DNA from: Ignavibacteriota bacterium
Lineage (GTDB): Bacteria > Bacteroidota > Ignavibacteria > Palsa-1295
Assembly: GCA_963736195.1 (NCBI GenBank)
Contig: CAVTNP010000004.1
Coordinates: 1,229,153 to 1,293,152, forward strand
Direction: 5' to 3'
DNA length: 64,000 nucleotides
In this document: positions 1 to 64,000 of the stretch, in pieces
Position numbering within the stretch: the stretch's first letter is position 1
Layout: each line of letters begins with the position of its first letter
Translations under genes and position numbers: made by a program
Notes under the pieces: generated by a model
Seen by the model: only the letters and a program-made list of their open reading frames with translations
Databases searched by the model: none
Told to the model about the DNA's origin: nothing

Positions 1-125
1 CCGTTCGGCGTTGTAAACGTCATGCCAATATCGCGAAGTTCGATCAGATCCTTCCCAGGAGGCGGCGGCACGACCTGCGGCACAGGGATACGCGGAGCGC
101 GAGTTGCAACGGGGGTGATTGCCAT
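1..125 (-). CDS. Partial CDS (N-terminal 41 codons; gene continues past window start), hypothetical
   Basis: Manual reverse-complement translation from ATG at 125-123 reads MAITPVATRAPRIPVPQVVPPPPGKDLIELRDIGMTFTTPN with no stop through position 1. It lies downstream and co-oriented with the permease gene, so probably the same operon. Confidence 0.25.
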   Translation of the reverse strand, partial: MAITPVATRAPRIPVPQVVPPPPGKDLIELRDIGMTFTTPN

Positions 126-137
126 ACGATGATTGGA

Positions 138-1046
138 TTATGCGTTACGTAAAATTTTATTTTCAGCTATCGAGAACACCGCAATGATAAAAAACAGCAC
201 ATACGCCACTGCGCAGGCATAGCCCATAGTATCCGCAGATTCAAATGCGTTAGAATAGACCTGATAGACGAGCGTAGTCGTGCGTCCCAGCGGACCGCCG
301 CGCGTCATCACATATATTTCTGTAAACACCTGGAAGCTTTTGATCGTGTTCAGTACCAGCGCAAACAGCAGCGTAGGCCGGATGAGTGGAAGCGTTACCG
401 TAAAAAACTGTTTCCACTTCGGTGTTCCTTCGAGTTCTGCGACTTCGTAATAATCTTTCGATACTCCTTGCATCGCAGCAAGAAACAGCACGGCGTAATA
501 TCCGATCGAGATCCAGATATCCATCGCCATGATCGCTGGCAACGCAAGCCCCGGCTCCAACAGCCAGCCGCGCGCAGGCGCTCCAAAACCCGCCATCGTT
601 AACAGAGAATTAATATAGCCGCCGGAGCCATACAAATTCGTGAAAATGAGCGCAATAACCACAAGGGACGTAACGCTCGGTAAAAAAAGTGCGGATCGGT
701 AAAAATGTTGGAATCGCTCGACCCGTACTAATAGAGCTGCAAACAATAGCGCAAAGATCATCGTAAACGGAATTGTCCCGATCACAAATATTCCGGTATT
801 CAACAATGCCTGCCAAAAGATGGGATCGTGCGCCAATTTTATGTAGTTCCCGAACCCGATCCACACTGTTCGATTCGTCAGCGTGTAATACTTCGTGAAA
901 GAAAGATACAGCGCATAGATCAGCGGATACCCCCAGAATAGCACCAGCGTAATAACCCACGGCGCAAGCAGCAACCAGGTTTCGACGCTCCCCCTCCTAA
1001 AGAAGGAGGGGGAAGGAGGGTGGTTAGGTGTGATAGACATTGCCAC
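138..1046 (-). CDS. Carbohydrate-type ABC transporter permease (MalF/UgpA-like, binding-protein-dependent inner membrane component)
   Basis: 302 aa, multiple TM helices. Permease signature region is TLPLIRPTLLFALVLNTIKSFQVFTEIYVMTRGGP. The ORF starts with GTG at 1046; an ATG lies at 1040. The first ~20 codons are encoded by a GC-rich palindromic element. Confidence 0.8.
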   Translation of the reverse strand: MAMSITPNHPPSPSFFRRGSVETWLLLAPWVITLVLFWGYPLIYALYLSFTKYYTLTNRTVWIGFGNYIKLAHDPIFWQALLNTGIFVIGTIPFTMIFALLFAALLVRVERFQHFYRSALFLPSVTSLVVIALIFTNLYGSGGYINSLLTMAGFGAPARGWLLEPGLALPAIMAMDIWISIGYYAVLFLAAMQGVSKDYYEVAELEGTPKWKQFFTVTLPLIRPTLLFALVLNTIKSFQVFTEIYVMTRGGPLGRTTTLVYQVYSNAFESADTMGYACAVAYVLFFIIAVFSIAENKILRNA

Positions 1047-1075
1047 CCCCTTCCCCCTCCCTCTTTAGGATGGGG
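990..1075. repeat. GC-rich palindromic element copy A (CCCCTCC-loop-GGAGGGG hairpin arms, ~30 bp imperfect inverted repeat around the loop TTAGGTGTGATAGACATTG)
   Basis: Seen directly. Left arm cccctcctaaagaaggagggggaaggagggtgg is the near reverse-complement of right arm ccacccccttccccctccctctttaggatgggg. It shares an ordered set of blocks with the element at 1846-1965. Confidence 0.7.
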
Positions 1076-1722
1076 TGAAAGAATAGATCCGGCGCGAATG
1101 ATTTCAACGCCAGGTACAAACTGCACAGTGGCAAACCTACTACATTATAATAATCGCCATCGATGCGCTCGACGAACACCGCGCCGAAATCTTCCTGAAT
1201 GCCATACGCGCCTGCTTTATCCATCGGTGAACCTGTTGCGATATAGTCCTGAATTTCGTTTATTTCAAGTTTGCGAAAGGTCACGTCCGTTGCTTCGACA
1301 AAGGAGAGTTCCTGCTTCGTTTGGATGTCATATAAAGCGACTCCGGTATAGACCGTATGCGTCCTGCCGCTTAACGCAAGCAGCATGCGCTCGGCATCCT
1401 CCGCATCGACTGGCTTTTCGAGCATCGTGCCAGCGATCCAAACCGTTGTATCAGCGCCAAGCACTATTCCTGGCGCGCCGCTTAATTCCTCTGAAACGCT
1501 CAACTGCTCTGCCACGCTCAACTGCTCGGCCACGCTCAACTGCTCGGCAACGCTCTGTGCTTTATGCCTCGCCAGCCGCTCGACATTTTCTGCAGGTCCC
1601 TGCGCAGGATCCATCACCTCATGCAGGTTCGCCGGACGAATGTTAATCCGCTTTACCCCAAGCAGCTTCACGAGCGAAGCCCGACGTGGCGATTGCGATG
1701 CAAGAAAAAGAGTGCGCAGCAT
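1024..1722 (-). CDS. maf: Maf-like nucleoside triphosphate pyrophosphatase / septum formation protein
   Basis: MLRTLFLASQSPRR...LGADTTV...YGIQ...NVVGLP are Maf family hallmarks. The ORF-track start at 1788 is probably too far upstream; the internal Met at 1722 gives a canonical Maf N-terminus. The gene carries an in-frame (SVAEQL)x3 tandem repeat, and its 3' end reads through a palindromic element. Confidence 0.8.
   Translation of the reverse strand: MLRTLFLASQSPRRASLVKLLGVKRINIRPANLHEVMDPAQGPAENVERLARHKAQSVAEQLSVAEQLSVAEQLSVSEELSGAPGIVLGADTTVWIAGTMLEKPVDAEDAERMLLALSGRTHTVYTGVALYDIQTKQELSFVEATDVTFRKLEINEIQDYIATGSPMDKAGAYGIQEDFGAVFVERIDGDYYNVVGLPLCSLYLALKSFAPDLFFHPILKREGEGGGNVYHT
1497..1550. 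repeat. 18-nt in-frame tandem repeat x3 inside maf (encodes SVAEQL x3)
   Basis: gctcaactgctctgccac / gctcaactgctcggccac / gctcaactgctcggcaac in direct tandem. Confidence 0.85.
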
Positions 1723-1845
1723 TATTCTGCAAAAATACGCTTCTTCTTGCACGGTCTGGCTGAAATGCCCGTCGCGGTGGATTAGCATACATCTGGCACA
1801 GCAAGAGCCAATCGCATAAATCCCTCAATAATATCGAGTTCACTG

Positions 1846-1965
1846 AATCCCCCCGCCTTTCCAAGGCGGGGGTTGGGGGGTGGTTGGGTGCATTTGGATG
1901 AAATTGCGATTGCGGTTAATTCAGGACCCCCCCTGCCCCCTCCTTCTTGAGGAGGGGGAGTAATT
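1846..1965. repeat. GC-rich palindromic element copy B (homologous to 990-1075), in the maf upstream intergenic region
   Basis: It shares ordered blocks with copy A: hairpin ccccgcc-tttccaa-ggcgggg, then ggtggttgggtg (copy A has ggtggttaggtg), then ccccccc tgccccctcc, then hairpin cccctcc-ttcttga-ggagggg. A G-rich run ggcgggggttggggggtggttgggtg is also present. Confidence 0.65.
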
Positions 1966-2044
1966 CAGTGAACGCATCTCATGAATCTCAGTCCGGGTAG
2001 CGGGCACTTTTACCTTCCCGCGCGGCTTTCCATAGCATATCGCC

Positions 2045-4198
2045 ATGTTCCCGAAACGGCTTCTTGTACTCACCCTCTTCGCCGCGCTCGCGGTGATGCC
2101 GCCGTGTGTTCTGCGTGCGCAGTGGGTGCAAACGAATGGGCCTTCGATGGGAAGTGTGGGTTGTTTTGTTTCGAGCGGTACGAATCTCTTTGCAGGAACT
2201 TACGGCGGTGGTGTTTTCCGTTCCACTGATTCAGGGATAACGTGGAAGGCAATTAATAATGGCTTGGCAAAGGGACTTGGAGCAGCGCTTATAATGAGTG
2301 GGAATTATCTATTCGAGGGGTCGAATGATGGGATCGTCTCCCGTTCTAGTGACACTGGAGCAAGCTGGACCGCCTGTCCGATGGGATTGGGGTCGCCTAT
2401 TTATTCATTTGCGGTTAACGGGCAGTATCTCTTTGCAGCGACTTTCGGCAACGGTATCTTTCGCTCCTCCGATAACGGCATGAGCTGGATAGCATTGAAT
2501 ACTGGATTTGATTATGAGCGTATTGAGGCACTTGCTAATCTAGGCTCATATATATTCGCCGCAACGGAAGAGGACGGTATCCTCCGTTCCTCGGACAATG
2601 GTACAACTTGGAGTCACGGCTCTGGGACATATCCCCCATATTACACGATTGCCGTGAGCGGCACGAGCCTGTTTACAGGGACTTCTCCGTCAGGCAGTCA
2701 ATCTGAAATTTCTGGCATATATCGCTCAACGGACAGTGGTTCAAGCTGGATCCAAGTTTGGAATGGTTCGATATCCCCCAATTTAAGGTCACTCACGATC
2801 CAAGCAATCGCCGCATTTGGGACAACGCTTTTCGCAAGCTCCGTGGGCACGGGGATTTACCGATCAACAAATAATGGTGTAAATTGGTATCCGGATACGA
2901 GTGGTTTGCCAGACCATTATATTGTTGACTTTGGCCAGATTGGTTCAAATCTGTTTGCCGGATCCGAATATAATGGAGTCTTTCGATCCATTGACAGCGG
3001 TGCTACCTGGACCGAAAGCAATAAGAATATGGCAAATGCTGATGTTCTTGCTCTTGTCCAGACTGACACTTTCCTTTTTGCGGGTACTGAATATCATGGA
3101 GTTTTTCGTTCTTCAGATGATGGTGAAACTTGGGCCGAGGTGGATAGCGGCTTGACGAGAGGATTTGTAGATGCTTTTGCAGCGCGTGGCGCGACTATCT
3201 TCGCGGCTACTGACGTTGGCGTCTTCGCTTCCTCGGACAACGGTTCAATATGGGTTGCACGCGAAAAAGGCTTGCCTGAACTTCGAGTTTATTCTCTTGC
3301 TGTTAATGACTCCTTTGTCTTTGCGGGAACTGATGGTGGAGGTGTCTTTCGTTCCTCCGACGATGGCAATACTTGGGCGCAAGTTAATAGTGGATTGACC
3401 GACGACACAGTATACTGTCTTGCTATCTATGGGCCATATCTGTTTGCAGGTACCTACAGCACTGACTTCTATACCGGCGGTAGCACACCGGGAGTCTTCC
3501 GTTCGAGCAATAACGGCGCAAGTTGGGTGCAATTTAGTACCGCACTGGTTGATAATAATATATACTCCCTATCTGCTCTCGGCAGATATGTATTCGCCGG
3601 AGGAAACGGAGTTTGCCGCTCCAGCGACAGCGGCGTGCATTGGGAGAGCGTTGACAGCGGATTGACTTATCTTGGGGTGGTCACCCTCAGTGTGGTTGGA
3701 TCTAATCTCTTTGTTGGAACTAACGCCGAGGGCATTTTCCATTCTACTGACAGCGGTTCGACCTGGACACCATTCGATAGTGGTCTCATAAATGAATATG
3801 TATATGCACTTGTGGCAAGCAAAACTAATCTCTTTGCCGGGACGCTTGGTGCAGGCGTTCTCCGCAGTCCCTTGTCTGAATTAGGAATCAGTTCAGTGGC
3901 CCAAACTCCGACGAACAATCCGGCCATTCGTTCCTACCCCAATCCCTTCTCTCAATCCACTGAAATCACCTTCACCTCGCAAGCTGCCGGGTATGCGGAG
4001 GTATCCATCGTGAATATGCTTGGCGTGGAGGTTGCGCGGCTGTTTTCGGGGGAGTTGGGTGCGGGTGAGCACAGCTTTATGTGGGGCAAGCCCACAGGCT
4101 TGCCCGATGGGGCGTATGAGTGCCTCGTCCGCATGAATGGGCAGATGGATGATCGCTCATCCACTGTGCAAACGCTGCCGGTGGTGTTGATGCGTTGA
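2045..4198 (+). CDS. Secreted BNR/Asp-box repeat beta-propeller protein with T9SS C-terminal sorting domain
   Basis: N-terminal signal peptide. More than 12 repeats of ~45 aa are present, each containing S-x-D-x-G-x-T-W (for example GVFRSSDDGNTW, IFRSSDNGMSW). The C-terminus YPNPFSQSTEITFTSQ...ECLVRMNGQMDDRSSTVQTLPVVLMR is a typical type A T9SS CTD. Confidence 0.7.
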   Translation: MFPKRLLVLTLFAALAVMPPCVLRAQWVQTNGPSMGSVGCFVSSGTNLFAGTYGGGVFRSTDSGITWKAINNGLAKGLGAALIMSGNYLFEGSNDGIVSRSSDTGASWTACPMGLGSPIYSFAVNGQYLFAATFGNGIFRSSDNGMSWIALNTGFDYERIEALANLGSYIFAATEEDGILRSSDNGTTWSHGSGTYPPYYTIAVSGTSLFTGTSPSGSQSEISGIYRSTDSGSSWIQVWNGSISPNLRSLTIQAIAAFGTTLFASSVGTGIYRSTNNGVNWYPDTSGLPDHYIVDFGQIGSNLFAGSEYNGVFRSIDSGATWTESNKNMANADVLALVQTDTFLFAGTEYHGVFRSSDDGETWAEVDSGLTRGFVDAFAARGATIFAATDVGVFASSDNGSIWVAREKGLPELRVYSLAVNDSFVFAGTDGGGVFRSSDDGNTWAQVNSGLTDDTVYCLAIYGPYLFAGTYSTDFYTGGSTPGVFRSSNNGASWVQFSTALVDNNIYSLSALGRYVFAGGNGVCRSSDSGVHWESVDSGLTYLGVVTLSVVGSNLFVGTNAEGIFHSTDSGSTWTPFDSGLINEYVYALVASKTNLFAGTLGAGVLRSPLSELGISSVAQTPTNNPAIRSYPNPFSQSTEITFTSQAAGYAEVSIVNMLGVEVARLFSGELGAGEHSFMWGKPTGLPDGAYECLVRMNGQMDDRSSTVQTLPVVLMR

Positions 4199-4213
4199 TC
4201 GAGAGGATGCAGC

Positions 4214-4507
4214 CTACGTTCGCTTGCGCCAGTACCCTGGCTTCCGTTTGGCATGAGCAAAGGCATATACCCTCACAGTATCGCCAATGCATTCGTAAAT
4301 AAGGACGAAGGGATATGGGGCAAGAACCTTCGATCGAATGTTCTTTTCAGCCTTTGCAAATCGCTCCGGGAACTCGGTGATTTCTTCGAGCGCCGCAGCG
4401 ACGGAAAGACGGAATTCGTTGGCGACGCCCTCGCCGAATTCTAGCGTTGTGTACGCTTCGGCCTCCAGCAATTCCCGCAATGCTTCAGGATCGACCCGGA
4501 GCTTCAC
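4214..4507 (-). CDS. Type II toxin, RelE/ParE family
   Basis: 97 aa. MKLRVDPEALRELLEAEAY...FPERF...YPFVLIYECIGDTVRVYAFAHAKRKPGYW matches the ParE/RelE fold pattern. It overlaps the upstream antitoxin ORF by 4 nt. Confidence 0.7.
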   Translation of the reverse strand: MKLRVDPEALRELLEAEAYTTLEFGEGVANEFRLSVAAALEEITEFPERFAKAEKNIRSKVLAPYPFVLIYECIGDTVRVYAFAHAKRKPGYWRKRT

Positions 4508-4728
4508 TGATTCGCTCGCTCGCGGAGGCCACGAATCACTTCATTTCCATCGATACCCTCAACAGATCCAGAGTCCCAGGCGGCCTTCCGGCGCTCAGCC
4601 TCACCCAACCATGAGCGCATAATTTCATCTCCGGGCACACTTTCGTATAACCTCTCAGCAATTTGCAACCGTTCTTCGGGAGGTAACTGCAATCCTTCCT
4701 GAATGATGGTTTCTACTTCTCTAAACAT
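4504..4728 (-). CDS. Antitoxin, putative addiction module component (TIGR02574-like)
   Basis: 74 aa. LQLPPEERLQIAERLYESV...RRKAAWDSGSVEGIDGNEVIRGLRER is the classic pattern of this antitoxin family. It lies immediately upstream of, and is translationally coupled to, the ParE-like gene. Confidence 0.6.
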   Translation of the reverse strand: MFREVETIIQEGLQLPPEERLQIAERLYESVPGDEIMRSWLGEAERRKAAWDSGSVEGIDGNEVIRGLRERANQ

Positions 4729-4825
4729 AGAATCTCAACCCTTACATGGGTTGGTTAGTGCCGCATCATGGTTCAGACATTATCCCCTTCCGAACGAAGC
4801 ACTGCCTGCGGCGCGTTATCTCCAA

Positions 4826-5248
4826 ATGTCATTCGAGATGGATGGAAATGCGGATGATATTCGCCAGCCGAAGGGATCATCGGTGGTGCGGCTATCGCGT
4901 ATCGAGCTTGCGAAGCTTGGCGAGGAGCATGCTGCGAAGCTTGTGGCTTCGCTGGGCTACCGCATCGTGAAGAGAAATTTCCGGTTCGGTAAAGTAGGCG
5001 AGATCGATATTGTTGCCTACGATGGCGAATGCTTGGTTTTCGTCGAAGTGAAGGCACGTCAGGATCATAGCCATGGCACGCCGGAAGCTTCTGTAGATTT
5101 TCGGAAGCAAGCGCAGTTAAAGCGTGTTGCCCGAGCGTATTATTACGTGAATGCCATTCAGGAAGCCGTCTGCCGATTCGATGTGGTGGCCGTTGATATT
5201 TTTGGAAAGAAAGTGGATATTCGTCATCATAAAAATGCGTTTTATTGA
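4826..5248 (+). CDS. yraN: YraN family (UPF0102) predicted endonuclease
   Basis: GEEHAAKLVASLGYRIVKRNFRFGKVGEIDIVAY...LVFVEVKAR...RFDVVAV are YraN motifs (GEIDLI, VFVEVR, RFDVVA). The ORF-track entry begins at 4703; an internal Met near 4826 gives a family-typical length of about 140 aa. Confidence 0.7.
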   Translation: MSFEMDGNADDIRQPKGSSVVRLSRIELAKLGEEHAAKLVASLGYRIVKRNFRFGKVGEIDIVAYDGECLVFVEVKARQDHSHGTPEASVDFRKQAQLKRVARAYYYVNAIQEAVCRFDVVAVDIFGKKVDIRHHKNAFY

Positions 5249-5271
5249 TCCATGACTGCCCAGTTTAATCC

Positions 5272-5934
5272 ATGACGGACGTTATTATGCTCTCCGATAT
5301 TCTCGTGCGGAACGGGGAACTCCGTATTCTGGATGGTTTCGCGCTTCGCGTCGAAAAGGGAAGTTTGCGTGTACTGCTTGGTTCCGGTGGCTCAGGAAAA
5401 ACGACGATCTTCAAGCTTTTGTCCGGCGAGATAAACCCAGAGCGTGGTGAAGTGATCGTTGGCGGCGAGGATGTAACCTTGCTTAAGCGTAACAAGCTCG
5501 CAAAATTTCGACGGTCTGTTGGGGTGATCTCGCAGGATGAACCGCCGCTTGAGACCCGAACGGTCGAGGAGCAAATCGCATTACCTCTGGAGATCGATGG
5601 GATGAATGCGGCACGGCGTCATGCGCAAATCGAGGCAGTGATCGAACGGTTCGGATTGCAATCGGCACGGACTCGAAAGCCGGCTTCGCTTTCGAGAAGC
5701 GAACGCCAGCGGGTTGCGATAGCGCGTGCTGTCGTTCGGGAACCGCTTGTATTGCTCGCCGATGAGCCGGCCGCACATTTGGATTTGAAAGATTCGCAAG
5801 AGATCGCTCAACTATTGCTTCATGAAAATCTGCGTGGCATGACGGTTCTGATCGGCACCAGCGATGAGCATTTTGCTTCGAATTTCCCGCAGGCAGCGAT
5901 CCACCACATGGAAGCTCAGAGCTTACAATCTTAA
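5272..5934 (+). CDS. ABC transporter ATP-binding protein, FtsE-like
   Basis: Walker A is GSGGSGKTT. ABC signature is LSRSERQRVAIARA. Walker B is LLLADEP. The run RRSVGVISQD resembles FtsE. No ftsX follows. Confidence 0.65.
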   Translation: MTDVIMLSDILVRNGELRILDGFALRVEKGSLRVLLGSGGSGKTTIFKLLSGEINPERGEVIVGGEDVTLLKRNKLAKFRRSVGVISQDEPPLETRTVEEQIALPLEIDGMNAARRHAQIEAVIERFGLQSARTRKPASLSRSERQRVAIARAVVREPLVLLADEPAAHLDLKDSQEIAQLLLHENLRGMTVLIGTSDEHFASNFPQAAIHHMEAQSLQS

Positions 5935-6028
5935 AATCGACCTTTTTAGCACGGAGCCGAGTAGTCATTCTGGCTGTTCAACAGAATGTCATTCGACGAA
6001 GCAATCCATTGAGATTGCGTTTGCATTT

Positions 6029-6607
6029 ATGAGATTGCTTCACCGTCCATCTTGGATACCTCGCAATGACGATTTTGAGAATCACTTAACTATATTTTCA
6101 GGGATCAGGAACTCATTGGAAACTTTCAATCGAATAAAGGGTGTGCTGGATGGCCGCGAACTACGTGTGGGCATCGTCGTGAGCCGTTGGAACGAAGAGA
6201 TCACGAACAATCTGCTAAATGGCGCTTTACGTGGCCTTATCGCATGTGGCGTGCCCACCGATCAAATAACCATCCTCGAAGTACCCGGCGCGCTGGAAAT
6301 TCCGATTGCCGCTGAACGAATGGCCGCAATGGGGATGGATGCTGTGGTCGCAATAGGCTGTGTGATCAAGGGTGAAACAGCCCATTTTGAGCATGTTAGC
6401 AGGCTCGCCCTCGATGGCATCGCTGCAATTTCCAGGGACTACGAAATACCCGTAACTTGCGGGATTCTGACCACGTATGACCTCGCTCAAGCAGTCGCGC
6501 GGTCAGGCCCGGACGAGGATAACGCCGGCAGTCAGGCAGCGCTCGCCGCGGTCGAAACCACAAATCTTCTCCGTTCGGCGGAGATTGGGAACTCCGCCTA
6601 TTTATGA
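6029..6607 (+). CDS. ribH: 6,7-dimethyl-8-ribityllumazine synthase
   Basis: LRVGIVVSRWNEEITNNLLNGA...EVPGALEIPIAAERMA...DAVVAIGCVIKGETAHFEHV...GILTTYDLAQAVARSG is a strong RibH signature. The start is uncertain: ATG at 6029, TTG at 6116 or GTG at 6143. The ORF-track start at 5864 overlaps ftsE-like and is unlikely. Confidence 0.85.
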   Translation: MRLLHRPSWIPRNDDFENHLTIFSGIRNSLETFNRIKGVLDGRELRVGIVVSRWNEEITNNLLNGALRGLIACGVPTDQITILEVPGALEIPIAAERMAAMGMDAVVAIGCVIKGETAHFEHVSRLALDGIAAISRDYEIPVTCGILTTYDLAQAVARSGPDEDNAGSQAALAAVETTNLLRSAEIGNSAYL

Positions 6608-6617
6608 TACTTTTCAG

Positions 6618-8915
6618 ATGCGCATTTTATTAGCATACGTTCTTACACTCCTTCTCATCGTGCCACCGTCGGGTCGGTCGCAGACGCTGAAGCCAGGTCA
6701 GTGGCAGACCTACACTTCCATGCGCGCTGTGGCAGATATTGCGATCAGTGCCGATTCGAACTATGTGTGGGCAGCGACCGGCGGCGGAGTATTCCGTGCA
6801 GATCTGCACAATGCGCAGGCGGCGCCACTTGCGCTTCACACCACTGAGGGACTGACCGAGAATGATGTTACCTCCGTTGCAGCAGACACCCATGGTAATA
6901 TCTATTTTGGCGAGGGTGGTGGCGGATTCGATATTTATGACACCGCAAGCGGGACGATTCACCGTTTGAGTGACATCAAGGATCAGAATTATTCCAATGC
7001 ATCGATCGACGGTATTACTATTTTCCGCGACACTGTGTATCTTGCGACGGCTTATGGCATTACCGTTTATCTTCCACAAAAAGGAGTCTTCGGCTACACC
7101 GCGACCCAGCTTGCATCGCTACCGCAGCAGGATAGTGTGCGGCAAGTCATCGACGATGGCACCTTTGTGTATGCTGCAATGCATGAGGGAATTGTCTGGG
7201 CACGGAACTCCTCGGATCTCCATGCCAGCACAAGCTGGACTTTCCTTCCCGATACCGGCGGATCCGTGCGTGCGATTGCGAATTTTAACGGCAAGATATA
7301 CGCCGGTGCGCTCAATGGCCTCTTTGCGATCGTGCCCGGCATCGATTCCCTTGTGAGAGTTCCACTTCAGAATTCGCTTGGTGTGAGCCGCATGTTGGTG
7401 GCTAATGACTCGCTGTATCTCTTGGATACTGCCGGGAACGTATATTCCACACAGGATATGATCCATCTTTCAACTGGTTTGATCAATCCGGTTGCCGGTG
7501 AGACGGTGTCGGCAATTGCCTTCTGCTCGAATAACGGCATTATTACTGGTTCCCTTGCTAATGGTCTCTCGTTTTCGGTGGATCAATCGGTTCGAAATAA
7601 TATTTACCCGCCGGGCCCTATCATCAATAGCACCGTTTTCCTGCATTTCGCTACGGCCACCGACCAGCTTTACGTTACAAATTTCAGTGCAGGTTTCGAT
7701 GTGTTCCAACCAGCCACTGATGTGTGGCAAGACTATCAAAGTGGAGTCGGCACTACACCGTCGAGTTCCTACTATAAAGTATTGTATGATTCGATCCGTC
7801 ATGTAACCTGGCTTTCGACGTTTCTTGGCCCACTCTACAAAGTGGACTCGCTTGGTTCGAGTTCGAGCCAGCCGGTCTGGACCGGTTTTGATGGCACCCA
7901 AATTCCAAACTTCAGTGGGCCGGGTAGCAGCAGCGTAACAAGCGGAATGATGTTGGATGCTGCCGGAAATTTTGTAGTAACCGATTGGGCTGCGAGCGGT
8001 CAGGGCCTTTGCATTTCAAGCGACGGGAGCCATTTCAACTTCTACAGGCTTGGCAATACTGGTGCGGAACCCTGGGGTTGCGTAACTCAGGATTTTAACG
8101 GCAATTATTGGGTGGGCAATGAGGAACACCAACAACCCGCATCGAATGGTTTGTATTGGTACGACACTACCACAGGCGCCGCCGGAAATCTCCAGGGCGG
8201 TTCCAGCGGGACGCTCGGGCCTGCCGTGGATGGAACCCAGATCGTGAATGCCGTTCTCACCGATCAGGATGATGGCATTTGGTGCGGAACCGAAGGCGGC
8301 GTTGAGATCGTATCCGATCCTGAATGGATCGCTCAAGGCGTAAATCCAACTTCCATTCGCAGCGTACAATTTACGGCAAATCAGGTGGTGCATACCATGG
8401 TGGTCGATGGGGTCGGCAATAAATGGGTGGGAACCGAAAATGGTATCTTCGTAGTCTCCCCCGATGGCTCCGACAGCATCGCGCATTTTACTGCAGAGAA
8501 TTCCCCACTGATCGACGACAAAGTTGTTGCACTGGCAATCGACCCCATTCGTGGGGAAGCCTACGCCGGCACTGCCTCGGGTATCTCCCGATTCAGCACC
8601 ATTTTTAAGCAGGGGCAGCCTGACTATACCCACATTCGCGTATATCCTAATCCTGTCGTCCAAACGGCTGAGCAAAGCCCGATGGTGTCTATCGATGGCT
8701 TGGTGGCCGGATCGACCGTACAAATTTTCTCGCTCGCGGGGAAACTCATCAATACTATCGATGGCACAGCCCTTGGTTCCACCGTGCTCTGGAATGGTCG
8801 CGATGCGCTGGGGCGTCAGGTTCCCAGCGGCATGTATCTCGTCAGTGCAACCTCTCCACAAGCCGGAGGGAATGGTGAGACCAAAGTGATCATCGTTCGG
8901 AAGCCTTCCAATTGA
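6618..8915 (+). CDS. Secreted beta-propeller (two-component-regulator-propeller / YVTN-like repeats) protein with T9SS C-terminal sorting domain
   Basis: Signal peptide MRILLAYVLTLLLIVPPSGRSQT (internal Met at 6618). Propeller-like repeats follow. The C-terminus VYPNPVVQTAEQSPMVSIDGLVAGSTVQIFSLAGKLINTIDG...SGMYLVSATSPQAGGNGETKVIIVRKP is a T9SS CTD. Confidence 0.7.
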   Translation: MRILLAYVLTLLLIVPPSGRSQTLKPGQWQTYTSMRAVADIAISADSNYVWAATGGGVFRADLHNAQAAPLALHTTEGLTENDVTSVAADTHGNIYFGEGGGGFDIYDTASGTIHRLSDIKDQNYSNASIDGITIFRDTVYLATAYGITVYLPQKGVFGYTATQLASLPQQDSVRQVIDDGTFVYAAMHEGIVWARNSSDLHASTSWTFLPDTGGSVRAIANFNGKIYAGALNGLFAIVPGIDSLVRVPLQNSLGVSRMLVANDSLYLLDTAGNVYSTQDMIHLSTGLINPVAGETVSAIAFCSNNGIITGSLANGLSFSVDQSVRNNIYPPGPIINSTVFLHFATATDQLYVTNFSAGFDVFQPATDVWQDYQSGVGTTPSSSYYKVLYDSIRHVTWLSTFLGPLYKVDSLGSSSSQPVWTGFDGTQIPNFSGPGSSSVTSGMMLDAAGNFVVTDWAASGQGLCISSDGSHFNFYRLGNTGAEPWGCVTQDFNGNYWVGNEEHQQPASNGLYWYDTTTGAAGNLQGGSSGTLGPAVDGTQIVNAVLTDQDDGIWCGTEGGVEIVSDPEWIAQGVNPTSIRSVQFTANQVVHTMVVDGVGNKWVGTENGIFVVSPDGSDSIAHFTAENSPLIDDKVVALAIDPIRGEAYAGTASGISRFSTIFKQGQPDYTHIRVYPNPVVQTAEQSPMVSIDGLVAGSTVQIFSLAGKLINTIDGTALGSTVLWNGRDALGRQVPSGMYLVSATSPQAGGNGETKVIIVRKPSN

Positions 8916-8984
8916 AAGACATGGATTAAAGATCGCACGACACATAACCACCCTTGCCACTACCGCTGTTTTTATCTCCTACTA

Positions 8985-9356
8985 TTGCCATCGAACATGC
9001 CGACCTACGAATACCGCTGCAAGTTCTGCCATCAAGTATCTGACGCATTCCAACGCATGTCGGATGCCCCACTCCTTAAATGCGCCCATTGTGGCAAGGA
9101 CGGGCTGGAGCGCGTGGTCTCCGGTGGCGCGGGCGTCATCTACAAAGGTGAGGGATGGTACGTAACCGACTACTCCAAAAAGTCCTCTGGTGGCAGGGAA
9201 ACGGAAGGCAAGTCTCAAACCAAGTCTGATGCTTCTAAGCCTGATGCAGCTAAGCCTGATGCAGCTAAGCTTAACAGCCCTAAGCCAGATACCCCAAAAA
9301 CCGAAACTACATCCGCCGAGACAAAGTTCGACCGACCCTATTTCCAAATGAAATAG
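8985..9356 (+). CDS. FmdB-family zinc-ribbon protein with low-complexity Lys/Pro/Asp/Ala-rich tail
   Basis: MPTYEYRCKFCHQVSDAFQRMSDAPLLKCAHCGKDGLERVVS has two CxxC pairs and the MPxYEYxC start. The tail carries the 15-nt tandem repeat gcagctaagcctgat (KPDAAKPDAAK). Confidence 0.6.
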   Translation: MPSNMPTYEYRCKFCHQVSDAFQRMSDAPLLKCAHCGKDGLERVVSGGAGVIYKGEGWYVTDYSKKSSGGRETEGKSQTKSDASKPDAAKPDAAKLNSPKPDTPKTETTSAETKFDRPYFQMK

Positions 9357-9527
9357 ATGCCATTTCTCTCGGAAAAAGCGGATGGATTGAGCATCCTTGC
9401 AACGGAGATGGAATAATTCGATAAACTCCTGAGGATTGCCGCACTTTTTCCACGGTGGTTGCTGTTGTCCGCTCCTGTTTACTCGATATTCGGTTCATAT
9501 TTTAATTACGACAGAAAGTTTGATTCT

Positions 9528-11666
9528 ATGCCAGTAATGACTAAGATGCGCGATTCGATGCCGGTGGTTTTTGCCGTGCTCGCCGGCATCTTCCTGATCA
9601 TGATCATCTTCCAATGGGGCGGCCAGGGGACTATTTTTTCTCCTAAAGGCGAAACCGGGGTCCTCGGGACTGTCAACGGTTACCCGATCACGCAGAAGGA
9701 TTACAACAAATCCCTGGATGCGATAACCTCTGAAATGAAAGCGAAAGATAAGGACTCGCTGGAAACTTTGTCCGAGAAATCAGAAGCAGAAGCAGAGGAT
9801 AACGCGTGGGATCAATGCGTTTCCAATGCGATCATGTTGCAAAGCGCGGACAAGATGGGCATCATGGTCACCAACGATGAAGTTCGCGACATGCTGTTTA
9901 ATAGCCCTCCAGCTGACATCAAAAAAGCGCTGACAGACTCGACCGGGCATTTCGATCAGCAACTGTATTTTAAAGAGCTTCGAGATCCTCACAACGATTC
10001 CATCGTGCGCGTCATGGAAGAAAATGCACGAGATCAAATTCGTCAAATGAAATGGCAGCAATCCATGGCCGCCACCGTTCGAGTTACCGATACCGAAGCA
10101 TTCCTCCGATACATGTCCGATAGCGCCAAAGCGATCGTGCAGGTCATCAAGATCCTTCCGCAGCAGAACCCTCAAATGGGTGGTAGTGTATCCGATCAGG
10201 AAATTCAATCCTATTATGACACGCATTCGTGGTTGTACCCTCAGCCGGAGTTGCGTAGGTTCAAGTTTGTCCGATTCCCTCTCATACCGAACGCTCGCGA
10301 CACAGCATTGGTCATGGAGACAGCAAATACTCTGAAGTCGCGCCTGGCGGAAGCCCCCATGGACAAGATCGATACAGTGGCAAGAGAACTCTGTCAGGAT
10401 TATAGCGACCAGCCGTTTGCGCCACGACATGTCATCACTATGATGGAATTAGCTGACGACACATCCTTAATGTCGGCCAAGGCGGGTTATGTTGCGGTCG
10501 CGAATGTGAGCGGAAAAATAACGGCGCTCCGAGTGCTTCAGGTATTCGATACATTAGGAGACACGTTGTTCCGCGCTCGACATCTTACCGTCGAATATCC
10601 GCAATCCGTGATCACTCCCACCCAGCAAGAGAAGGATAGCCTGCGGGCCGTTGCAGACCAAATTCTTGGACAGCTTAGAGCAGGAGCCAACTTCGCAGAA
10701 ATCGCTCGTACCCGCTCGACAGATCCCCGAACATCGAACAAAGGTGGTGATATGGGTTGGCAGCACCTGACCCTGTATGCTCCTTATATGCAGGAGGGAA
10801 TTCGAACTGCAAAGCCCGGTGATTTGCTGGGACCGTTTGAATCGCCGCGAGGGTACGATATTGCGCAGTTAGTGCGTAGTGCACGAAAGGCTTGGGCCGT
10901 CGTGGGTGTTCCCTTGCAGGTTAAGCCGAGCCATCAAACGCTCGATCTCGAATCTCAGATGGCCAACATCTTTCGAGAACAGGCACAGAAAAATGGCTTT
11001 GACCAGACCGCTACTTCTTCTGGCGATCATGTCATCACGGATGCCCCTCCTGCCACCCGTAAAAGCTCGCCGGTTTTTGGAAGTCATCTTTTTGTAGATT
11101 GGATCTTCAACGCATCTAAGGGAGATATCTCGCAGCCCTTCCGGCTCGTGAAGACAGGTGCAATTATCGTTGCACAACTTACGGATATCGTTCCGGCCGG
11201 CCCGAAACCTTTCGCGGAGGTTAAACAGCAAATTGGCCAGAGTCTTGCGCTCCAAAAGGCTGTTGCATCGCTCGCACCGCGTGCTCAGCAAGTGCAAACT
11301 ATTGTTGCTTCCTCCGGCGATCTTTCTGCCCCGGCAACAACCTTATCTGACCCATCTCTAACCCCTGTGACCGTGTTAATGGGACCAACAGAATCCGTGA
11401 ATGGATTGCCAAGCGCTGAGTATGTTGTAAATAACTGGGCGTTTTCGGCACAGCCTGGATCTGTTAGCCCGATCCTCAAGGGTGAGCATGGATATTACAT
11501 TGCAAAACTGATGGGACGAAGTATTCCAACCCAGAAGCAATTTGCAGACGCAAAGCTAGCGATAGTAAAGCAGATCACCCAGGAAAGAGAGCAGCGACTG
11601 CTTATGGAATGGATAAGCAATCAAAAGGAGCACGCAACGATCGAGGACTTTCGCTTGAGGAAGTAG
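9528..11666 (+). CDS. ppiD: Periplasmic chaperone / peptidyl-prolyl cis-trans isomerase, PpiD/SurA-like (membrane-anchored, parvulin domain)
   Basis: N-terminal TM helix VVFAVLAGIFLIMIIF. A parvulin PPIase domain lies around FAEIARTRSTDPRTSNKGGDMGW. Length is ~700 aa. The start is among Mets at 9528-9560; the ORF-track start at 9459 is probably too early. Confidence 0.7.
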   Translation: MPVMTKMRDSMPVVFAVLAGIFLIMIIFQWGGQGTIFSPKGETGVLGTVNGYPITQKDYNKSLDAITSEMKAKDKDSLETLSEKSEAEAEDNAWDQCVSNAIMLQSADKMGIMVTNDEVRDMLFNSPPADIKKALTDSTGHFDQQLYFKELRDPHNDSIVRVMEENARDQIRQMKWQQSMAATVRVTDTEAFLRYMSDSAKAIVQVIKILPQQNPQMGGSVSDQEIQSYYDTHSWLYPQPELRRFKFVRFPLIPNARDTALVMETANTLKSRLAEAPMDKIDTVARELCQDYSDQPFAPRHVITMMELADDTSLMSAKAGYVAVANVSGKITALRVLQVFDTLGDTLFRARHLTVEYPQSVITPTQQEKDSLRAVADQILGQLRAGANFAEIARTRSTDPRTSNKGGDMGWQHLTLYAPYMQEGIRTAKPGDLLGPFESPRGYDIAQLVRSARKAWAVVGVPLQVKPSHQTLDLESQMANIFREQAQKNGFDQTATSSGDHVITDAPPATRKSSPVFGSHLFVDWIFNASKGDISQPFRLVKTGAIIVAQLTDIVPAGPKPFAEVKQQIGQSLALQKAVASLAPRAQQVQTIVASSGDLSAPATTLSDPSLTPVTVLMGPTESVNGLPSAEYVVNNWAFSAQPGSVSPILKGEHGYYIAKLMGRSIPTQKQFADAKLAIVKQITQEREQRLLMEWISNQKEHATIEDFRLRK

Positions 11667-11700
11667 ATCGGGTATGGCGGTCGTGTGATCGGATCACGAT

Positions 11701-12447
11701 TCAGGGATTTGGCGTAAGACTAGCGGAGGGTAATGCCTGTGAACTGCGCTCAGCCTGGAGTTCAAAGTGCAGGCCATCGCCATTCGCGTGAACATCTCGA
11801 GGATCGCGGGCATCGCCCAAAACAAATAGACTCTCGCCCTCCTCAACGGCTTCTCCCGCCAGGTGAACGAGCCAATCCATGCCGAAGATCGATTTGAGCC
11901 AACCACTTGCAAAGAAGTGCTGAATTTTGTCACGATCATCCTCAACAATGTGGTAAAGGTGGGTTGGCAAATGCGAAAAGCGCACAAGAAAGTGCTTGTG
12001 ATCTTCGCTGGTGAGCGGCAGATCGACCTCAGCTCCGAGTAGATCCAAGGGGATATATTCGTGCTCAAATGAACCAACTGAAGCAGCGAGCATCGCATCC
12101 GCGATCTCTCCATGAGAGATGGTAAGCGCCTCAAAATAGATCTCGTCGAAGGCTTCTTCCGGTTGTACACGACCATTGAACGCACCAAATTCCTCGCTTA
12201 TGATATACGCGCGCATGTCATAACCAAGACGAATGCCCTTCGGAATTAACAATGAGAACGGGAATGGAATTGTCCCGCGAGCATCGCGGTCCGCTCGCAT
12301 CAGCGGTACTGTTCCTGAATCTTCAACGCTTTGAGCTGCGCAATTGCTTCCAGCAGTCATAACGATCGCTATCGATAGAACTGAAAGCGCCCGCACATGC
12401 TTAAAGTTAACCACGAGTTCCCTTCGTGGATGTGTGATCAGTTGCAA
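11701..12447 (-). CDS. Hypothetical secreted protein
   Basis: Signal-peptide-like VRALSVLSIAIVMTAGSNCAAQ. No motif recognised. The called start overlaps the glycerate kinase 3' end; a GTG at ~12414 would shorten the overlap. Confidence 0.4.
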   Translation of the reverse strand: MQLITHPRRELVVNFKHVRALSVLSIAIVMTAGSNCAAQSVEDSGTVPLMRADRDARGTIPFPFSLLIPKGIRLGYDMRAYIISEEFGAFNGRVQPEEAFDEIYFEALTISHGEIADAMLAASVGSFEHEYIPLDLLGAEVDLPLTSEDHKHFLVRFSHLPTHLYHIVEDDRDKIQHFFASGWLKSIFGMDWLVHLAGEAVEEGESLFVLGDARDPRDVHANGDGLHFELQAERSSQALPSASLTPNP

Positions 12448-13588
12448 GTACGCTTTGCAGAGACTCGACTGCTAACGGAATGACTTTTTCGAGACGCGCG
12501 AGCATGTCACGACGCTTCTCTTCCGTGCTCGATCCTTCTGTGAGCGGACTCTGAAAGATTTGAACATTCGATAAGTAAAAACATGATTCCTGAACCGTCC
12601 CATTTTCGTTAGTCGGCAAGTGGCTGTTGGATTTTCCTTCCGTTACGATGATCGCTCGCCGCTTTATCCTGGACCGTGTAAATTCCATAAACTCGGACAT
12701 TGCAGAGTTTGCAAGTGCTTCGCGTGAGGGCGTAAGAACGATCATTCCTGAAAACTCGCCTCGGTCGATCGCCTCCTTTATTCTCGAGGCCTCTAACACA
12801 AGTGACCATCCATCATGGATCTCGGCTCCAAGCAAAGCGGTAAGTCCAAACTCCACGGCACTGGAACTCAGTTCGGCTATGGATGGACGAATACCCACAT
12901 CGCGCTGTACGATCTCCTCAAGATGCTTCAGGCTATCGAGGTGCAAAGAGCTTTCCGGCACCGTGGGTGATGCGCGCTCTGCTTTGCCATCTGGATCATT
13001 AACACTTCGGGCAATAAAGATCCTTGAGCTAAGCAGAGAAAAGCTTCTGCCGGAAGCATCTACATGCATAACATCCAGCGGATCGACCCCCGGTTTAGTG
13101 AAATCCAGTTCGTTCTTCTCCGAATTTAAGAAACGAATACCAAGTGCCGCCGCCGCACCGAGACCGGCATCGTAAGCAATTGGTTCCTTAAGGCCAAGTA
13201 GAATGGAAAACGCTCCTTCGTCTAACGCATCCTGAATGAGCTGTCCGATTCCAGCGGTCGTGCCGGGATCACCGGGACGCGCCACTCCAGCAAGGCGAGC
13301 CATCTCGATCACAGCGAGTTTTCCATCCTCGCCTGCAAATCCAAGCGGAACGACTACATTCTCCCCGTTCGCTCCGGACGCCTCAACCTCGAGGAATGAA
13401 CCGAGCGTGGTTGAAACAAGGAAGTCAATGGTTCCTCGTCCACCATCGACCATCGGAAGCTGAACGAGATTCGAACTGTTGAGCGTACGGTCATGAGCGC
13501 GCACAAGGCGAGCAAGCTGCGATGCAGCGTCCGTTGAGTCGCAGATCGCTGGGATGGGCAGTGTGAGCAGTAGTAGTTTGTTCGGCAT
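12407..13588 (-). CDS. glxK: Glycerate kinase (GlxK/GarK family)
   Basis: PMVDGGRGTIDFL, VIEMARLAGVARPGDPGTTAGIGQLIQDALDEGAFSILLGL and family-typical length of 393 aa. Confidence 0.75.
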   Translation of the reverse strand: MPNKLLLLTLPIPAICDSTDAASQLARLVRAHDRTLNSSNLVQLPMVDGGRGTIDFLVSTTLGSFLEVEASGANGENVVVPLGFAGEDGKLAVIEMARLAGVARPGDPGTTAGIGQLIQDALDEGAFSILLGLKEPIAYDAGLGAAAALGIRFLNSEKNELDFTKPGVDPLDVMHVDASGRSFSLLSSRIFIARSVNDPDGKAERASPTVPESSLHLDSLKHLEEIVQRDVGIRPSIAELSSSAVEFGLTALLGAEIHDGWSLVLEASRIKEAIDRGEFSGMIVLTPSREALANSAMSEFMEFTRSRIKRRAIIVTEGKSNSHLPTNENGTVQESCFYLSNVQIFQSPLTEGSSTEEKRRDMLARLEKVIPLAVESLQSVLATDHTSTKGTRG

Positions 13589-13629
13589 GGTTGTCTTCGA
13601 TTAAAACCTATGGAGCGATAAACAAGCAG

Positions 13630-15231
13630 CTACCGATCCAAGATAAATGTTCCTTGAGATGGGAACGGCCCACGAAGGCGATAGTCACCAAGCATATACT
13701 CATCCACGAAGGTGTAGCGTGCGTTCAATCCGGTGTATTGCCAGATTTCATAGGGCTTTTGCATCGCTTCCATAGGATGGCTATCGATTAGGTCCGGCTG
13801 GCCGAGTGCAATATACACCCGGCCTCGGTCAGTCTTCCATCCAGGTTGATAACTGGAACCGAAATGAGCATTTGCGTAAGCGACGCGCGTGTAGAATACT
13901 TCCATTGGCCGATTTACGTCCTGCGCCGATGATTGTGATCCGTTTGCTGACATGAACTTTCGATTCCAAAACGCGATGATCGCACTACGCTTCTGTTTTG
14001 GGGTACGCGCAGCTAGAAGTGAGTCCTCCTCGGTGGGATCAGCGATAAACCGCAATTGCTCAATTGCTTGATCGAGGTCTTTTGCAGTTTGCGGAATTCC
14101 TCTGGCAATGCGAGCCTGGATGTTTCGATCCACTTTGAGCATAGCTCGGCCATCGAGAGCCGCAGGATCGGTCAGGGTTGTATCGGCAACAGAGGGAAGG
14201 ATATACATGCGTACGGTATAATGGCTCTGCCAAAGTTCATCAAATCGTAGTGGGATCAGAAGCGGCATTTCAGGAATCATTGTTGGTGCCGTCATGCCAA
14301 CCGAGCCGGCGTGGACGGTTCTGAACGTTGAAGAAGATTTCTCGATCACAATCGATTGCTTGGATGCTTCCTCATCGGTCGGTTGTTCCTTCTGCATGAT
14401 TTCAGCTACCACTCCAAGTGTTGAATCGGCAGGCAGATCATACAACTCCGCAAACAAACCCGCATCATGGTTGATACTTCCATCCTGGATGGCACCAGTC
14501 TCGACTATTTCTCCGCCCATTTCAGTGCCGCCGGCGCTTTCAGCCCATTCCGACACATCGGAACCGATCGCCGGAATGATTCTCATACCCTTTCGATCGC
14601 GATAGATCAGAAGATCGCTTACAGAAGTTGTATTCGGCGGGAAGCTCCTTAAAATAAAGGTGACCGTTGTATCAAAATCGCGCCGCGATGACAGATCGTG
14701 TACGTTGAGGCTCATTTCTAATTTTCTGGACGGATATTCACCTCCAGGCAACATCTGAAATGAGATTTGTTCCGCATCTGCTCGCATCGCCGACTTCATC
14801 GCGGGCGATGAAGCATTCATCGTGGGCGATGAAGATGAGGATGCGAACGCTCCGTGCGAAACGCGCGCCTTATGCTCGTCCAATGTTTCGAGCACATTAT
14901 ACGATTCATATCGATCGATCAGAATGCGTTCGCCATCGCGAATGGTGATTCGCACAGCATAATCTGCCACATACTTATCAACCGCATACAGAAACTCTAA
15001 TGAAGCATAGGGCACAGCGATGTAAAGATCCATTCGAGTGCTATCGAAGGTTTTTCCGGAGTCTTCGAAACTGGATCCTTTGAACGCCAGCAGATCGAAC
15101 ATTGCGCGCGGCACTTTAGCTGTCAATTCTTCGCTTCGGAATTCAGATGGCATTCTTCTTTGTGCGATCAGAGATGCCGCATTGCACAAAAAGAGAACTG
15201 CAAGGAATATGCTGAGGAGCCTGCGGGTCAT
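13630..15231 (-). CDS. GWxTD domain-containing secreted protein
   Basis: Signal peptide MTRRLLSIFLAVLFLCNAASLIAQ (Met at 15231). The C-terminal motif GWKTDRGRVYIALGQPD matches the GWxTD family signature. It contains an in-frame palindromic-repeat insertion (SSSSPTMNASSPAMKS). Confidence 0.65.
   Translation of the reverse strand: MTRRLLSIFLAVLFLCNAASLIAQRRMPSEFRSEELTAKVPRAMFDLLAFKGSSFEDSGKTFDSTRMDLYIAVPYASLEFLYAVDKYVADYAVRITIRDGERILIDRYESYNVLETLDEHKARVSHGAFASSSSSPTMNASSPAMKSAMRADAEQISFQMLPGGEYPSRKLEMSLNVHDLSSRRDFDTTVTFILRSFPPNTTSVSDLLIYRDRKGMRIIPAIGSDVSEWAESAGGTEMGGEIVETGAIQDGSINHDAGLFAELYDLPADSTLGVVAEIMQKEQPTDEEASKQSIVIEKSSSTFRTVHAGSVGMTAPTMIPEMPLLIPLRFDELWQSHYTVRMYILPSVADTTLTDPAALDGRAMLKVDRNIQARIARGIPQTAKDLDQAIEQLRFIADPTEEDSLLAARTPKQKRSAIIAFWNRKFMSANGSQSSAQDVNRPMEVFYTRVAYANAHFGSSYQPGWKTDRGRVYIALGQPDLIDSHPMEAMQKPYEIWQYTGLNARYTFVDEYMLGDYRLRGPFPSQGTFILDR
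14786..14836. repeat. Palindromic 18-mer family copies (TTCATCG-N4-CGATGAA) inside GWxTD gene
   Basis: cttcatcgcgggcgatgaagca ttcatcgtgggcgatgaaga. Translated on the minus strand as SSPTMNASSPAMK. Confidence 0.8.
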
Positions 15232-15235
15232 CGCT

Positions 15236-16804
15236 TCAGATAAGCACAGCTTCGGCACATAGCTCATCGTTCTCGACGCCTGTGAAGCGAGCTCCGATCA
15301 TCTCTCCGAGCGCAAGCTCCCTGTTAGACCTTACGCGAACTTCGCCATCGACTTCCGGCGCCTGTGTGGCGGTGCGACCGTAATAGACTCCGCGATCATC
15401 AAGGTCTTTACGTTCGATCAATATTTTGTCTATGGAACCAAGCTTCGTCGCAGATTCTACCTTTAAGAGATTCTTCGCAAGAAATATCTCCGCCTGAATA
15501 TCATACAGACGCGCTTGCCGACGGCGCTTCTCCTCTGCCGGCACCGGATCGCCCAGCGGATGCGCCGTCGTGCCATCCTCTTGACTGTACGTAAAAACAC
15601 CGAGATGGTCAAACTGCATTTGCTCTACGAATTCCTCCAGTTCCTCAAATTCGCGATCGCCCTCTGCAGGATAGCCTGTGATCAGCGTCGTGCGCAGAGC
15701 AATACCAGGAACGCGATCGCGAATTGTGCCGATCAGTTCTTCGGTGGCCCGGCGGGTAATGCCGCGGCGCATCGATTTCAACACAGCAGTCGATGCATGC
15801 TGTACCGGTATATCCAAATACGGAACGATCTTTTCCTCGCTCGCCATGACATCCAGCAGATCGAGTGGGAATTGTGCCGGATACGCGTACATCAGGCGTA
15901 TCCATTCGACGCCCTTTACTTTTGCCAATCTCGAAGCAAGCTTTGCGATACTTCGTTCGCCATAAAGGTCGAGACCATAGTTGGTGGAGTCCTGCGCTAT
16001 GAGAACGATCTCTTTCACGCCCCTCATCGTCGGCGATGAGGTCATCGTCGGCGATGAAATCGTCGGCGATGAGTTTGATGCGAGCATCATGGCCTCGAAT
16101 TCCAGCTCTTCGATGCTACGCGAACGATGGCTGCCGCGCATGATAGGGATAGCACAAAACGAACACGGATGGTCACAGCCTTCCGAGATCTTCAAGTATG
16201 CATAATGGTGCGGCGTCGAAAGCTTCCGCTCCAAAAGTAACGAGTCGTGGGAACCGCAATGCATCGCCGACGATGCTTCGTTACTCGTTACTCGTCCACT
16301 CGTTACTTGTTGGAGTATTTGTTCGAAGTCCTGCGTGCCGAAATAGCGATCCACGACGGGCCCAGCGTTTGCGCTGAACTCCGCCTCCAACTCACTGCGA
16401 TAACGTTCCGATAGACATCCAGCCACATAGACGTTTTTTACAACGCCAGCTTTTTTCAGTTCCAGAGCTTCTAAGATCGCGCTGATGGATTCTTTTTTTG
16501 CATGGTCGATGAATCCGCACGTGTTGATGATCACCGTCTCTGCCGGTGATGCATCCGTTTCCTGGGTGATCTCATCGCTGACGATCTCATCGCTGACGAT
16601 CTCATCGCCGACGATCTCATCGCTGACGATGAAGCCACGCCGCGTAAGCATACCGGCGATCACTTCGGAATCCACCGTGTTCTTCTCACAGCCTAACGAA
16701 ACCACGCAGACCTTGCCTAACGCCCTTGGGCGGTCGTTAATGGCCATCGTGGGGTCTTTAGGCGCCGTCACTGGCAGCGTAGAGTTTGTTGCGCTTATCT
16801 TCAT
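15236..16804 (-). CDS. rimO: Ribosomal protein S12 methylthiotransferase RimO (radical SAM MTTase), carrying three in-frame low-complexity insertions
   Basis: VVSLGCEKNTVDSEVIAGML...INTCGFIDHAKKESI is the MTTase N-domain. The radical SAM core is ISEGCDHPCSFCAIP. A C-terminal TRAM-like region follows. Inserts are VSDEIVGDEIVSDEIVSDEI, VTSGRVTSNEASSAMH and SSPTISSPTMTSSPTM, about 80 extra residues relative to a canonical ~440 aa RimO. Confidence 0.8.
   Translation of the reverse strand: MKISATNSTLPVTAPKDPTMAINDRPRALGKVCVVSLGCEKNTVDSEVIAGMLTRRGFIVSDEIVGDEIVSDEIVSDEITQETDASPAETVIINTCGFIDHAKKESISAILEALELKKAGVVKNVYVAGCLSERYRSELEAEFSANAGPVVDRYFGTQDFEQILQQVTSGRVTSNEASSAMHCGSHDSLLLERKLSTPHHYAYLKISEGCDHPCSFCAIPIMRGSHRSRSIEELEFEAMMLASNSSPTISSPTMTSSPTMRGVKEIVLIAQDSTNYGLDLYGERSIAKLASRLAKVKGVEWIRLMYAYPAQFPLDLLDVMASEEKIVPYLDIPVQHASTAVLKSMRRGITRRATEELIGTIRDRVPGIALRTTLITGYPAEGDREFEELEEFVEQMQFDHLGVFTYSQEDGTTAHPLGDPVPAEEKRRRQARLYDIQAEIFLAKNLLKVESATKLGSIDKILIERKDLDDRGVYYGRTATQAPEVDGEVRVRSNRELALGEMIGARFTGVENDELCAEAVLI
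16020..16080. repeat. Palindromic 18-mer family copies inside rimO (site 1)
   Basis: ctcatcgtcggcgatgag gtcatcgtcggcgatgaa atcgtcggcgatgag. Translated SSPTISSPTMTSSPTM. Confidence 0.8.
16255..16310. repeat. Palindrome gcatcgccgacgatgc plus tandem cgttactcg repeats inside rimO (site 2)
   Basis: gcatcgccgacgatgc ttcgttactcgttactcgtccactcgttact. Translated VTSGRVTSNEASSAMH. Confidence 0.7.
16553..16633. repeat. 15-nt tandem repeat x5 of the palindromic family inside rimO (site 3)
   Basis: gatctcatcgctgac repeated in tandem (catcgctgacgatg is a near-palindrome). Translated IVSDE/IVGDE x5. Confidence 0.85.
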
Positions 16805-16929
16805 GGATGCTCTAACACTGCCGCATACGCTCCGTTCCTATTCCTGCGCGAGCTAATTTGTCCTTTTTTGCCTTTCGATAGATTTTCGGAGGTATATTGT
16901 ATTCATATTATTAATCGTCCCATTAGCCT

Positions 16930-19236
16930 ATGTTGCATCGAAGACTTTTTAGAGACACACGGGGGATCTTTATAGCCGCCGCGCTTTTCGCGCTCATCCT
17001 GCCCGACAAGCTCAGGTCTCAAAATGGGGTCGTGATCAACGAGATAATGTATGCGCCTAAAAGTCCTGAGCCAGAATGGATCGAACTTTTCAACACAGAT
17101 AGTATTGCCATTGACCTGACCAATTGGGAAATTGCAACGGCCTCCAAATCGGGAGTTCTTCCTGACATTACGATAGCTGCTGGAGGTTACCTCGTTATTA
17201 CCAAGGATTCGCTTGAATTAATCACACTCCGGCCCGGGAATTATGCTCCATCGTCGGCGATGGAACTCTCGCAAATCGCGTTGCCGGATCTTGACAATAT
17301 CGGCTCAGAAGTCATACTTCGAAATGCAGCACTTCAAACAATTGATAGCTTAGCCTACCTTCCTTCGTGGGGTGGTTCGACGGGCAGTTCACTCGAAAGG
17401 CGAAATGCGCTTACATCGGCAACTGTCGTAAGCAATTGGGGCACATCCAAAGCAGCGACAGGGGCAACGCCCGGCGTCCGCAACAGTCTTGCTGGGCCAG
17501 ACTCCACACCGGTCATTATTGCTCGGCACCCGCTTGATATAGTTCTGAACGAGGTCATGTTTGCTCCGGTCAGCCCTGAGCCAGAATGGATCGAACTGCT
17601 AAACACGACCCTTGATACGATCAATATAGCAGGGTGGATTCTTTCCGTGCAAGGACACCCGTCCGTTACAATTCCAGCGACAAATACCGTTGTTCCTCCT
17701 GATTCTCTGATCGTCATTTCCGGCAATGATACTGAACTGGCTGCCATTCGAAAGGTGGACATTCAGCGCATCGTTCGTATCAACTTACCTGATCTGAGCA
17801 ATAGTGGCTCGACGCTTGCGCTCCACGATCCAGCCGGGAATTTTATAGACAGTTCCTATTATGAAGGGAACTGGATCAAGGCCGATGGCTTTTCGATCGA
17901 ACGCATCGATCCATACGTCATTGGTTACGAATCCTCGAATTGGAGTACCTGCAAGGATACGAGCGGCTCGACAATTCTTCGCCCAAATTCCGTCCGCATA
18001 CGGAACTATGATCTCGCAGTGACAGATGTTAGCGTATCCGACACGTCTGCTACGGTTACGATCGTCAACATGGGCCTTGATACGATCCATCGCACCGAGG
18101 TTGGTCTTCAAATAGGCTTAGCATCGTCGGTCTCATCGCCGGCGATGCAGGTGCAGTTCACTCCAGTCATTCAGCAATTATCACCCGGTCTTGCAAGTCG
18201 TGACTCTATGCGGGTTTTTTTCGATGTTCCGCAAAACCTCTATGGCCTATTTCCTGCAACGGCCTATATTTTGGATTCTTTAGATGAGAATCCCTTGAAC
18301 GATACGCTTCGGTTTAGTATTGCGCCACTCATCCCGGAAGATAGCCTGGTTATCAATGAGATCATGTTCGATCCGCAGCCAAACGGTTGTGAATGGATCG
18401 AGCTGTATAACCTTTCGGATAAGTGGATTTCGATGGATTCGACGCGGCTACTCACCGGAGAATCACGTCCGGGCGAATATACGCATGTGATCCCACCACT
18501 GTTGATAGCACCCGATTCATTCGGAATTGTCACCGCTAACGATTCCATTTACTCCATCTACCCAGCGTTGGCTGGGCGGAATAGCATAGCGTCCGTTGGC
18601 GCATCTTCGCTCGATCTTGGCAAAGATTCCAGCTCCGTCGTTTTTCAAGCTCTGGATTCTTCCACAATTGATTCCGTTCTCTATCTTAAAACATGGCAGC
18701 AAAGTATTCTTAAAAAGACGTTCGTGGGAATTTCTCTGGAGCGCAAGAACCCGCGCGGCGGGAGCAATGATCCACAAAACTGGCAGGCATCGCTGGATAG
18801 CGCTACCCCACTGGCGCAAAACTCCGTCGATACATCTTCAACAGCAACAACGCCTCCGCTCGGAACCTTATTTACCGCAAGCTTTTCACCGAATCCATTT
18901 TCGCCGGATGGGGATGGCTTTCAAGATCTTAGCATACTCACGGTCCAAACTGGGAATAGCAGCCAATGGGCTATGCAGGTGCAGATATTCGATGCGGGCG
19001 GAAGAATGGTGCGCTCGCTGGTAAATGCGGTATCGGTCTATCAAACCGCAACAGTAACATTCGATGGAAAACGCGATAACGGTCAACCGCTTCCGCTGGG
19101 ATTGTACACAGCTTTAATCCAGCTTACGTCTGCATCGTCGGCTATGAAATCTTCATCGTCGGCTATGAACGCAAGTCCCGAACAGAGCATGAGGCAAGAG
19201 ACGGGCATCGCGATCGCAGGCAAGCGTGCCCACTAA
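16930..19236 (+). CDS. Secreted lamin-tail-domain (LTD) repeat protein with T9SS type B-like C-terminal domain
   Basis: Three LTD cores: VVINEIMYAPKSPEPEWIELFNT, VLNEVMFAPVSPEPEWIELLNT and LVINEIMFDPQPNGCEWIELYN. The C-terminal FSPNPFSPDGDGFQD resembles the FSPNGDGxND type B sorting motif. In-frame palindromic-repeat insertions give SSVSSPAMQ and SASSAMKSSSSAMNASP. Confidence 0.7.
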   Translation: MLHRRLFRDTRGIFIAAALFALILPDKLRSQNGVVINEIMYAPKSPEPEWIELFNTDSIAIDLTNWEIATASKSGVLPDITIAAGGYLVITKDSLELITLRPGNYAPSSAMELSQIALPDLDNIGSEVILRNAALQTIDSLAYLPSWGGSTGSSLERRNALTSATVVSNWGTSKAATGATPGVRNSLAGPDSTPVIIARHPLDIVLNEVMFAPVSPEPEWIELLNTTLDTINIAGWILSVQGHPSVTIPATNTVVPPDSLIVISGNDTELAAIRKVDIQRIVRINLPDLSNSGSTLALHDPAGNFIDSSYYEGNWIKADGFSIERIDPYVIGYESSNWSTCKDTSGSTILRPNSVRIRNYDLAVTDVSVSDTSATVTIVNMGLDTIHRTEVGLQIGLASSVSSPAMQVQFTPVIQQLSPGLASRDSMRVFFDVPQNLYGLFPATAYILDSLDENPLNDTLRFSIAPLIPEDSLVINEIMFDPQPNGCEWIELYNLSDKWISMDSTRLLTGESRPGEYTHVIPPLLIAPDSFGIVTANDSIYSIYPALAGRNSIASVGASSLDLGKDSSSVVFQALDSSTIDSVLYLKTWQQSILKKTFVGISLERKNPRGGSNDPQNWQASLDSATPLAQNSVDTSSTATTPPLGTLFTASFSPNPFSPDGDGFQDLSILTVQTGNSSQWAMQVQIFDAGGRMVRSLVNAVSVYQTATVTFDGKRDNGQPLPLGLYTALIQLTSASSAMKSSSSAMNASPEQSMRQETGIAIAGKRAH
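18121..18150. repeat. Palindromic family copy inside LTD gene (site 1)
   Basis: gcatcgtcggtctcatcgccggcgatgcagg. Translated ASSVSSPAMQ. Confidence 0.6.
19131..19172. repeat. Palindromic family copies inside LTD gene (site 2)
   Basis: gcatcgtcggctatgaaatcttcatcgtcggctatgaacgc. Translated SASSAMKSSSSAMNA. Confidence 0.6.
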
Positions 19237-19254
19237 GAAAGGAGCCGTGCTTCT

Positions 19255-19316
19255 TCACTTAAAAGGATGCCGGTGAGCATCGATGCCGGTAAGCATCAAT
19301 GCTGGTGCATCGGCAC
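19255..19316. repeat. Intergenic degenerate copies of the CATCG...CGATG palindrome family
   Basis: gatgccggtgagcatcgatgccggtaagcatcaatgctggtgcatcggcacgg. Direct repeats of gcatcRatgccggt units are immediately upstream of the bidirectional terminator. Confidence 0.6.
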
Positions 19317-19321
19317 GGATA

Positions 19322-19357
19322 AACCCTTTATAGGAATTGAGAAGCCTATAAAGGGTT
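19322..19357. terminator. Bidirectional rho-independent terminator hairpin between convergent genes
   Basis: Perfect 13-bp stem aaccctttatagg / cctataaagggtt with a 10-nt loop. It is flanked by A/T on both sides, between the + gene ending at 19236 and the - gene ending at 19362. Confidence 0.7.
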
Positions 19358-19361
19358 AGGA

Positions 19362-22300
19362 TCACTTAGCAAGGATAACGCGCTCAGAGCATACCATCCC
19401 ACCACCCTGAAGCCGGATGAAATAAGTGCCCTGCTGCAACCCATGAGCATCGAGGATGATACGATAGGTGCCCTGGCTGAGTGCAGCATCGACGAGTGTT
19501 CGGACGTTTTGTCCGAGTGCGTTAAAGAGCTCCATCTTCACGTTCATCGTGGGCGATGAACCATTCATCGTGGGCGATGAAGCGTTCATCGTGTTGGAAG
19601 CATTCCCGCTGCTGCTCACAGTTGTCGAGTTAATCGTTGGCGATGAAGCGTTCATCGTGGGCGATGCAGCATTCATCGTTGGCGATGCAGGAACTGTATA
19701 TTGGATGAGGGTGGTGCCGTTGAAGGGGTTAGGGATAGCAGGAGCAATGGAAAGGATCTGCGGTTTGGTACCATTGCCAACGATTGTTGCACAGGAATCC
19801 ATGAAGATAACCCTTCCACCATTGAGAAGGCCGGCAGGCGCAGGCAGCGTAATGGAGTAATTGGTATCGCCGTTGGCATCAATGCCATCGGAGACGATGG
19901 GCATCCCGACGACGTCGTTGCCTCCATTATACAAGACCTGCTCGCCGCAAGGATCGGTTAGGACGTTGATATCGGCCTCCTGCACACCGACACTCTTCGC
20001 GGCCTGGAACAGCAGATATCCAATGGTGTCGTGCAGTTGCAGATCGGTCAAGGCTGGGCCTTGTCCACTGATGGTGTACGTTCTGTTCCCGTCGTTAGCA
20101 TCAGAGATATTCCACCCGGCAGCGACATTGGTGCCGGCGGGGTTTACATTGGCGGTTCCGGTAAAGGTCAGGAGGTTACTTCCGGTGATTTGGAAGGTAA
20201 ACTGGAACTGATTGAGATTCTTTTTGCTAAGTGGGAACGCATCGGTGGAATCGAGATAAATGGGAACCTGGAATGCGGCATTAGAAGAGTCGATGCCGGT
20301 TGCATTCATGGCCAAGTTTTGGCGATAGATAGCGATGGGCAGGGTATCGGTATGGAGCGCCTGCACGGATGTGTCAGTGGATTGCCTTCCCCAAACATCG
20401 GACGCTAATAGGGTTCCGGTCGCGGAGGTTTTTGGATCGATCAAACCGAGATCAAACGTAAGAGAAATGGCAGGTGAATCTATTCTGGAATAGTTGGACA
20501 GGTTTTGGGTGAGCGTATCCCAGACGCGATAGATACCCCGGTCATGCCTTCGCAGATCGGTGACCGTAACGGCGATGGAATCGCAGACTATTGAATCGTA
20601 TTTGAGATCGACAAAAGCCGGAGTGGAATCGATCGGGAGGTAATAGGTCCAGCAGAAGGTATCGCCGGCGCAAAGCTCATTTCCGGCGCCATCGACGGCT
20701 TGCCAGCAGATCTTTGCCGGGAGCGTATCGTGCGCAAGGGTATCGGTTACGAACAAGATCACGCTGTCGAATTTGGTGTAGCGCGGGAGTCCTACGCCTG
20801 GGAACGTATCTTCCTTGATGGTATGAATGGAGCTAATGGTACCGTGGTACAGCATGGAATAATTATGGACGTTTGAGAACCAGATCGAGTCAATGCCGTC
20901 GTCATAATTGATACTATCGTGAATATCGGAAAAGAAAACCTTGATGGTGCCGGAAGAGTCTAAGACATAGATAGTGTCATGCGGGCAAAACGTATCTGCG
21001 AGACTATCCTTCACGACTCTTTGCTGATTATTAAAGTTACCCGCACAATCCCATGCTTGGAGCGTAAAACCTGCACTCGCAAACGTATCCCTGATCTGAA
21101 TTCGGAACAAGAATGTAGCTGCGCAGTTAGGTATGGGGCGAAGGCTGCACGTTGTATCGTTAATGCTGTCGATCAAATACAGCGAAGGGTTCGCAATGGG
21201 CCAGCAATTCTGGATCCTCGAGACCAGCACGGAATCCACTCCAGTATCCCAGGGCCTGTCGTCGGTAGCGGAGACGGACCATCCACCTGTCTGTGTCTGG
21301 ACAACCACGAGCGGCGGAACAGTATCGGGGATCGAGCAATAACGGATAGTGTCATACGTCGGAACATTACCAGCAGAATCGATCGCTTCAATAATGATAT
21401 TCCCGCCAAGCGACGACATAGAATCGGTGACGCAAACCGTAAACGTATCCTCTTTCATCCCAAGCGTGAGAGGATGCAACTGCGTGAAATTCATATTCGA
21501 AGAATCGACCACAATGACGGAGCGAAGCCCACCATCGTGCTGAAGACCGGGGAGCGGCTCCTCAATCGAATCCGTAATTACCCATTCACTGCACTGGAAT
21601 TCACATGGCGCTCCCGAAGTATCCGTGTAATTCTGATCATATCGTTTCAGGAGCCGGAAACGAGGCGGAAGCGTATCGAATGGCACCGGAGGCGAACAAC
21701 TTTGAAAGCAGAATGTGTCGTAGCTAACGTTGGCCGCGCAATCCGTGAATGTGAAATAGACGCAGGAAGAAAGCAGGGAATCGACTTGCGTCACAGTTAC
21801 CTTGACGCTATCGGTGTGGTCGCATTGCGGGTAAGTCGCAATGGTAACTTTATCGGCATTCGGAGGAACCACCTTCCATGTGATGGAATCTATGCCCTGA
21901 TCAATCGCTCGGCTATCATAAACGGAATCGACGAATGTCGTATAATTCCCACAATGATTGGTCGCTCCAACGCCGACATGCTTCGTATGGCGTGGGGCTA
22001 AAAGATCCCTTTGCTGACAATCCACGATGATCGGGCAAATATATGGGCTCGAGCTACAGGTGGTAGGACCAACCCCATTTGCACCAACGGAAAACGCAAT
22101 ATCATATATTGAATCGGTGGAGCAATTCGTGAGAACACTCTGAAGAACCGTATCTTCCCATGTAATAGAAGCTGAGCTTTGTCCAAGAATCGAGCCTAAC
22201 CCTCCTGCGCCTGTAAGCTTGTGGTTCTGTGTACTTACGAGAGCAGGCGGAGGATTGGGAGACTCGATCATCACGGGGAGATTTGTGGAAGCGCCCGTGG

Positions 22301-23513
22301 CATCGTTGGTGATCGTCTGTGTACCATTCGCGCTCGTCGCAGTGAGAGTATTGAGATTCCAGACAATTCCATCGACGGGAAAATGGTTGGGAACATAAGT
22401 CGAAAGGGTTGGATCCCAAAAAACATGGTCCGGATGAACCAGCATCGCGTCCAGGTTACCGAAGCAAATGGGCTGGCAAGCCGCGCTGCCATAGCTAAAG
22501 CTTCCCAGCACTACGGTTTGTCCCTGATTGGCGCCGCTATTCGGCCATTGAATAAGCAGGGCCTCATCTCCGATAGTTGGGTATTGCGTTCCCTTATTTG
22601 GCGAGCCAAAAGTGTATCCAGTTACTATTTCTCTCCAATCGGTGTATGCAAATAGCGAAGGCTGCATGAGTCCCATTGGTTCTGGCGCAAGGCTGTCATT
22701 CAAATATCCCTCGGCGATAAGCCCTGGAAAGACCTCGCCGGGGACATCGTTATTCAGATCCTGCAACGTCGCAATAAAATACGGCGGAATGGAATTAGCC
22801 GGTGGATCCTCAGCCCATTGTGTGCTCCAGTACCCATACCGTGTGGTAATAGGTGCATTATCATTTGAAGGAGGTGGATTGCCACCCGTAGAAAGATCGA
22901 CGTCCAGAAGGTATTGTGCCTGAGCCGACAAAAACCCGTTCTCGTGACTGATCAGTTTGAACTTGAGCACTATTTGCCCTGTACCAGAAATTGGATAACC
23001 GGTGGCAAATTCGACGGGATACACATCCTGAATGATGTCAAAACCATTCGGACCCTCTGGCTGCCAGTCCGTCTCGATCGTATCCCCGATCTTGCGCGTA
23101 ACACCGTTGTTCAGGAACGATGGATATACCGGTGAGGCCGAAGAACTCAGGCGCGAAACATTATTGGTAAAATAAGTTCCATTCACGAGGACGGTCAGGA
23201 ACGACGTTTGAGCCGGAAAAACGATCGCATCGTTGTGGCTCGCCGGCGTGGTGTTGAGAAAAATTGAAACCAATCCATCGGTGCTCGAAACATCGGCCTC
23301 GACGTAGGCATTGCTCGTCACGAAGGTCGATTGCGCGCGCGCAGTCGTGGAAAAGGTCAGAAGTGCCATCGCAAGTGGTAGGCACAGCAAGCCGAACCGG
23401 CGGAGGGGCCACCGTTGGGTGGCTCGGTCACTCAGAAAAAGGAAGAATAACTTTAGAAGCATTAGAGGTGGAACGAGAGGAGCCTTGGAAACTCCGAACG
23501 TCGATTGGATCAT
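19362..23513 (-). CDS. Giant secreted surface protein (~1380 aa) with T9SS type A C-terminal sorting domain interrupted by a repeat insertion
   Basis: Signal peptide MALLTFSTTARAQ, so the true start is probably 23369-23513. The C-terminus PNPFNGTTLIQYTVP[ASPTMNAASPTMNASSPTINSTTVSSSGNASNTMNASSPTMNGSSPTMN]VKMELFNALGQNVRTLV...GTYFIRLQGGGMVCSERVILAK is a T9SS CTD with a ~50 aa insert between its first two beta-strands. Confidence 0.6.
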   Translation of the reverse strand: MIQSTFGVSKAPLVPPLMLLKLFFLFLSDRATQRWPLRRFGLLCLPLAMALLTFSTTARAQSTFVTSNAYVEADVSSTDGLVSIFLNTTPASHNDAIVFPAQTSFLTVLVNGTYFTNNVSRLSSSASPVYPSFLNNGVTRKIGDTIETDWQPEGPNGFDIIQDVYPVEFATGYPISGTGQIVLKFKLISHENGFLSAQAQYLLDVDLSTGGNPPPSNDNAPITTRYGYWSTQWAEDPPANSIPPYFIATLQDLNNDVPGEVFPGLIAEGYLNDSLAPEPMGLMQPSLFAYTDWREIVTGYTFGSPNKGTQYPTIGDEALLIQWPNSGANQGQTVVLGSFSYGSAACQPICFGNLDAMLVHPDHVFWDPTLSTYVPNHFPVDGIVWNLNTLTATSANGTQTITNDATGASTNLPVMIESPNPPPALVSTQNHKLTGAGGLGSILGQSSASITWEDTVLQSVLTNCSTDSIYDIAFSVGANGVGPTTCSSSPYICPIIVDCQQRDLLAPRHTKHVGVGATNHCGNYTTFVDSVYDSRAIDQGIDSITWKVVPPNADKVTIATYPQCDHTDSVKVTVTQVDSLLSSCVYFTFTDCAANVSYDTFCFQSCSPPVPFDTLPPRFRLLKRYDQNYTDTSGAPCEFQCSEWVITDSIEEPLPGLQHDGGLRSVIVVDSSNMNFTQLHPLTLGMKEDTFTVCVTDSMSSLGGNIIIEAIDSAGNVPTYDTIRYCSIPDTVPPLVVVQTQTGGWSVSATDDRPWDTGVDSVLVSRIQNCWPIANPSLYLIDSINDTTCSLRPIPNCAATFLFRIQIRDTFASAGFTLQAWDCAGNFNNQQRVVKDSLADTFCPHDTIYVLDSSGTIKVFFSDIHDSINYDDGIDSIWFSNVHNYSMLYHGTISSIHTIKEDTFPGVGLPRYTKFDSVILFVTDTLAHDTLPAKICWQAVDGAGNELCAGDTFCWTYYLPIDSTPAFVDLKYDSIVCDSIAVTVTDLRRHDRGIYRVWDTLTQNLSNYSRIDSPAISLTFDLGLIDPKTSATGTLLASDVWGRQSTDTSVQALHTDTLPIAIYRQNLAMNATGIDSSNAAFQVPIYLDSTDAFPLSKKNLNQFQFTFQITGSNLLTFTGTANVNPAGTNVAAGWNISDANDGNRTYTISGQGPALTDLQLHDTIGYLLFQAAKSVGVQEADINVLTDPCGEQVLYNGGNDVVGMPIVSDGIDANGDTNYSITLPAPAGLLNGGRVIFMDSCATIVGNGTKPQILSIAPAIPNPFNGTTLIQYTVPASPTMNAASPTMNASSPTINSTTVSSSGNASNTMNASSPTMNGSSPTMNVKMELFNALGQNVRTLVDAALSQGTYRIILDAHGLQQGTYFIRLQGGGMVCSERVILAK
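19538..19690. repeat. Array of ~6 palindromic 18-mers (ttcatcgtgggcgatgaa) inside the T9SS CTD of the giant gene
   Basis: Perfect copies are at 19543-19560 and 19564-19581. Variants (ttcatcgtgttggaag, aatcgttggcgatgaa, ttcatcgtgggcgatgca, ttcatcgttggcgatgca) run through 19689. Each arm TTCATCG / CGATGAA is a perfect 7-bp inverted repeat around a 4-nt spacer. Confidence 0.9.
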
Positions 23514-23659
23514 GAAAACCGAAGCCCTTGCGTTCGAAAGAGCCCGACCTGCCTTGCTCTATGACCGCCAAACCATGGGGATGGTTCCGGCAGGTCAAGA
23601 ACATTGCTGCGAGCCGCGCGGAGAATGTGCCTGGGATACAAGGAACAAGGGGGCATCCG

Positions 23660-24500
23660 TTAGTTCAGTTGAAATTTTAGAAGTGCAGAAGCATACAGCG
23701 TAGCAATCCTCCAGGGTGAGCCACCGGTATTGCCGGCTGCTGTGAGTGGAAAGTCGTACGTGATCAGTGGCGAGAACACCGAGCGCTCCAATACCTGAAT
23801 ATTATATCCCGCCGAAAGCAGAAGCCCAAGCCTCAACGAGGTTATCCCAGGTACGGCGCCAGATTGAATGGTTTCGGTGAGCGTGCCGTTCGTGAAGGTT
23901 AGATTATTGAGTGGCACGCCGCCAACGGTAACGCTTTGGCCAGCTGGTAATTGGCGTGTTTGACTAAGGCTGTTTGCAATAAGAAACCCGAAATCAAGTC
24001 CTGCTTGAACGAACGGCCCCATGCGGAAGAATTGGTATTGTGCATAGGGTGCGAAATCCAGGTAGGTGGTTTTGATATTGGCAGTCCGGCTCACGTTCAT
24101 CGGCAGGGTGGTATCCTGGCTGGAGTTCGGAGCAGCAACTACAACAAGATCGGTGGCAGGCGCTACCGTCGAAAAATTCTTAAAGTCAATCCCTGCTTTG
24201 ATTCCGATGGCCCAACTGTAGTCAAGAGGAAGTTCAAAAAACAGTGAGGCGACCAAGCCGTCGCCACTTCCGCTTTTAAACGAGGAGCCGCAGTCGCAAT
24301 CCAGGGTACCGATCTCGGCATGCTGGCCGATGCCGATCTCAATTCCAGCAAGCGGTGGTGGTGCGCCCGGGCCAAAAAAGATCGCCACGGCTCAGAAGCT
24401 GCGCGCGAGCTACGGGCAGAAAAGCCCCGACTGATAGTGCTTCGGCAGCAACGATCAGCAAAGCAGACATTAAGAAACGTTTCAGAATTTCATTATTCAT
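23660..24500 (-). pseudogene. Outer-membrane beta-barrel protein gene disrupted by a +1 frameshift in a homopolymer tract
   Basis: The signal peptide MNNEILKRFLMSALLIVAAEALSVGAFLPVARAQ is in ORF 24339..24560. The barrel body is in ORF 23660..24388 in another frame. The frames reconnect (…SRGDLFGPGAPPPLAGIEIG…) if one base is removed from the A6 (T6 on coding strand) run at 24374-24379. Confidence 0.5.
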
Positions 24501-24525
24501 ACTTCCTACCTCCATGACTGGGGCA

Positions 24526-26463
24526 TCAGTCCTTTCTTCCCACAATTTGAACTTCCACACGGCGGTTTTTCGCTAAATTATTCGGATCGAGCGGTTGTGA
24601 TTTTCCAAATCCCTGAACCACTGCGATCTGATCGCGCGGAATGCCTTGATCAAGCAAATAATCCGCAACGGCCTTTGCGCGATGCTCCGAAAGTACCTGA
24701 TTGAGGCCTTCCGATCCGGTCGAATCGGTATGGCCGTTAATTTCGAAACGCACTTCCGGATTTTCTTTCACTTGCCGGACAAAGTCAGGAAATTTCGAAA
24801 GTTCTTCCGGCTTTATGTCATACTTGTTGACATCAAAAAAGATCATAAATCCTTGCACGGCCTCGGGCGTAAGCCGAATTTCCTTTTCGATCAAGACCAA
24901 TTTCGCGCGCCCTGCCGGAACATCAACCTTATCTTCGTATGGCTGATAATCGGCAACTTTTGTAGAGATCCGATAGGTAATAAGGGGGTTCACGTTGAAG
25001 GAATAGGCGCCCGTTGCAGGATCGGTCTCGACAGAAACGGGTGGCGCCCCCCCTGCTAATTGTTCCAGAACAACCGTAGCTTTCAGCGGAGCCTTATTGT
25101 AGGAATTTATTACGTGACCATCGATTCTGGCACGGGAGGGAGTCAGCGAAATATCCTGCGTGATCACCGGTTGAGCATCCGTCGGAGGGGCCTGGATTTC
25201 AAGCGAGTTCGAAACGAAATTTTCAGCGCCCGCACTGATATGCACCAGGCTTCCCGCCAGCACCTTAACGCTGTATGCGGGCCCCGTGGCATCGTTCGTT
25301 AGCTGTTGGCCATTGTTCGAGAACGTAATCGTGATCTCCGGTTTCGTTGTGATCGGCTGATTCGTTTCCGCATCGATAAGACGCCCTGAAAGCGTCACAT
25401 ACTTCGCCTTTGGAGGCGGCGGCTGTACCGACAACCGATACAGATCGAAACCTCCGGATCCCCCAGGACGATTGCTCGAAAAATAAAGTGCATCTTCTTT
25501 GCTCGGTATGCTAAAAAAAAGCTCGTCGTACTTCGAGTTTACCGTTGGCCCAAGATTCTTCGGCTCGGACCATTCATTTTCCCCTTGGCGATGCGTGACA
25601 TATATATCGTAGCCACCCATTCCACCTGGAAGATGGTCCGCAGCAAAATAAAGCGTCTGATTATCCGGTGCAATGAACGGCGATAACTCATTACCACCTG
25701 TATTAAAGCTCAAATTGACGGGAGCGCCCCATTTGCCGTCCGCCGATTTGGAGCACATATAAATATCAACCCCGCCATGTCCGCCTTTACGATCACTGGC
25801 AAAGAAAAGGAGCTGCCCATCCTGGCTGATACACGGCTGGCCCTCCCACCATTCCGTATTGATCGGCGCACCAAGCGGCATAAAGTTCTCAAGCTTGCCA
25901 TCGATGATCTGGCCCTGATAAATATCGCACGAAAGTGCGATCGCATCCGACCGATTACAGATCCCCATGATCGCCGTCACGCCATCACCAGCGATAGAAA
26001 GTGAACTGATATTCTGCTTCTCCGGTAGTTCGGCGAATATTTCCGGAGCACTCCAATGGGAGGTATGATCTTTTGAATCCTGCGCCGGAAGACGCTTTGC
26101 AAGGTAAAGACACTGCTTTCCTGAACGCGCACTTGTAAAACACATCGAGCCATCTGCCATTATGAATGGCGTGGCATCATCGAACATGGAGTTGAGGTCA
26201 CTGAGATTTTCGAAATGAACCTCCTCCTTGGCAGCATTAAGCACCTTATTCGTGCTGGTGTCGGATTGGGAAGCGAACTGCGCCAGAAGCGGCGTTGCTC
26301 CAAAACTTATGAACACAAGACATGCCACGGCACAAGAAAGAACCGTTCGCACGGAGCACGGAATATGGAGTTCAGGCCAAATTGTTCGCCACGGCGAGTC
26401 GCCAATGCGCGTTGCCCTACGAGGGGTCGGGTTCAGAAACGTCAGTTGAGGCATCGATTGCAA
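24526..26463 (-). CDS. OmpA-family protein with TolB-like beta-propeller repeats and C-terminal OmpA peptidoglycan-binding domain
   Basis: The C-terminus VRFEINGHTDSTGSEGLNQVLSEHRAKAVADYLLDQGIPRDQIAVVQGFGKSQPL...NRRVEV is an OmpA-like domain. Upstream WD40-like/TolB repeats include YFAADHLPGGMGGYDIYV. An N-terminal signal is present. Confidence 0.75.
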   Translation of the reverse strand: MQSMPQLTFLNPTPRRATRIGDSPWRTIWPELHIPCSVRTVLSCAVACLVFISFGATPLLAQFASQSDTSTNKVLNAAKEEVHFENLSDLNSMFDDATPFIMADGSMCFTSARSGKQCLYLAKRLPAQDSKDHTSHWSAPEIFAELPEKQNISSLSIAGDGVTAIMGICNRSDAIALSCDIYQGQIIDGKLENFMPLGAPINTEWWEGQPCISQDGQLLFFASDRKGGHGGVDIYMCSKSADGKWGAPVNLSFNTGGNELSPFIAPDNQTLYFAADHLPGGMGGYDIYVTHRQGENEWSEPKNLGPTVNSKYDELFFSIPSKEDALYFSSNRPGGSGGFDLYRLSVQPPPPKAKYVTLSGRLIDAETNQPITTKPEITITFSNNGQQLTNDATGPAYSVKVLAGSLVHISAGAENFVSNSLEIQAPPTDAQPVITQDISLTPSRARIDGHVINSYNKAPLKATVVLEQLAGGAPPVSVETDPATGAYSFNVNPLITYRISTKVADYQPYEDKVDVPAGRAKLVLIEKEIRLTPEAVQGFMIFFDVNKYDIKPEELSKFPDFVRQVKENPEVRFEINGHTDSTGSEGLNQVLSEHRAKAVADYLLDQGIPRDQIAVVQGFGKSQPLDPNNLAKNRRVEVQIVGRKD

Positions 26464-26676
26464 TCACGATAGTCCATGAAGAACAACACCCAGCGTCCGA
26501 GGGGGCGAAAAAGCACTCAAGAACCCGCGAGGGTCTTTGTTGGGCAGTGCTTTTTATGCATCAAGGAGGATGCGCGCGACGCTGAATGCAGCATTCGGGG
26601 CTTCGGACCTTCCGAAACCTTGGGCTGTATAACAATAGGAAAGCAAAAGCGTTTCGGGCGTTATCGCAATTTCAAA

Positions 26677-27837
26677 TCAATGCTTGCACGCAGTCGTGAA
26701 GGTAAAAGCATACGCACCGAAGCTTGGAGTGCTCGCGGTAAGCTTGAGCTTGTGGCGCGCAAATCCCTGATTATTGGTGATGCGGTACATGCGGGCATTT
26801 TGAACCAAGATGAAAGTATGCCCGTCGGCCTCCTGAATATCTGCGCCGCGATCGGCTTTTGGCACAGGCTTATCATCTTGTGTCACAATTAGCTTGAAGC
26901 CACTTTCTGCCAGAGGATGAATCACGAGATTAGCCTCCTTCGCCTGATAATCAAAGAGGAGGCTGGCAGGAGCACTCCCGCTGGGCTGAGCATATTCTTT
27001 TCGAACTGTCCACTTCCCATCGAGATAGAGCAAGTCTTTCTTCAAAAGCTTCGGCGCATGGAAATCATGCGAAATGTTGTCGGTATCTTCCACCTCATTA
27101 CCTAGATGATTTCGAGAATAACCGACATACGTCTCTGGTGTTGCCCTGTAGCATGCTGCTCCGGGCTTATCCGTCTCCCGGACCGGCGCCAGCGGCACCG
27201 GCAGATCGATCGTGCTATCGCGTTCGAGCAGGATCTTCTGAAGAAATGCTTCGAATGCTTCGTAATCACCTTCTCCGAAGTGCTCAGCACGAAGCACGCC
27301 ATTTTTATCGAAAAGATATTTCGCCGGCCAATACTGATTTGCCAGTGAATTCCATATCTCGTAATCGTTATCGGCAATGATCGGATAGTTGAGCCCAAAT
27401 TCCTTCACAGCACTATCGAGATTTTTCGGATCTTTCTCGAAATCGAATTCCGGAGAGTGGACTCCAATCAACACAAGCCCCTTATCCTTGTATCTTTCGT
27501 TCCAGGCCTTTATATAAGGAAGCGTCTGAATACAATTAATACACGTATAGTCCCAAATATCGATCAGAACCACTTTCCCCTTCAGTGAATCGCGAAGATA
27601 CTCTGGCGTTACATGAATGAACCGATCTGAGGCATAAGTAATCGGCAGCGGCGGCATGTGGATGTGCTGGCCGCCTACATCCTCGATCTCCTTTGCAAGA
27701 ACCGCACGCTCAGGGGGAAATTTATCGTTCGGCACGCCCTGTCCTCTTCCGCATGATGAAATAACGATACTACTTACCACGACGAGCAGCCATTGGCTTG
27801 CCCGGTATAGCTGGTTTGGTGCGCGAGATATATTCAT
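26677..27837 (-). CDS. Thioredoxin-fold lipoprotein (TlpA/ResA-like redoxin domain, CINC active site) with C-terminal beta-rich domain (DipZ C-terminal-like architecture)
   Basis: Lipobox IVISSCG. The redoxin domain is VVLIDIWDYTCINCIQTLPYIKAWNERYKDKGLVLIGVHSPEFDF. The start is probably Met at 27837; the ORF-track start at 27879 overlaps the upstream glycosylase gene. Confidence 0.7.
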   Translation of the reverse strand: MNISRAPNQLYRASQWLLVVVSSIVISSCGRGQGVPNDKFPPERAVLAKEIEDVGGQHIHMPPLPITYASDRFIHVTPEYLRDSLKGKVVLIDIWDYTCINCIQTLPYIKAWNERYKDKGLVLIGVHSPEFDFEKDPKNLDSAVKEFGLNYPIIADNDYEIWNSLANQYWPAKYLFDKNGVLRAEHFGEGDYEAFEAFLQKILLERDSTIDLPVPLAPVRETDKPGAACYRATPETYVGYSRNHLGNEVEDTDNISHDFHAPKLLKKDLLYLDGKWTVRKEYAQPSGSAPASLLFDYQAKEANLVIHPLAESGFKLIVTQDDKPVPKADRGADIQEADGHTFILVQNARMYRITNNQGFARHKLKLTASTPSFGAYAFTFTTACKH

Positions 27838-28405
27838 TCCCGGTAATATAAAATCTCCAAAGATGCTCCTGAGCGACATTGATGCCTATACGGGTGGAAA
27901 CTGCTATATGATTCGTCGAGATGGGGCTTTCCCCACGAGTAAGGAAGAGTGACTCGCTTTCGATCAGGTCGATTCCATTCTCCTTGCGTGAAAGCGACAT
28001 CGCCTGACAAACTTTGCCAGGGCCATTCGTTAGGTCGCGATCGTGAATCGCCTTAGGACGCATTTTGCGCATTGTTTCGATCCCCTTCACCGGCTCAACG
28101 GCGCGAACGAGCACAGCTTCTGCTAATCCCTCCATATTTGCTGTAATATTAAAGCAATGGTGCATTCCATAGGTGAAATAGACGTACGAAAACCCTCCCT
28201 CGCCGAACATCACGGCATTGCGCGGAGTCTTGCCGCGATAGGCATGGCACGCTTCATCATCAACACAGTAAGCCTCTGTTTCAACGATCTTGCCGATAAG
28301 TTCTCTGCCATCGAATACGCGATGCAAGTACGCGCCAAGTATTTCTTGGGCAACGATGGTGGCTTTCTGTTGGAAGAAAGAGCGTGAAAATCGTTTATAT
28401 GTCAT
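27770..28405 (-). CDS. mpg: DNA-3-methyladenine glycosylase (MPG/AAG family)
   Basis: FFQQKATIVAQEILGAYL...GKIVETEAYCVDDEACHAYRGKTPRNAVMFGEGGFSYVYFTYGMHHCFNI are MPG family motifs. Start is the internal Met at 28405. Confidence 0.8.
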   Translation of the reverse strand: MTYKRFSRSFFQQKATIVAQEILGAYLHRVFDGRELIGKIVETEAYCVDDEACHAYRGKTPRNAVMFGEGGFSYVYFTYGMHHCFNITANMEGLAEAVLVRAVEPVKGIETMRKMRPKAIHDRDLTNGPGKVCQAMSLSRKENGIDLIESESLFLTRGESPISTNHIAVSTRIGINVAQEHLWRFYITGNEYISRTKPAIPGKPMAARRGK

Positions 28406-28562
28406 TGCGAGGAGTCTTTTCTGAGCGAAGCCGTATGACCGATCATACGCAAGAAACGACGACAAAGCGATCTCTCGTTTGAACGAACGGATTGCTTCGT
28501 CGAATGGATCTCCCTTCGGTCGATCCATTCTCCGCGCAATGACATAAAATGATCTTCCTCAT

Positions 28563-29186
28563 CTAATTCCTCCACGCCTTGACAAACTTATTCCGCTTCG
28601 GATCCCAGATCAGCCCATACCAATAATCGCGGCTGCGATACACGCTATACATCACGCGCGGTGAACTAAATATATCGGATGCTTCCGCAGAATGGGGATG
28701 CAGATCGGCTTCTGTAACTTGCTTGATTATCGTATCAAAATCATTGGAATCGACTACCTCGAAATTCTCGTTGGCGAAGAATACGGTGACCAGCGCTCGC
28801 AATCGCTTGAGCTTAATACTATCGGGTAAATGATCTGCTGTATCGAAATACCCACCTGCCAGCCACGAATCTTCGAATAAAGTCTTGCTTCTTGATTTGA
28901 TCGTGAAAGTCAATCGTGTATCATCGACTTTCCCTTTAACATATCCTTCAAACCGGAGCACTTCAGGAATGCTATCGCCGGTAAGATCGAGAGAACGTTG
29001 CGTAGCGAGTTGTTTTGTTCGCTGGAAGCGGCGTTCAGCTTCAAGCTGTAATGCCCGGTCAATGGAATCGAGCTTTAGGAGAGAATCGATGTAATGTTCG
29101 GGTGCGCGAAGCGAATCGGTTGCAACGTATGCATTGGATGGAGACTGCTGTGCAATAGATTGTGAAACAAAAAGAATAACAGTCAT
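28563..29186 (-). CDS. Hypothetical secreted protein (paralogous C-terminal domain shared with the 29330-30217 product)
   Basis: Signal-like MTVILFVSQSIAQQ. The C-terminus ...YWYGLIWDPKRNKFVKAW resembles ...GIVWLPSEKKFVVVW of the neighbouring gene. Confidence 0.4.
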   Translation of the reverse strand: MTVILFVSQSIAQQSPSNAYVATDSLRAPEHYIDSLLKLDSIDRALQLEAERRFQRTKQLATQRSLDLTGDSIPEVLRFEGYVKGKVDDTRLTFTIKSRSKTLFEDSWLAGGYFDTADHLPDSIKLKRLRALVTVFFANENFEVVDSNDFDTIIKQVTEADLHPHSAEASDIFSSPRVMYSVYRSRDYWYGLIWDPKRNKFVKAWRN

Positions 29187-29329
29187 TGCGAGAAGGAATT
29201 GCGAAGCGGAGCGGAGCAATTCCGACGAAGCAATCTCCGGATAGATCAACGAGAGCTTGCATCGTCGAATAAATCTCCCTCCGTTCGATTCATTCTCCTC
29301 GCAATGACAGGGAAAAACCATTGCCTTCA

Positions 29330-30217
29330 CTAACTGTGCCAAACCACCACAAATTTCTTTTCTGAAGGCAGCCATACAATCCCCTTCGAGCCGCGCACAC
29401 CCTCATAAAAATCAAACATGGTTCCTCCGGAGCGTGCGAGTTCCGACATCTCCGCCGACCCTGGCTGAACTTCATCCCAATGCGGCCATTGCTGATAGTT
29501 AATGGAGTCGGTACGAACGAATGCGCCGGCACTGAAAAAGCGGTCAAGCTCTGCCCGAACGACCCGCTTGCGCTCATCGCCACTCAGTTCTGGTCGGCCC
29601 TTGAAATATTCCGATAGTGCCCACTCCTCGCGATACTTCAACGTGTCATGCCGCGTGATTTCAAAGATAACGGAATCGCGATTGATGTCCGGACCAGTAC
29701 GAATAAGGCGCAGCTGGTCGGGAGTGCCATTGTTCTGAAGATCAAAACGGCGCTGGCGTTCGAAATGGCGCGCGCTGTCTGCGGGTTGCCAGGCATCGAC
29801 GTCATCACCCTCGCCTTCTTCATCTACGCCGTTCGGACCAACCCAATAAAGCGTGTAATCGCCAATGCCGACGGTCGGAGGGTAGCGGTAAACGATCTTT
29901 TCCGAGCGCGCGCCAACAGCAATGAAATATCCCTTGCCGTTATCGTTGCGATACAGGTCGATTGGATCGATCTGATTGGGAATGTAATTCCGAATGGAGT
30001 CATAAAGATACGCTTCCGTCGTCTCGGGATAGCGGTGCTTAGACTCATAGAAAAAATGTAACCCCTGCTGAATTTGCGCCATGACATCCCGCGCCGTCTG
30101 CACCGAAGCCCGACTCTTCGCCGAAACATCGATCTCGCGGAAACCAATGTCCTTGCAGCCGGAAACGCCAAGCGCGGCAAACAGCAAAATGGCGAACGGA
30201 ATCGAAAAATATTTCAT
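29330..30217 (-). CDS. Hypothetical lipoprotein with pseudopilin (GspG)-like segment
   Basis: Lipoprotein signal MKYFSIPFAILLFAALGVSGC. The segment KIVYRYPPTVGIGDYTLYWVGPNGVDEEGEGDDV resembles the conserved C-terminal GspG pseudopilin motif. The C-terminal domain is shared with the 28563 gene product. Confidence 0.45.
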   Translation of the reverse strand: MKYFSIPFAILLFAALGVSGCKDIGFREIDVSAKSRASVQTARDVMAQIQQGLHFFYESKHRYPETTEAYLYDSIRNYIPNQIDPIDLYRNDNGKGYFIAVGARSEKIVYRYPPTVGIGDYTLYWVGPNGVDEEGEGDDVDAWQPADSARHFERQRRFDLQNNGTPDQLRLIRTGPDINRDSVIFEITRHDTLKYREEWALSEYFKGRPELSGDERKRVVRAELDRFFSAGAFVRTDSINYQQWPHWDEVQPGSAEMSELARSGGTMFDFYEGVRGSKGIVWLPSEKKFVVVWHS

Positions 30218-30265
30218 CGAGGATTCAAACGCAGATAGGGCGATGAATCATTTCAGATATTACTA

Positions 30266-30715
30266 TCACTTGATTGTGAACCGTAAAATCAGCTCTTCCG
30301 TCATCGACTCTCTATCGTGCCGCCTTCGCTCATATTCGACAAACCCCATTTTGTAATAAAAATTGCGAGTTCGATCATAAGGTGGGTAATCAACAGAGTC
30401 GCCCAAAGTGCTTACCTCGATAATTGATACATTACCTCGCTTCATTTCATCGACTAACTCCTTGAACATAGCGGTTCCCATTCCCTGGCGTTGATTGCTT
30501 GGTAAAATACCCATCCAACCTATGTGGGATATTCCTTGATTGACAAAATAGGTCAGAAACCCAACAATATTCGAATCTTTCTCGGCGACAAAGCCAAATT
30601 GATATTTGCCATCGCGCTCGATCATTTCTCTTCCCTCTTCGGTGAACCATTCGGGAAGCAATTCAGCAATTTTCTGAACAGCAGGTCGGTCGCTGGGAAT
30701 TAGTTGGCGGATCAT
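30266..30715 (-). CDS. GNAT family N-acetyltransferase
   Basis: 149 aa. Acetyl-CoA binding motif region is IGWMGILPSNQRQGMGTAMFKELVDEM. The upstream small gene overlaps by 1 nt. Confidence 0.75.
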   Translation of the reverse strand: MIRQLIPSDRPAVQKIAELLPEWFTEEGREMIERDGKYQFGFVAEKDSNIVGFLTYFVNQGISHIGWMGILPSNQRQGMGTAMFKELVDEMKRGNVSIIEVSTLGDSVDYPPYDRTRNFYYKMGFVEYERRRHDRESMTEELILRFTIK

Positions 30716-30933
30716 TAACCTTCGGCAAGCAATTCCTCTAAAGTCTTTAGTTTCTTCCTGCCCTGGCGGTGCGATTTCACTTCTTGGAGCGCCTCGGTGT
30801 ATGAAGAGCGGAGATTTGTAAGAAACTCCGCCTCGCGGAGCCGCTGCTCGACTTTTTTCCAGTCTTTCATCGGTATCTGAACCGCTGTGTGTTTGCCCTT
30901 TGAATCGCTGATATAACTAAGGCTGTACGTCAT
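30715..30933 (-). CDS. Small hypothetical protein (72 aa), possible antitoxin partner of the GNAT gene
   Basis: TAVQIPMKDWKKVEQRLREAEFL...KKLKTLEELLAEG has a Phd/YefM-like or RHH-like character. It is translationally coupled (ATGA overlap) to the downstream GNAT. Confidence 0.35.
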   Translation of the reverse strand: MTYSLSYISDSKGKHTAVQIPMKDWKKVEQRLREAEFLTNLRSSYTEALQEVKSHRQGRKKLKTLEELLAEG

Positions 30934-30980
30934 GCTGATTTAACCAACAATGAGGGAATATTATTCCGTTGAGCGATGAA

Positions 30981-31940
30981 TCATTTCGCTACGATCACAA
31001 AAGGCTGCACTTGCCCGCCATGCTCCGTTTGCAAGCGGGCGAAATAGACGCCACTCGGAAGCGATGCCGGCAAAGCAACACGGCTCGTGCCAGCGCCAAC
31101 CGAAGCATGGTAAACCGTAGCACCCAGCGCGTTCGCTACTTCGAGCGTGCCTATTTCTTCATCCACGACAACAAGGCTGGTGCTAACGCCATCATTCACC
31201 ACGCGGAAAGTGGCTGCGGGAACTGCCTGCGGTGCCTCCTTCACCGCATCAGCGCACAGGCCGAAGTAATCGCAGAGAACGCGAGTGAGGAAAGGTTGAT
31301 AATATTTGAGATACACTGCATGGTGCATCAAAGCATGAATGCTTGTATCGGGCGGAATCCAGGCAATCGCATCATCGAGTCCACCGTCAGTTTCTTCACC
31401 GTATAGAACAGGAGTAAAATTCCCACGCGGGAAATCGGTTCCAGGGCCCTCAGGATCCAAAGTGTCATAAGAATTACCAACATCAAATCCATTCGTGAAT
31501 TCGGAATCCACACCAAAAAAACGTTCAAAAGTATATACGAGGTCATCGACACTCTCATTTTCTAATCCTAAGAATCTTGCCAAAGTGTCATGGGGCGTAT
31601 CCTGAAAAAAATCTGTAAGGAAATAGTACCCCTCCCAATAGAACTTTCCGCCGTTGTGTATGTACGCAATAAGACGTTGCTGATCCAATATTGACATGGT
31701 GCTAGAATCCACGCGGTTCGGTGTGACCATCAAAATCGCATCATAATCAGATAAATTGACCGGCAATGAATATTCGCTATCGACTTGGCCGGTGTAATCT
31801 GATTTAAGGGCAGCTTGCAAACTTCCATCGCTATTAACAAGTGAATCGCGGAGAAGCAAAATCTTCCCATGCAGCCCTTGCGCGCCAACCGGCGCGAGCG
31901 GAACCATTAGAAAAAGAAGAAGCAGGATGAGTTTTTTCAT
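30981..31940 (-). CDS. Secreted protein with T9SS C-terminal sorting domain
   Basis: Signal peptide MKKLILLLLFLMVPLAPVGAQG (Met at 31940). The C-terminus LEVANALGATVYHASVGAGTSRVALPASLPSGVYFARLQTEHGGQVQPFVIVAK is T9SS CTD-like. Confidence 0.55.
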   Translation of the reverse strand: MKKLILLLLFLMVPLAPVGAQGLHGKILLLRDSLVNSDGSLQAALKSDYTGQVDSEYSLPVNLSDYDAILMVTPNRVDSSTMSILDQQRLIAYIHNGGKFYWEGYYFLTDFFQDTPHDTLARFLGLENESVDDLVYTFERFFGVDSEFTNGFDVGNSYDTLDPEGPGTDFPRGNFTPVLYGEETDGGLDDAIAWIPPDTSIHALMHHAVYLKYYQPFLTRVLCDYFGLCADAVKEAPQAVPAATFRVVNDGVSTSLVVVDEEIGTLEVANALGATVYHASVGAGTSRVALPASLPSGVYFARLQTEHGGQVQPFVIVAK

Positions 31941-32183
31941 AAAAACACCTACCTTGCAAACACCCTTGCCGCAGGAAGGTTGCGGCTGCAAAAAACACCA
32001 ACAATGAACGAGCATCCCACCTATTACTCGTGGTTCACAATTCGAGCGTTGTGTCGCTGTGACTGTTAAGTCACGGTGTAATAATTTCTCCGTACCCTAA
32101 AAGGTACGGCTATGGGTTTCCGTTCTTTGCTTTCACATCTTCGGAGCCGAACGGCGCTCATTTACGTTTGAGGCGTTTCATTT

Positions 32184-33185
32184 ATGGAAGTTCGCAGCAC
32201 CCACCCTTGGATTCACTGGTTCGCTATTTTTACAGCAGCGTGCTGTTTTATGCTGCTATTTATCGGGGGGTTGGTGACAAGCCATCAGGCGGGGCTTTCC
32301 GTCCCCGACTGGCCGACAAGCTACGGGTGGAACATGTTCACCTTCCCAATGAAAGATTGGACGGGTAATATATTTTATGAGCATACGCACCGGTTGTTCG
32401 CTTCGTTCGTGGGTTTTCTGATTCTTTCGCTCGCGATCGTTCTGCAAGTTTATGAGCCGCGTAAGTGGGTGAAGCGCCTTGGGTGGTTTGCGCTTGGTTG
32501 CGTGGTAATGCAAGGCGTGCTCGGTGGGATTACTGTGCTAATGTATCTTCCTCCTGCTGTTTCCAGCGCACACGCCGGGCTTGGACAGACGGTGTTTTGT
32601 TTAACGATCGGTATTGCAATGGTTACCGGCAAACGTTGGGAGCAAACCACCAAACGGATCGAAAACTCAAAATTTGGAGTGCGAACACTTTCGCTGATCA
32701 CCGTGATCGCGATTTTTTGTCAGCTAATGATCGGAGCTGTGATGCGCCACACCTTCTCTGGGCTTGCGATACCAACGTTTCCATTTGCTCCGAACGGCAG
32801 TGTGATTCCCGATTTCTCTTCGTTCGGCGTGGCGATTAACTTTACTCACCGCGTGGGAGCATTTGTGGTTACGGTCATGATGTTCCTGACTGCTCGCAGG
32901 ATCTTTCGTTGGTATCCACGGGAGCGCGCATTTGTGTTTCCAATGATCTTTGCCATGCTATTGCTCGGCATTCAGATCATGCTTGGCGCAATTACGATAT
33001 GGAGCCAGAAAGCGGTTACGCCAACGACGCTGCACGTCTCCAGCGGCGCCGCAATATTGGGAACGATGGTTTATATAATGGTAAAGAGCCGGCATTTGCT
33101 CTCGCCAGTGGCGGCGCATGCGACCCATATGACCGATGGATCACACGCTGTGCAAGAGAAGTTGGTTTCCGCCGAGCTCAACTGA
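32184..33185 (+). CDS. ctaA: Heme A synthase (CtaA/COX15 family)
   Basis: Polytopic membrane protein. Conserved His pairs in TM helices are HRLFASF, HAGLGQTV and FTHRVGAFV. It lies immediately upstream of ctaB. Confidence 0.8.
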   Translation: MEVRSTHPWIHWFAIFTAACCFMLLFIGGLVTSHQAGLSVPDWPTSYGWNMFTFPMKDWTGNIFYEHTHRLFASFVGFLILSLAIVLQVYEPRKWVKRLGWFALGCVVMQGVLGGITVLMYLPPAVSSAHAGLGQTVFCLTIGIAMVTGKRWEQTTKRIENSKFGVRTLSLITVIAIFCQLMIGAVMRHTFSGLAIPTFPFAPNGSVIPDFSSFGVAINFTHRVGAFVVTVMMFLTARRIFRWYPRERAFVFPMIFAMLLLGIQIMLGAITIWSQKAVTPTTLHVSSGAAILGTMVYIMVKSRHLLSPVAAHATHMTDGSHAVQEKLVSAELN

Positions 33186-33186
33186 G

Positions 33187-34092
33187 ATGGAAAACACTGC
33201 GAGACTTAACACCCAGGTTGCACCACCATCGTTCGATTGGCGGCAGCTTCTGCGCGATTTCTACGATCTCTCGAAGCCGGGCATTGGGTTCTATTCTTTG
33301 CTCACAACTGCAACGTCGTTCTGGCTGGCTTCTATTCAATTCAACCTTCCGCTTTTCATTCACACCATGATCGCTACCGGGTTGGTGACGTGCGGCGGTG
33401 GCGCGCTCAATCAAGTGATCGAGATCGAAGCGGATTCACAGATGCGGCGCACCGAAAAACGTCCGCTTCCATCAGGGCGCGTCTCAGCAACGACAGGGCT
33501 TTTATTTGGCGTTCTAACTTCCCTTGCTGGCGCGATCTATATGCTGATGTTCGTAGGCAGCCTTGCAAGCATCCTTGCCGTTGCGACCCTGGGCGGATAT
33601 TTGTTCGTCTATACCCCACTCAAGAAGAAAACGCATCTTTCGACATTAGTGGGAGCTTTTCCCGGAGCGGTTCCCATTCTGATCGGATGGGCAGCGGTGC
33701 GTGGCTCGCTGGATCTCGCGGCGTGGTCGCTGTTCGCGATTCTGTTCTTGTGGCAAATACCTCACTTCCTTGCCATTGCCTGGATGTATCGTAAAGATTA
33801 CGCTCGCGCAGGTTTCCCTATGCTGGCCGTCATCGATCCTGAAGGCTCCCGCGTGGCTTTTCAGGCATTGAGCTACGCGCTGGCGCTTATTCCAGTTAGT
33901 TTGCTTCCTTCGCTGCTGAAACTAACAGGTCCTGTCTATTTCGTAGGTGCGTTGCTATTAGGGATCGGATTTGTAGTGGCCGCCGTTCGAATTACAAATG
34001 CGCGCACCAATACTACGGCGAAACAACTGCTGTTTGCCTCTATCATCTACTTGCCTGTCCTGCTTGTGCTGATGGCCTTGGATAAGGCTTGA
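33187..34092 (+). CDS. ctaB: Protoheme IX farnesyltransferase (heme O synthase, UbiA family)
   Basis: LSKPGIGFYSLLTTATSF...GGGALNQVIEIEADSQMRRTEKRPLPSGR... are UbiA/CyoE motifs. The start is the Met at 33187, right after the ctaA stop. Confidence 0.85.
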   Translation: MENTARLNTQVAPPSFDWRQLLRDFYDLSKPGIGFYSLLTTATSFWLASIQFNLPLFIHTMIATGLVTCGGGALNQVIEIEADSQMRRTEKRPLPSGRVSATTGLLFGVLTSLAGAIYMLMFVGSLASILAVATLGGYLFVYTPLKKKTHLSTLVGAFPGAVPILIGWAAVRGSLDLAAWSLFAILFLWQIPHFLAIAWMYRKDYARAGFPMLAVIDPEGSRVAFQALSYALALIPVSLLPSLLKLTGPVYFVGALLLGIGFVVAAVRITNARTNTTAKQLLFASIIYLPVLLVLMALDKA

Positions 34093-34165
34093 GCGTGTCC
34101 TTTGTGCACTAATACGGGGTGTGAACGAAATCAGGGAATAACGGCTTTCACCTTTCAGATATACT

Positions 34166-34717
34166 ATGATGGAAACCCTCGAACAACGGGCTACGGTGCA
34201 AGACTATGAGCGTCTGGAAGAAGGCGCCCCATACCAACTTATTGGTGGAGAATTAATTATGACCCCAAGTCCTACGCCGTTTCACCAATCGATAGTGCTG
34301 AATATTGGCTCAGTATTAAGTCCTTTCGTCGTCAGAAATCGACTCGGAAAAGTATTCGTATCGCCGATCGCTGTTTATCTAAGTGAAGAAGATGTCTATC
34401 AACCCGATCTCATCTTTATTCGAGCAGATCGCGTGCAGGGAATTCGCAAAGATAAGCTGCGGGTTATGCCCGATCTCGTGATCGAAGTGCTTTCTCCATC
34501 CACGGCCTATTATGATCTGACGCGAAAGCAGGAAATCTACTGCTCCTCTGGTGTGGCGGAATATTGGGTCATTGACCCCGAAGCCGAGACCATCGAGATC
34601 CTGGTCAAGCGTGGCGATCTCTACCAAACCGAACACCTGCTGCACAAAACAGAAACACTCCGCTCGGCGATGTTCCCCGGATTTTCCTTAAATGTTGAGG
34701 ATGTATTCGAGTTTTGA
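34166..34717 (+). CDS. Uma2 family (DUF820) putative endonuclease
   Basis: YQLIGGELIMTPSPTPFHQ...QPDLIFI...PDLVIEVLSPST...AEYWVIDP is the Uma2 family pattern. Confidence 0.75.
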   Translation: MMETLEQRATVQDYERLEEGAPYQLIGGELIMTPSPTPFHQSIVLNIGSVLSPFVVRNRLGKVFVSPIAVYLSEEDVYQPDLIFIRADRVQGIRKDKLRVMPDLVIEVLSPSTAYYDLTRKQEIYCSSGVAEYWVIDPEAETIEILVKRGDLYQTEHLLHKTETLRSAMFPGFSLNVEDVFEF

Positions 34718-34784
34718 GCACCTCTCAAATGTATACGCATTCACGAACCACGACAGGTTTCCGCATGTTTGAAAAACTGTCATT

Positions 34785-35174
34785 ATGAAACGCAAACACA
34801 TTATAGCTCTCGCGGTAGCCGTCGCATTTATTGGTATTGCTGCGTTCGCGCTGGTTGATAACAAGATCGACTATTCCGATTTCGAGAATGCCGCCTCGAG
34901 CGGACGCCGCGCGCAGGTTTCCGGCACGTATGATAAGGAGAAAGGTTCTCATTACGACCTGAATTCCAATACCTTCTCGTTCTATATGAAGGATCGCGCA
35001 GGCCACGAGATGCCCGTAAAATACGCAGGAATGAAACCAAACAATTTTGAGATCGCGCCGAGCGTGGTATGTGTGGGCAAGGTCGAGGGCGGAGTATTCG
35101 AAGCCTCTGACATCCAAACGAAATGCCCTTCGCGCTACGAGGGATCAGGAAAGATGCAAAATCCTGCTTCGTAG
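34785..35174 (+). CDS. ccmE: Cytochrome c-type biogenesis heme chaperone CcmE
   Basis: N-terminal TM anchor, then OB-fold with FYMKDRAGHEMPVKYAGMKPNNFEIAPSVVCVGKV. 129 aa, immediately upstream of ccmF. Confidence 0.75.
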   Translation: MKRKHIIALAVAVAFIGIAAFALVDNKIDYSDFENAASSGRRAQVSGTYDKEKGSHYDLNSNTFSFYMKDRAGHEMPVKYAGMKPNNFEIAPSVVCVGKVEGGVFEASDIQTKCPSRYEGSGKMQNPAS

Positions 35175-35249
35175 GAATTGCTTAGGTAGATCGCTGGAAA
35201 GTAGATCGCTGGAACCGTCCAAAGTCATCATCCTTTTTCTTAATACGCT

Positions 35250-37877
35250 ATGCTTGGTAATATTGCTCTTGCGCTCACATTCACCGGCTCTGTAGCGGGG
35301 ATGGTTCTCTATACTCTTGTGGCGCGTGGCCGCGTAGAACTTACACAAGCCGCGCGTACATGCACCCGATTGGCGTTGCTTGGGATGTTCGTTGCGTGCG
35401 GCACTTTGCTCTATTATATCTTCAATTATCACTTCGAGATCAACTACGTGTATGAGCACGCTTCTCGCAAGTTAAGTAAATTCCTGCTCTTCTCCACATT
35501 CTATGCGAGCCAGGAAGGCAGCTTCATGCTCTGGGGATTGTGGACTTCCGTCATTGCTATTTTCCTCATCGGGTACGCACGGCGCCAGCGATACGAAGCA
35601 CACGTGATGGCGATATTCCTTTCTGTGCTTGTTTTCATCTCTATCATGCTGCTTGCAAAGAGCCCGTTTGAGACGATCTATGCGGCAAACCCAGGTGAAG
35701 CGGTCAAGGGTTTTATTCCAGCAGATGGCAAAGGGTTAAATCCTTCCCTGGAAAATTTGTGGATCGTGATCCATCCGCCGATGCTGTTTCTCGGTTTTTC
35801 TCTTCTTGCCGTACCGTTCGCGTTTGCGCTTGCCGGGCTTATCAAGCGTGATTATCAGGGGTGGGTCGTTACCTCAATGCCGTGGACATTAGGCGCGGCG
35901 ATGGTCTTAGGATTTGGCGTAATGCTCGGTGGATTTTGGGCGTATGAAACACTCGGCTGGGGTGGTTTTTGGGGATGGGATCCGGTTGAGAATGCCAGCT
36001 TATTGCCCTGGCTTGTCACGGTCGCTGCGGCGCACACAATGCTTACCCAGAAGCGTACCGGCGGGTTGATTCGAACCAACATCGCTCTCACGCTGCTTGC
36101 GTATGCGTTGGTGCTGTATGGTTCGTTCCTGACCCGTTCCGGCATTCTTGGGGATGCGTCGGTGCATTCGTTTGCCGATCCGGGTAATCTTGCGTTCACG
36201 ATGCTCGTTGTTGCGCTCGGGATCTTTATTGTGGTTCCGTTCAGCATTTTCTTCTGGCGTTGGCGCGAAATGTCGGGCTTCGCTCAGGATTACAAAATTC
36301 TTTCCCGCGAAACAGGGCTTTCGATTGCATCGGCGCTGTTAGGATCAAGTGCACTTGTGGTTTTTATCGGCACCAGCGCACCCTTGCTTAAGAAAAAGGT
36401 TGAGACCGGGTTTTACAATAATCTTCATATCCCGCTCATCACGGTTTTGCTTGTGGTGAACGGGCTTTCGCTATTGCTCAAGTGGCGGCAATCGAGCTGG
36501 AGTGAGGTGATGAAGAAATCGGTCACCGCACTGATCGCGGCGGCTATTTTTACGGTTGGCGTTGTGTTTCTCGGAGTTCGCGACCCAAGTTTTATTGGCG
36601 TTTGTGCGGCAGCGTTTTTTGCGCTGTTCGTCAATCTCGAAATTGGCTGGAAGATCCTGCGCGGCCATTGGCATGTCTCGTTCGATCGATCGTCACCAAC
36701 GCGACATGATTATCTTCGGCGGCTCACGACCGCGCTTTGGATTACTCTATTGCTTGCGCTCGTCGCTCTTCTGGCCGGTACCGCCGGCGATTACAATTTA
36801 TTCGGTTCGGCGATCACGCAATTCTGGCCTTATTTTGCGATCCTTTTTGCTTTGCTGATCACGGCCTTTGTGCTGGCTGGTTATCCGAAATTTATTTTCG
36901 ATACTAAGTTCCTGGGAGCATACGTTGCACATATCGGGCTTGCGGTATTCGTGATCGGCGTCATTGCCGCCAACGGATATACCAAGCGCGATGTGATCCG
37001 ATTGCCGATCCATAAGCCGGTTGCTGCATTCGGTGGCAAGTACACGCTCACTTTTCGTGGGATCGAAAGCGCACCCAACGAACACACCTATTGGCTCATC
37101 GATATTGCGGATCCGCACGGGTATTTGGGAACTGCGCGCCCGCTTTCGTTCATGACGGATTTCAACCAGCATCAGTCGCCGATTTTGAATCCCGGCATTG
37201 TGAAGTACGCATCCCACGATCTTTACTTTACGCTGATGGCTGCCGAATATGAAGGCGGTGTCCCGAAAGATACTCTTGGCAAACTTCAGGAGGCGAACGT
37301 CCTGGATGGCAAGCTCAAAATCAAATTCATCAACTTCGATTTTTCGCCGGCCGAGCGCGCGAAAATGATGTCCCAGCAGCCATTTCATGTGAAAGCAACC
37401 GTGGTCGCAAGCGCTGCTACAAAGCCTGCCGGCGACACGCTGATTCTCGGTGTAACGCGCAATCCCGTCACCGATGAAGCGCAGGAAGACGATGTGCTCG
37501 TGCCCGGCACCAGTTTTCATGTCCAACTCGGGCAGTTAATGCCGGACATGCAGAATCCTGCGAACTCGAAAGTGGTCCTTCGCTATTTCGACGATCAGCA
37601 TTTACCTCCTCCACCCACAGAGGTGATAACGGTCGAGGCATTTGTCAAACCTTATATCAATCTGGTGTGGGGTGGAATCCTCACGCTGGTATTAGGATTT
37701 GGATTTTCGGTAATCCGCCGCCGGCGCGAGGCGCTGGTAGCTCTAGACCGCGCGGAGCGCATGTATGAAAAGCTGGTCGCAAGCGATCATGCCAGGATGA
37801 GTCCGGACGCCCCTGCGCTCGAAAGCCCTCGAAGCCCAATAGTCTTAATCAAAAAGAAACACGAGAAAAGGGCGTAA
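35250..37877 (+). CDS. ccmF: Cytochrome c-type biogenesis protein CcmF / heme lyase family (extended, 875 aa)
   Basis: YASQEGSFMLWGLW and the WD/tryptophan-rich motif WAYETLGWGGFWGWDPVENASLLPWL. There are more than 12 TM helices. The C-terminal ~200 aa extension goes beyond canonical CcmF. Confidence 0.8.
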   Translation: MLGNIALALTFTGSVAGMVLYTLVARGRVELTQAARTCTRLALLGMFVACGTLLYYIFNYHFEINYVYEHASRKLSKFLLFSTFYASQEGSFMLWGLWTSVIAIFLIGYARRQRYEAHVMAIFLSVLVFISIMLLAKSPFETIYAANPGEAVKGFIPADGKGLNPSLENLWIVIHPPMLFLGFSLLAVPFAFALAGLIKRDYQGWVVTSMPWTLGAAMVLGFGVMLGGFWAYETLGWGGFWGWDPVENASLLPWLVTVAAAHTMLTQKRTGGLIRTNIALTLLAYALVLYGSFLTRSGILGDASVHSFADPGNLAFTMLVVALGIFIVVPFSIFFWRWREMSGFAQDYKILSRETGLSIASALLGSSALVVFIGTSAPLLKKKVETGFYNNLHIPLITVLLVVNGLSLLLKWRQSSWSEVMKKSVTALIAAAIFTVGVVFLGVRDPSFIGVCAAAFFALFVNLEIGWKILRGHWHVSFDRSSPTRHDYLRRLTTALWITLLLALVALLAGTAGDYNLFGSAITQFWPYFAILFALLITAFVLAGYPKFIFDTKFLGAYVAHIGLAVFVIGVIAANGYTKRDVIRLPIHKPVAAFGGKYTLTFRGIESAPNEHTYWLIDIADPHGYLGTARPLSFMTDFNQHQSPILNPGIVKYASHDLYFTLMAAEYEGGVPKDTLGKLQEANVLDGKLKIKFINFDFSPAERAKMMSQQPFHVKATVVASAATKPAGDTLILGVTRNPVTDEAQEDDVLVPGTSFHVQLGQLMPDMQNPANSKVVLRYFDDQHLPPPPTEVITVEAFVKPYINLVWGGILTLVLGFGFSVIRRRREALVALDRAERMYEKLVASDHARMSPDAPALESPRSPIVLIKKKHEKRA

Positions 37878-37908
37878 AACTAAAAGATGAAGTGTTGAAG
37901 GCCTTCAA

Positions 37909-37998
37909 GTAGTGGATAACGGATAGTGGATAGTGAAACCGAGCTCTCATCGGATTCTTTTCCTTCGTTATCCACTACAATCTATTCACTATCCACTA
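37909..37998. promoter_or_regulatory. Cluster of four DnaA-box-like 9-mers in the promoter/5' region of the downstream ABC permease gene
   Basis: agtggataa (37911-37919) and agtggatag (37926-34) are TGTGGATAA-like. ttatccact (37968-76) and ctatccact (37989-97) are TTATCCACA-like. Two point inward and two outward, with 7/9 to 8/9 matches to the consensus. Confidence 0.4.
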
Positions 37999-38003
37999 CG
38001 TAG

Positions 38004-39755
38004 ATGAGCTTCGTACGCGACGTTTTTAGCCTTCCACGGCGCCTGAGCTATGCCGACCTCGTGGTCTTCGGCATTCTTGGCGGCATGATCTATTGGCTCA
38101 TGCTGGTTTCGCGCGAGTGGTCGCAAGCGCTTCAGCCGCACACGGTCATTCATTCCGAGTTTATCTATTTGCCGCTGTACACGCTGTATTCGCTTGCTCG
38201 CGGGTTGGGAGCTTATGTGCTTTCGCTGCTCTTTACCATCGTGTATGGCTATGTGATGGCCCACTCCAAGCGCGCGGAGAAATTCATGCTCTCGCTGCTC
38301 GATATTTTGCAGAGTGTCCCGATCGTCGCATTTCTACCCATGTTGGTGCTGGTGTTCGTCACGCTTTTTCCGCACGCAAATTTCGGTTTGGAGATTGCTT
38401 CCGTGATAACCATTTTCACGGGTCAGGTCTGGAATATGACGTTTGCCTTTTATCATTCGATCAAGTCGATTCCGCAAGATTTACAAGATGCCTCCCAAAG
38501 TTACCACCTGAATAAACGCGAAACACTTTTGCGATTGGAACTGCCGGCCAGCGCCATTCCGCTGATATGGAATTCGATGATGTCCATGGCGGGAGGATGG
38601 TTTTTTCTCTCGTTAAGCGAAGCCTTCCAGTATGGCGGGAAGGATTTTCGGCTCCCCGGTATTGGCAGTTACATGGCGATGGCCGTCGATCAAGGCAACG
38701 TCCCGGGCATGATCGGTGCTGTAATCGCGATGGGCCTGATGATCATTTTTCTCGATCGCGTGCTTTGGAAGCCCCTTGTGATTTGGAGCCGAAAATTTCG
38801 TGTCGAGGAACTATCGAGCGAGCCGGAAGGAAAATCCTTTATTCTTACGATCGTCCAGCGATCCGAGTTAATTCAATCCATCAGCCGGTGGATTGCCCGC
38901 CGGCGGCGCGAAAACGAGGGAGCCAGCGAAGCGGCGTTCCTGGCCGCAAAGGAGGAACTAAACCATGATGCCTTCGACCAAAAGGTCGAAGTAGAAACTC
39001 CGTTGCGCAAAGCTATTGGCATTGGTTTGATGGCGGTCATTTTGGGATTACTCGCCTACGGTGTTTTCCGGTTGTACATCGTCTTTACACAGGAGGTAAC
39101 GGGCGCGGAATGGCTTACCATCGTCGGCGATTCGCTGCTGACCTTCCTTCGCGTGCTTGCTGCGCTGATAATCGGGGCAGCGTGGGCTGTGCCGATCGGC
39201 GTTATTATCGGCATGAATGCACGGTGGTCGCACCGGTTGCAGCCGGTCGTACAATTTATTTCATCCTTTCCTGCCCCGATGTTTTTCCCGCTTTTTATTT
39301 TTCTTTTCCGGCAATGGGGTATTTCGATCGAGTACGGTTCGATCGTGCTCATGCTGTTAGGCACACAATGGTATTTACTATTCAACGTCATCGCAGGCGC
39401 GAGCGCCATTCCAACCGATTTGCAGGAAATGTCAGCAAGTTACAGGATCACGAAAAAGTCGCTATGGAGAAAGTTACTCTTGCCAGCGGTCTTTCCCTCG
39501 GTGGTTACCGGTGCGATCACAGCGGCTGGCGGCGCGTGGAATGCGAGTATTGTAGCGGAGATTGTGGCGTATGGCCACGAAACGTTTGCGGCGCATGGTA
39601 TCGGCGCCTTGCTTTCCATGGCATACGACAAAGGTAACTATGCACTTTTGGGTGCGGGCATTTTTGCGCTATGCCTGATGGTCGTCTCGATCAATAAATT
39701 CGTCTGGCGTAAGTTATTTGCCATCGCGCAGGACCGGTTTGCTCTGAATTCGTAA
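38004..39755 (+). CDS. ABC transporter permease, duplicated/fused two-domain inner membrane component
   Basis: 583 aa with two homologous halves. Each half has ~6 TM helices and a binding-protein-dependent permease signature loop. Confidence 0.65.
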   Translation: MSFVRDVFSLPRRLSYADLVVFGILGGMIYWLMLVSREWSQALQPHTVIHSEFIYLPLYTLYSLARGLGAYVLSLLFTIVYGYVMAHSKRAEKFMLSLLDILQSVPIVAFLPMLVLVFVTLFPHANFGLEIASVITIFTGQVWNMTFAFYHSIKSIPQDLQDASQSYHLNKRETLLRLELPASAIPLIWNSMMSMAGGWFFLSLSEAFQYGGKDFRLPGIGSYMAMAVDQGNVPGMIGAVIAMGLMIIFLDRVLWKPLVIWSRKFRVEELSSEPEGKSFILTIVQRSELIQSISRWIARRRRENEGASEAAFLAAKEELNHDAFDQKVEVETPLRKAIGIGLMAVILGLLAYGVFRLYIVFTQEVTGAEWLTIVGDSLLTFLRVLAALIIGAAWAVPIGVIIGMNARWSHRLQPVVQFISSFPAPMFFPLFIFLFRQWGISIEYGSIVLMLLGTQWYLLFNVIAGASAIPTDLQEMSASYRITKKSLWRKLLLPAVFPSVVTGAITAAGGAWNASIVAEIVAYGHETFAAHGIGALLSMAYDKGNYALLGAGIFALCLMVVSINKFVWRKLFAIAQDRFALNS

Positions 39756-39793
39756 AGTGGAACTAACAAGAACGGAATGCGATTGTTTCTCGA

Positions 39794-40645
39794 ATGAAAC
39801 TTTTCACTCTCTCGACCATTGTTCTCCTAAGCTGCGTCGGCTGTACGGTCGAAGTTCACGAAGCTGAACTGCTTCACCCAAGCAGGGCATCTGTTCTCCC
39901 AGCAGACTCGCTATCCTTCGGAGAACTTACTGGTGAAAATATTAGCATAAACATGGAGCCTGGCGTCACGCTCCGAGGCATTCTCCTCCGAAACCCCTCC
40001 TGCAAGAGAACGATCATTTACTTCTATGGAAATGGCGGGGAGCTAATACATCAGGACATACGCACCACGCTGGATAGCCTGTCGATAATGCTCAATGCGA
40101 ATCTTATCTCTTTCGATTTCAGAGGGTACGGTTTCAGCGATGGCGACGCCTCACTCTCAGCACTTATGACAGATGCATTGAAAGTTTACGATACCGTAAA
40201 AGCTCGTTGGAGTGCAGATATGCCGATCTATGTGTTTGGGAGATCGATTGGGGCAGCGCCAGCAATGCTTGTCGCAAGCGAGAAAAGTTGTGCGGGGATG
40301 ATCCTTGAGTCCCCACCAGCGTCGACGTCTGAAGTCATTCCTGAGTGGTCAGGAATGCTTCCATGGTATGAAAGCATTTTCATTTCGACGAGGCCAGACA
40401 GCGCTCTCGCTAATCTCAAACCACAGACTACCGATCTCGCCAGCAAAATTAGCGTTCCTGCTCTAATTATTCACGGCTCTAAAGATGATTTTATATTACC
40501 GAAGTTTGGCAAAGAACTATTCGAGAAGATCATGTCCAAAAATAAGGACTATATCGAGGTTCCGGGGGCTGGTCACTGGGATTTAATCCCCTATCGATCG
40601 CCCGTGGTTGACAGCATACGTTCATTCCTGGACCGTTCCAATTAG
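39794..40645 (+). CDS. Alpha/beta hydrolase fold protein (secreted/lipoprotein)
   Basis: Signal MKLFTLSTIVLLSCVGC. Nucleophile elbow region is VFGRSIGAAP. Followed by HGSKDDFILP ... GAGHWD, a catalytic Asp/His arrangement. Confidence 0.6.
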   Translation: MKLFTLSTIVLLSCVGCTVEVHEAELLHPSRASVLPADSLSFGELTGENISINMEPGVTLRGILLRNPSCKRTIIYFYGNGGELIHQDIRTTLDSLSIMLNANLISFDFRGYGFSDGDASLSALMTDALKVYDTVKARWSADMPIYVFGRSIGAAPAMLVASEKSCAGMILESPPASTSEVIPEWSGMLPWYESIFISTRPDSALANLKPQTTDLASKISVPALIIHGSKDDFILPKFGKELFEKIMSKNKDYIEVPGAGHWDLIPYRSPVVDSIRSFLDRSN

Positions 40646-40665
40646 TCTTCTAATCGCATAAGCTC

Positions 40666-41661
40666 TCACTTTTCCCGCTCGATGACATACTGTGCAAATA
40701 GTCGAAGCGCTTCGCGAGATGGGGATTCCGGCAATACCATAAGCGCTTGTGACGCAGCCGCTACTTGTTCTTCAGCCTTTGCTCGTGCGTAGGCAATGCT
40801 TCCATTCGAGGTAACGAACTCCATTATATCACCGTAGGATTCTTTCGCGGCTTTGCCACTTTTTACAAGGCTGAGCATCCGCTTTCTATCGCTGTTGGAT
40901 GCTTTGGAGAGCGCATGGATGAGCGGAAGGGTGAGCTTTTTTTCTTTTAGATCTGCTTCGACAGGTTTGCCGATCTTACCATTCGACGTTTCAAAACCGA
41001 AGAGATCATCTCGAATCTGGAATGCAATTCCCACGGCTTCGCCATAATTTCGCAGGGCATCATGATAAACCTTCCCAACTCCTTCATGCTTATTTGGATA
41101 AATGCTTGCACAACCGAGTTCGCAGCAGGTACTTATTAGCGAAGCCGTTTTGTCCGCGATGATGCGGAAGTACGCTGCCTCATCAATGTTAAGCTGACGG
41201 GCTTTTTGCAGTTGATACAGCTCGCCTTCCGACATTCTTCGCACTGCGTTCGACGTGATCTCTAAAAAATGGTATTCGTTCGTTTGGACGGTACGCAACA
41301 AACCCTGGGCCAGCAGGTAATCCCCCATCAGCACACCAACCTTATTTTTCCAGAGTGCTTTAATACTTGCAAGCCCTCGGCGGAGTTCTGAATCATCGAC
41401 TACGTCATCGTGAATAAGCGTAGCTGTATGGAGTAGCTCTACAAGCGTAGCGGCACGATAGGTTGCATCGTTGACTTGACCGCAGGCTTTCGCAGAAAGC
41501 AGCACCAGCATTGGGCGAAGTTGCTTACCCTTCGTTCGAATAAGATATTTCGCCACCAGATTTACGAGCGGAACGTCCGAGATCATGGCGCGACGGAATT
41601 CGGCATTGAATTCCTTCATCTCACGTTCGACGGGCTGAAGTATTTCCTGGAGTTGGGACAT
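40666..41661 (-). CDS. ispB: Polyprenyl diphosphate synthase (IspB-like, trans-isoprenyl diphosphate synthase)
   Basis: First Asp-rich motif is LIHDDVVDDSELRRG. Second is FQIRDDLFGF. Length 331 aa. Confidence 0.85.
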   Translation of the reverse strand: MSQLQEILQPVEREMKEFNAEFRRAMISDVPLVNLVAKYLIRTKGKQLRPMLVLLSAKACGQVNDATYRAATLVELLHTATLIHDDVVDDSELRRGLASIKALWKNKVGVLMGDYLLAQGLLRTVQTNEYHFLEITSNAVRRMSEGELYQLQKARQLNIDEAAYFRIIADKTASLISTCCELGCASIYPNKHEGVGKVYHDALRNYGEAVGIAFQIRDDLFGFETSNGKIGKPVEADLKEKKLTLPLIHALSKASNSDRKRMLSLVKSGKAAKESYGDIMEFVTSNGSIAYARAKAEEQVAAASQALMVLPESPSREALRLFAQYVIEREK

Positions 41662-41670
41662 AGGATCAGA

Positions 41671-42450
41671 TCAAGACATGGCAGCGGCTTCGGCCTTGCG
41701 CCGCTGCCGTGCCGCAAGCGCCGTGGCTCCGATAGAAAGCTCGAAGAGCGCCCACAGCGGGCCAAACAAAATGAGTTGCAATATGGGATTTCCACCGGGC
41801 GAGAGCACAGCCGCAATAGCAAGCAGGATCACGATCGCATGGCGGCGATAATGCCGCATGAACGTTGGATTAAGAATTCCCAACCGTCCGAGAAAATAAG
41901 CCACCAAGGGAAGCTCGAAAACAATGCCGGATAATAGGATGATCTCCAGAAAAACGGACAGGTACTTATCGATCTGGATCATGTTCTGCACATTGCCGAT
42001 CACGAATCCCATGGAGAAGCTGAGCACCATCGGAAGCATCACCCAATACGCAAATGCAAGACCGCATAAGAAACTGAACACGGTAAAGAAGGTGATCTGG
42101 CTTACATACTTGCGCTCGTTCTCTTTAAGTCCGGGAGACACAAATTTCCAGATCTGCACCAAAGTATAGGGGAAGGAAACGATCACCCCACCCCATAGCA
42201 CGATCGACATCCACACCGAAAGCTGACCGTACACCTCTGTGTTTAGCAGCTTCATCGGAGGATTGGTTTGCATCGTGGGCAGAAGGATCACGTATTCCAT
42301 GATCTGATCGAAAAAGATAGCACACAGCCCCATGCCAACACCGATCCCGATTACCGCGCGGACGACAACCCAGCGCAGCTCTTCGAGATGCTCCCATACG
42401 GACATCTCCTGGTCGGCTTTATTGGGTTCGTTGTTATCCTTTTCGCTCAT
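41671..42450 (-). CDS. tatC: Sec-independent protein translocase subunit TatC
   Basis: MSVWEHLEELRWVVVRAVIGIGVGM N-region, six TM helices, and TatC-conserved LSPGGNP / FELP segments. Confidence 0.85.
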   Translation of the reverse strand: MSEKDNNEPNKADQEMSVWEHLEELRWVVVRAVIGIGVGMGLCAIFFDQIMEYVILLPTMQTNPPMKLLNTEVYGQLSVWMSIVLWGGVIVSFPYTLVQIWKFVSPGLKENERKYVSQITFFTVFSFLCGLAFAYWVMLPMVLSFSMGFVIGNVQNMIQIDKYLSVFLEIILLSGIVFELPLVAYFLGRLGILNPTFMRHYRRHAIVILLAIAAVLSPGGNPILQLILFGPLWALFELSIGATALAARQRRKAEAAAMS

Positions 42451-42549
42451 TGCCCGCGATAAACGCGCAGGCGAGGGCTTTCGTCCCGTTTTTCCCGCGA
42501 TCTCCCCTCTCGACGGAAAACTACGTTGTCATCGTGTGCAACGCTTCAT

Positions 42550-42888
42550 TTATTTTGAGAATCGAGCGTGAACGCTCCCACTCTCCTTGATCACCACCTC
42601 ATAGCCATCTGCATTTGTGGGCAATTTGGATCTTAAGCTATCGGTTAGAACATCTACGAAAATGACGATGGCCGGCTTGCCATCGTTTTGTCCTTCGCCG
42701 GTTCCGGTCACGCCCGGAATGCTCACCCAGCTCGCAGTGTGGTTAGCGAGGACTTCCGAGATCGGCTTGAGCGAGTCACGCAAGGGTTGGCTGGATTGGA
42801 TCTGGGCTGGACTTGAAGGCTGCACATTCGCCGGTTTCGGAGCACACGCTCCGATGAGCAGTACGAAAAATACCCAGACCGTTTTCAT
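42550..42888 (-). CDS. Small lipoprotein homologous to the N-terminal pro-like domain of the adjacent serine protease
   Basis: Lipobox LLIGAC. SWVSIPGVTGTGEGQNDGKPAIVIFVDVLTDSLRSKLPTNADGYEVVIKESGSVHARF aligns with LMAIPGVIGDGVGIDKTNPGKATIVVFTSRDGVEGIPASIEGINTDIKMVGKVTARS of the upstream gene product. Confidence 0.4.
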   Translation of the reverse strand: MKTVWVFFVLLIGACAPKPANVQPSSPAQIQSSQPLRDSLKPISEVLANHTASWVSIPGVTGTGEGQNDGKPAIVIFVDVLTDSLRSKLPTNADGYEVVIKESGSVHARFSK

Positions 42889-42959
42889 GCCTCATCTAAA
42901 AAAAATGGCTCCTGAAAAGCAGGAGCCATTTGTTAAAATTCCAACTCAGGATGGTCTAA

Positions 42960-44213
42960 TTAGAATGACTGTATGAAGGTCAGCCCGAAATCCTTTGCTA
43001 TGTGATCCATTCGGTTCATGAAGGAAGCCTTGGAACTACCGGCGAAATCCAGCCCGACCGGGTCGTTGTTGGTGCTGCCCGTACTATTAACCACTGACAT
43101 CGATCCGCTGTCGCCAGACTCGATGTAAGTTCCGTTATCTACATAGAACTGATCGACAAAGACTGCATTGTAATTCTGGTATCCCACCGTAATCGTCACG
43201 TTGATCGCGTATATGGAGCCGGTGGTGTATCCAGTAGTTCTACCCGTCTTTTTGATCGCCATACCTACACTCGGAGCTACGGGAGTGTTTGAAGGAGTAT
43301 AAGATAATTTGTACGGCTTGGTATTCGGATTCGACATCATTGCAGGAGACCATCCTCCAGAAAGATTAGGATTGCACTCTGCAAGCGCTGCATCGTAGTA
43401 ATTCTTCGTGGCGATGATAGTATTCCACGAGTGGAGATTGCCAACCGCTCCGGCTGAACCGCAGCTCTGATCGGCACGCCCGGGCTGAACCTGCTGCACC
43501 GGCCCGTTCACTGAATCTTCATTGGCAAAGACGTGATTACAGCTTAGCATGTAAACGGGAGTTTTTGTGCCCCAGGAGAACTGGTTGTTATACACCGTCA
43601 TTTTGCCGCCATAGGTGGCTGTTCCGCTCTTGGCGAGCGTGCTGTTCACGAGCGCCCCGATCGAGCCCGCAATACAATATTCGTTCGACACCAGATTGGT
43701 ATCGCCTACTGTGACACCGCATGGAAGGGGTGAACGATAGCTGCCGGTAAACGAACGCGCAGTCACCTTCCCTACCATCTTGATATCGGTGTTGATGCCT
43801 TCGATCGAAGCGGGAATTCCCTCGACGCCATCGCGGCTGGTGAATACGACGATCGTTGCCTTGCCTGGGTTCGTCTTATCGATGCCGACGCCATCACCGA
43901 TCACGCCGGGAATGGCCATCAACGACGCCTCATGGCGGCCCTGAACAGCTATGGCTTGCTGGATGAATACCGGCTGCCCCGACCATTCGGTCGCTCCGGT
44001 GGATGGACCAACGGACGAGGGCAGCGTCCCCGAAGGCGAATTCGGCGCCCCGCTCTGGTCACAGCTTCCCACAACAAAGGAAATGATAAGGAGGCTCAAG
44101 CAGAGACTCGAGCGATTCAAACGTGTAATGTTAGCCATAAGAGTGATAGAATAAACACTAACTTTCAGATTGAGGATGCCGAGCCGTTTGTAGTAAGACT
44201 CATCATTCATCAA
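42960..44213 (-). CDS. Secreted trypsin-fold (S1-like, alpha-lytic-protease-like) serine peptidase, putative
   Basis: Signal/TM LCLSLLIISFVVGSC. Candidate catalytic His is in LSCNHVFAN. Catalytic Ser is in ESGDSGSMSV (compare GDSGG). An N-terminal pro-like domain is present. Identification is motif-level only. Confidence 0.45.
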   Translation of the reverse strand: MMNDESYYKRLGILNLKVSVYSITLMANITRLNRSSLCLSLLIISFVVGSCDQSGAPNSPSGTLPSSVGPSTGATEWSGQPVFIQQAIAVQGRHEASLMAIPGVIGDGVGIDKTNPGKATIVVFTSRDGVEGIPASIEGINTDIKMVGKVTARSFTGSYRSPLPCGVTVGDTNLVSNEYCIAGSIGALVNSTLAKSGTATYGGKMTVYNNQFSWGTKTPVYMLSCNHVFANEDSVNGPVQQVQPGRADQSCGSAGAVGNLHSWNTIIATKNYYDAALAECNPNLSGGWSPAMMSNPNTKPYKLSYTPSNTPVAPSVGMAIKKTGRTTGYTTGSIYAINVTITVGYQNYNAVFVDQFYVDNGTYIESGDSGSMSVVNSTGSTNNDPVGLDFAGSSKASFMNRMDHIAKDFGLTFIQSF

Positions 44214-44423
44214 ACAGAAGGCGAATGTGTGAACGTAAATTTGGATAAGGTAATCCTCGGAAGCAACAATTTTTCCACGAATGGATTCCCTCAGGATTCA
44301 TAAAAGTTTGCTTACGATATTGTTACCCAAAAGGGCATTTCCTGCACAAAATCCCTCAACAATCCGCTCCCCGCTAGGTGAAGAGGAATTGGAAAGAAAC
44401 TCCTCTCCTCCAGCAGGATGAGA

Positions 44424-44456
44424 GAAAAAAAAACTCCTCTCCCTCTTGTGGGAGAG
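44424..44456 (-). terminator. Rho-independent terminator downstream of the 44489-45496 gene
   Basis: On the minus strand the stem is cctctccc-acaaga-gggagagg, followed by T9 (forward A9 at 44424-44432). Confidence 0.7.
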
Positions 44457-44488
44457 GTTGGGTGAGGGGCCAGCAGTGCTGCGAACAA

Positions 44489-45496
44489 TTATTCCTTCAC
44501 CAATTTAACGGATTGCGCTTCACCATACGCGGTTTGGATGCGCGCGAAGTACGTGCCCGAGGGCAGCCCTGCCAGCGAAAGCGGAACCGATTTATTCCCC
44601 GGCTCGAACAATCCTTCAAACCCGGACCCCGGACCCGGACCCCGGTTCCCGGAACCCGAAACAAGATGCCCCAACACATCGAATAGTTCTATTTTCACAT
44701 ACGCCTCTTTGCTGATGCCAAACGATATTACCGTTCCCTCGCCCGAGGGGTTGGGATACGCGGCGGCGTTGGAGATAATGCCCGGCTGTGGCGTTTCGCT
44801 CACGCTCTCATATAGAAGATGCTTTGCAAGTAGCGTGTCGAGGCCAAGACCAAGCGAAGCGATGGATGGTATGGTGGTATCGAGCGGCACCGACGTGTCA
44901 TTTAGCCAGTCTTCGTATTGAGATGCCCTGGCTCCTTTTATCTCATTTTCTATAAATGGCGTATCGCAGGTAGTGTTCTGAACTAACCATTCATCTATTG
45001 CAAGGGCTTTATTCAGATTAATCCAACCCTGCTCTTCACCACCGGTATCATTCGGGTCGGCAACCTGCATCGCTTCAACACACGCACAGAAGTATTCTGG
45101 GTTCGTCGTATTGAGATAGAGCACCGATTCGAGCCATAGCTGGGCCTGTAGCCAAAGAGAAGTGTCTGACACCTCAAGTGTTTGACGGCTGGCACTGAAC
45201 TCCTGAAACATGGATGGTGCGAAATAATCATTATAGCAAGTTTCGATAAATTTCATGGTTGTATCGTAACATTGCTGCACCTGTCCCGGGCCAGTATAGT
45301 TCCATATCTTAAAGCGCAAGGAATCGCAAGACTCTGTGTCATCTAAGACTTTCCCCATCTCTTCCTCTACCGCCGAGAGATTCCCGCGACCATGGTGTGC
45401 CGGCGCGTTGCCAATCCCTTGCGACTGCGCGAACGAGGAACCGCTCTGCTGCATCAGCAAGAGAAGAAGGGCTATCGTTCTTAATTGATGTACCAT
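44489..45496 (-). CDS. Secreted protein with T9SS C-terminal sorting domain (tandem paralog 1)
   Basis: Signal MVHQLRTIALLLLLMQQSGSSFAQ. The C-terminal ~110 aa AYPNPSGEGTVISFGISKEAYVKIELFDVLGH...SGTYFARIQTAYGEAQSVKLVKE is nearly identical to the 45553-46683 product. It carries an extra SGNRGPGPGSG low-complexity insert. Confidence 0.6.
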   Translation of the reverse strand: MVHQLRTIALLLLLMQQSGSSFAQSQGIGNAPAHHGRGNLSAVEEEMGKVLDDTESCDSLRFKIWNYTGPGQVQQCYDTTMKFIETCYNDYFAPSMFQEFSASRQTLEVSDTSLWLQAQLWLESVLYLNTTNPEYFCACVEAMQVADPNDTGGEEQGWINLNKALAIDEWLVQNTTCDTPFIENEIKGARASQYEDWLNDTSVPLDTTIPSIASLGLGLDTLLAKHLLYESVSETPQPGIISNAAAYPNPSGEGTVISFGISKEAYVKIELFDVLGHLVSGSGNRGPGPGSGFEGLFEPGNKSVPLSLAGLPSGTYFARIQTAYGEAQSVKLVKE

Positions 45497-45552
45497 GAAT
45501 GATAATTCCCGGGCTCTGGGCTTGTTCTGTGTACTCTATTATCAATTGCTGG

Positions 45553-46683
45553 TTATTCCTTCACCAATTTAACGGATTGCGCTTCTCCGTAGGCGGTTTG
45601 GATGCGCGCGAAGTAGGTGCCGGAGGGCAACCCTGCAAGCGATAAGGGAACCGATTTATTCCCCGGCTCGAACAGGCTTTCGAAACCAGCCGAGCCAACT
45701 TCATGCCCGAGCACATCGAATAGCTCTATTTTTACATACGCCTCTTTGCTGATCCCGAACGAGATTACCGTTCCCTCGCCTGTGGGGTTGGGATAGGCGG
45801 CGGCGTTGGAGATAATTCCCGGCTGTGGCATTTCACTCACGCTTTCATAAAACACATGTTTTGCCAGCAGCGTATCGAGCCCATAACCAATTTGAGATAG
45901 CGTGGGAATTGTTGTATCGTAAGGGTAATGAATTCCATCTAACGAATCCTGAGACCACTCCTGAAGTTGCTGCTTTCTAATGCTTTGCCAATCAGCCCAT
46001 TCCTGAGATGAGTCGCAATCAGTGTTAAGAATAAGCCATTTTAGAAATGCTATGCCTCGATTTTGATCCCTGATTCGTTGCTGATTCGTGGTATCATTGT
46101 TGACGTAACCGAAGGATCCAAAGATTTGACCAACGTCGGCGCAAAAATATTCTGGGACAGCGGTGTTCAGATACAGCACCGAGTAAAGCCAGGAACGGTA
46201 TTGTGCGTAAGTGGATGAGTCTTGCGAATAGTTACCGGTCAAGAAATTCTGCACGTCGCTGCCTAAAGCTCCAAACGCCTGCCAGGAATCTGTCCCATAG
46301 GCACATCTATCTATGAATAATTGAAGCGTGTCGTAAGAATCTTGCCACTCCTGAAATTGGGACAACGACTGGCCCACACCAAGAAGATAACTGCAGGTAT
46401 CGTGATTAATAATGGTATCCATGATGGATAGAGTGTTATTGCCATTTTTCTTTTTGGCAGATGTTGCAAGCAAGGTAACCCAATCTTGACACCCCGTTGC
46501 CCATGAAGGGAGAGATGATTTTGCAACTGTGGAACCGGAATCTGCACAATAAGTATTACCATACGCATTTGGCGCACTACTTCTCGCCGACAATTTAGAG
46601 GTATCCAGAATGAATGAGGCGCTGGAAATCGCGAAGACTACCAGAAGGACCAAAGACGCTGTTGTTGAAAGTCTTTTTCTCAT
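45553..46683 (-). CDS. Secreted protein with T9SS C-terminal sorting domain (tandem paralog 2)
   Basis: Signal MRKRLSTTASLVLLVVFAISSA. The central and C-terminal regions are homologous to paralog 1 (LYLNT..PEYFCA.V, DTTIP...GLDTLLAKH..YESVSE.PQPGIISNAAAYPNP.GEGTVISFG). Confidence 0.6.
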   Translation of the reverse strand: MRKRLSTTASLVLLVVFAISSASFILDTSKLSARSSAPNAYGNTYCADSGSTVAKSSLPSWATGCQDWVTLLATSAKKKNGNNTLSIMDTIINHDTCSYLLGVGQSLSQFQEWQDSYDTLQLFIDRCAYGTDSWQAFGALGSDVQNFLTGNYSQDSSTYAQYRSWLYSVLYLNTAVPEYFCADVGQIFGSFGYVNNDTTNQQRIRDQNRGIAFLKWLILNTDCDSSQEWADWQSIRKQQLQEWSQDSLDGIHYPYDTTIPTLSQIGYGLDTLLAKHVFYESVSEMPQPGIISNAAAYPNPTGEGTVISFGISKEAYVKIELFDVLGHEVGSAGFESLFEPGNKSVPLSLAGLPSGTYFARIQTAYGEAQSVKLVKE

Positions 46684-46860
46684 ACGTTAAGATGAGCGAT
46701 GCATATCACGATGATTTCGAACATGGGAGTTCACGGTTTTCGTGCCATCCCTTTAGGGTGCGCAGGGACCAGAGCTTCCATTTCTCAAAGAAATATTCGA
46801 CTATTTTCAACAATCGCTTGACATCGTCCTTTTAATTGCGTAGATTGTATGTGCTATGAT

Positions 46861-46990
46861 AGGCACCCTCTTGGGAAAAGATGAAATATGAAAGATGAAA
46901 GATGAAACGGGGAGGGTTCGGGGAAAAGATGAAATATGAGAGATGAAAGATGAATCCGCCGCGGCGGAGAAAGATGAAATGAGGAAGGGC
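46861..46990. repeat. A-rich short direct-repeat array (AAGATGAAA units, about 8 copies) in divergent intergenic region
   Basis: gaaaagatgaaatatgaaagatgaaagatgaaacgggg...ggaaaagatgaaatatgagagatgaaagatgaatccg...gagaaagatgaaatgagg. It has a two-block structure, each block ending in a G-rich run. Confidence 0.6.
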
Positions 46991-47176
46991 GGGGTTCATT
47001 GACAATCGGCAATAGGTGACTCAAATACTCTACAGTTTATGAATTCCTAATGCAAAAAAAATATTTTGGGAGGCACAAATGGCGAAATTGGCTCAGAATC
47101 GATGGTGTATCGGGAACTCAGAAGAAAGAAAAACGGCACCTATTGCCACAAGAAAGGGGTTGCATGACATTCAAAA

Positions 47177-48844
47177 ATGATGAGCCGCCGCAACAGATAC
47201 TTACTTGCCATACTTACCGGGCTTTTACTGGGCCTTGCGTTTCCTCCAACCGGTTTGGCGGGGGGCCTGCTGGCATTCGTGGCGCTGGTACCGCTTCTCG
47301 TAGCGCTCGAAGAGGGCACACGGCTTCGTGAGGCATTCAAGCTTGGCTGGGTCGCTATGTTCGTGCTGGGGCTGGTCTCGAATTATTGGGTCGGCGGGTG
47401 GAAATCGATTGGCGAGGTCGATCCATTTTTGATGGTCGGCGGTGTGCTGCTGGCGATCGTGCATCCGTTCTTTCTGGTAGTTCCCTGGCTGTTATACGAT
47501 TCGGTTCGGCGCCGGTATGGGCGCACGGCAGCGCTGTATTCGCTGCCGATCTTCCAGGCAGGCTTTGAATATGCACATTCGTTCGGCGATCTGGCGTATC
47601 CGTGGCTGAACCTGTATAACACGCAGACGTACAATCTGGCGTTCGATCAGTTCATCGAGTTCACGGGACCGTATTTGCTGAGCATGGTCATTGTGCTGGT
47701 GAATGTGGAATTGTTCCAACTTTTTTTTCCTTCGCGCAGGACGGATGGGCCGAATGGGACAAGATGGGTTATCCGGCATTCGGTGGTGCTTGGGCTTTTG
47801 ATTTTGCTGCCTTATCTTTACGGGGTGCTAGCAATGCAAGGGCATGAAGATTCCCGCTCCTCGCTTCGGGTTACGATCGTGCAGCCGAATATCGATCCCT
47901 GGGCTAAATGGTACACAGATGAAGAGCGAACACTGGATACGAATTTCGAGGCAACGGTTACTGCAATACGGGCTAATCATGATTCGACCGATCTTGTTGT
48001 ATGGCCCGAAACAGCGATCACGTTCTACATTACGTCTCCTGCGAAATCGTATGAACTTGGTGAACTGAATAAGTTTGTTTCCTCCATGCACCATGCATTG
48101 TTGACGGGTTTCCCGGATCGAGAGACCTATTTGGCGGGGCAAGATTCGATCCCAAGGGATGCGACACCTGTTGGAATCGGCGGAGTTTATTATCGAAGCT
48201 GGAATGCGGCAATGATGCTGTACCAATCACCAGATGGGACGATGCACCGCCAGGCGTATCATAAGCAGAAGTTAGTGCCACTTGGGGAGCATATTCCTTT
48301 CGTGCAATACTTTCCATTTCTCGGCAAGTGGTTTCAATGGGGCGTTGGGATCGGAAGTTGGAACTACGGCACTGGGTACGAGCCGCTTGCGCTGCCGATT
48401 TCAACTGCGCACGATACGCTGCGTATCACACCGACGATCTGCTATGAATCGATCTATCCAAGCTTTGTCCGGCATTTTGTCGATCATGGTGCGAACATGC
48501 TGGCCGTCATCACGAACGATGGCTGGTATGGCAGAAGCTCCGGTCCATATCAGCATGAGCAGTTCTCAGTACTTCGAGCGATCGAGAACCGGCGCTGGGT
48601 AGTTCGCTGCGCGAACACCGGTATTTCAACGATGATCGACGATCGGGGGCGGTACGTGCAATCGCTACCGCTGTTCACCTCGGGTTCCATCACGGAACGG
48701 GTTCCACTCATCGAGCGAAAGACGCTTTATGTGCAATGGGGTGATTACATAGCCGTTCCGTCAGTGATCTACTCTATTCTGGTATTACTTTTCGCATTAG
48801 GTGGAAGGATCCGGTTGCGATTCGTAGTGCGAGGGGAGAAGTGA
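47177..48844 (+). CDS. lnt: Apolipoprotein N-acyltransferase
   Basis: N-terminal polytopic domain plus C-terminal CN-hydrolase domain with ...ETAITFY..., ICYESIYP (catalytic Cys) and NDGWYG. Confidence 0.85.
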   Translation: MMSRRNRYLLAILTGLLLGLAFPPTGLAGGLLAFVALVPLLVALEEGTRLREAFKLGWVAMFVLGLVSNYWVGGWKSIGEVDPFLMVGGVLLAIVHPFFLVVPWLLYDSVRRRYGRTAALYSLPIFQAGFEYAHSFGDLAYPWLNLYNTQTYNLAFDQFIEFTGPYLLSMVIVLVNVELFQLFFPSRRTDGPNGTRWVIRHSVVLGLLILLPYLYGVLAMQGHEDSRSSLRVTIVQPNIDPWAKWYTDEERTLDTNFEATVTAIRANHDSTDLVVWPETAITFYITSPAKSYELGELNKFVSSMHHALLTGFPDRETYLAGQDSIPRDATPVGIGGVYYRSWNAAMMLYQSPDGTMHRQAYHKQKLVPLGEHIPFVQYFPFLGKWFQWGVGIGSWNYGTGYEPLALPISTAHDTLRITPTICYESIYPSFVRHFVDHGANMLAVITNDGWYGRSSGPYQHEQFSVLRAIENRRWVVRCANTGISTMIDDRGRYVQSLPLFTSGSITERVPLIERKTLYVQWGDYIAVPSVIYSILVLLFALGGRIRLRFVVRGEK

Positions 48845-50022
48845 GCACGGTGGGCAAACGGCTTGCGATCGTCACACAGGATCCAGCCAATTATGGCGGA
48901 GTCCTTCGATTGGTGGAATTTATCTACCGTCGTGCTGAAGCGGCCGGCATGGAACCGACTATCCTTCATTATGCGAAATTCTCGGAACATCCGGAACTGC
49001 ATTGTTCGATCAGTAATCTTTTTCGAGGGGAGTTAAATCTAATCGCACGAGAGAAGGAGTACGATTTCCGAGGAATGAGAGCATGTGCCATCGGCGCATG
49101 GATCCCCGAGTGGGAACCGCAACGAATTCGATCGAATCGCACATGGCGAAAGGTACTCGATGAGTATGATACCTATATTCTTGTGACTGGCTCGGCCCAG
49201 ACAGGGCTTCCGCTCGTGCAAAGTGGGAAGAAGTTTATCGCATGGGTTTCGGCGGCTGTTGAAGACGACAGACGCAAGCGCCTATCGGGAAGCCTCACTA
49301 TTTCCGCGAGGTTCGAAAAGCTTGGCTTACCCACGATTTTGCGCGCCGAGAGTCTTGTACTCGGGTCTGCCTCGCACTTAATGGTGGTAAGCAATGATAC
49401 TCAGCAGCAGGTTTCAAGAATTTCAGGAGTACGCTCAGAAGTCTGGCCATTCCCTGTTGATACTGTTAAGTTCTCACCCGGTAGCGAGCAAGCAAGATTA
49501 TCATCGCCAAATTTTCTTTTTGTTGGGCGAGCAAATGATCCTAGAAAACGGATCGACCTGTTTCTTTCTGCTGCCGCAGGCCTCCGCAACGCACATCCTG
49601 AGCTTGATTTTTCCTTAACGATCGTTTCCTCAGTTCCACCCGATAGTAAGGAGGCTTATTTTCGAACAGAAGTTCTATCGCACGTCTCAGAAGAGCAATT
49701 GATAGCGTTATATCGAAGATCGACTGCATTGATTCTCACCAGCGAGCAGGAGGGTCTGGGTATTGCAGCCATGGAAGCGATGGCTTGTAGCCTGCCTGTA
49801 ATCTCCACCCGTTGCGGCGGCCCAGAAACATTTATCGAAGATGAGCTCAACGGGTTTTTCGTATCAGACGATCCGGAGGCAATCGCCAAGTATATGTATG
49901 AACTGGCGATAGATCCATCTCTGCGAACTCGCACTGGAGCCGCAGCAAGAAAGCGAATCGAGGATGAATTTAGCGAACAGGTTTGGAATCAAAAATTCGA
50001 AGATCTATTTCGAGATAATTAA
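48841..50022 (+). CDS. Glycosyltransferase family 4 (GT-B, RfaG/GT1 superfamily)
   Basis: EGLGIAAMEAMACSLPVISTRCGGPETFIEDELNGFFV is the EX7E region. The GTG start overlaps the lnt stop (GTGA), giving translational coupling. Confidence 0.8.
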   Translation: MSTVGKRLAIVTQDPANYGGVLRLVEFIYRRAEAAGMEPTILHYAKFSEHPELHCSISNLFRGELNLIAREKEYDFRGMRACAIGAWIPEWEPQRIRSNRTWRKVLDEYDTYILVTGSAQTGLPLVQSGKKFIAWVSAAVEDDRRKRLSGSLTISARFEKLGLPTILRAESLVLGSASHLMVVSNDTQQQVSRISGVRSEVWPFPVDTVKFSPGSEQARLSSPNFLFVGRANDPRKRIDLFLSAAAGLRNAHPELDFSLTIVSSVPPDSKEAYFRTEVLSHVSEEQLIALYRRSTALILTSEQEGLGIAAMEAMACSLPVISTRCGGPETFIEDELNGFFVSDDPEAIAKYMYELAIDPSLRTRTGAAARKRIEDEFSEQVWNQKFEDLFRDN

Positions 50023-50277
50023 ATTGCAAATGCGCGTGAGTTCTTGATGTATCGAGTGTTTTAATGTTGTTTGATCGCAAGATGAGCGAACGCAGGAATG
50101 TATTTGGCTGTTAAATTTTATTCTAAGATCATCCATACCATTCCTTTTGCCAATATTTGAATGGTTAAACCTGAGTGCTCCATCATCACTCAAAGATCCG
50201 AATCCTCCAGCTTTGCCATTGCCGATCATTCAGCCTTACCACAAAGCTCGTTATTCTTTAATAGCCACCGATCCGTT

Positions 50278-51390
50278 ATGCCAACTCCTAACCGGGGAAA
50301 AAATAAGCTTCGAACGTGTTCCGTTTTACTTTTTTTCTGCATCCTTCTGACACATTCGCAAGCGAACTCGCAACCAAGCGAGGCCTTTGAATTTGTCCGT
50401 GCAGACTGGCATTTGGCTGGGATCTCCGAGTTTCATGGCGACTGGCAAGCTGCAATTGGGTACTATCAAAAGGTAATACAAGAAAGTCAGTCATTGCCGA
50501 TCGATGTCCGTGAGTGGTACCGGGGCACTGCTCAGTACGGTATTGCGCGATGCGATTGCAGGCTGGGGAAAGATTCGGTCACCATTCGTACAGCATTATC
50601 GAAAGCATTCTCTCACCATTTTTGGAATTTTGCCCTTGCTGGAACTGATCCACAGATCATGCTCGACTGTGGGCGAAGGTGGCTGGACTCGCTCTCAAGT
50701 CTGTGGAGCAGCATTTCAAACGAGGAACGCCCGCTATGGCTACCGCAGGCCCCGATCATTTTTTATCCGGTTGGATATGATTCTACATCTCGGTGGCCGC
50801 TCATTCTCGCATTGCATGGCGGCAATGACAATTACGAAAGCTTCGCCGAGAATTGGCTTGGGATGGCTACTGATCTGCATGCAATTATCGTAGTACCAGC
50901 CGGAGTCATTCGTGAATCTCAGATCACCAACTCATGGGGATCGGACATGGGCGTGATCGAAAAGCCGATCATCGATCTTGTGAAGACGTTCACATCAAGA
51001 CATCTGGCCGATCCAGAGCAAGTCTATCTTGCTGGCTTTTCGCAGGGTGCTCAAGCTTCGCTTGAACTTGCTGTTCGGAGACCTGACCTTTTCCATGGCA
51101 CGATTGCTATGTCCGGATTTGTAGATAGTCCAATAACCGATTCAATGCTATCGCAGGCTCATCATCATGGGCTGAAGATCTATGCTATCAGTGGTGAGAA
51201 TGAAAATCAGACGTTTAGAGCTGAACTCAGTTCTTTTGATTCATCCTGCACCAAAGCAAAAATCCCGTTTGAGATGGAGACGATATCTGGTATGATCCAC
51301 GAGATCCCACTTGATTTTCACACGCAAATTCTTCAAGCATGGCAGTGGCTGCGGCCAACCACCCAGGCAACCATTCAAGGCGAGAAATAA
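50278..51390 (+). CDS. Secreted esterase/phospholipase-carboxylesterase family alpha/beta hydrolase with N-terminal helical (TPR-like) region
   Basis: Signal MPTPNRGKNKLRTCSVLLFFCILLTHSQA (Met at 50278). LALHGGNDNYESF. Nucleophile elbow GFSQGAQ. The C-terminal His is in MIHEIPLDFH. Confidence 0.6.
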   Translation: MPTPNRGKNKLRTCSVLLFFCILLTHSQANSQPSEAFEFVRADWHLAGISEFHGDWQAAIGYYQKVIQESQSLPIDVREWYRGTAQYGIARCDCRLGKDSVTIRTALSKAFSHHFWNFALAGTDPQIMLDCGRRWLDSLSSLWSSISNEERPLWLPQAPIIFYPVGYDSTSRWPLILALHGGNDNYESFAENWLGMATDLHAIIVVPAGVIRESQITNSWGSDMGVIEKPIIDLVKTFTSRHLADPEQVYLAGFSQGAQASLELAVRRPDLFHGTIAMSGFVDSPITDSMLSQAHHHGLKIYAISGENENQTFRAELSSFDSSCTKAKIPFEMETISGMIHEIPLDFHTQILQAWQWLRPTTQATIQGEK

Positions 51391-51473
51391 ATCGAACCCT
51401 CTCCAGCAAATCCACGTTTGACGCCAACGCCCGCAAAAGTATGCAGGCAGAAACGAAGATTTTAGGCTAGAAT

Positions 51474-51677
51474 ATGGCAAAACAACAAACTTTCGGTGAT
51501 AAATTAAAGAAGCAATCCGTCGAGCGAGTCGAATTCGTACCTCAGCTCGGCAAAAAAGCGAAATTAAGCCCAGTTCGCCTTATTGGCGTATCAAAAAGCG
51601 CTGCTGGCTATAAATTCGAGGATCGCATTGCACGCATCGCTGAACCTGAGGGTGGGGGCGAGGCTATTATTATCTAA
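51474..51677 (+). CDS. Small conserved protein adjacent to ribosomal protein genes (DUF4295-like?)
   Basis: 67 aa beginning MAKQQ with basic residues and a GYKFEDR segment. It lies directly upstream of rpsR-rpmB. Family assignment is from memory only. Confidence 0.3.
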   Translation: MAKQQTFGDKLKKQSVERVEFVPQLGKKAKLSPVRLIGVSKSAAGYKFEDRIARIAEPEGGGEAIII

Positions 51678-51780
51678 ATAGCTCGGATTATAATAATCAA
51701 CTCCAGAATCTAGAAATTTTCTTACCCCAGAAACGGTTAACTGGCCTCCCATCCTACAGGATACCAGAAGAAATTATTTT

Positions 51781-52125
51781 ATGGCTCAACAACGAACAAC
51801 ATCGATGACCGGTGGCCGGAACGGGCAGTCCCGACCCGGTAGCCGTGATTCTCGCCAGGGCGGCAATAATCCAAATGCGTACGGACGCAACCAAAACCAG
51901 CGTGAGCCGGTCAAGAATAAACCAGATCCGCTGAAACTGCGTGACATCACCTATCTTGATTACCGCGACATCCGTATTCTGGAGCGTTTTCTGAACGATC
52001 GGGGCAAGTTGCTTCCGAATCGCATCACTGCGGTCAGTGCGAAGGGTCAACGAAAGCTTGAAATTGCTGTGAAGCATGCCCGGCATCTGGCACTCTTGCC
52101 ATTCGTAGCCGAAGGAATGAAATAA
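51781..52125 (+). CDS. rpsR: 30S ribosomal protein S18 (with ~45 aa Gly/Arg/Asn/Gln-rich N-terminal extension)
   Basis: [53 protein letters not shown] is the S18 core. Confidence 0.85.
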
Positions 52126-52150
52126 GAATTACGATTAGAAAAGAAATATT

Positions 52151-52366
52151 ATGTCACGAGTCTGCGAATTAACGGGTGCGAAGACCCATGCAGGTAACCA
52201 CGTATCGCACGCGGTGAACCGATCGAAGAAGCGCATCCTTCCTAACCTCCAAACCAAAAGGGTGTGGGACGATCAAACTGGCAAGTTCGTTACCATTCGT
52301 GCAACTGCGCGAGCATTGCGAACGCTTGATAAGAAAGGCCTTCGCGCAATGCGCGCAGCGATTTAA
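52151..52366 (+). CDS. rpmB: 50S ribosomal protein L28
   Basis: MSRVCELTGAKTHAGNHVSHAVNRSKKRILPNLQTKRVWDDQTGKFVTIRATARALRTLDKKG is an L28 signature. Confidence 0.85.
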   Translation: MSRVCELTGAKTHAGNHVSHAVNRSKKRILPNLQTKRVWDDQTGKFVTIRATARALRTLDKKGLRAMRAAI

Positions 52367-52381
52367 GATTTTCTTCGATTG

Positions 52382-52438
52382 CGACTGAACCGTCAGTCGA
52401 TCTAATAGATGGCGCGATGCATCCCAAGATGCCGCGCC
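52382..52438 (+). terminator. Tandem GC-rich hairpins downstream of rpmB (putative terminator)
   Basis: cgactg-aaccgt-cagtcg (52382-52399) and ggcgcg-at-gcatc-ccaa-gatgc-cgcgcc (52411-52438). The following U tract is weak (actagtgttt). Confidence 0.35.
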
Positions 52439-52442
52439 ACTA

Positions 52443-53483
52443 GTGTTTATGGCAATTCCTTCGCTTAAACCTGTCGAATTGCGCTTTCGCAGGGCGTTCC
52501 TTTGGTGCTTGGGAAGATTGGGCCGATCAAGACAACAAGCGAGTAAGACTATTCCCAATTCCCCTTCCATTCTAATCCTGCGTCAGGATCGACTTGGGGA
52601 TGTGCTCATGAGCACCTTCTTTCTTGTAGCATTGCGCGAAAAATATCCGAACTCACGAATTGCGATTCTGCTTGGAAAGAATAATGAGCAAGTTATTCCT
52701 TTGCTCCCATTTCCGTGCGAATGTTTTATCTATCGAAAGAAAATTTTCGAAGATATTGCGACAATCAACTTAGTACGCCACAGTCACTTTGATGTCGCGA
52801 TCGATATGACAGATAAGGCGAGCGTGACTTCCTCGATCTTGCTGAGTGTGATCGGTGCGAAGATTCGGGTGGGTATCGAGAAGGAGAATAGTGTAGTCTA
52901 TGATATTACAGTTCCACGTCCGAGCCAGACAGAAGTTCATATTACGGAACGCGTTGCGGAACTGCTTAGTCCTTTTGGAATAGATCCAGCAATGGTGGAT
53001 CGCAGACCACGATTGAATTTATCTGTTAAAAGACACAATGGGCGAATAGGACTAAATGTGTCTTCCCGTACAGCTGATCGCTCCGCGCCAACACTTTCAA
53101 GCGCGCAAATTGCGAAGGGCACTTTAGATCTGGGCTTTTCCGAAGTGCTGGTGTTTTCGGCACCTCATGATCGGCAACGCGGCGAAGAGACTGTCCGGCT
53201 TTCCAACGATCCGCGCGTCATTCTTGCTCAAAGCAAGCCAACATTTGCGGAATTCGCCGAGCAGATCGCAAGCTGCGAATATCTCATTACGGTCGATACT
53301 TCTGTCATCCAGGTAGCTGCAGCGGCAGGAATTCCAATGGTGCTCATGTTCAAACCAATGTTCGATGAGCACCCGTGGACACCCATCGGGGTACCATTCG
53401 AGATTCACACCCAATATCCCACTCTCGAAGCCCTCGAACCACAGCCTGTCCTCGACCTGTTTAAGAAACTTATTGCCCGCTGA
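52443..53483 (+). CDS. Glycosyltransferase family 9 (LPS heptosyltransferase-like)
   Basis: ILILRQDRLGDVLMSTFFLVALREKYPNSRIAILLG is the GT9 N-terminal signature. Length 346 aa. Confidence 0.75.
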   Translation: MFMAIPSLKPVELRFRRAFLWCLGRLGRSRQQASKTIPNSPSILILRQDRLGDVLMSTFFLVALREKYPNSRIAILLGKNNEQVIPLLPFPCECFIYRKKIFEDIATINLVRHSHFDVAIDMTDKASVTSSILLSVIGAKIRVGIEKENSVVYDITVPRPSQTEVHITERVAELLSPFGIDPAMVDRRPRLNLSVKRHNGRIGLNVSSRTADRSAPTLSSAQIAKGTLDLGFSEVLVFSAPHDRQRGEETVRLSNDPRVILAQSKPTFAEFAEQIASCEYLITVDTSVIQVAAAAGIPMVLMFKPMFDEHPWTPIGVPFEIHTQYPTLEALEPQPVLDLFKKLIAR

Positions 53484-53508
53484 CACGCTAAAGGTGTTCA
53501 CACTATAA

Positions 53509-55356
53509 ATGCTTATCCGCCTATACAAAAAGCTTCTACCTTTCGCGAAACCGTATCGCGGAAAGATGATTCTGTCTTCTATATTAAATATCCTCAGCAA
53601 TGCAGTTGGCAGTGTTAATATGCTTGCGTTGCTGCCGATCGTGAGTGTTATACTTGGCGAGCAAAGTGTAATGCCAACCGGCAATTCTTCCACACCGACT
53701 ATTCTCCAACGATTTAGTAATCTTTTTATTATCAGAGATTCCCATGCTGTGCTGAATCAGATCGGATCACTGGGACGCATTTGCATTTTTATTTTTGCTA
53801 CCTATGCTGTTAAAAACATCTTCCAATATGCAAGCGGGTACTTAATGGCGCTTGTGGAAAATGGCATGGCGCGAAGCTTACGAGATACTGTTTTCGAAAA
53901 CCTCTCGAAGCTTTCGCTTGATTATTATTACGATCGCAAATCCGGACATTTACTCAGCCGACTCACAAACGATGTGAGTTCGGTGAACGCAACCCTTTCA
54001 AGCAGTATTATGACCGCCGTCGGTCAGCCGGTTCAGATCGCTATTTTCATAACAACTATGGTCCTCATCAATGTCAAGATGACGATCGTATCGATTCTCA
54101 TTGCGGCGCTCTCGCTTTATCTTGTTCGTCTTTTTAGGACAACGATCAAAAAAATGTCGCATCGCTTACAGGACTTGCAAGGTGACATCCTAAGCGTTGC
54201 ACAGGAAATGATCTCCGGAATTAAGGTGGTGAAATCCTTTGGTATGGAAAAATATGAGGTACGCCGCTTCAATGCCGAAACAGCAAAGCATTATGACGGC
54301 AGCCGCCGACTTGCACGGATAAGACTTGTTACCAGTCCGATCAATGAAACGCTTGCAACACTTGGGTTTATTGGCATTCTTTGGTTCGGCGCGAATGCCG
54401 TATTTGCCCATGAAATGATGGGAAGCGAAGTTATCTATTTCCTCGCTGCTCTTATATCTCTGATGCAGCCGATCAAATCGCTCAGTGAGTTAAATTCTCG
54501 CCTCTATGAAGGCTCAGCAGCGGCAGAAAACCTATTTGCGATCTTAGAGGCAGAGCCAAGCGTAAAGCCCGGTAACCTTTCAGCATCGAAAATCATCAGC
54601 CATCCCATTATTTTTGAGGACGTCACCTTCCGGTATAAATCCGTGACTGAAAATGCGATCGATCATATCGACCTGGAAATTTTTCCGAACGAAGTGCTGG
54701 CGCTTGTCGGCCCAAGCGGGGCGGGAAAGACTACGCTTGTCGACCTGCTCGTCCGCTTTTATGATCCGACCTCTGGCACAATAAAGCTTAATGGACACGA
54801 CATTCGTGAGTACGATTTCGAAAGCCTTCGCGCACTTTTTGGCATCGTGACACAGGATACGTTATTATTCCATGATACAATCCTAAACAATATTGCCTAT
54901 GGGAACCGCGATGCTTCGGCGGGAATGATTCAGAATGCAGCAAAGGCCGCCAATGCGCACGACTTCATCATGCAAATGCCCAACGGCTACGAAACCCTAG
55001 CCGGCGACCGCGGCGTGCGCCTTTCTGGCGGACAGCGCCAGCGCATCGCCATTGCACGCGCACTCTTGAAAGACCCTCCCATCCTTATTTTCGATGAAGC
55101 CACCAGCGCGCTCGACACCGAAAGCGAAATGCTCGTCCAGGAAGCGATACAAAATTTATTGCACCATCGAACTGCGGTTGTTATTGCACATCGCCTTTCG
55201 ACGATTCAGCAGGCCGACCGCATTGTGGTTATGGATAAAGGCCGCATCGTCGAAACAGGCAGTCATTCGGAATTATTATCGAATCAGGATGGGCTGTATC
55301 ATCGGCTTTATACTATTCAATCGAGAGCTGGAACAGAAGGGGTGATTTTGGACTGA
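53509..55356 (+). CDS. msbA: ABC transporter permease/ATP-binding protein, MsbA-like lipid A/lipid exporter
   Basis: Six-TM N-domain. Walker A is GPSGAGKTT. ABC signature is LSGGQRQRIAIARALL. Walker B is ILIFDEATSALD. Length 615 aa. Confidence 0.8.
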   Translation: MLIRLYKKLLPFAKPYRGKMILSSILNILSNAVGSVNMLALLPIVSVILGEQSVMPTGNSSTPTILQRFSNLFIIRDSHAVLNQIGSLGRICIFIFATYAVKNIFQYASGYLMALVENGMARSLRDTVFENLSKLSLDYYYDRKSGHLLSRLTNDVSSVNATLSSSIMTAVGQPVQIAIFITTMVLINVKMTIVSILIAALSLYLVRLFRTTIKKMSHRLQDLQGDILSVAQEMISGIKVVKSFGMEKYEVRRFNAETAKHYDGSRRLARIRLVTSPINETLATLGFIGILWFGANAVFAHEMMGSEVIYFLAALISLMQPIKSLSELNSRLYEGSAAAENLFAILEAEPSVKPGNLSASKIISHPIIFEDVTFRYKSVTENAIDHIDLEIFPNEVLALVGPSGAGKTTLVDLLVRFYDPTSGTIKLNGHDIREYDFESLRALFGIVTQDTLLFHDTILNNIAYGNRDASAGMIQNAAKAANAHDFIMQMPNGYETLAGDRGVRLSGGQRQRIAIARALLKDPPILIFDEATSALDTESEMLVQEAIQNLLHHRTAVVIAHRLSTIQQADRIVVMDKGRIVETGSHSELLSNQDGLYHRLYTIQSRAGTEGVILD

Positions 55357-55369
55357 ACGCTCCTGTTCA

Positions 55370-56251
55370 TCATTCCCTTGTTGCTCGTTCGATCTCTTCA
55401 CGCTTCGATTGCATGGCACCAGCATGAATGCCACACGGAAAAACTGCTGCGTGGTAATCCATTGATTGCAACCTGCGAGAGTAGTACCAGTCCTCGCCAG
55501 CGTAATTTCGAATCCCTTCACCAATGGGAGGCATCCCAAACTCTCGAAAAAAGTTTGAAGAGAACAGATTGAACTGACCGTTGAACGACGCTCGTATCTT
55601 TACGTCTGCCATCCCATTCGGAAGTTCAATATGAACCTGCTTTATCGTCGGATGATTGCGTTCTTCAATCTCATCATCCGTCATACTAATGACTCTGACA
55701 TTATCTGATTGCAATGCATGGAGTAAGGTGATCGCGTCATCAAGGAATGGTCGTTGGACCGTTGTATCGTCGTCCATCCAGACGATATAATCTGGCGATT
55801 CCATGGCAAGTAATCTCAGTGCTTGATTGATGGCGAAACTTTTTTGCCATTGAGGAACTTCATTGTGCCTGTTAAGGAGAACTTTATTTATATATCGCTT
55901 GTTGAGCTTTTCAACAAGTAATTCGCAGGTTCCGTCCGTGCTCCCGTTATCGATAGCAAGAATAGGAAGCGCGGGCTCGTGAAGGTGTAACGATTCGATT
56001 GCCCGTTCGGTTAGCGATTTTCGATCATAAGAAAAAACAATAGCCCAAATATTCCTTCCCTCCGGATTCTGATGAAATTCTTGCACTCCGTGCACAAGCC
56101 GGTTCTCAATCCGAATAAAAGCATTATCCACGGAATGCTGCATGAATTCGCGGCTCCGGTTCAAAAGCCGTTTAGTTCGCCGGTAGTAGAACCATGTCGT
56201 GGTGAGTACCGCCAAAGTAAGTGCCGATAAAGCTATTGCGATGAATGTCAT
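55370..56251 (-). CDS. Glycosyltransferase family 2 (membrane-anchored)
   Basis: N-terminal TM. ILAIDNGSTDGT is the DXD-region Rossmann-like signature of GT-A. Followed by WMDDDT. Confidence 0.75.
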   Translation of the reverse strand: MTFIAIALSALTLAVLTTTWFYYRRTKRLLNRSREFMQHSVDNAFIRIENRLVHGVQEFHQNPEGRNIWAIVFSYDRKSLTERAIESLHLHEPALPILAIDNGSTDGTCELLVEKLNKRYINKVLLNRHNEVPQWQKSFAINQALRLLAMESPDYIVWMDDDTTVQRPFLDDAITLLHALQSDNVRVISMTDDEIEERNHPTIKQVHIELPNGMADVKIRASFNGQFNLFSSNFFREFGMPPIGEGIRNYAGEDWYYSRRLQSMDYHAAVFPCGIHAGAMQSKREEIERATRE

Positions 56252-57471
56252 TACAAAATATCCTTTCCGTGCATGATGTTTTCCTCAACAAGTTCTTTGA
56301 CGGCATCGAAAACTTTTCCAACAGGAATAGTAGAAACTGGCTGACCATACGTCGGAGTAAGTACACGGTTGGGGACTTTATAGGGCGGCCACTCGTGATG
56401 GAACGGATATAGACCGACCACCGGCCGGGATTCCGCCGAAGCGACATGAATTACAGAAGTATCCGGCGATATAACCAAACTTGAGCCACGTACAATACCG
56501 ATAAGTTCATGGATTGACCGCGTCGGTTGAAAGTGTATTCGTGCTATCGAATGCATCTTTAAAAAATCCTCTACGCTCTGCGCAACAATAGGCGACGCAG
56601 TCCAAATAATCGAATGATCGAAGAATTTACCTAATAATTGCTTCGACAGTTCCAGGGAATTAGCCAGCCCAAATTCCTTAAATTCCATCTTCGCATCGAG
56701 ATTGATGTGGAAATAATTACAGTTTTTATCGGCATCTAAATGAATACGAAGCAAAGACTGCACAGAACGAATCGCCGATTCATCCGGTAAGAGCGATGGT
56801 CGCCATTCTTCAGCTTTGATGTTCATCTTGAGCGTCCGCTCAAGATGCAGACGCATGAGATCGAGCAGAGGCCCATCGTCAGGCCGAATGGACGTAGGAA
56901 CACAGATAGAAAAGAGTCTTTCATACCGTTCGGCAGGATCATCGGCAAGGAGAACCATGCTGGAGAGTGCTCGGGAAGCAAACAATTTTGAAAGGATGGC
57001 CATTTTTGTTTTCTTGTTGTATATCATGGGGAAGACCAGATCCCAATCCTGTTTTCGTGTATTTCGAGCAACCCTCCATACTTCACCTATAGATGTACCA
57101 TTACATTCAAACCGGTAATCGACATCGGTATCATGAGCGACCACAGGCATATTGCGAACGCTGCCAACGATACCGATCTTTATATGCGGATACTTTTGCT
57201 TGAGGATCCTCCAAAAAGGTGTGGTTAAGACCATGTCGCCAATGGCGTCGTTGCGAATGATGAGGATGTTCTTGATCTTGTTAGGATCAAGCGGCGCAAC
57301 AACCTCTCGAGGATCGATCCATCGGCTTACCATGCGAAGAAATAATCGTTTTGCTAAGTGTTCGATCCGTTTGCCCAAACGGCGTTGGAAGGGGTCTGTG
57401 CGCAAATGTTCTTTATGCCGCCTTCGTTTGCGATACGTTTTGCGAAGCTTACGTTCGTTCACTCTGTCCAT
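56251..57471 (-). CDS. Glycosyltransferase family 9 paralog with ~80 aa basic N-terminal extension
   Basis: ILIIRNDAIGDMVLTTPFWRILKQKYPHIKIGIVGS. The start was chosen at the internal Met (MDRVNERKLRKTYRKRRRHKEH...) to avoid overlapping the upstream paralog; the ORF-track start is 57708. Confidence 0.7.
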   Translation of the reverse strand: MDRVNERKLRKTYRKRRRHKEHLRTDPFQRRLGKRIEHLAKRLFLRMVSRWIDPREVVAPLDPNKIKNILIIRNDAIGDMVLTTPFWRILKQKYPHIKIGIVGSVRNMPVVAHDTDVDYRFECNGTSIGEVWRVARNTRKQDWDLVFPMIYNKKTKMAILSKLFASRALSSMVLLADDPAERYERLFSICVPTSIRPDDGPLLDLMRLHLERTLKMNIKAEEWRPSLLPDESAIRSVQSLLRIHLDADKNCNYFHINLDAKMEFKEFGLANSLELSKQLLGKFFDHSIIWTASPIVAQSVEDFLKMHSIARIHFQPTRSIHELIGIVRGSSLVISPDTSVIHVASAESRPVVGLYPFHHEWPPYKVPNRVLTPTYGQPVSTIPVGKVFDAVKELVEENIMHGKDIL

Positions 57472-57520
57472 GGTGATTCCGTTTGAAATAGCAAAAGTAT
57501 CTTGTATAAGCGAGTATTTC

Positions 57521-58783
57521 TTATGGAGCCACCGTAACCGCAGGCTCAAGTAATAATTCCCTGCACGCTTCGAGTACTGCTTCGACCGGAATACTCGAAA
57601 CGGGTTGCTCTCGTTCCGCAAGCAATAATCTGTATGGTGTTTTATACGGCGGCCATTCATGGCGAACCGGATACAACGCCACGACCGGCCGCTCGAACGC
57701 CGATGCAATATGCACGACCGAGGTATCCGGTGTAACCACCAGAGTAGCTCCTTTTACCAGCGCGAGAAGTTCGTGAATATTGCTTGTCCTAAAATAGTGA
57801 ATTCGAGGAAGGTTGTGCTCTTTCAAGAACGCTTCTATAACCGGTGCAGCCTGTGGTGAAGAAGTCCAAAGAATTGATGTTCCCGGATATACCTCGATCA
57901 GCTTTCGTGAAAGTTCGAGCGAAGCATTCGTGCCATATTCCTTAAACGCAGTCTTCGCTTCAAGATTGATGTGAATATATCTCGTTGCACCGTCCGTTTG
58001 CAGCAATAGTTTCGTGCGCTCCTCAACGTGATGCGCTGGTTCAGGATCAGGATACAATATGGGCTTCCAGTCATTGGGATCGATCTTCATGTCAAGCACA
58101 CCCATTAAATGGATTCGCATTTGCTCGATCATTTCTATGTCTTCCGTTCGATATGGCGATTGGACGACGATGGAAAAAAGCTTGCTTCGTTTCTCCACAC
58201 TTTCGCCGGGTTTAACGAGTGTGCTCGATATGCTTCCAGGCGCGAGGAACCGGGAAACGACCGCCATCTTTGTTTTGCGATAGTACATCATCGGCATCAC
58301 AACATCCCACTTCTCCTTGGCGATCACCCTTTTCGCATTCCACATCGCTTTTAGGTCGCCCTCTGTTGCATCGAAGATTCTGTCAACATTGGGATCGTGG
58401 TCAAGCAACGCACGATTGCGAAAACTCGCTGCCACTCCAATGCGAATGTGTGGAAATTGTTGCCGAACGGCATGCCATAATGGCGTCGTCAGTATCATAT
58501 CTCCGATGGCATCGTTGCGAATGAAGAGTATGCTCTTTATGGAATTGGGATCAAGCGGCGCCTGTACATGCCTGACGCCAAGCAGTTTCCCAAGCAAGCC
58601 CGTCCATAGGGCCTTGTTCACCTGTTCTATCGCACGAATGATCCGTTTATACAACGGGTAGCCGTAGAAAAAGTCCTTATGCCGGCGGCGCTTAGAATAG
58701 ATTTTTTCGTGCTTGTCGTCGGAGATCATTTCTGCGTTTGGACGCTTAGATAGTTCGTCTGCTGAAGACTGATTGAACGCCAA
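57521..58783 (-). CDS. Glycosyltransferase family 9 paralog with ~90 aa N-terminal extension
   Basis: ILFIRNDAIGDMILTTPLWHAVRQQFPHIRIGVAAS. The extension ...KRRRHKDFF...APLDPNSIK is homologous to that of the 56251 gene. Confidence 0.7.
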   Translation of the reverse strand: MAFNQSSADELSKRPNAEMISDDKHEKIYSKRRRHKDFFYGYPLYKRIIRAIEQVNKALWTGLLGKLLGVRHVQAPLDPNSIKSILFIRNDAIGDMILTTPLWHAVRQQFPHIRIGVAASFRNRALLDHDPNVDRIFDATEGDLKAMWNAKRVIAKEKWDVVMPMMYYRKTKMAVVSRFLAPGSISSTLVKPGESVEKRSKLFSIVVQSPYRTEDIEMIEQMRIHLMGVLDMKIDPNDWKPILYPDPEPAHHVEERTKLLLQTDGATRYIHINLEAKTAFKEYGTNASLELSRKLIEVYPGTSILWTSSPQAAPVIEAFLKEHNLPRIHYFRTSNIHELLALVKGATLVVTPDTSVVHIASAFERPVVALYPVRHEWPPYKTPYRLLLAEREQPVSSIPVEAVLEACRELLLEPAVTVAP

Positions 58784-58813
58784 TGAAGGAAGGGAAGTTT
58801 GCTTTAGAACTCT

Positions 58814-59974
58814 ATGGGTATTCTTTCTCCTTTTTTGGAAATCCGTCGGCGACGAAGGACTCTTTCTACGCTGGACTCCCCTGTCAGGAAAACGCTGCGA
58901 TCCTATGAGGCGCGTGCTAAACTCGCGCTAATGGGAGCCTTGGGTAGTATACTTCGGCCCGTCAAGGAGCCGTTGCCTCTCAACCCTATGGAAACGCGTT
59001 TCGTCCTCATCCTCCGCTATGATGCTCTCGGGGATGCGATTCTAACTACTCCAGTTTGGCATGCGATCAAGGCCGCAAACCCGAACATTCATATTGGCGT
59101 GGCTGGCAGTGCGCGGAATATCGCATTTTTGCGAAAGGATGAGACGATCGACTCCAGCTATGTTTTTTCACGCGGAATGTCACCACGTCTCTTGAGGGAA
59201 CTCTGGAAAGCACGTCAGAAAAAATGGGATGTCGTCATTAACCTTTTTTTTCATGACAAAACTCGGGGAGCAATCTTTGCTAAGCTTGTCGCACCACACG
59301 CTGCAAGCGTAACGATGGTCCGAGACAACGGCGAAAAGTACGAAACGATCTATACCTGTGTGGGAAACCGACCGCGTGAACTCACTCCGATGGTACTTCA
59401 GAACATCGCTGCGACGAAGCTCGCATTGAAACTTCCGATCGGGACCGAGAACTTCGTTCCGACTCTTCCGGTAAGTTTGACACATTCGTCCGTATTCGAA
59501 CGCTCTCTACCAACGAGAGATTACATCATTCTTCACGTCGAAGCCTCGCAGGATTACAAAGAATGGGGAATAAAGCATTGTTTAGAATTTACAAAAACTG
59601 TCTTAGCTCGGCGTCCAGATCTGATTATTTTGTGGACTGGCTCCCCTGCGCGTTCTGAAACATGTTCGAATGCGCTCTCAGAATTTGATCCAACAAGAGC
59701 ACGCTATCTTTTCACACCTTCGCTTGAAGAACTTGCTACAGCAATAGCACATGCTCGGGCTATCGTGAGTCCTGATACTTCCGTGATCCATGTCGCGACT
59801 GCCCAGGAGGTGCCCGTCGTCGGTCTCTATATGGAACCCAATGAATTTCTGCCGTACAAATCTCCTTCCAGGGTCCTGTTCGCGCCTGATGGGAAACTGG
59901 CATCGGGAATACCGATCGAGGATGTATATGCCGCACTTGAAGACCTGCTTTCCGAACCCAGCCGAAAAGGATAA
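58814..59974 (+). CDS. Glycosyltransferase family 9 paralog (divergently transcribed), N-terminal extension present if start at 58814
   Basis: VLILRYDALGDAILTTPVWHAIKAANPNIHIGVAGS. Alternative starts at 58931 or 58988 (METRFVLIL...) would give a canonical GT9 N-terminus. Confidence 0.7.
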   Translation: MGILSPFLEIRRRRRTLSTLDSPVRKTLRSYEARAKLALMGALGSILRPVKEPLPLNPMETRFVLILRYDALGDAILTTPVWHAIKAANPNIHIGVAGSARNIAFLRKDETIDSSYVFSRGMSPRLLRELWKARQKKWDVVINLFFHDKTRGAIFAKLVAPHAASVTMVRDNGEKYETIYTCVGNRPRELTPMVLQNIAATKLALKLPIGTENFVPTLPVSLTHSSVFERSLPTRDYIILHVEASQDYKEWGIKHCLEFTKTVLARRPDLIILWTGSPARSETCSNALSEFDPTRARYLFTPSLEELATAIAHARAIVSPDTSVIHVATAQEVPVVGLYMEPNEFLPYKSPSRVLFAPDGKLASGIPIEDVYAALEDLLSEPSRKG

Positions 59975-59978
59975 ATCA

Positions 59979-61622
59979 CTAATAATATAAGACATAGGAC
60001 CGGTACACCTTTTCATGGGAGAAACACCTGTGGAGCTTCTTGGTTAGGCTATCCCATAAGGCAATTTCACTTACCGGTGGATGAAAGAATCGATCTTCAA
60101 AGCGCGTGATCACCGCTAATTCTCGAGCCGAATCTGCTGTGCATTCCAACGAAACAGAGCTGTCCCACGTCATAGTCCGAGATGTCTTGCCGGGTATCCA
60201 ACCGAGCGTCCAACCGTGTGTGTAGTACGCGAGCTGTGGTGCATATTTCTCGTTCGGAAAATTCGGGTGAATGACCAAAATTGAGGATTTTTCGGGAAGC
60301 AATGTAGCGATCGATGCGACGCTTTCTGCGCCATCTTGATACACATGTTCTTGGGTCGAGAACAGATGAAGAAATGCGAGGGAAAGAAGCAGTACCGAAA
60401 AGCCAACGCTGATCCTGGCATGGTTCTCTGAGGACATCGTTGCGGCAATGCCCAGCGTAACAGCGATTCCAAAGGCAACAAGCCCTTGGGGCACTGTTAT
60501 GAATTCACGCCACCTTATTCTGTGAGTAAATAGTAGCCTAACTTGCTCGCTGGAGGAATAGGCGATAACAAGAAGAAGGACGGTGAAAAAAAAAGCAGAA
60601 AGAGCGTAATGAGATTTGTTGCTCTGTCCGCTGAGGTCCGCGAGAGTGGTTCTGTTCTTTAATAGATCCCAAATGAAACCGATCAGAACTGCTCCAGGAG
60701 CTAAAAGTAGAAATGCAAAATGCGGCATCCGTGTACCCACCAACTGGAGCACAACCAGAAGAGAAAGAATCCACCCAATCGATGCACGAATGGGACGTCC
60801 GACACGAGTTATAAAAACTGCGGCCACAATTAGCGGCAGCCCAACCAACAGGCGGTTCAAGTAGTACCACCAAGCAAGCGTAGATGGCGCATAGTTCCCT
60901 TCTCGGAGTGTTTCCAATGAGCCATAAACATGGTTCCAATAGTCCGGGTGGCGCAGAGTCATCATTACAAACCACGGAGCGACCACCACCAAGGCAACCA
61001 CAAATACTGCGACCACATATCGAATGGTGCGTAGCTTGCCAAGTGCCCGCGGTAATAACAGTATGAAAGGTAAGACGAAAAGTGCCTCCGCAAACTTTGT
61101 GAGCAGCCCAAAGCCAAGTATGACGCCTGCAAGTGCAGCAAATTTCCAACTATCACGATCCAGTGCTATCAGCAAAAAGTAGATCGACGCGAGGCTGAAG
61201 CATAGGACCATGCACTCCATTTGCGCCCGATGGCTAAAGAAAAGAAAAAGGTCCGCTGTAGAAAGTGAAACCGAAGCAACCAAAGCTGCTTCCTTTGACG
61301 AAAACTTCCGAAGAATCATCCAAAGCAGCGCTACGGAAACAGAGGCCGCAACCGCAATTGGTAAGCGAATGGCAAAGGTAGAATCCCCAAGCAGAAATTT
61401 GGAAATAGCAATAAGCCAGACCCCAAACGGCGGGTGAGTTGCAGAATACAATCCTCCGACCGCGTATTTTGTCTGATCGAGCCAGGCACCAAACTTCAGA
61501 CATGACTCTGCACGAATCACGTACAATGACTCATCCCACGGTTGGATCTCTCCAAGTCCCAGCCGAATAAATGGCAATATGCACGCAATCGTCAGTAGAG
61601 CAGCAGGAATTCGACGACCCAT
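59979..61622 (-). CDS. GT-C family glycosyltransferase, ArnT/PMT-like (GT39/GT83; undecaprenyl-phosphate sugar to lipid A or protein)
   Basis: 547 aa polytopic protein. The first periplasmic loop carries IQPWDESLYV (the DE motif of PMT/ArnT enzymes). Thirteen-TM-like hydropathy. Confidence 0.7.
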   Translation of the reverse strand: MGRRIPAALLTIACILPFIRLGLGEIQPWDESLYVIRAESCLKFGAWLDQTKYAVGGLYSATHPPFGVWLIAISKFLLGDSTFAIRLPIAVAASVSVALLWMILRKFSSKEAALVASVSLSTADLFLFFSHRAQMECMVLCFSLASIYFLLIALDRDSWKFAALAGVILGFGLLTKFAEALFVLPFILLLPRALGKLRTIRYVVAVFVVALVVVAPWFVMMTLRHPDYWNHVYGSLETLREGNYAPSTLAWWYYLNRLLVGLPLIVAAVFITRVGRPIRASIGWILSLLVVLQLVGTRMPHFAFLLLAPGAVLIGFIWDLLKNRTTLADLSGQSNKSHYALSAFFFTVLLLVIAYSSSEQVRLLFTHRIRWREFITVPQGLVAFGIAVTLGIAATMSSENHARISVGFSVLLLSLAFLHLFSTQEHVYQDGAESVASIATLLPEKSSILVIHPNFPNEKYAPQLAYYTHGWTLGWIPGKTSRTMTWDSSVSLECTADSARELAVITRFEDRFFHPPVSEIALWDSLTKKLHRCFSHEKVYRSYVLYY

Positions 61623-62606
61623 TTATTGAATAACAAGCGGTGAAGGTGTAAAACAGATCACAAATAGTAGAATCGCGAAATATCCTATGACTTTTCGCCG
61701 CACATCGAGAGTACTCTCGTCCTCACTTGGCGGATGCCGGAACCGAATAACGAACGTTGTGATCAACGCCCACAGCAGCCACGTTTCGCCCCCAGGAATA
61801 GAAACAGCGCGAAGCCAGCCGGGAGTTGGGTCGATAAATTGCGAAAGAACGGAAGGAATCGAAATGCTGAAAAGTACAAGCGCAACAAGCTGACCCAATC
61901 TTCGGTGCACCCTTCGTCCGAACAGCGTATAGGTAAGATGGCCCCCATCGAGCTGACCGATCGGCAGCAAATTAAGAGCAGTCACAAAAGTCCCGAACCA
62001 TCCAGCACAGAGCATTGGGTAGTGGTATACCTCCGACATTGGTGGAACATAGCTACCTGGATTACGAAATAGTTTTTGCATTCCGCTGAAAAAAAGTGTT
62101 TTCCCAAAGGATAAGTCTAATTCCCGAGGGATGATCGTTGGAGCAGTCGGAAGCGTACTAAATCCAACGGCGAGTATGATAATACACGCTATAAACCCTG
62201 CAATAGGTCCCGCAACACCAATATCGAACATGATCTTGTTCGAAGGAACCCGCGAACGTGTCCGAATAACGGCACCCATCGTTCCAAAGCTAATAGAACC
62301 ATACTGCGCTCCCGGAAAAGGGATGTAAAACGGGAGTGTTGCATCTACACCGTGAATTCTTGCCGCTATGAAGTGTCCGAACTCATGGGCTGTCAGGAAG
62401 AACAGAACGAGCGTGGCGTATTCAAAACCCAAGTGAAGATTAGATAGGTCACCAACATCCTGAACACCAAGCCATGATTCACCGGCAAGCGTTGTCGTAA
62501 TGAACGTCGCTACAAAAAGCAGGATGTGAAGCCACAACCGCTGCTTCCCAAGCAGGCGATCAATGAGTCCATCGAGCGGATGTGGTGGATTAGAAATCTC
62601 GGACAT
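61623..62606 (-). CDS. Site-2 protease family (peptidase M50) membrane metalloprotease
   Basis: HEFGH zinc-binding motif within a TM helix (LTAHEFGHFIAARIHG). Downstream LDGGH-like motif LPIGQLDGGHL. Confidence 0.75.
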   Translation of the reverse strand: MSEISNPPHPLDGLIDRLLGKQRLWLHILLFVATFITTTLAGESWLGVQDVGDLSNLHLGFEYATLVLFFLTAHEFGHFIAARIHGVDATLPFYIPFPGAQYGSISFGTMGAVIRTRSRVPSNKIMFDIGVAGPIAGFIACIIILAVGFSTLPTAPTIIPRELDLSFGKTLFFSGMQKLFRNPGSYVPPMSEVYHYPMLCAGWFGTFVTALNLLPIGQLDGGHLTYTLFGRRVHRRLGQLVALVLFSISIPSVLSQFIDPTPGWLRAVSIPGGETWLLWALITTFVIRFRHPPSEDESTLDVRRKVIGYFAILLFVICFTPSPLVIQ

Positions 62607-63468
62607 CCATTTGTAGTTTAAGCTGGCTCACCTTCGCACCAGCATCAGTACCGGCCCATGATGCACCGTAATAATATTCGAGTTCCAAACCAAGCGCACC
62701 AAAATCAGAGGACATGCGCTCAGCACGAATCCCCCCCGCAATCGATGGCCATACCGGACCATCTCCGCTGGATATGAACATTGACACGGGATATGATTTA
62801 CCAATCGGCCCATACGGACCTTCTCCAAAAACACCTGCAATATCAACAAATCTCCAACTCAGGCTGCAAGGGGAAGCAACCCATGGTTCTATTTTTGTAA
62901 CCTGATGAAAATATCCCCGGACTCCAATCGTCCATGTTATTCCGTCGTCAAACATATTGCGTAATGGAACTTCCCTCATCAGCTCGACGAACTCCCTGCT
63001 ATACCTGCTGCTCGATCCTCCAGTAATGCTGTCTGTGCCATCCACCAGATGGGAAGATATATGGCTGATTCTGAAGCGCCAAGTGGCATTGGCGTCGTGC
63101 CAATCGGCAAAAGCACCGAAGAAATAGTCAGCTGTCTGGACAGGAAACCGGAACTGTGAGAGGGTTTCAAGCCTGCTCCAAACAATACCTTCCAATCCGA
63201 TGCCAACTCCATGTAACTCCATGAAATCCCTCCCAAATCCGAGTTTTAGCCACAGCGATGGATCAAGCATCTCTTTTTCAAAAGCAAAATTGTTGGGTTC
63301 CAGAAACAACTCGGGGTCTTGAACCCATTCGTGCTTATCATAAGGAGGAGCGAATATATAATCCACATGAACATTTCCTCCATCTTGTGCATGGCAGCGT
63401 GATAAACCAAGAAATAGCATCATGAGTGAAATCAACCATTTCAATGCTTGTACACCCTTCCCTTCCAT
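62590..63468 (-). CDS. Hypothetical secreted protein
   Basis: Probable start at the internal Met MEGKGVQALKWLISLMMLFLGLSRCHAQ (signal peptide) near 63468. The ORF-track start at 63837 would overlap the upstream GT2 gene by ~400 nt. Confidence 0.35.
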   Translation of the reverse strand: MEGKGVQALKWLISLMMLFLGLSRCHAQDGGNVHVDYIFAPPYDKHEWVQDPELFLEPNNFAFEKEMLDPSLWLKLGFGRDFMELHGVGIGLEGIVWSRLETLSQFRFPVQTADYFFGAFADWHDANATWRFRISHISSHLVDGTDSITGGSSSRYSREFVELMREVPLRNMFDDGITWTIGVRGYFHQVTKIEPWVASPCSLSWRFVDIAGVFGEGPYGPIGKSYPVSMFISSGDGPVWPSIAGGIRAERMSSDFGALGLELEYYYGASWAGTDAGAKVSQLKLQMDVRDF

Positions 63469-63998
63469 TTCACATTTTTTTGCGCGATCATGATGGGCAT
63501 GGAAAAAACGAAGAGCGCGAGATATACTTCGTAAACTGGAAAATACTTGAGAAGCGATAACTTTCCCGTCCGCGTCAGAACTGGAACGATGATCAAAAGA
63601 TCCGCGAGCCATTTCAGTCCGATCACTGCAAGTGCAGAAACGACTGGCAGAAAAATGAAGGCCGTAACCATGGCAATGTGGGCCAACATTCCTACGATAA
63701 AAATGACATACCCAACGAATTTCAATCCTTCGCCACCCTTCACCCAGCGATGCTTCTGGCGCCACCAAGCGCGAAAGTCGGGGCATGGTTCGCTCATCAC
63801 GGTAAGATCTCGGTGCAAGGGAAATCGAACCTTCCATGGTTTTCTTTTCCAGATCGCCTGAAAAAGCGCATAGTCTTCCGTAACGCTGAACGGAATATTG
63901 CGATAACCGCCGACATCCTCATAGGCCGCACGCCTCAGAGAAATATTATTCCCTATCACCGAAAGCGGGATATTCATATTAGCGCTCGCCGCAGCCAT
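63441..63998 (-). CDS. Glycosyltransferase family 2, processive type (C-terminal part; N-terminus beyond window end)
   Basis: Q-x-x-R-W motif is WRQKHRWVKGG. Preceded by ED (SVTEDYAL) and followed by C-terminal TM helices. The ORF runs to the window edge without a start codon in view. Confidence 0.6.
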   Translation of the reverse strand: MAAASANMNIPLSVIGNNISLRRAAYEDVGGYRNIPFSVTEDYALFQAIWKRKPWKVRFPLHRDLTVMSEPCPDFRAWWRQKHRWVKGGEGLKFVGYVIFIVGMLAHIAMVTAFIFLPVVSALAVIGLKWLADLLIIVPVLTRTGKLSLLKYFPVYEVYLALFVFSMPIMIAQKNVKWKGRVYKH

Positions 63999-64000
63999 CC

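What the first reader, a model, noticed from the sequence alone, without database searches (positions are those of the whole stretch)
42550..44213. Secreted S1-like serine protease followed by a stand-alone lipoprotein homologous to its own N-terminal pro-like domain
The 417-aa protein has trypsin-fold catalytic motifs (CNHVF, GDSGS) and an N-terminal ~60 aa domain. The 112-aa lipoprotein encoded immediately downstream is a recognisable homolog of that N-terminal domain. The alignment is IPGV.G.G.G…GK..IV.F……IP..I.G…V.IK..G.V.AR. In alpha-lytic-protease-type enzymes the pro region is both folding catalyst and tight inhibitor. A trans-encoded pro-domain paralog could act as a dedicated periplasmic or outer-membrane inhibitor, immunity protein or foldase. 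Such a protease and pro-domain-decoy pair is not a standard annotated system.
Basis: partly seen in the sequence, partly recalled or inferred. Interest (0 to 1): 0.6.

Follow-up and report, generated by a model that had tools for sequence, protein, structure and literature searches.

The report
Protease paired with copy of its N-domain
A membrane-anchored bacterial serine protease related to the rice yield protein NAL1 is followed by a small, never-annotated lipoprotein that is a free-standing copy of the protease's own N-terminal domain, and this gene pair recurs in more than ten bacterial phyla, so the small protein is probably a dedicated partner that controls the protease.

Summary
On the minus strand, 42960-44213 encodes a lipoprotein serine protease. 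Its triad His227/Asp274/Ser369 is invariant in 109 relatives. 42550-42888 encodes a 112-aa lipoprotein whose folded part is homologous to the protease's ~70-aa N-domain (BLASTP E 1e-9; profile-profile 99.4%, E 5e-22).

The small protein belongs to a large unannotated family: 1684 clusters at 50% identity, with no Pfam, NCBIfam or PADLOC match. In 33 of 38 informative genome loci from 12 or more phylum-level lineages it lies directly downstream of such a protease. No third gene is conserved.

The interpretation needs correcting. The N-domain shows no detectable relation to the alpha-lytic-protease pro region (hhalign 0.2-0.4%). N-domain plus catalytic domain align contiguously with rice NAL1's "ATP-binding domain" plus protease domain (94%, E 9e-8; Foldseek E 1e-14). 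In NAL1 that domain stays attached and docks on a neighbouring catalytic domain.

Best reading, which is inferred: the small protein binds its partner's catalytic domain at that docking surface and restrains the enzyme. An assembly or activation cofactor is not excluded. This is a new variant of a known kind (neighbour-encoded, N-domain-derived protease regulators such as Spi/SpeB). Interest is moderate to good.

The parts
42960..44213 (-). Serine protease gene. The ORF is 417 aa from a TTG; the probable true start is the ATG at 44138, giving 392 aa.
   Evidence: ORF list. Orthologues of 392-409 aa start at the equivalent Met. 105 of 109 relatives match Pfam Nal1_C at E<=1; the window protein scores 25.4 bits against a cutoff of 26.1.
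44061..44138 (-). Lipoprotein signal peptide of the protease (M26-C51, lipobox VVGSC).
   Evidence: Read directly from the sequence. A Cys at this position is invariant in 109 relatives (C26 in 392-numbering).
43977..44060 (-). Ser/Pro/Gly-rich disordered tether, about 28 aa, between the lipid anchor and the N-domain.
   Evidence: AF2 pLDDT is about 50 for residues 27-55 of the 392-aa model.
43755..43976 (-). N-domain (residues 80-153 of the 417-aa ORF): one helix and three strands. It is the counterpart of NAL1's ABD / Pfam NAL1_N.
   Evidence: AF2 pLDDT 91-98, with H57-74, E79-86, E94-100 and E115-121 in 392-numbering. hhalign to NAL1 begins at NAL1 residue ~91. Homology to the small protein is shown.
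42963..43718 (-). Chymotrypsin-fold catalytic domain. His227 is at 43533-43535, Asp274 at 43392-43394 and Ser369 at 43107-43109.
   Evidence: The triad is invariant. Foldseek matches NAL1 and S1E proteases.
42895..42931 (-). Intergenic terminator-like hairpin (12-bp stem, 5-nt loop) plus a T-run. It ends just before the GAGG ribosome-binding site and the ATG of the small gene.
   Evidence: Scan and sequence. Similar hairpins occur at the same place in about 13 of 31 related loci.
42550..42888 (-). Small lipoprotein gene (112 aa), a stand-alone paralogue of the N-domain.
42844..42888 (-). Lipoprotein signal peptide of the small protein (M1-C15, lipobox LIGAC).
   Evidence: C15 and A16 are invariant in 10 homologues.
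42562..42771 (-). Folded domain of the small protein (residues 40-109). It ends three residues before the C terminus.
   Evidence: AF2 pLDDT 97-98 with H43-55, E60-68, E71-78, H83-88 and E96-102. In the family as a whole the domain reaches the C terminus.

Best explanation
Shown:
- The segment is a conserved two-gene module.
- Gene 1 encodes a lipid-anchored NAL1-like serine protease. Its order of parts is signal peptide with lipobox, a disordered tether of about 28 aa, an alpha/beta N-domain of about 70 aa, a short low-confidence linker, and a chymotrypsin-fold catalytic domain with an intact His-Asp-Ser triad.
- Gene 2, 71 nt downstream on the same strand, encodes a lipoprotein with a signal peptide with lipobox, a tether of about 25 aa, and one copy of the same domain, ending at the C terminus.
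- The two domain lineages are old paralogues that travel together across 12 or more phylum-level lineages.
- The N-domain corresponds to the 'ATP-binding domain' (NAL1_N) of plant NAL1 but lacks its ATP-binding loops.

Inferred:
- In NAL1 this domain docks hydrophobically onto the catalytic domain of a neighbouring subunit. By analogy, the free-standing copy binds the catalytic domain of its partner protease at the surface used by the enzyme's own N-domain.
- By occupying or competing for that surface it keeps the protease latent or limits its active assembly. It would be a dedicated 'safety' regulator located wherever protection is needed: tethered to the membrane next to the enzyme in this organism, and cytoplasmic in the roughly 12-15% of family members that lack a signal peptide.
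- The direction of the effect (restraint rather than activation) is the least secure step.
For: - **Homology of the small protein and the N-domain:** (99.45%, E 4.6e-22).
- **Size of the small family:** 1684 clusters at E<=1e-3. The top 150 are almost all 56-184 aa stand-alone proteins with the domain at the C terminus.
- **Synteny:** the small gene is directly downstream, same strand, of an N-domain-bearing protease in 33 of 38 informative genome loci. One further locus is split by an IS630-like insertion and one is divergent. Flanking genes differ and no third gene is conserved.
- **NAL1 correspondence:** hhalign A2 against verified NAL1 gives 94.4%, E 9e-8 over 260 contiguous columns starting at the ABD. 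Foldseek aligns about 400 columns at TM 0.57-0.59, against 0.37-0.42 for proteases that have only the catalytic domain. Small proteins give weak NAL1_N hits.
- **NAL1 structure:** ABD-SPD contacts between subunits bury 1,991 A2, build the trimer and are needed for stability and activity (PMC12012508).
- **Accessory rather than obligate:** only 33 of 60 informative proteases from metagenomes have the partner, and 17 of the 27 without it form one clade.
- **Cytoplasmic subclass:** some small proteins start directly at the domain with in-frame stops upstream. Their proteases keep signal peptides and PKD, CARDB or Big domains. This fits a protective inhibitor and not a subunit of the mature exported enzyme.
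- **Tandem versions:** two- and three-domain small proteins exist, as with multi-headed inhibitors.
- **Precedent:** co-transcribed small inhibitors of secreted or lipoprotein proteases are known (Spi/SpeB, staphostatins, Bfi/Bti; PMC3462683).
- **Weak support:** a small protein is slightly more similar to its own partner's N-domain than to others (36.0% against 33.1%, permutation p<5e-5).
Against: - No binding, inhibition or complex prediction could be run.
- In NAL1 the homologous domain is needed for activity, not inhibitory, and higher oligomerisation activates the enzyme. A free copy could equally promote assembly.
- A terminator-like hairpin lies between the genes here and in about 13 of 31 loci. 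It would give less small-protein mRNA than protease mRNA, which is unusual for a stoichiometric inhibitor.
- The excess similarity to the cognate N-domain may reflect shared genome composition.
- The NAL1_N relation rests on one contiguous profile alignment and a fold match. The domain alone scores weakly (hhalign ~10%, E 0.003; hmmscan E 0.035-0.18).
Confidence: 0.4

Rival explanations
1. Assembly or folding cofactor. The small protein would be a positive partner: a trans-acting extra N-domain that stabilises the catalytic domain or completes an active hetero-oligomer. It would replace the role that the plant-specific N-terminal strand exchange plays in making active NAL1 hexamers.
For: - In NAL1 the homologous domain is essential for folding, stability and activity, and trimers alone are inactive until a further interface forms.
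- Bacterial homologues lack NAL1's residues 1-88.
- S1E relatives depend on helper domains for folding (own knowledge: alpha-lytic protease pro region).
- A lower expression level, implied by the intergenic hairpin, suits a catalytic chaperone.
Against: - Each protease already has its own N-domain.
- About 45% of sampled proteases lack an adjacent partner.
- About 12-15% of small proteins have no signal peptide while their proteases are exported. They cannot be subunits of the mature enzyme.
Confidence: 0.25
2. The N-domain would be a cleavable alpha-lytic-protease-type pro region (intramolecular chaperone and inhibitor). The small protein would be a pro-region decoy that blocks the active site, for example with its C-terminal tail.
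For: - The catalytic domain is related to S1E enzymes.
- The linker after the N-domain has low confidence and is Gly-rich and variable in relatives.
- Many small proteins end one to a few residues after the last strand.
- The residue after the conserved Ala is identical in the small protein and the cognate N-domain in 10 of 28 pairs, against 5.8 expected (p 0.03).
- Foldseek places 2pro_A at rmsd 2.9 A over 64 columns, although with E 0.31.
Against: - No sequence or profile relation to the pro region.
- The fold hit is not significant and ranks 40th among unrelated small alpha/beta domains.
- The closest solved homologue, NAL1, keeps the domain attached in the active enzyme.
- C-terminal tails vary in length and sequence.
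Confidence: 0.12
3. Independent paralogue. The domain would be a ligand-, substrate- or envelope-binding module. The small protein would use it on its own, for example as an adaptor or decoy for the protease's substrate, without touching the protease. Synteny would then reflect co-regulation only.
For: - No direct evidence of contact exists.
- Three related loci (L038, L039, L042) carry the small gene without a protease nearby.
- Half of the proteases lack the partner.
Against: - Adjacency of about 90% across 12 or more phylum-level lineages, despite changing flanks, is typical of physically interacting pairs.
- In NAL1 the domain's documented partner is the catalytic domain itself.
Confidence: 0.15
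4. The small ORF is a non-functional remnant of a partial duplication of the protease's 5' end.
For: The BLASTP alignment even includes the lipobox and linker.
Against: - The family has 1684 clusters.
- 32 columns are invariant among 10 homologues at 54-64% identity.
- The family forms its own profile clade, distinct from the N-domains: 100-138 bits against 18-68 bits.
- It is conserved across phyla.
Confidence: 0.01

Closest known systems
Rice NARROW LEAF 1 (NAL1; PDB 7Y77, 8PMG, 8PMM, 8HAS; Pfam NAL1_N + Nal1_C)
   Same: - It has the same two-domain core: a small alpha/beta domain followed by a chymotrypsin-fold protease with a His-Asp-Ser triad.
- It is the best sequence, profile and fold match.
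   Different: - NAL1 is cytosolic/nuclear and has an extra N-terminal region (1-88) that makes hexamers.
- It binds ATP through long basic loops that are absent here (PMC12012508).
- The bacterial enzymes are exported lipoproteins, often with PKD, CARDB or Big tails.
- No free-standing copy of the domain is described for NAL1.
Spi / SpeB of Streptococcus pyogenes (MEROPS I69), and more broadly propeptide-like inhibitors (I9 such as yeast PBI2; I29 such as CTLA-2)
   Same: - A small protein homologous to the protease's own N-terminal region.
- For Spi, the gene is encoded next to and co-transcribed with the protease gene (PMC3462683).
- Spi's homology to the SpeB propeptide, and the I9 and I29 families, are from my own knowledge (Kagawa et al. 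2005; MEROPS).
   Different: - Those are cysteine or subtilisin-type systems whose template is a genuine cleaved propeptide.
- Here the enzyme is a chymotrypsin-fold serine protease, and the template domain is permanent in the nearest solved homologue.
- Inhibition has not been shown.
- Spi is cytoplasmic, whereas this small protein is a lipoprotein.
Staphostatin/staphopain and the Bacteroides Bfi/Bfp and Bti/Btp pairs
   Same: - Small cognate inhibitors transcriptionally coupled to secreted or lipoprotein proteases.
- They are thought to guard against premature activity (PMC3462683).
   Different: - Staphostatins are unrelated in sequence to their proteases.
- The protease class is different (cysteine).
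Alpha-lytic protease pro region (PDB 2PRO, 4PRO; Pfam PF02983) and other S1E pro regions
   Same: - An N-terminal helper domain in front of an S1E-like catalytic domain.
- The catalytic domains are related.
   Different: No detectable homology of the N-domain or of the small protein to the pro region. The fold hit is not significant.
Yeast Ssy5 (Peptidase S64)
   Same: - 76 of 109 relatives give weak S64 hits in the catalytic domain.
- Ssy5 keeps a non-covalently bound inhibitory N-terminal domain after self-cleavage (own knowledge).
   Different: - Ssy5's prodomain is large and unrelated.
- It has no separate paralogue gene.
- The hits are below Pfam's threshold.

Membership tests
Chymotrypsin-fold (clan PA) serine protease | His, Asp and Ser catalytic residues in that order, and conserved. 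| tested here: met
   H202, D249 and S344 (392-numbering) are invariant in 109 sequences. The motifs CNHVF, DAALA and GDSGS are located.
Chymotrypsin-fold (clan PA) serine protease | Double beta-barrel fold. | tested here: met
   AF2 pLDDT 85.6, pTM 0.83. Foldseek matches NAL1 at E 1e-14 and alpha-lytic protease, SGPB, L5 and TFPA at E 1e-9 to 1e-8.
Pfam Nal1_C (PF25819) | Score at or above the gathering threshold (26.1 bits). | tested here: inconclusive
   The window protein scores 25.4-25.5 bits, just below the threshold. 105 of 109 relatives match at E<=1, with a best value of 5e-11.
NAL1-type architecture | A small alpha/beta domain (ABD / NAL1_N) directly N-terminal to the protease domain and homologous to NAL1's. 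| tested here: met
   hhalign gives 94.4%, E 9.3e-8 over 260 contiguous columns from NAL1 residue ~91 to ~409. Foldseek aligns about 400 columns. The domain alone is weak: E 0.003, probability ~10%, and hmmscan NAL1_N E 0.035-0.18.
NAL1-type architecture | ATP binding by R120, R122, K123, K139 and loop 137-153. | tested here: not met
   These loops are shortened and the basic residues are not conserved in the alignment. Residue numbering was checked against the verified NAL1 sequence. The proteins are exported, so ATP is not expected to be available.
NAL1-type architecture | N-terminal region (1-88) whose strand exchange forms the hexamer. | tested here: not met
   It is replaced by a signal peptide plus a disordered tether.
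NAL1-type architecture | Trimer built by contacts between the N-domain and a neighbour's catalytic domain. | not testable with these tools
   This needs a multimer prediction or SEC/cryo-EM. It is known only for NAL1 (PMC12012508).
Alpha-lytic-protease-type pro region (PF02983) | Sequence or profile similarity to the pro region. | tested here: not met
   No Pfam hit for the window proteins, for 135 small-family members, or for the family consensus sequences. The profile search against PDB finds nothing. hhalign against the verified 2PRO sequence gives probability 0.2-0.4%.
Alpha-lytic-protease-type pro region (PF02983) | Same fold as the pro region. | tested here: inconclusive
Alpha-lytic-protease-type pro region (PF02983) | Autocatalytic removal of the domain, and dependence of folding on it. 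| not testable with these tools
   Needs protein chemistry.
Neighbour-encoded inhibitor derived from the protease's own N-terminal region (Spi/SpeB type) | The small protein is homologous to the N-terminal region of the adjacent protease. | tested here: met
Neighbour-encoded inhibitor derived from the protease's own N-terminal region (Spi/SpeB type) | Conserved adjacency and co-orientation with the protease gene. | tested here: met
   33 of 38 informative genome loci. 33 of 60 informative protease-centred metagenome loci.
Neighbour-encoded inhibitor derived from the protease's own N-terminal region (Spi/SpeB type) | Inhibits the cognate protease. | not testable with these tools
   Needs an enzyme assay or a complex model.
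Neighbour-encoded inhibitor derived from the protease's own N-terminal region (Spi/SpeB type) | Cytoplasmic location, guarding against premature activity. | tested here: not met
   The window protein and about 70% of the family have signal peptides, mostly with a lipobox. About 12-15% lack one.
Bacterial lipoprotein (both products) | An n-region, an h-region and a lipobox ending in Cys. | tested here: met
   VVGSC in the protease and LIGAC in the small protein. The Cys is invariant in the relatives.

The most novel reading that the evidence does not exclude
The small proteins are a new class of protease regulator that works by domain mimicry. A free copy of the enzyme's own docking (ABD-like) domain would compete for the inter-subunit N-domain/catalytic-domain interface, and so set whether the protease assembles into its active oligomer. 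As a corollary, the 'ATP-binding domain' of plant NAL1 would descend from a bacterial protein-docking module. NAL1-type proteases would then be regulated through that interface.
Probability: 0.25. Interest if true: 0.7.

Novelty: new variant of a known kind. Interest (0 to 1): 0.55.

Why it matters
- **A new family.** The work defines a large, phylum-spanning, completely unannotated family of small proteins. It gives that family a concrete, testable partner: bacterial NAL1-like serine proteases.
- **A new regulator for this fold.** If the small protein restrains or assembles the enzyme through the N-domain docking surface, it adds a new regulator to the chymotrypsin fold. I know of no neighbour-encoded, self-derived regulator for this fold (from my own knowledge).
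- **A bacterial model for NAL1.** The pair offers a simple bacterial system for how the N-domain/catalytic-domain interface controls NAL1, a protease of agronomic importance in rice.
- **Annotation.** The work corrects a tempting mis-annotation of the N-domain as a pro region. It also supplies profiles that could seed a new Pfam family.

Tried and rejected
- **Alpha-lytic pro-region homology.** I tested this by Pfam, a PDB profile search, hhalign against the verified 2PRO sequence, and Foldseek. It is rejected at the sequence level and not significant at the fold level.
- **Wasted homologue search.** The third homologue search, seeded with a NAL1 fragment, returned only exon-sized fragments without the ABD. 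I used the NAL1 sequence verified against PDB instead.
- **Alignment too diverse.** A3 was too diverse for the locus scan, so I used a narrower alignment (A4).
- **Third conserved gene.** None was found. The next 'families' were antisense ORFs inside the protease gene.
- **Defence-system membership.** No PADLOC hit. No NCBIfam hit either.
- **C-terminal tail as a product-like active-site ligand.** Tails vary in length and sequence. Covariation of the residue after the conserved Ala is weak (p 0.03, not corrected for phylogeny).
- **tatC as part of the system.** tatC lies immediately downstream, but it is absent from the orthologous loci.
- **Remnant of a partial duplication.** Rejected on conservation.
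- **Twin-arginine 'hitchhiker' export.** I considered this for the small proteins without signal peptides. Their proteases carry ordinary Sec or lipoprotein signals.
Full report
**What is in the window.**

Two co-oriented ORFs on the minus strand occupy exactly the reported coordinates.

The upstream ORF (42960-44213) is 417 aa from a TTG. Orthologues of 392-409 aa begin at the equivalent of Met26 (MANITRL..., ATG at 44138), so the product is probably 392 aa. It reads as follows:
- a signal peptide with lipobox VVGSC (Cys51);
- a Ser/Pro/Gly-rich tether of about 28 aa;
- a domain of about 70 aa (residues 80-153);
- a short linker;
- a catalytic domain with CNHVF (His227), DAALA (Asp274) and GDSGS (Ser369).

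The downstream ORF (42550-42888, 112 aa) starts 71 nt after the protease stop. It has lipobox LIGAC (Cys15), a Pro/Ser/Gln-rich tether of about 25 aa, and a domain that ends three residues before the C terminus.

Window G+C is even at about 0.5. The nearest relatives come from Ignavibacteriota / 'Candidatus Kapabacteria' MAGs.

**Check of the observation.**

- BLASTP of the two products gives E 1e-9, 34% identity over about 110 residues. The alignment includes lipobox, linker and the whole domain.
- HMMs built from each family find the other: the small-family profile hits the protease N-domain at 3e-11, and the N-domain profile hits the small protein at 4e-8.
- hhalign of the two family alignments gives probability 99.45%, E 4.6e-22 over 63 columns.

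The similarity covers a helix, a hairpin and the following strands, not only a hairpin.

**The protease.**

The His, Asp and Ser residues are invariant in 109 relatives. The AlphaFold2 model is confident: pLDDT 85.6, pTM 0.83, and the N-domain scores 91-98.

Foldseek against the PDB gives two tiers of hit:
- Rice NAL1 first, at E about 1e-14, with about 400 aligned columns and TM 0.57-0.59.
- Then alpha-lytic protease, SGPB, Lysobacter L5 and TFPA, at E 1e-9 to 1e-8, with about 260 columns and TM 0.37-0.42.

Sequence searches agree. 105 of 109 relatives match Pfam Nal1_C, and the window protein is just under the threshold at 25.4 against 26.1 bits. PDB sequence and profile searches hit NAL1 and S1E enzymes. 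Longer relatives carry C-terminal PKD, CARDB or Big domains, typical of exported proteases.

**What the N-domain is.**

It has no Pfam or NCBIfam match at family thresholds.
- PF02983 is not hit by the window proteins, by 135 members of the small family, or by the family consensus sequences.
- The family profile finds nothing relevant in PDB sequences.
- I recovered the true 2PRO sequence. hhalign of either family profile against it gives probability 0.2-0.4%.
- Foldseek of the small-protein model (pLDDT 84; 97-98 in the domain) gives no significant PDB hit. 2pro_A appears only at rank 40 (E 0.31, rmsd 2.9 A over 64 columns), among KH, MamM, EscJ and adenylation-domain fragments.

The NAL1 test gave a different result. 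I verified the NAL1 sequence against PDB. The protease family profile aligns to it in one contiguous block: probability 94.4%, E 9.3e-8, 260 columns. The block runs from NAL1 residue ~91, the start of its 'ATP-binding domain' (ABD, 89-172), through the protease domain. The extra TM-score of NAL1 over proteases with only a catalytic domain fits the N-domain being superposed as well. Small-family members and their consensus give weak hits to Pfam NAL1_N (E 0.035-0.18), and the domain alone aligns in the same register at E about 0.003.

I therefore treat the N-domain as the bacterial counterpart of NAL1's ABD / NAL1_N. The caveat is that this rests on the two-domain alignment and the fold match. 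NAL1's ATP-binding loops (R120, R122, K123; loop 137-153) are shortened and not conserved.

According to PMC12012508, NAL1's ABD stays part of the active enzyme. It packs hydrophobically (1,991 A2) on the protease domain of the neighbouring subunit to build the trimer, and it is needed for stability and activity. Hexamer formation through the plant-specific N terminus is then required to align the triad.

**The small protein is a member of a large unannotated family.**

The word-indexed search found only 10 close homologues, all lipoproteins. The exhaustive profile search found 1684 cluster representatives at E<=1e-3 and 343 at E<=1e-10. The top 150 are almost all 56-184 aa, with the domain at the C terminus. 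None matches Pfam. Named members are all 'hypothetical protein', and PADLOC has nothing.

Of 160 members examined:
- about 70% have a signal peptide (71 with a lipobox-like site, 41 others);
- about 12-15% start directly at the domain;
- 4 hits carry two or three matched domains: three are tandem repeats of the small domain, and the fourth (P0172) looks like a deletion or chimera.

For five genome loci (L009, L021, L026, L027, L033) I confirmed in-frame stop codons just upstream. Those versions truly lack a signal peptide, although their proteases have Sec or lipoprotein signals.

**Co-conservation.**

*From the small protein's side.* A genome scan returned 40 loci. They come from Ignavibacteriota/Kapabacteria, Bacteroidota, Krumholzibacteriota, Eisenbacteria, GN15, Planctomycetota, Gemmatimonadota, Gamma- and Alphaproteobacteria, Verrucomicrobiota, Chloroflexota, Deferrimicrobium and Binatia.
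- In 33 of 38 informative loci the small gene lies directly downstream, on the same strand, of a protease with both N-domain and catalytic domain.
- In L026 an IS630-like element separates them.
- In L044 they are divergent neighbours.
- L038, L039 and L042, one related subgroup, have no protease nearby.
- Flanking genes differ even between close relatives, and clustering of all neighbouring ORFs finds no third conserved gene.

*From the protease's side.* In 80 metagenome loci, 33 of 60 informative proteases have the partner. Of the 27 without it, 17 fall in a single clade of at least 75% identity.

The small protein thus almost never occurs without the protease. The protease can occur without an adjacent partner, which is the pattern of an accessory factor. 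The two domain lineages are distinct: small proteins score 100-138 bits on their own profile, while N-domains score 18-68 bits on it. That indicates an old duplication followed by joint inheritance.

**How it most likely works.**

The shown facts are the anatomy, the homology, the NAL1 correspondence, the synteny and the localisation signals. The rest is inferred.

The only documented binding partner of this domain type is the catalytic domain of the same protease family, through NAL1's inter-subunit ABD-SPD interface. The simplest model is therefore that the free copy binds its partner's catalytic domain at that surface. Here both proteins hang from the membrane on tethers of similar length, which would place the two folded parts side by side.

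I favour a restraining role (latency or safety factor, confidence about 0.4) over an activating one (about 0.25) for four reasons:
1. The partner is dispensable for a sizeable clade of proteases.
2. A subclass of partners is cytoplasmic while its protease is exported. That can protect a compartment, but such a partner cannot be part of the mature enzyme.
3. Tandem two- and three-domain versions resemble multi-headed inhibitors.
4. There is a precedent for co-transcribed small inhibitors of secreted or lipoprotein proteases (PMC3462683). In one of these, Spi, the inhibitor is homologous to the protease's own N-terminal segment (own knowledge, Kagawa et al. 2005).

Against this:
- In NAL1 the domain and higher assembly promote activity.
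- The intergenic terminator-like hairpin, present here and in about 13 of 31 loci, would give less small-protein mRNA than protease mRNA.

Weak signals of co-adaptation exist. Identity to the cognate N-domain is 36.0% against 33.1% for non-cognate ones (p<5e-5). The residue after the conserved Ala is identical in 10 of 28 pairs against 5.8 expected (p 0.03). Both may reflect shared genome composition or phylogeny.

**Comparison with what is known, and novelty.**

The enzyme is a new bacterial member of the NAL1-like branch of chymotrypsin-fold proteases. It lacks NAL1's ATP site and hexamer-forming N terminus.

The gene pair resembles Spi/SpeB and other propeptide-like inhibitors in logic. It differs in protease class, in fold, and in that the template domain is not known to be a cleaved propeptide. 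It is not a member of the alpha-lytic pro-region family by any test I could run.

I found no paper describing bacterial NAL1 homologues with such a partner. I rate it a new variant of a known kind, with interest 0.55. The pair is robust, widespread and unannotated, and it offers a tractable model for NAL1-type regulation. Its function is still inferred, and all carriers seen are uncultured lineages.

Noticed in passing
window 42895-42931 (-); also the intergenic regions of L002, L004, L007, L008, L009, L010, L016, L018, L020, L025, L027: A strong GC-rich hairpin followed by a T-run sits between the protease stop and the small gene's ribosome-binding site, in several phyla. In other lineages the two genes abut or overlap. 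This suggests attenuated or differential expression of the small gene.
   Followed up: partly
L009 2381-2614, L021 10064-10282, L026 9992-10219, L027 9992-10228, L033 9995-10228; P0141, P0151, P0156, P0176, P0197 and others: About 12-15% of small-family members have no signal peptide. They start at the domain, with in-frame stops upstream. Their partner proteases are exported and carry PKD, CARDB or Big domains.
   Followed up: partly
P0132 (255 aa), P0185 (176 aa), P0256 (162 aa): Small-family proteins with three or two tandem copies of the domain behind one signal peptide. A three-copy version would match a trimeric target, but this was not tested.
   Followed up: no
L038 9890-10225, L039 7233-7589, L042 7317-7742: A subgroup (Eisenbacteria and a MAG labelled Binatia) carries the small gene with no protease nearby. 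It sits in a shared context after a secreted protein whose sequence looks NTF2/SnoaL-like to my eye; no family search was run on it.
   Followed up: partly
L060-L124, for example L066, L068, L071, L085, L087: About 45% of sampled proteases of this family have no adjacent small gene. 17 of the 27 form one clade of at least 75% identity from soil metagenomes. Whether the partner is lost or encoded elsewhere is unknown.
   Followed up: partly
L026 8423-9992: An IS630-like transposase (two ORFs) is inserted between the protease and the small gene of a Dehalococcoidia MAG.
   Followed up: yes
L010 7303-10228; L067 2920-5519; L090 832-3446; L020 3325-5489: Copy-number variants of the module: two tandem protease paralogues followed by one small gene (L010, L067, L090), and one protease followed by two small genes (L020).
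   Followed up: no
L045 2-688; P0172: Two odd fusions were seen. In L045 the small domain is joined by a poly-Gly linker to the C terminus of an upstream ORF at a contig edge. P0172 is a 250-aa ORF with an N-domain, a truncated catalytic domain and a small domain; it may be a deletion or an assembly chimera.
   Followed up: no
protease and small-protein N termini (P0011-P0130 against P0001-P0010 and P0131-P0280): Residues just after the lipid-modified Cys differ between the two families. 70% of proteases have D/E within five residues, against 42% of small proteins. In this clade the protease reads C-DQSG and the small protein reads C-APKP. This could mean different lipoprotein sorting, surface against periplasmic face, but that is speculative.
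   Followed up: partly
window 44489-45496 (-) and 45553-46683 (-): Two tandem paralogous proteins with type IX secretion C-terminal sorting domains lie just upstream of the protease. They are 55% identical overall, but nearly identical over the last ~95 residues apart from a 9-residue indel, which suggests gene conversion.
   Followed up: partly
window 41671-42450 (-) and 40666-41661 (-): tatC and a polyprenyl synthase gene follow the small gene on the same strand. This neighbourhood is not conserved in the orthologous loci L002 and L004.
   Followed up: yes
window 46832-47024: The heptamer AAAGATG is repeated 4.4 times at 46877-46907. Overlapping short ORFs there encode repeated FIFHLSYFIFS-like peptides. 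The region lies in an intergenic stretch upstream of an apolipoprotein N-acyltransferase-like gene.
   Followed up: no
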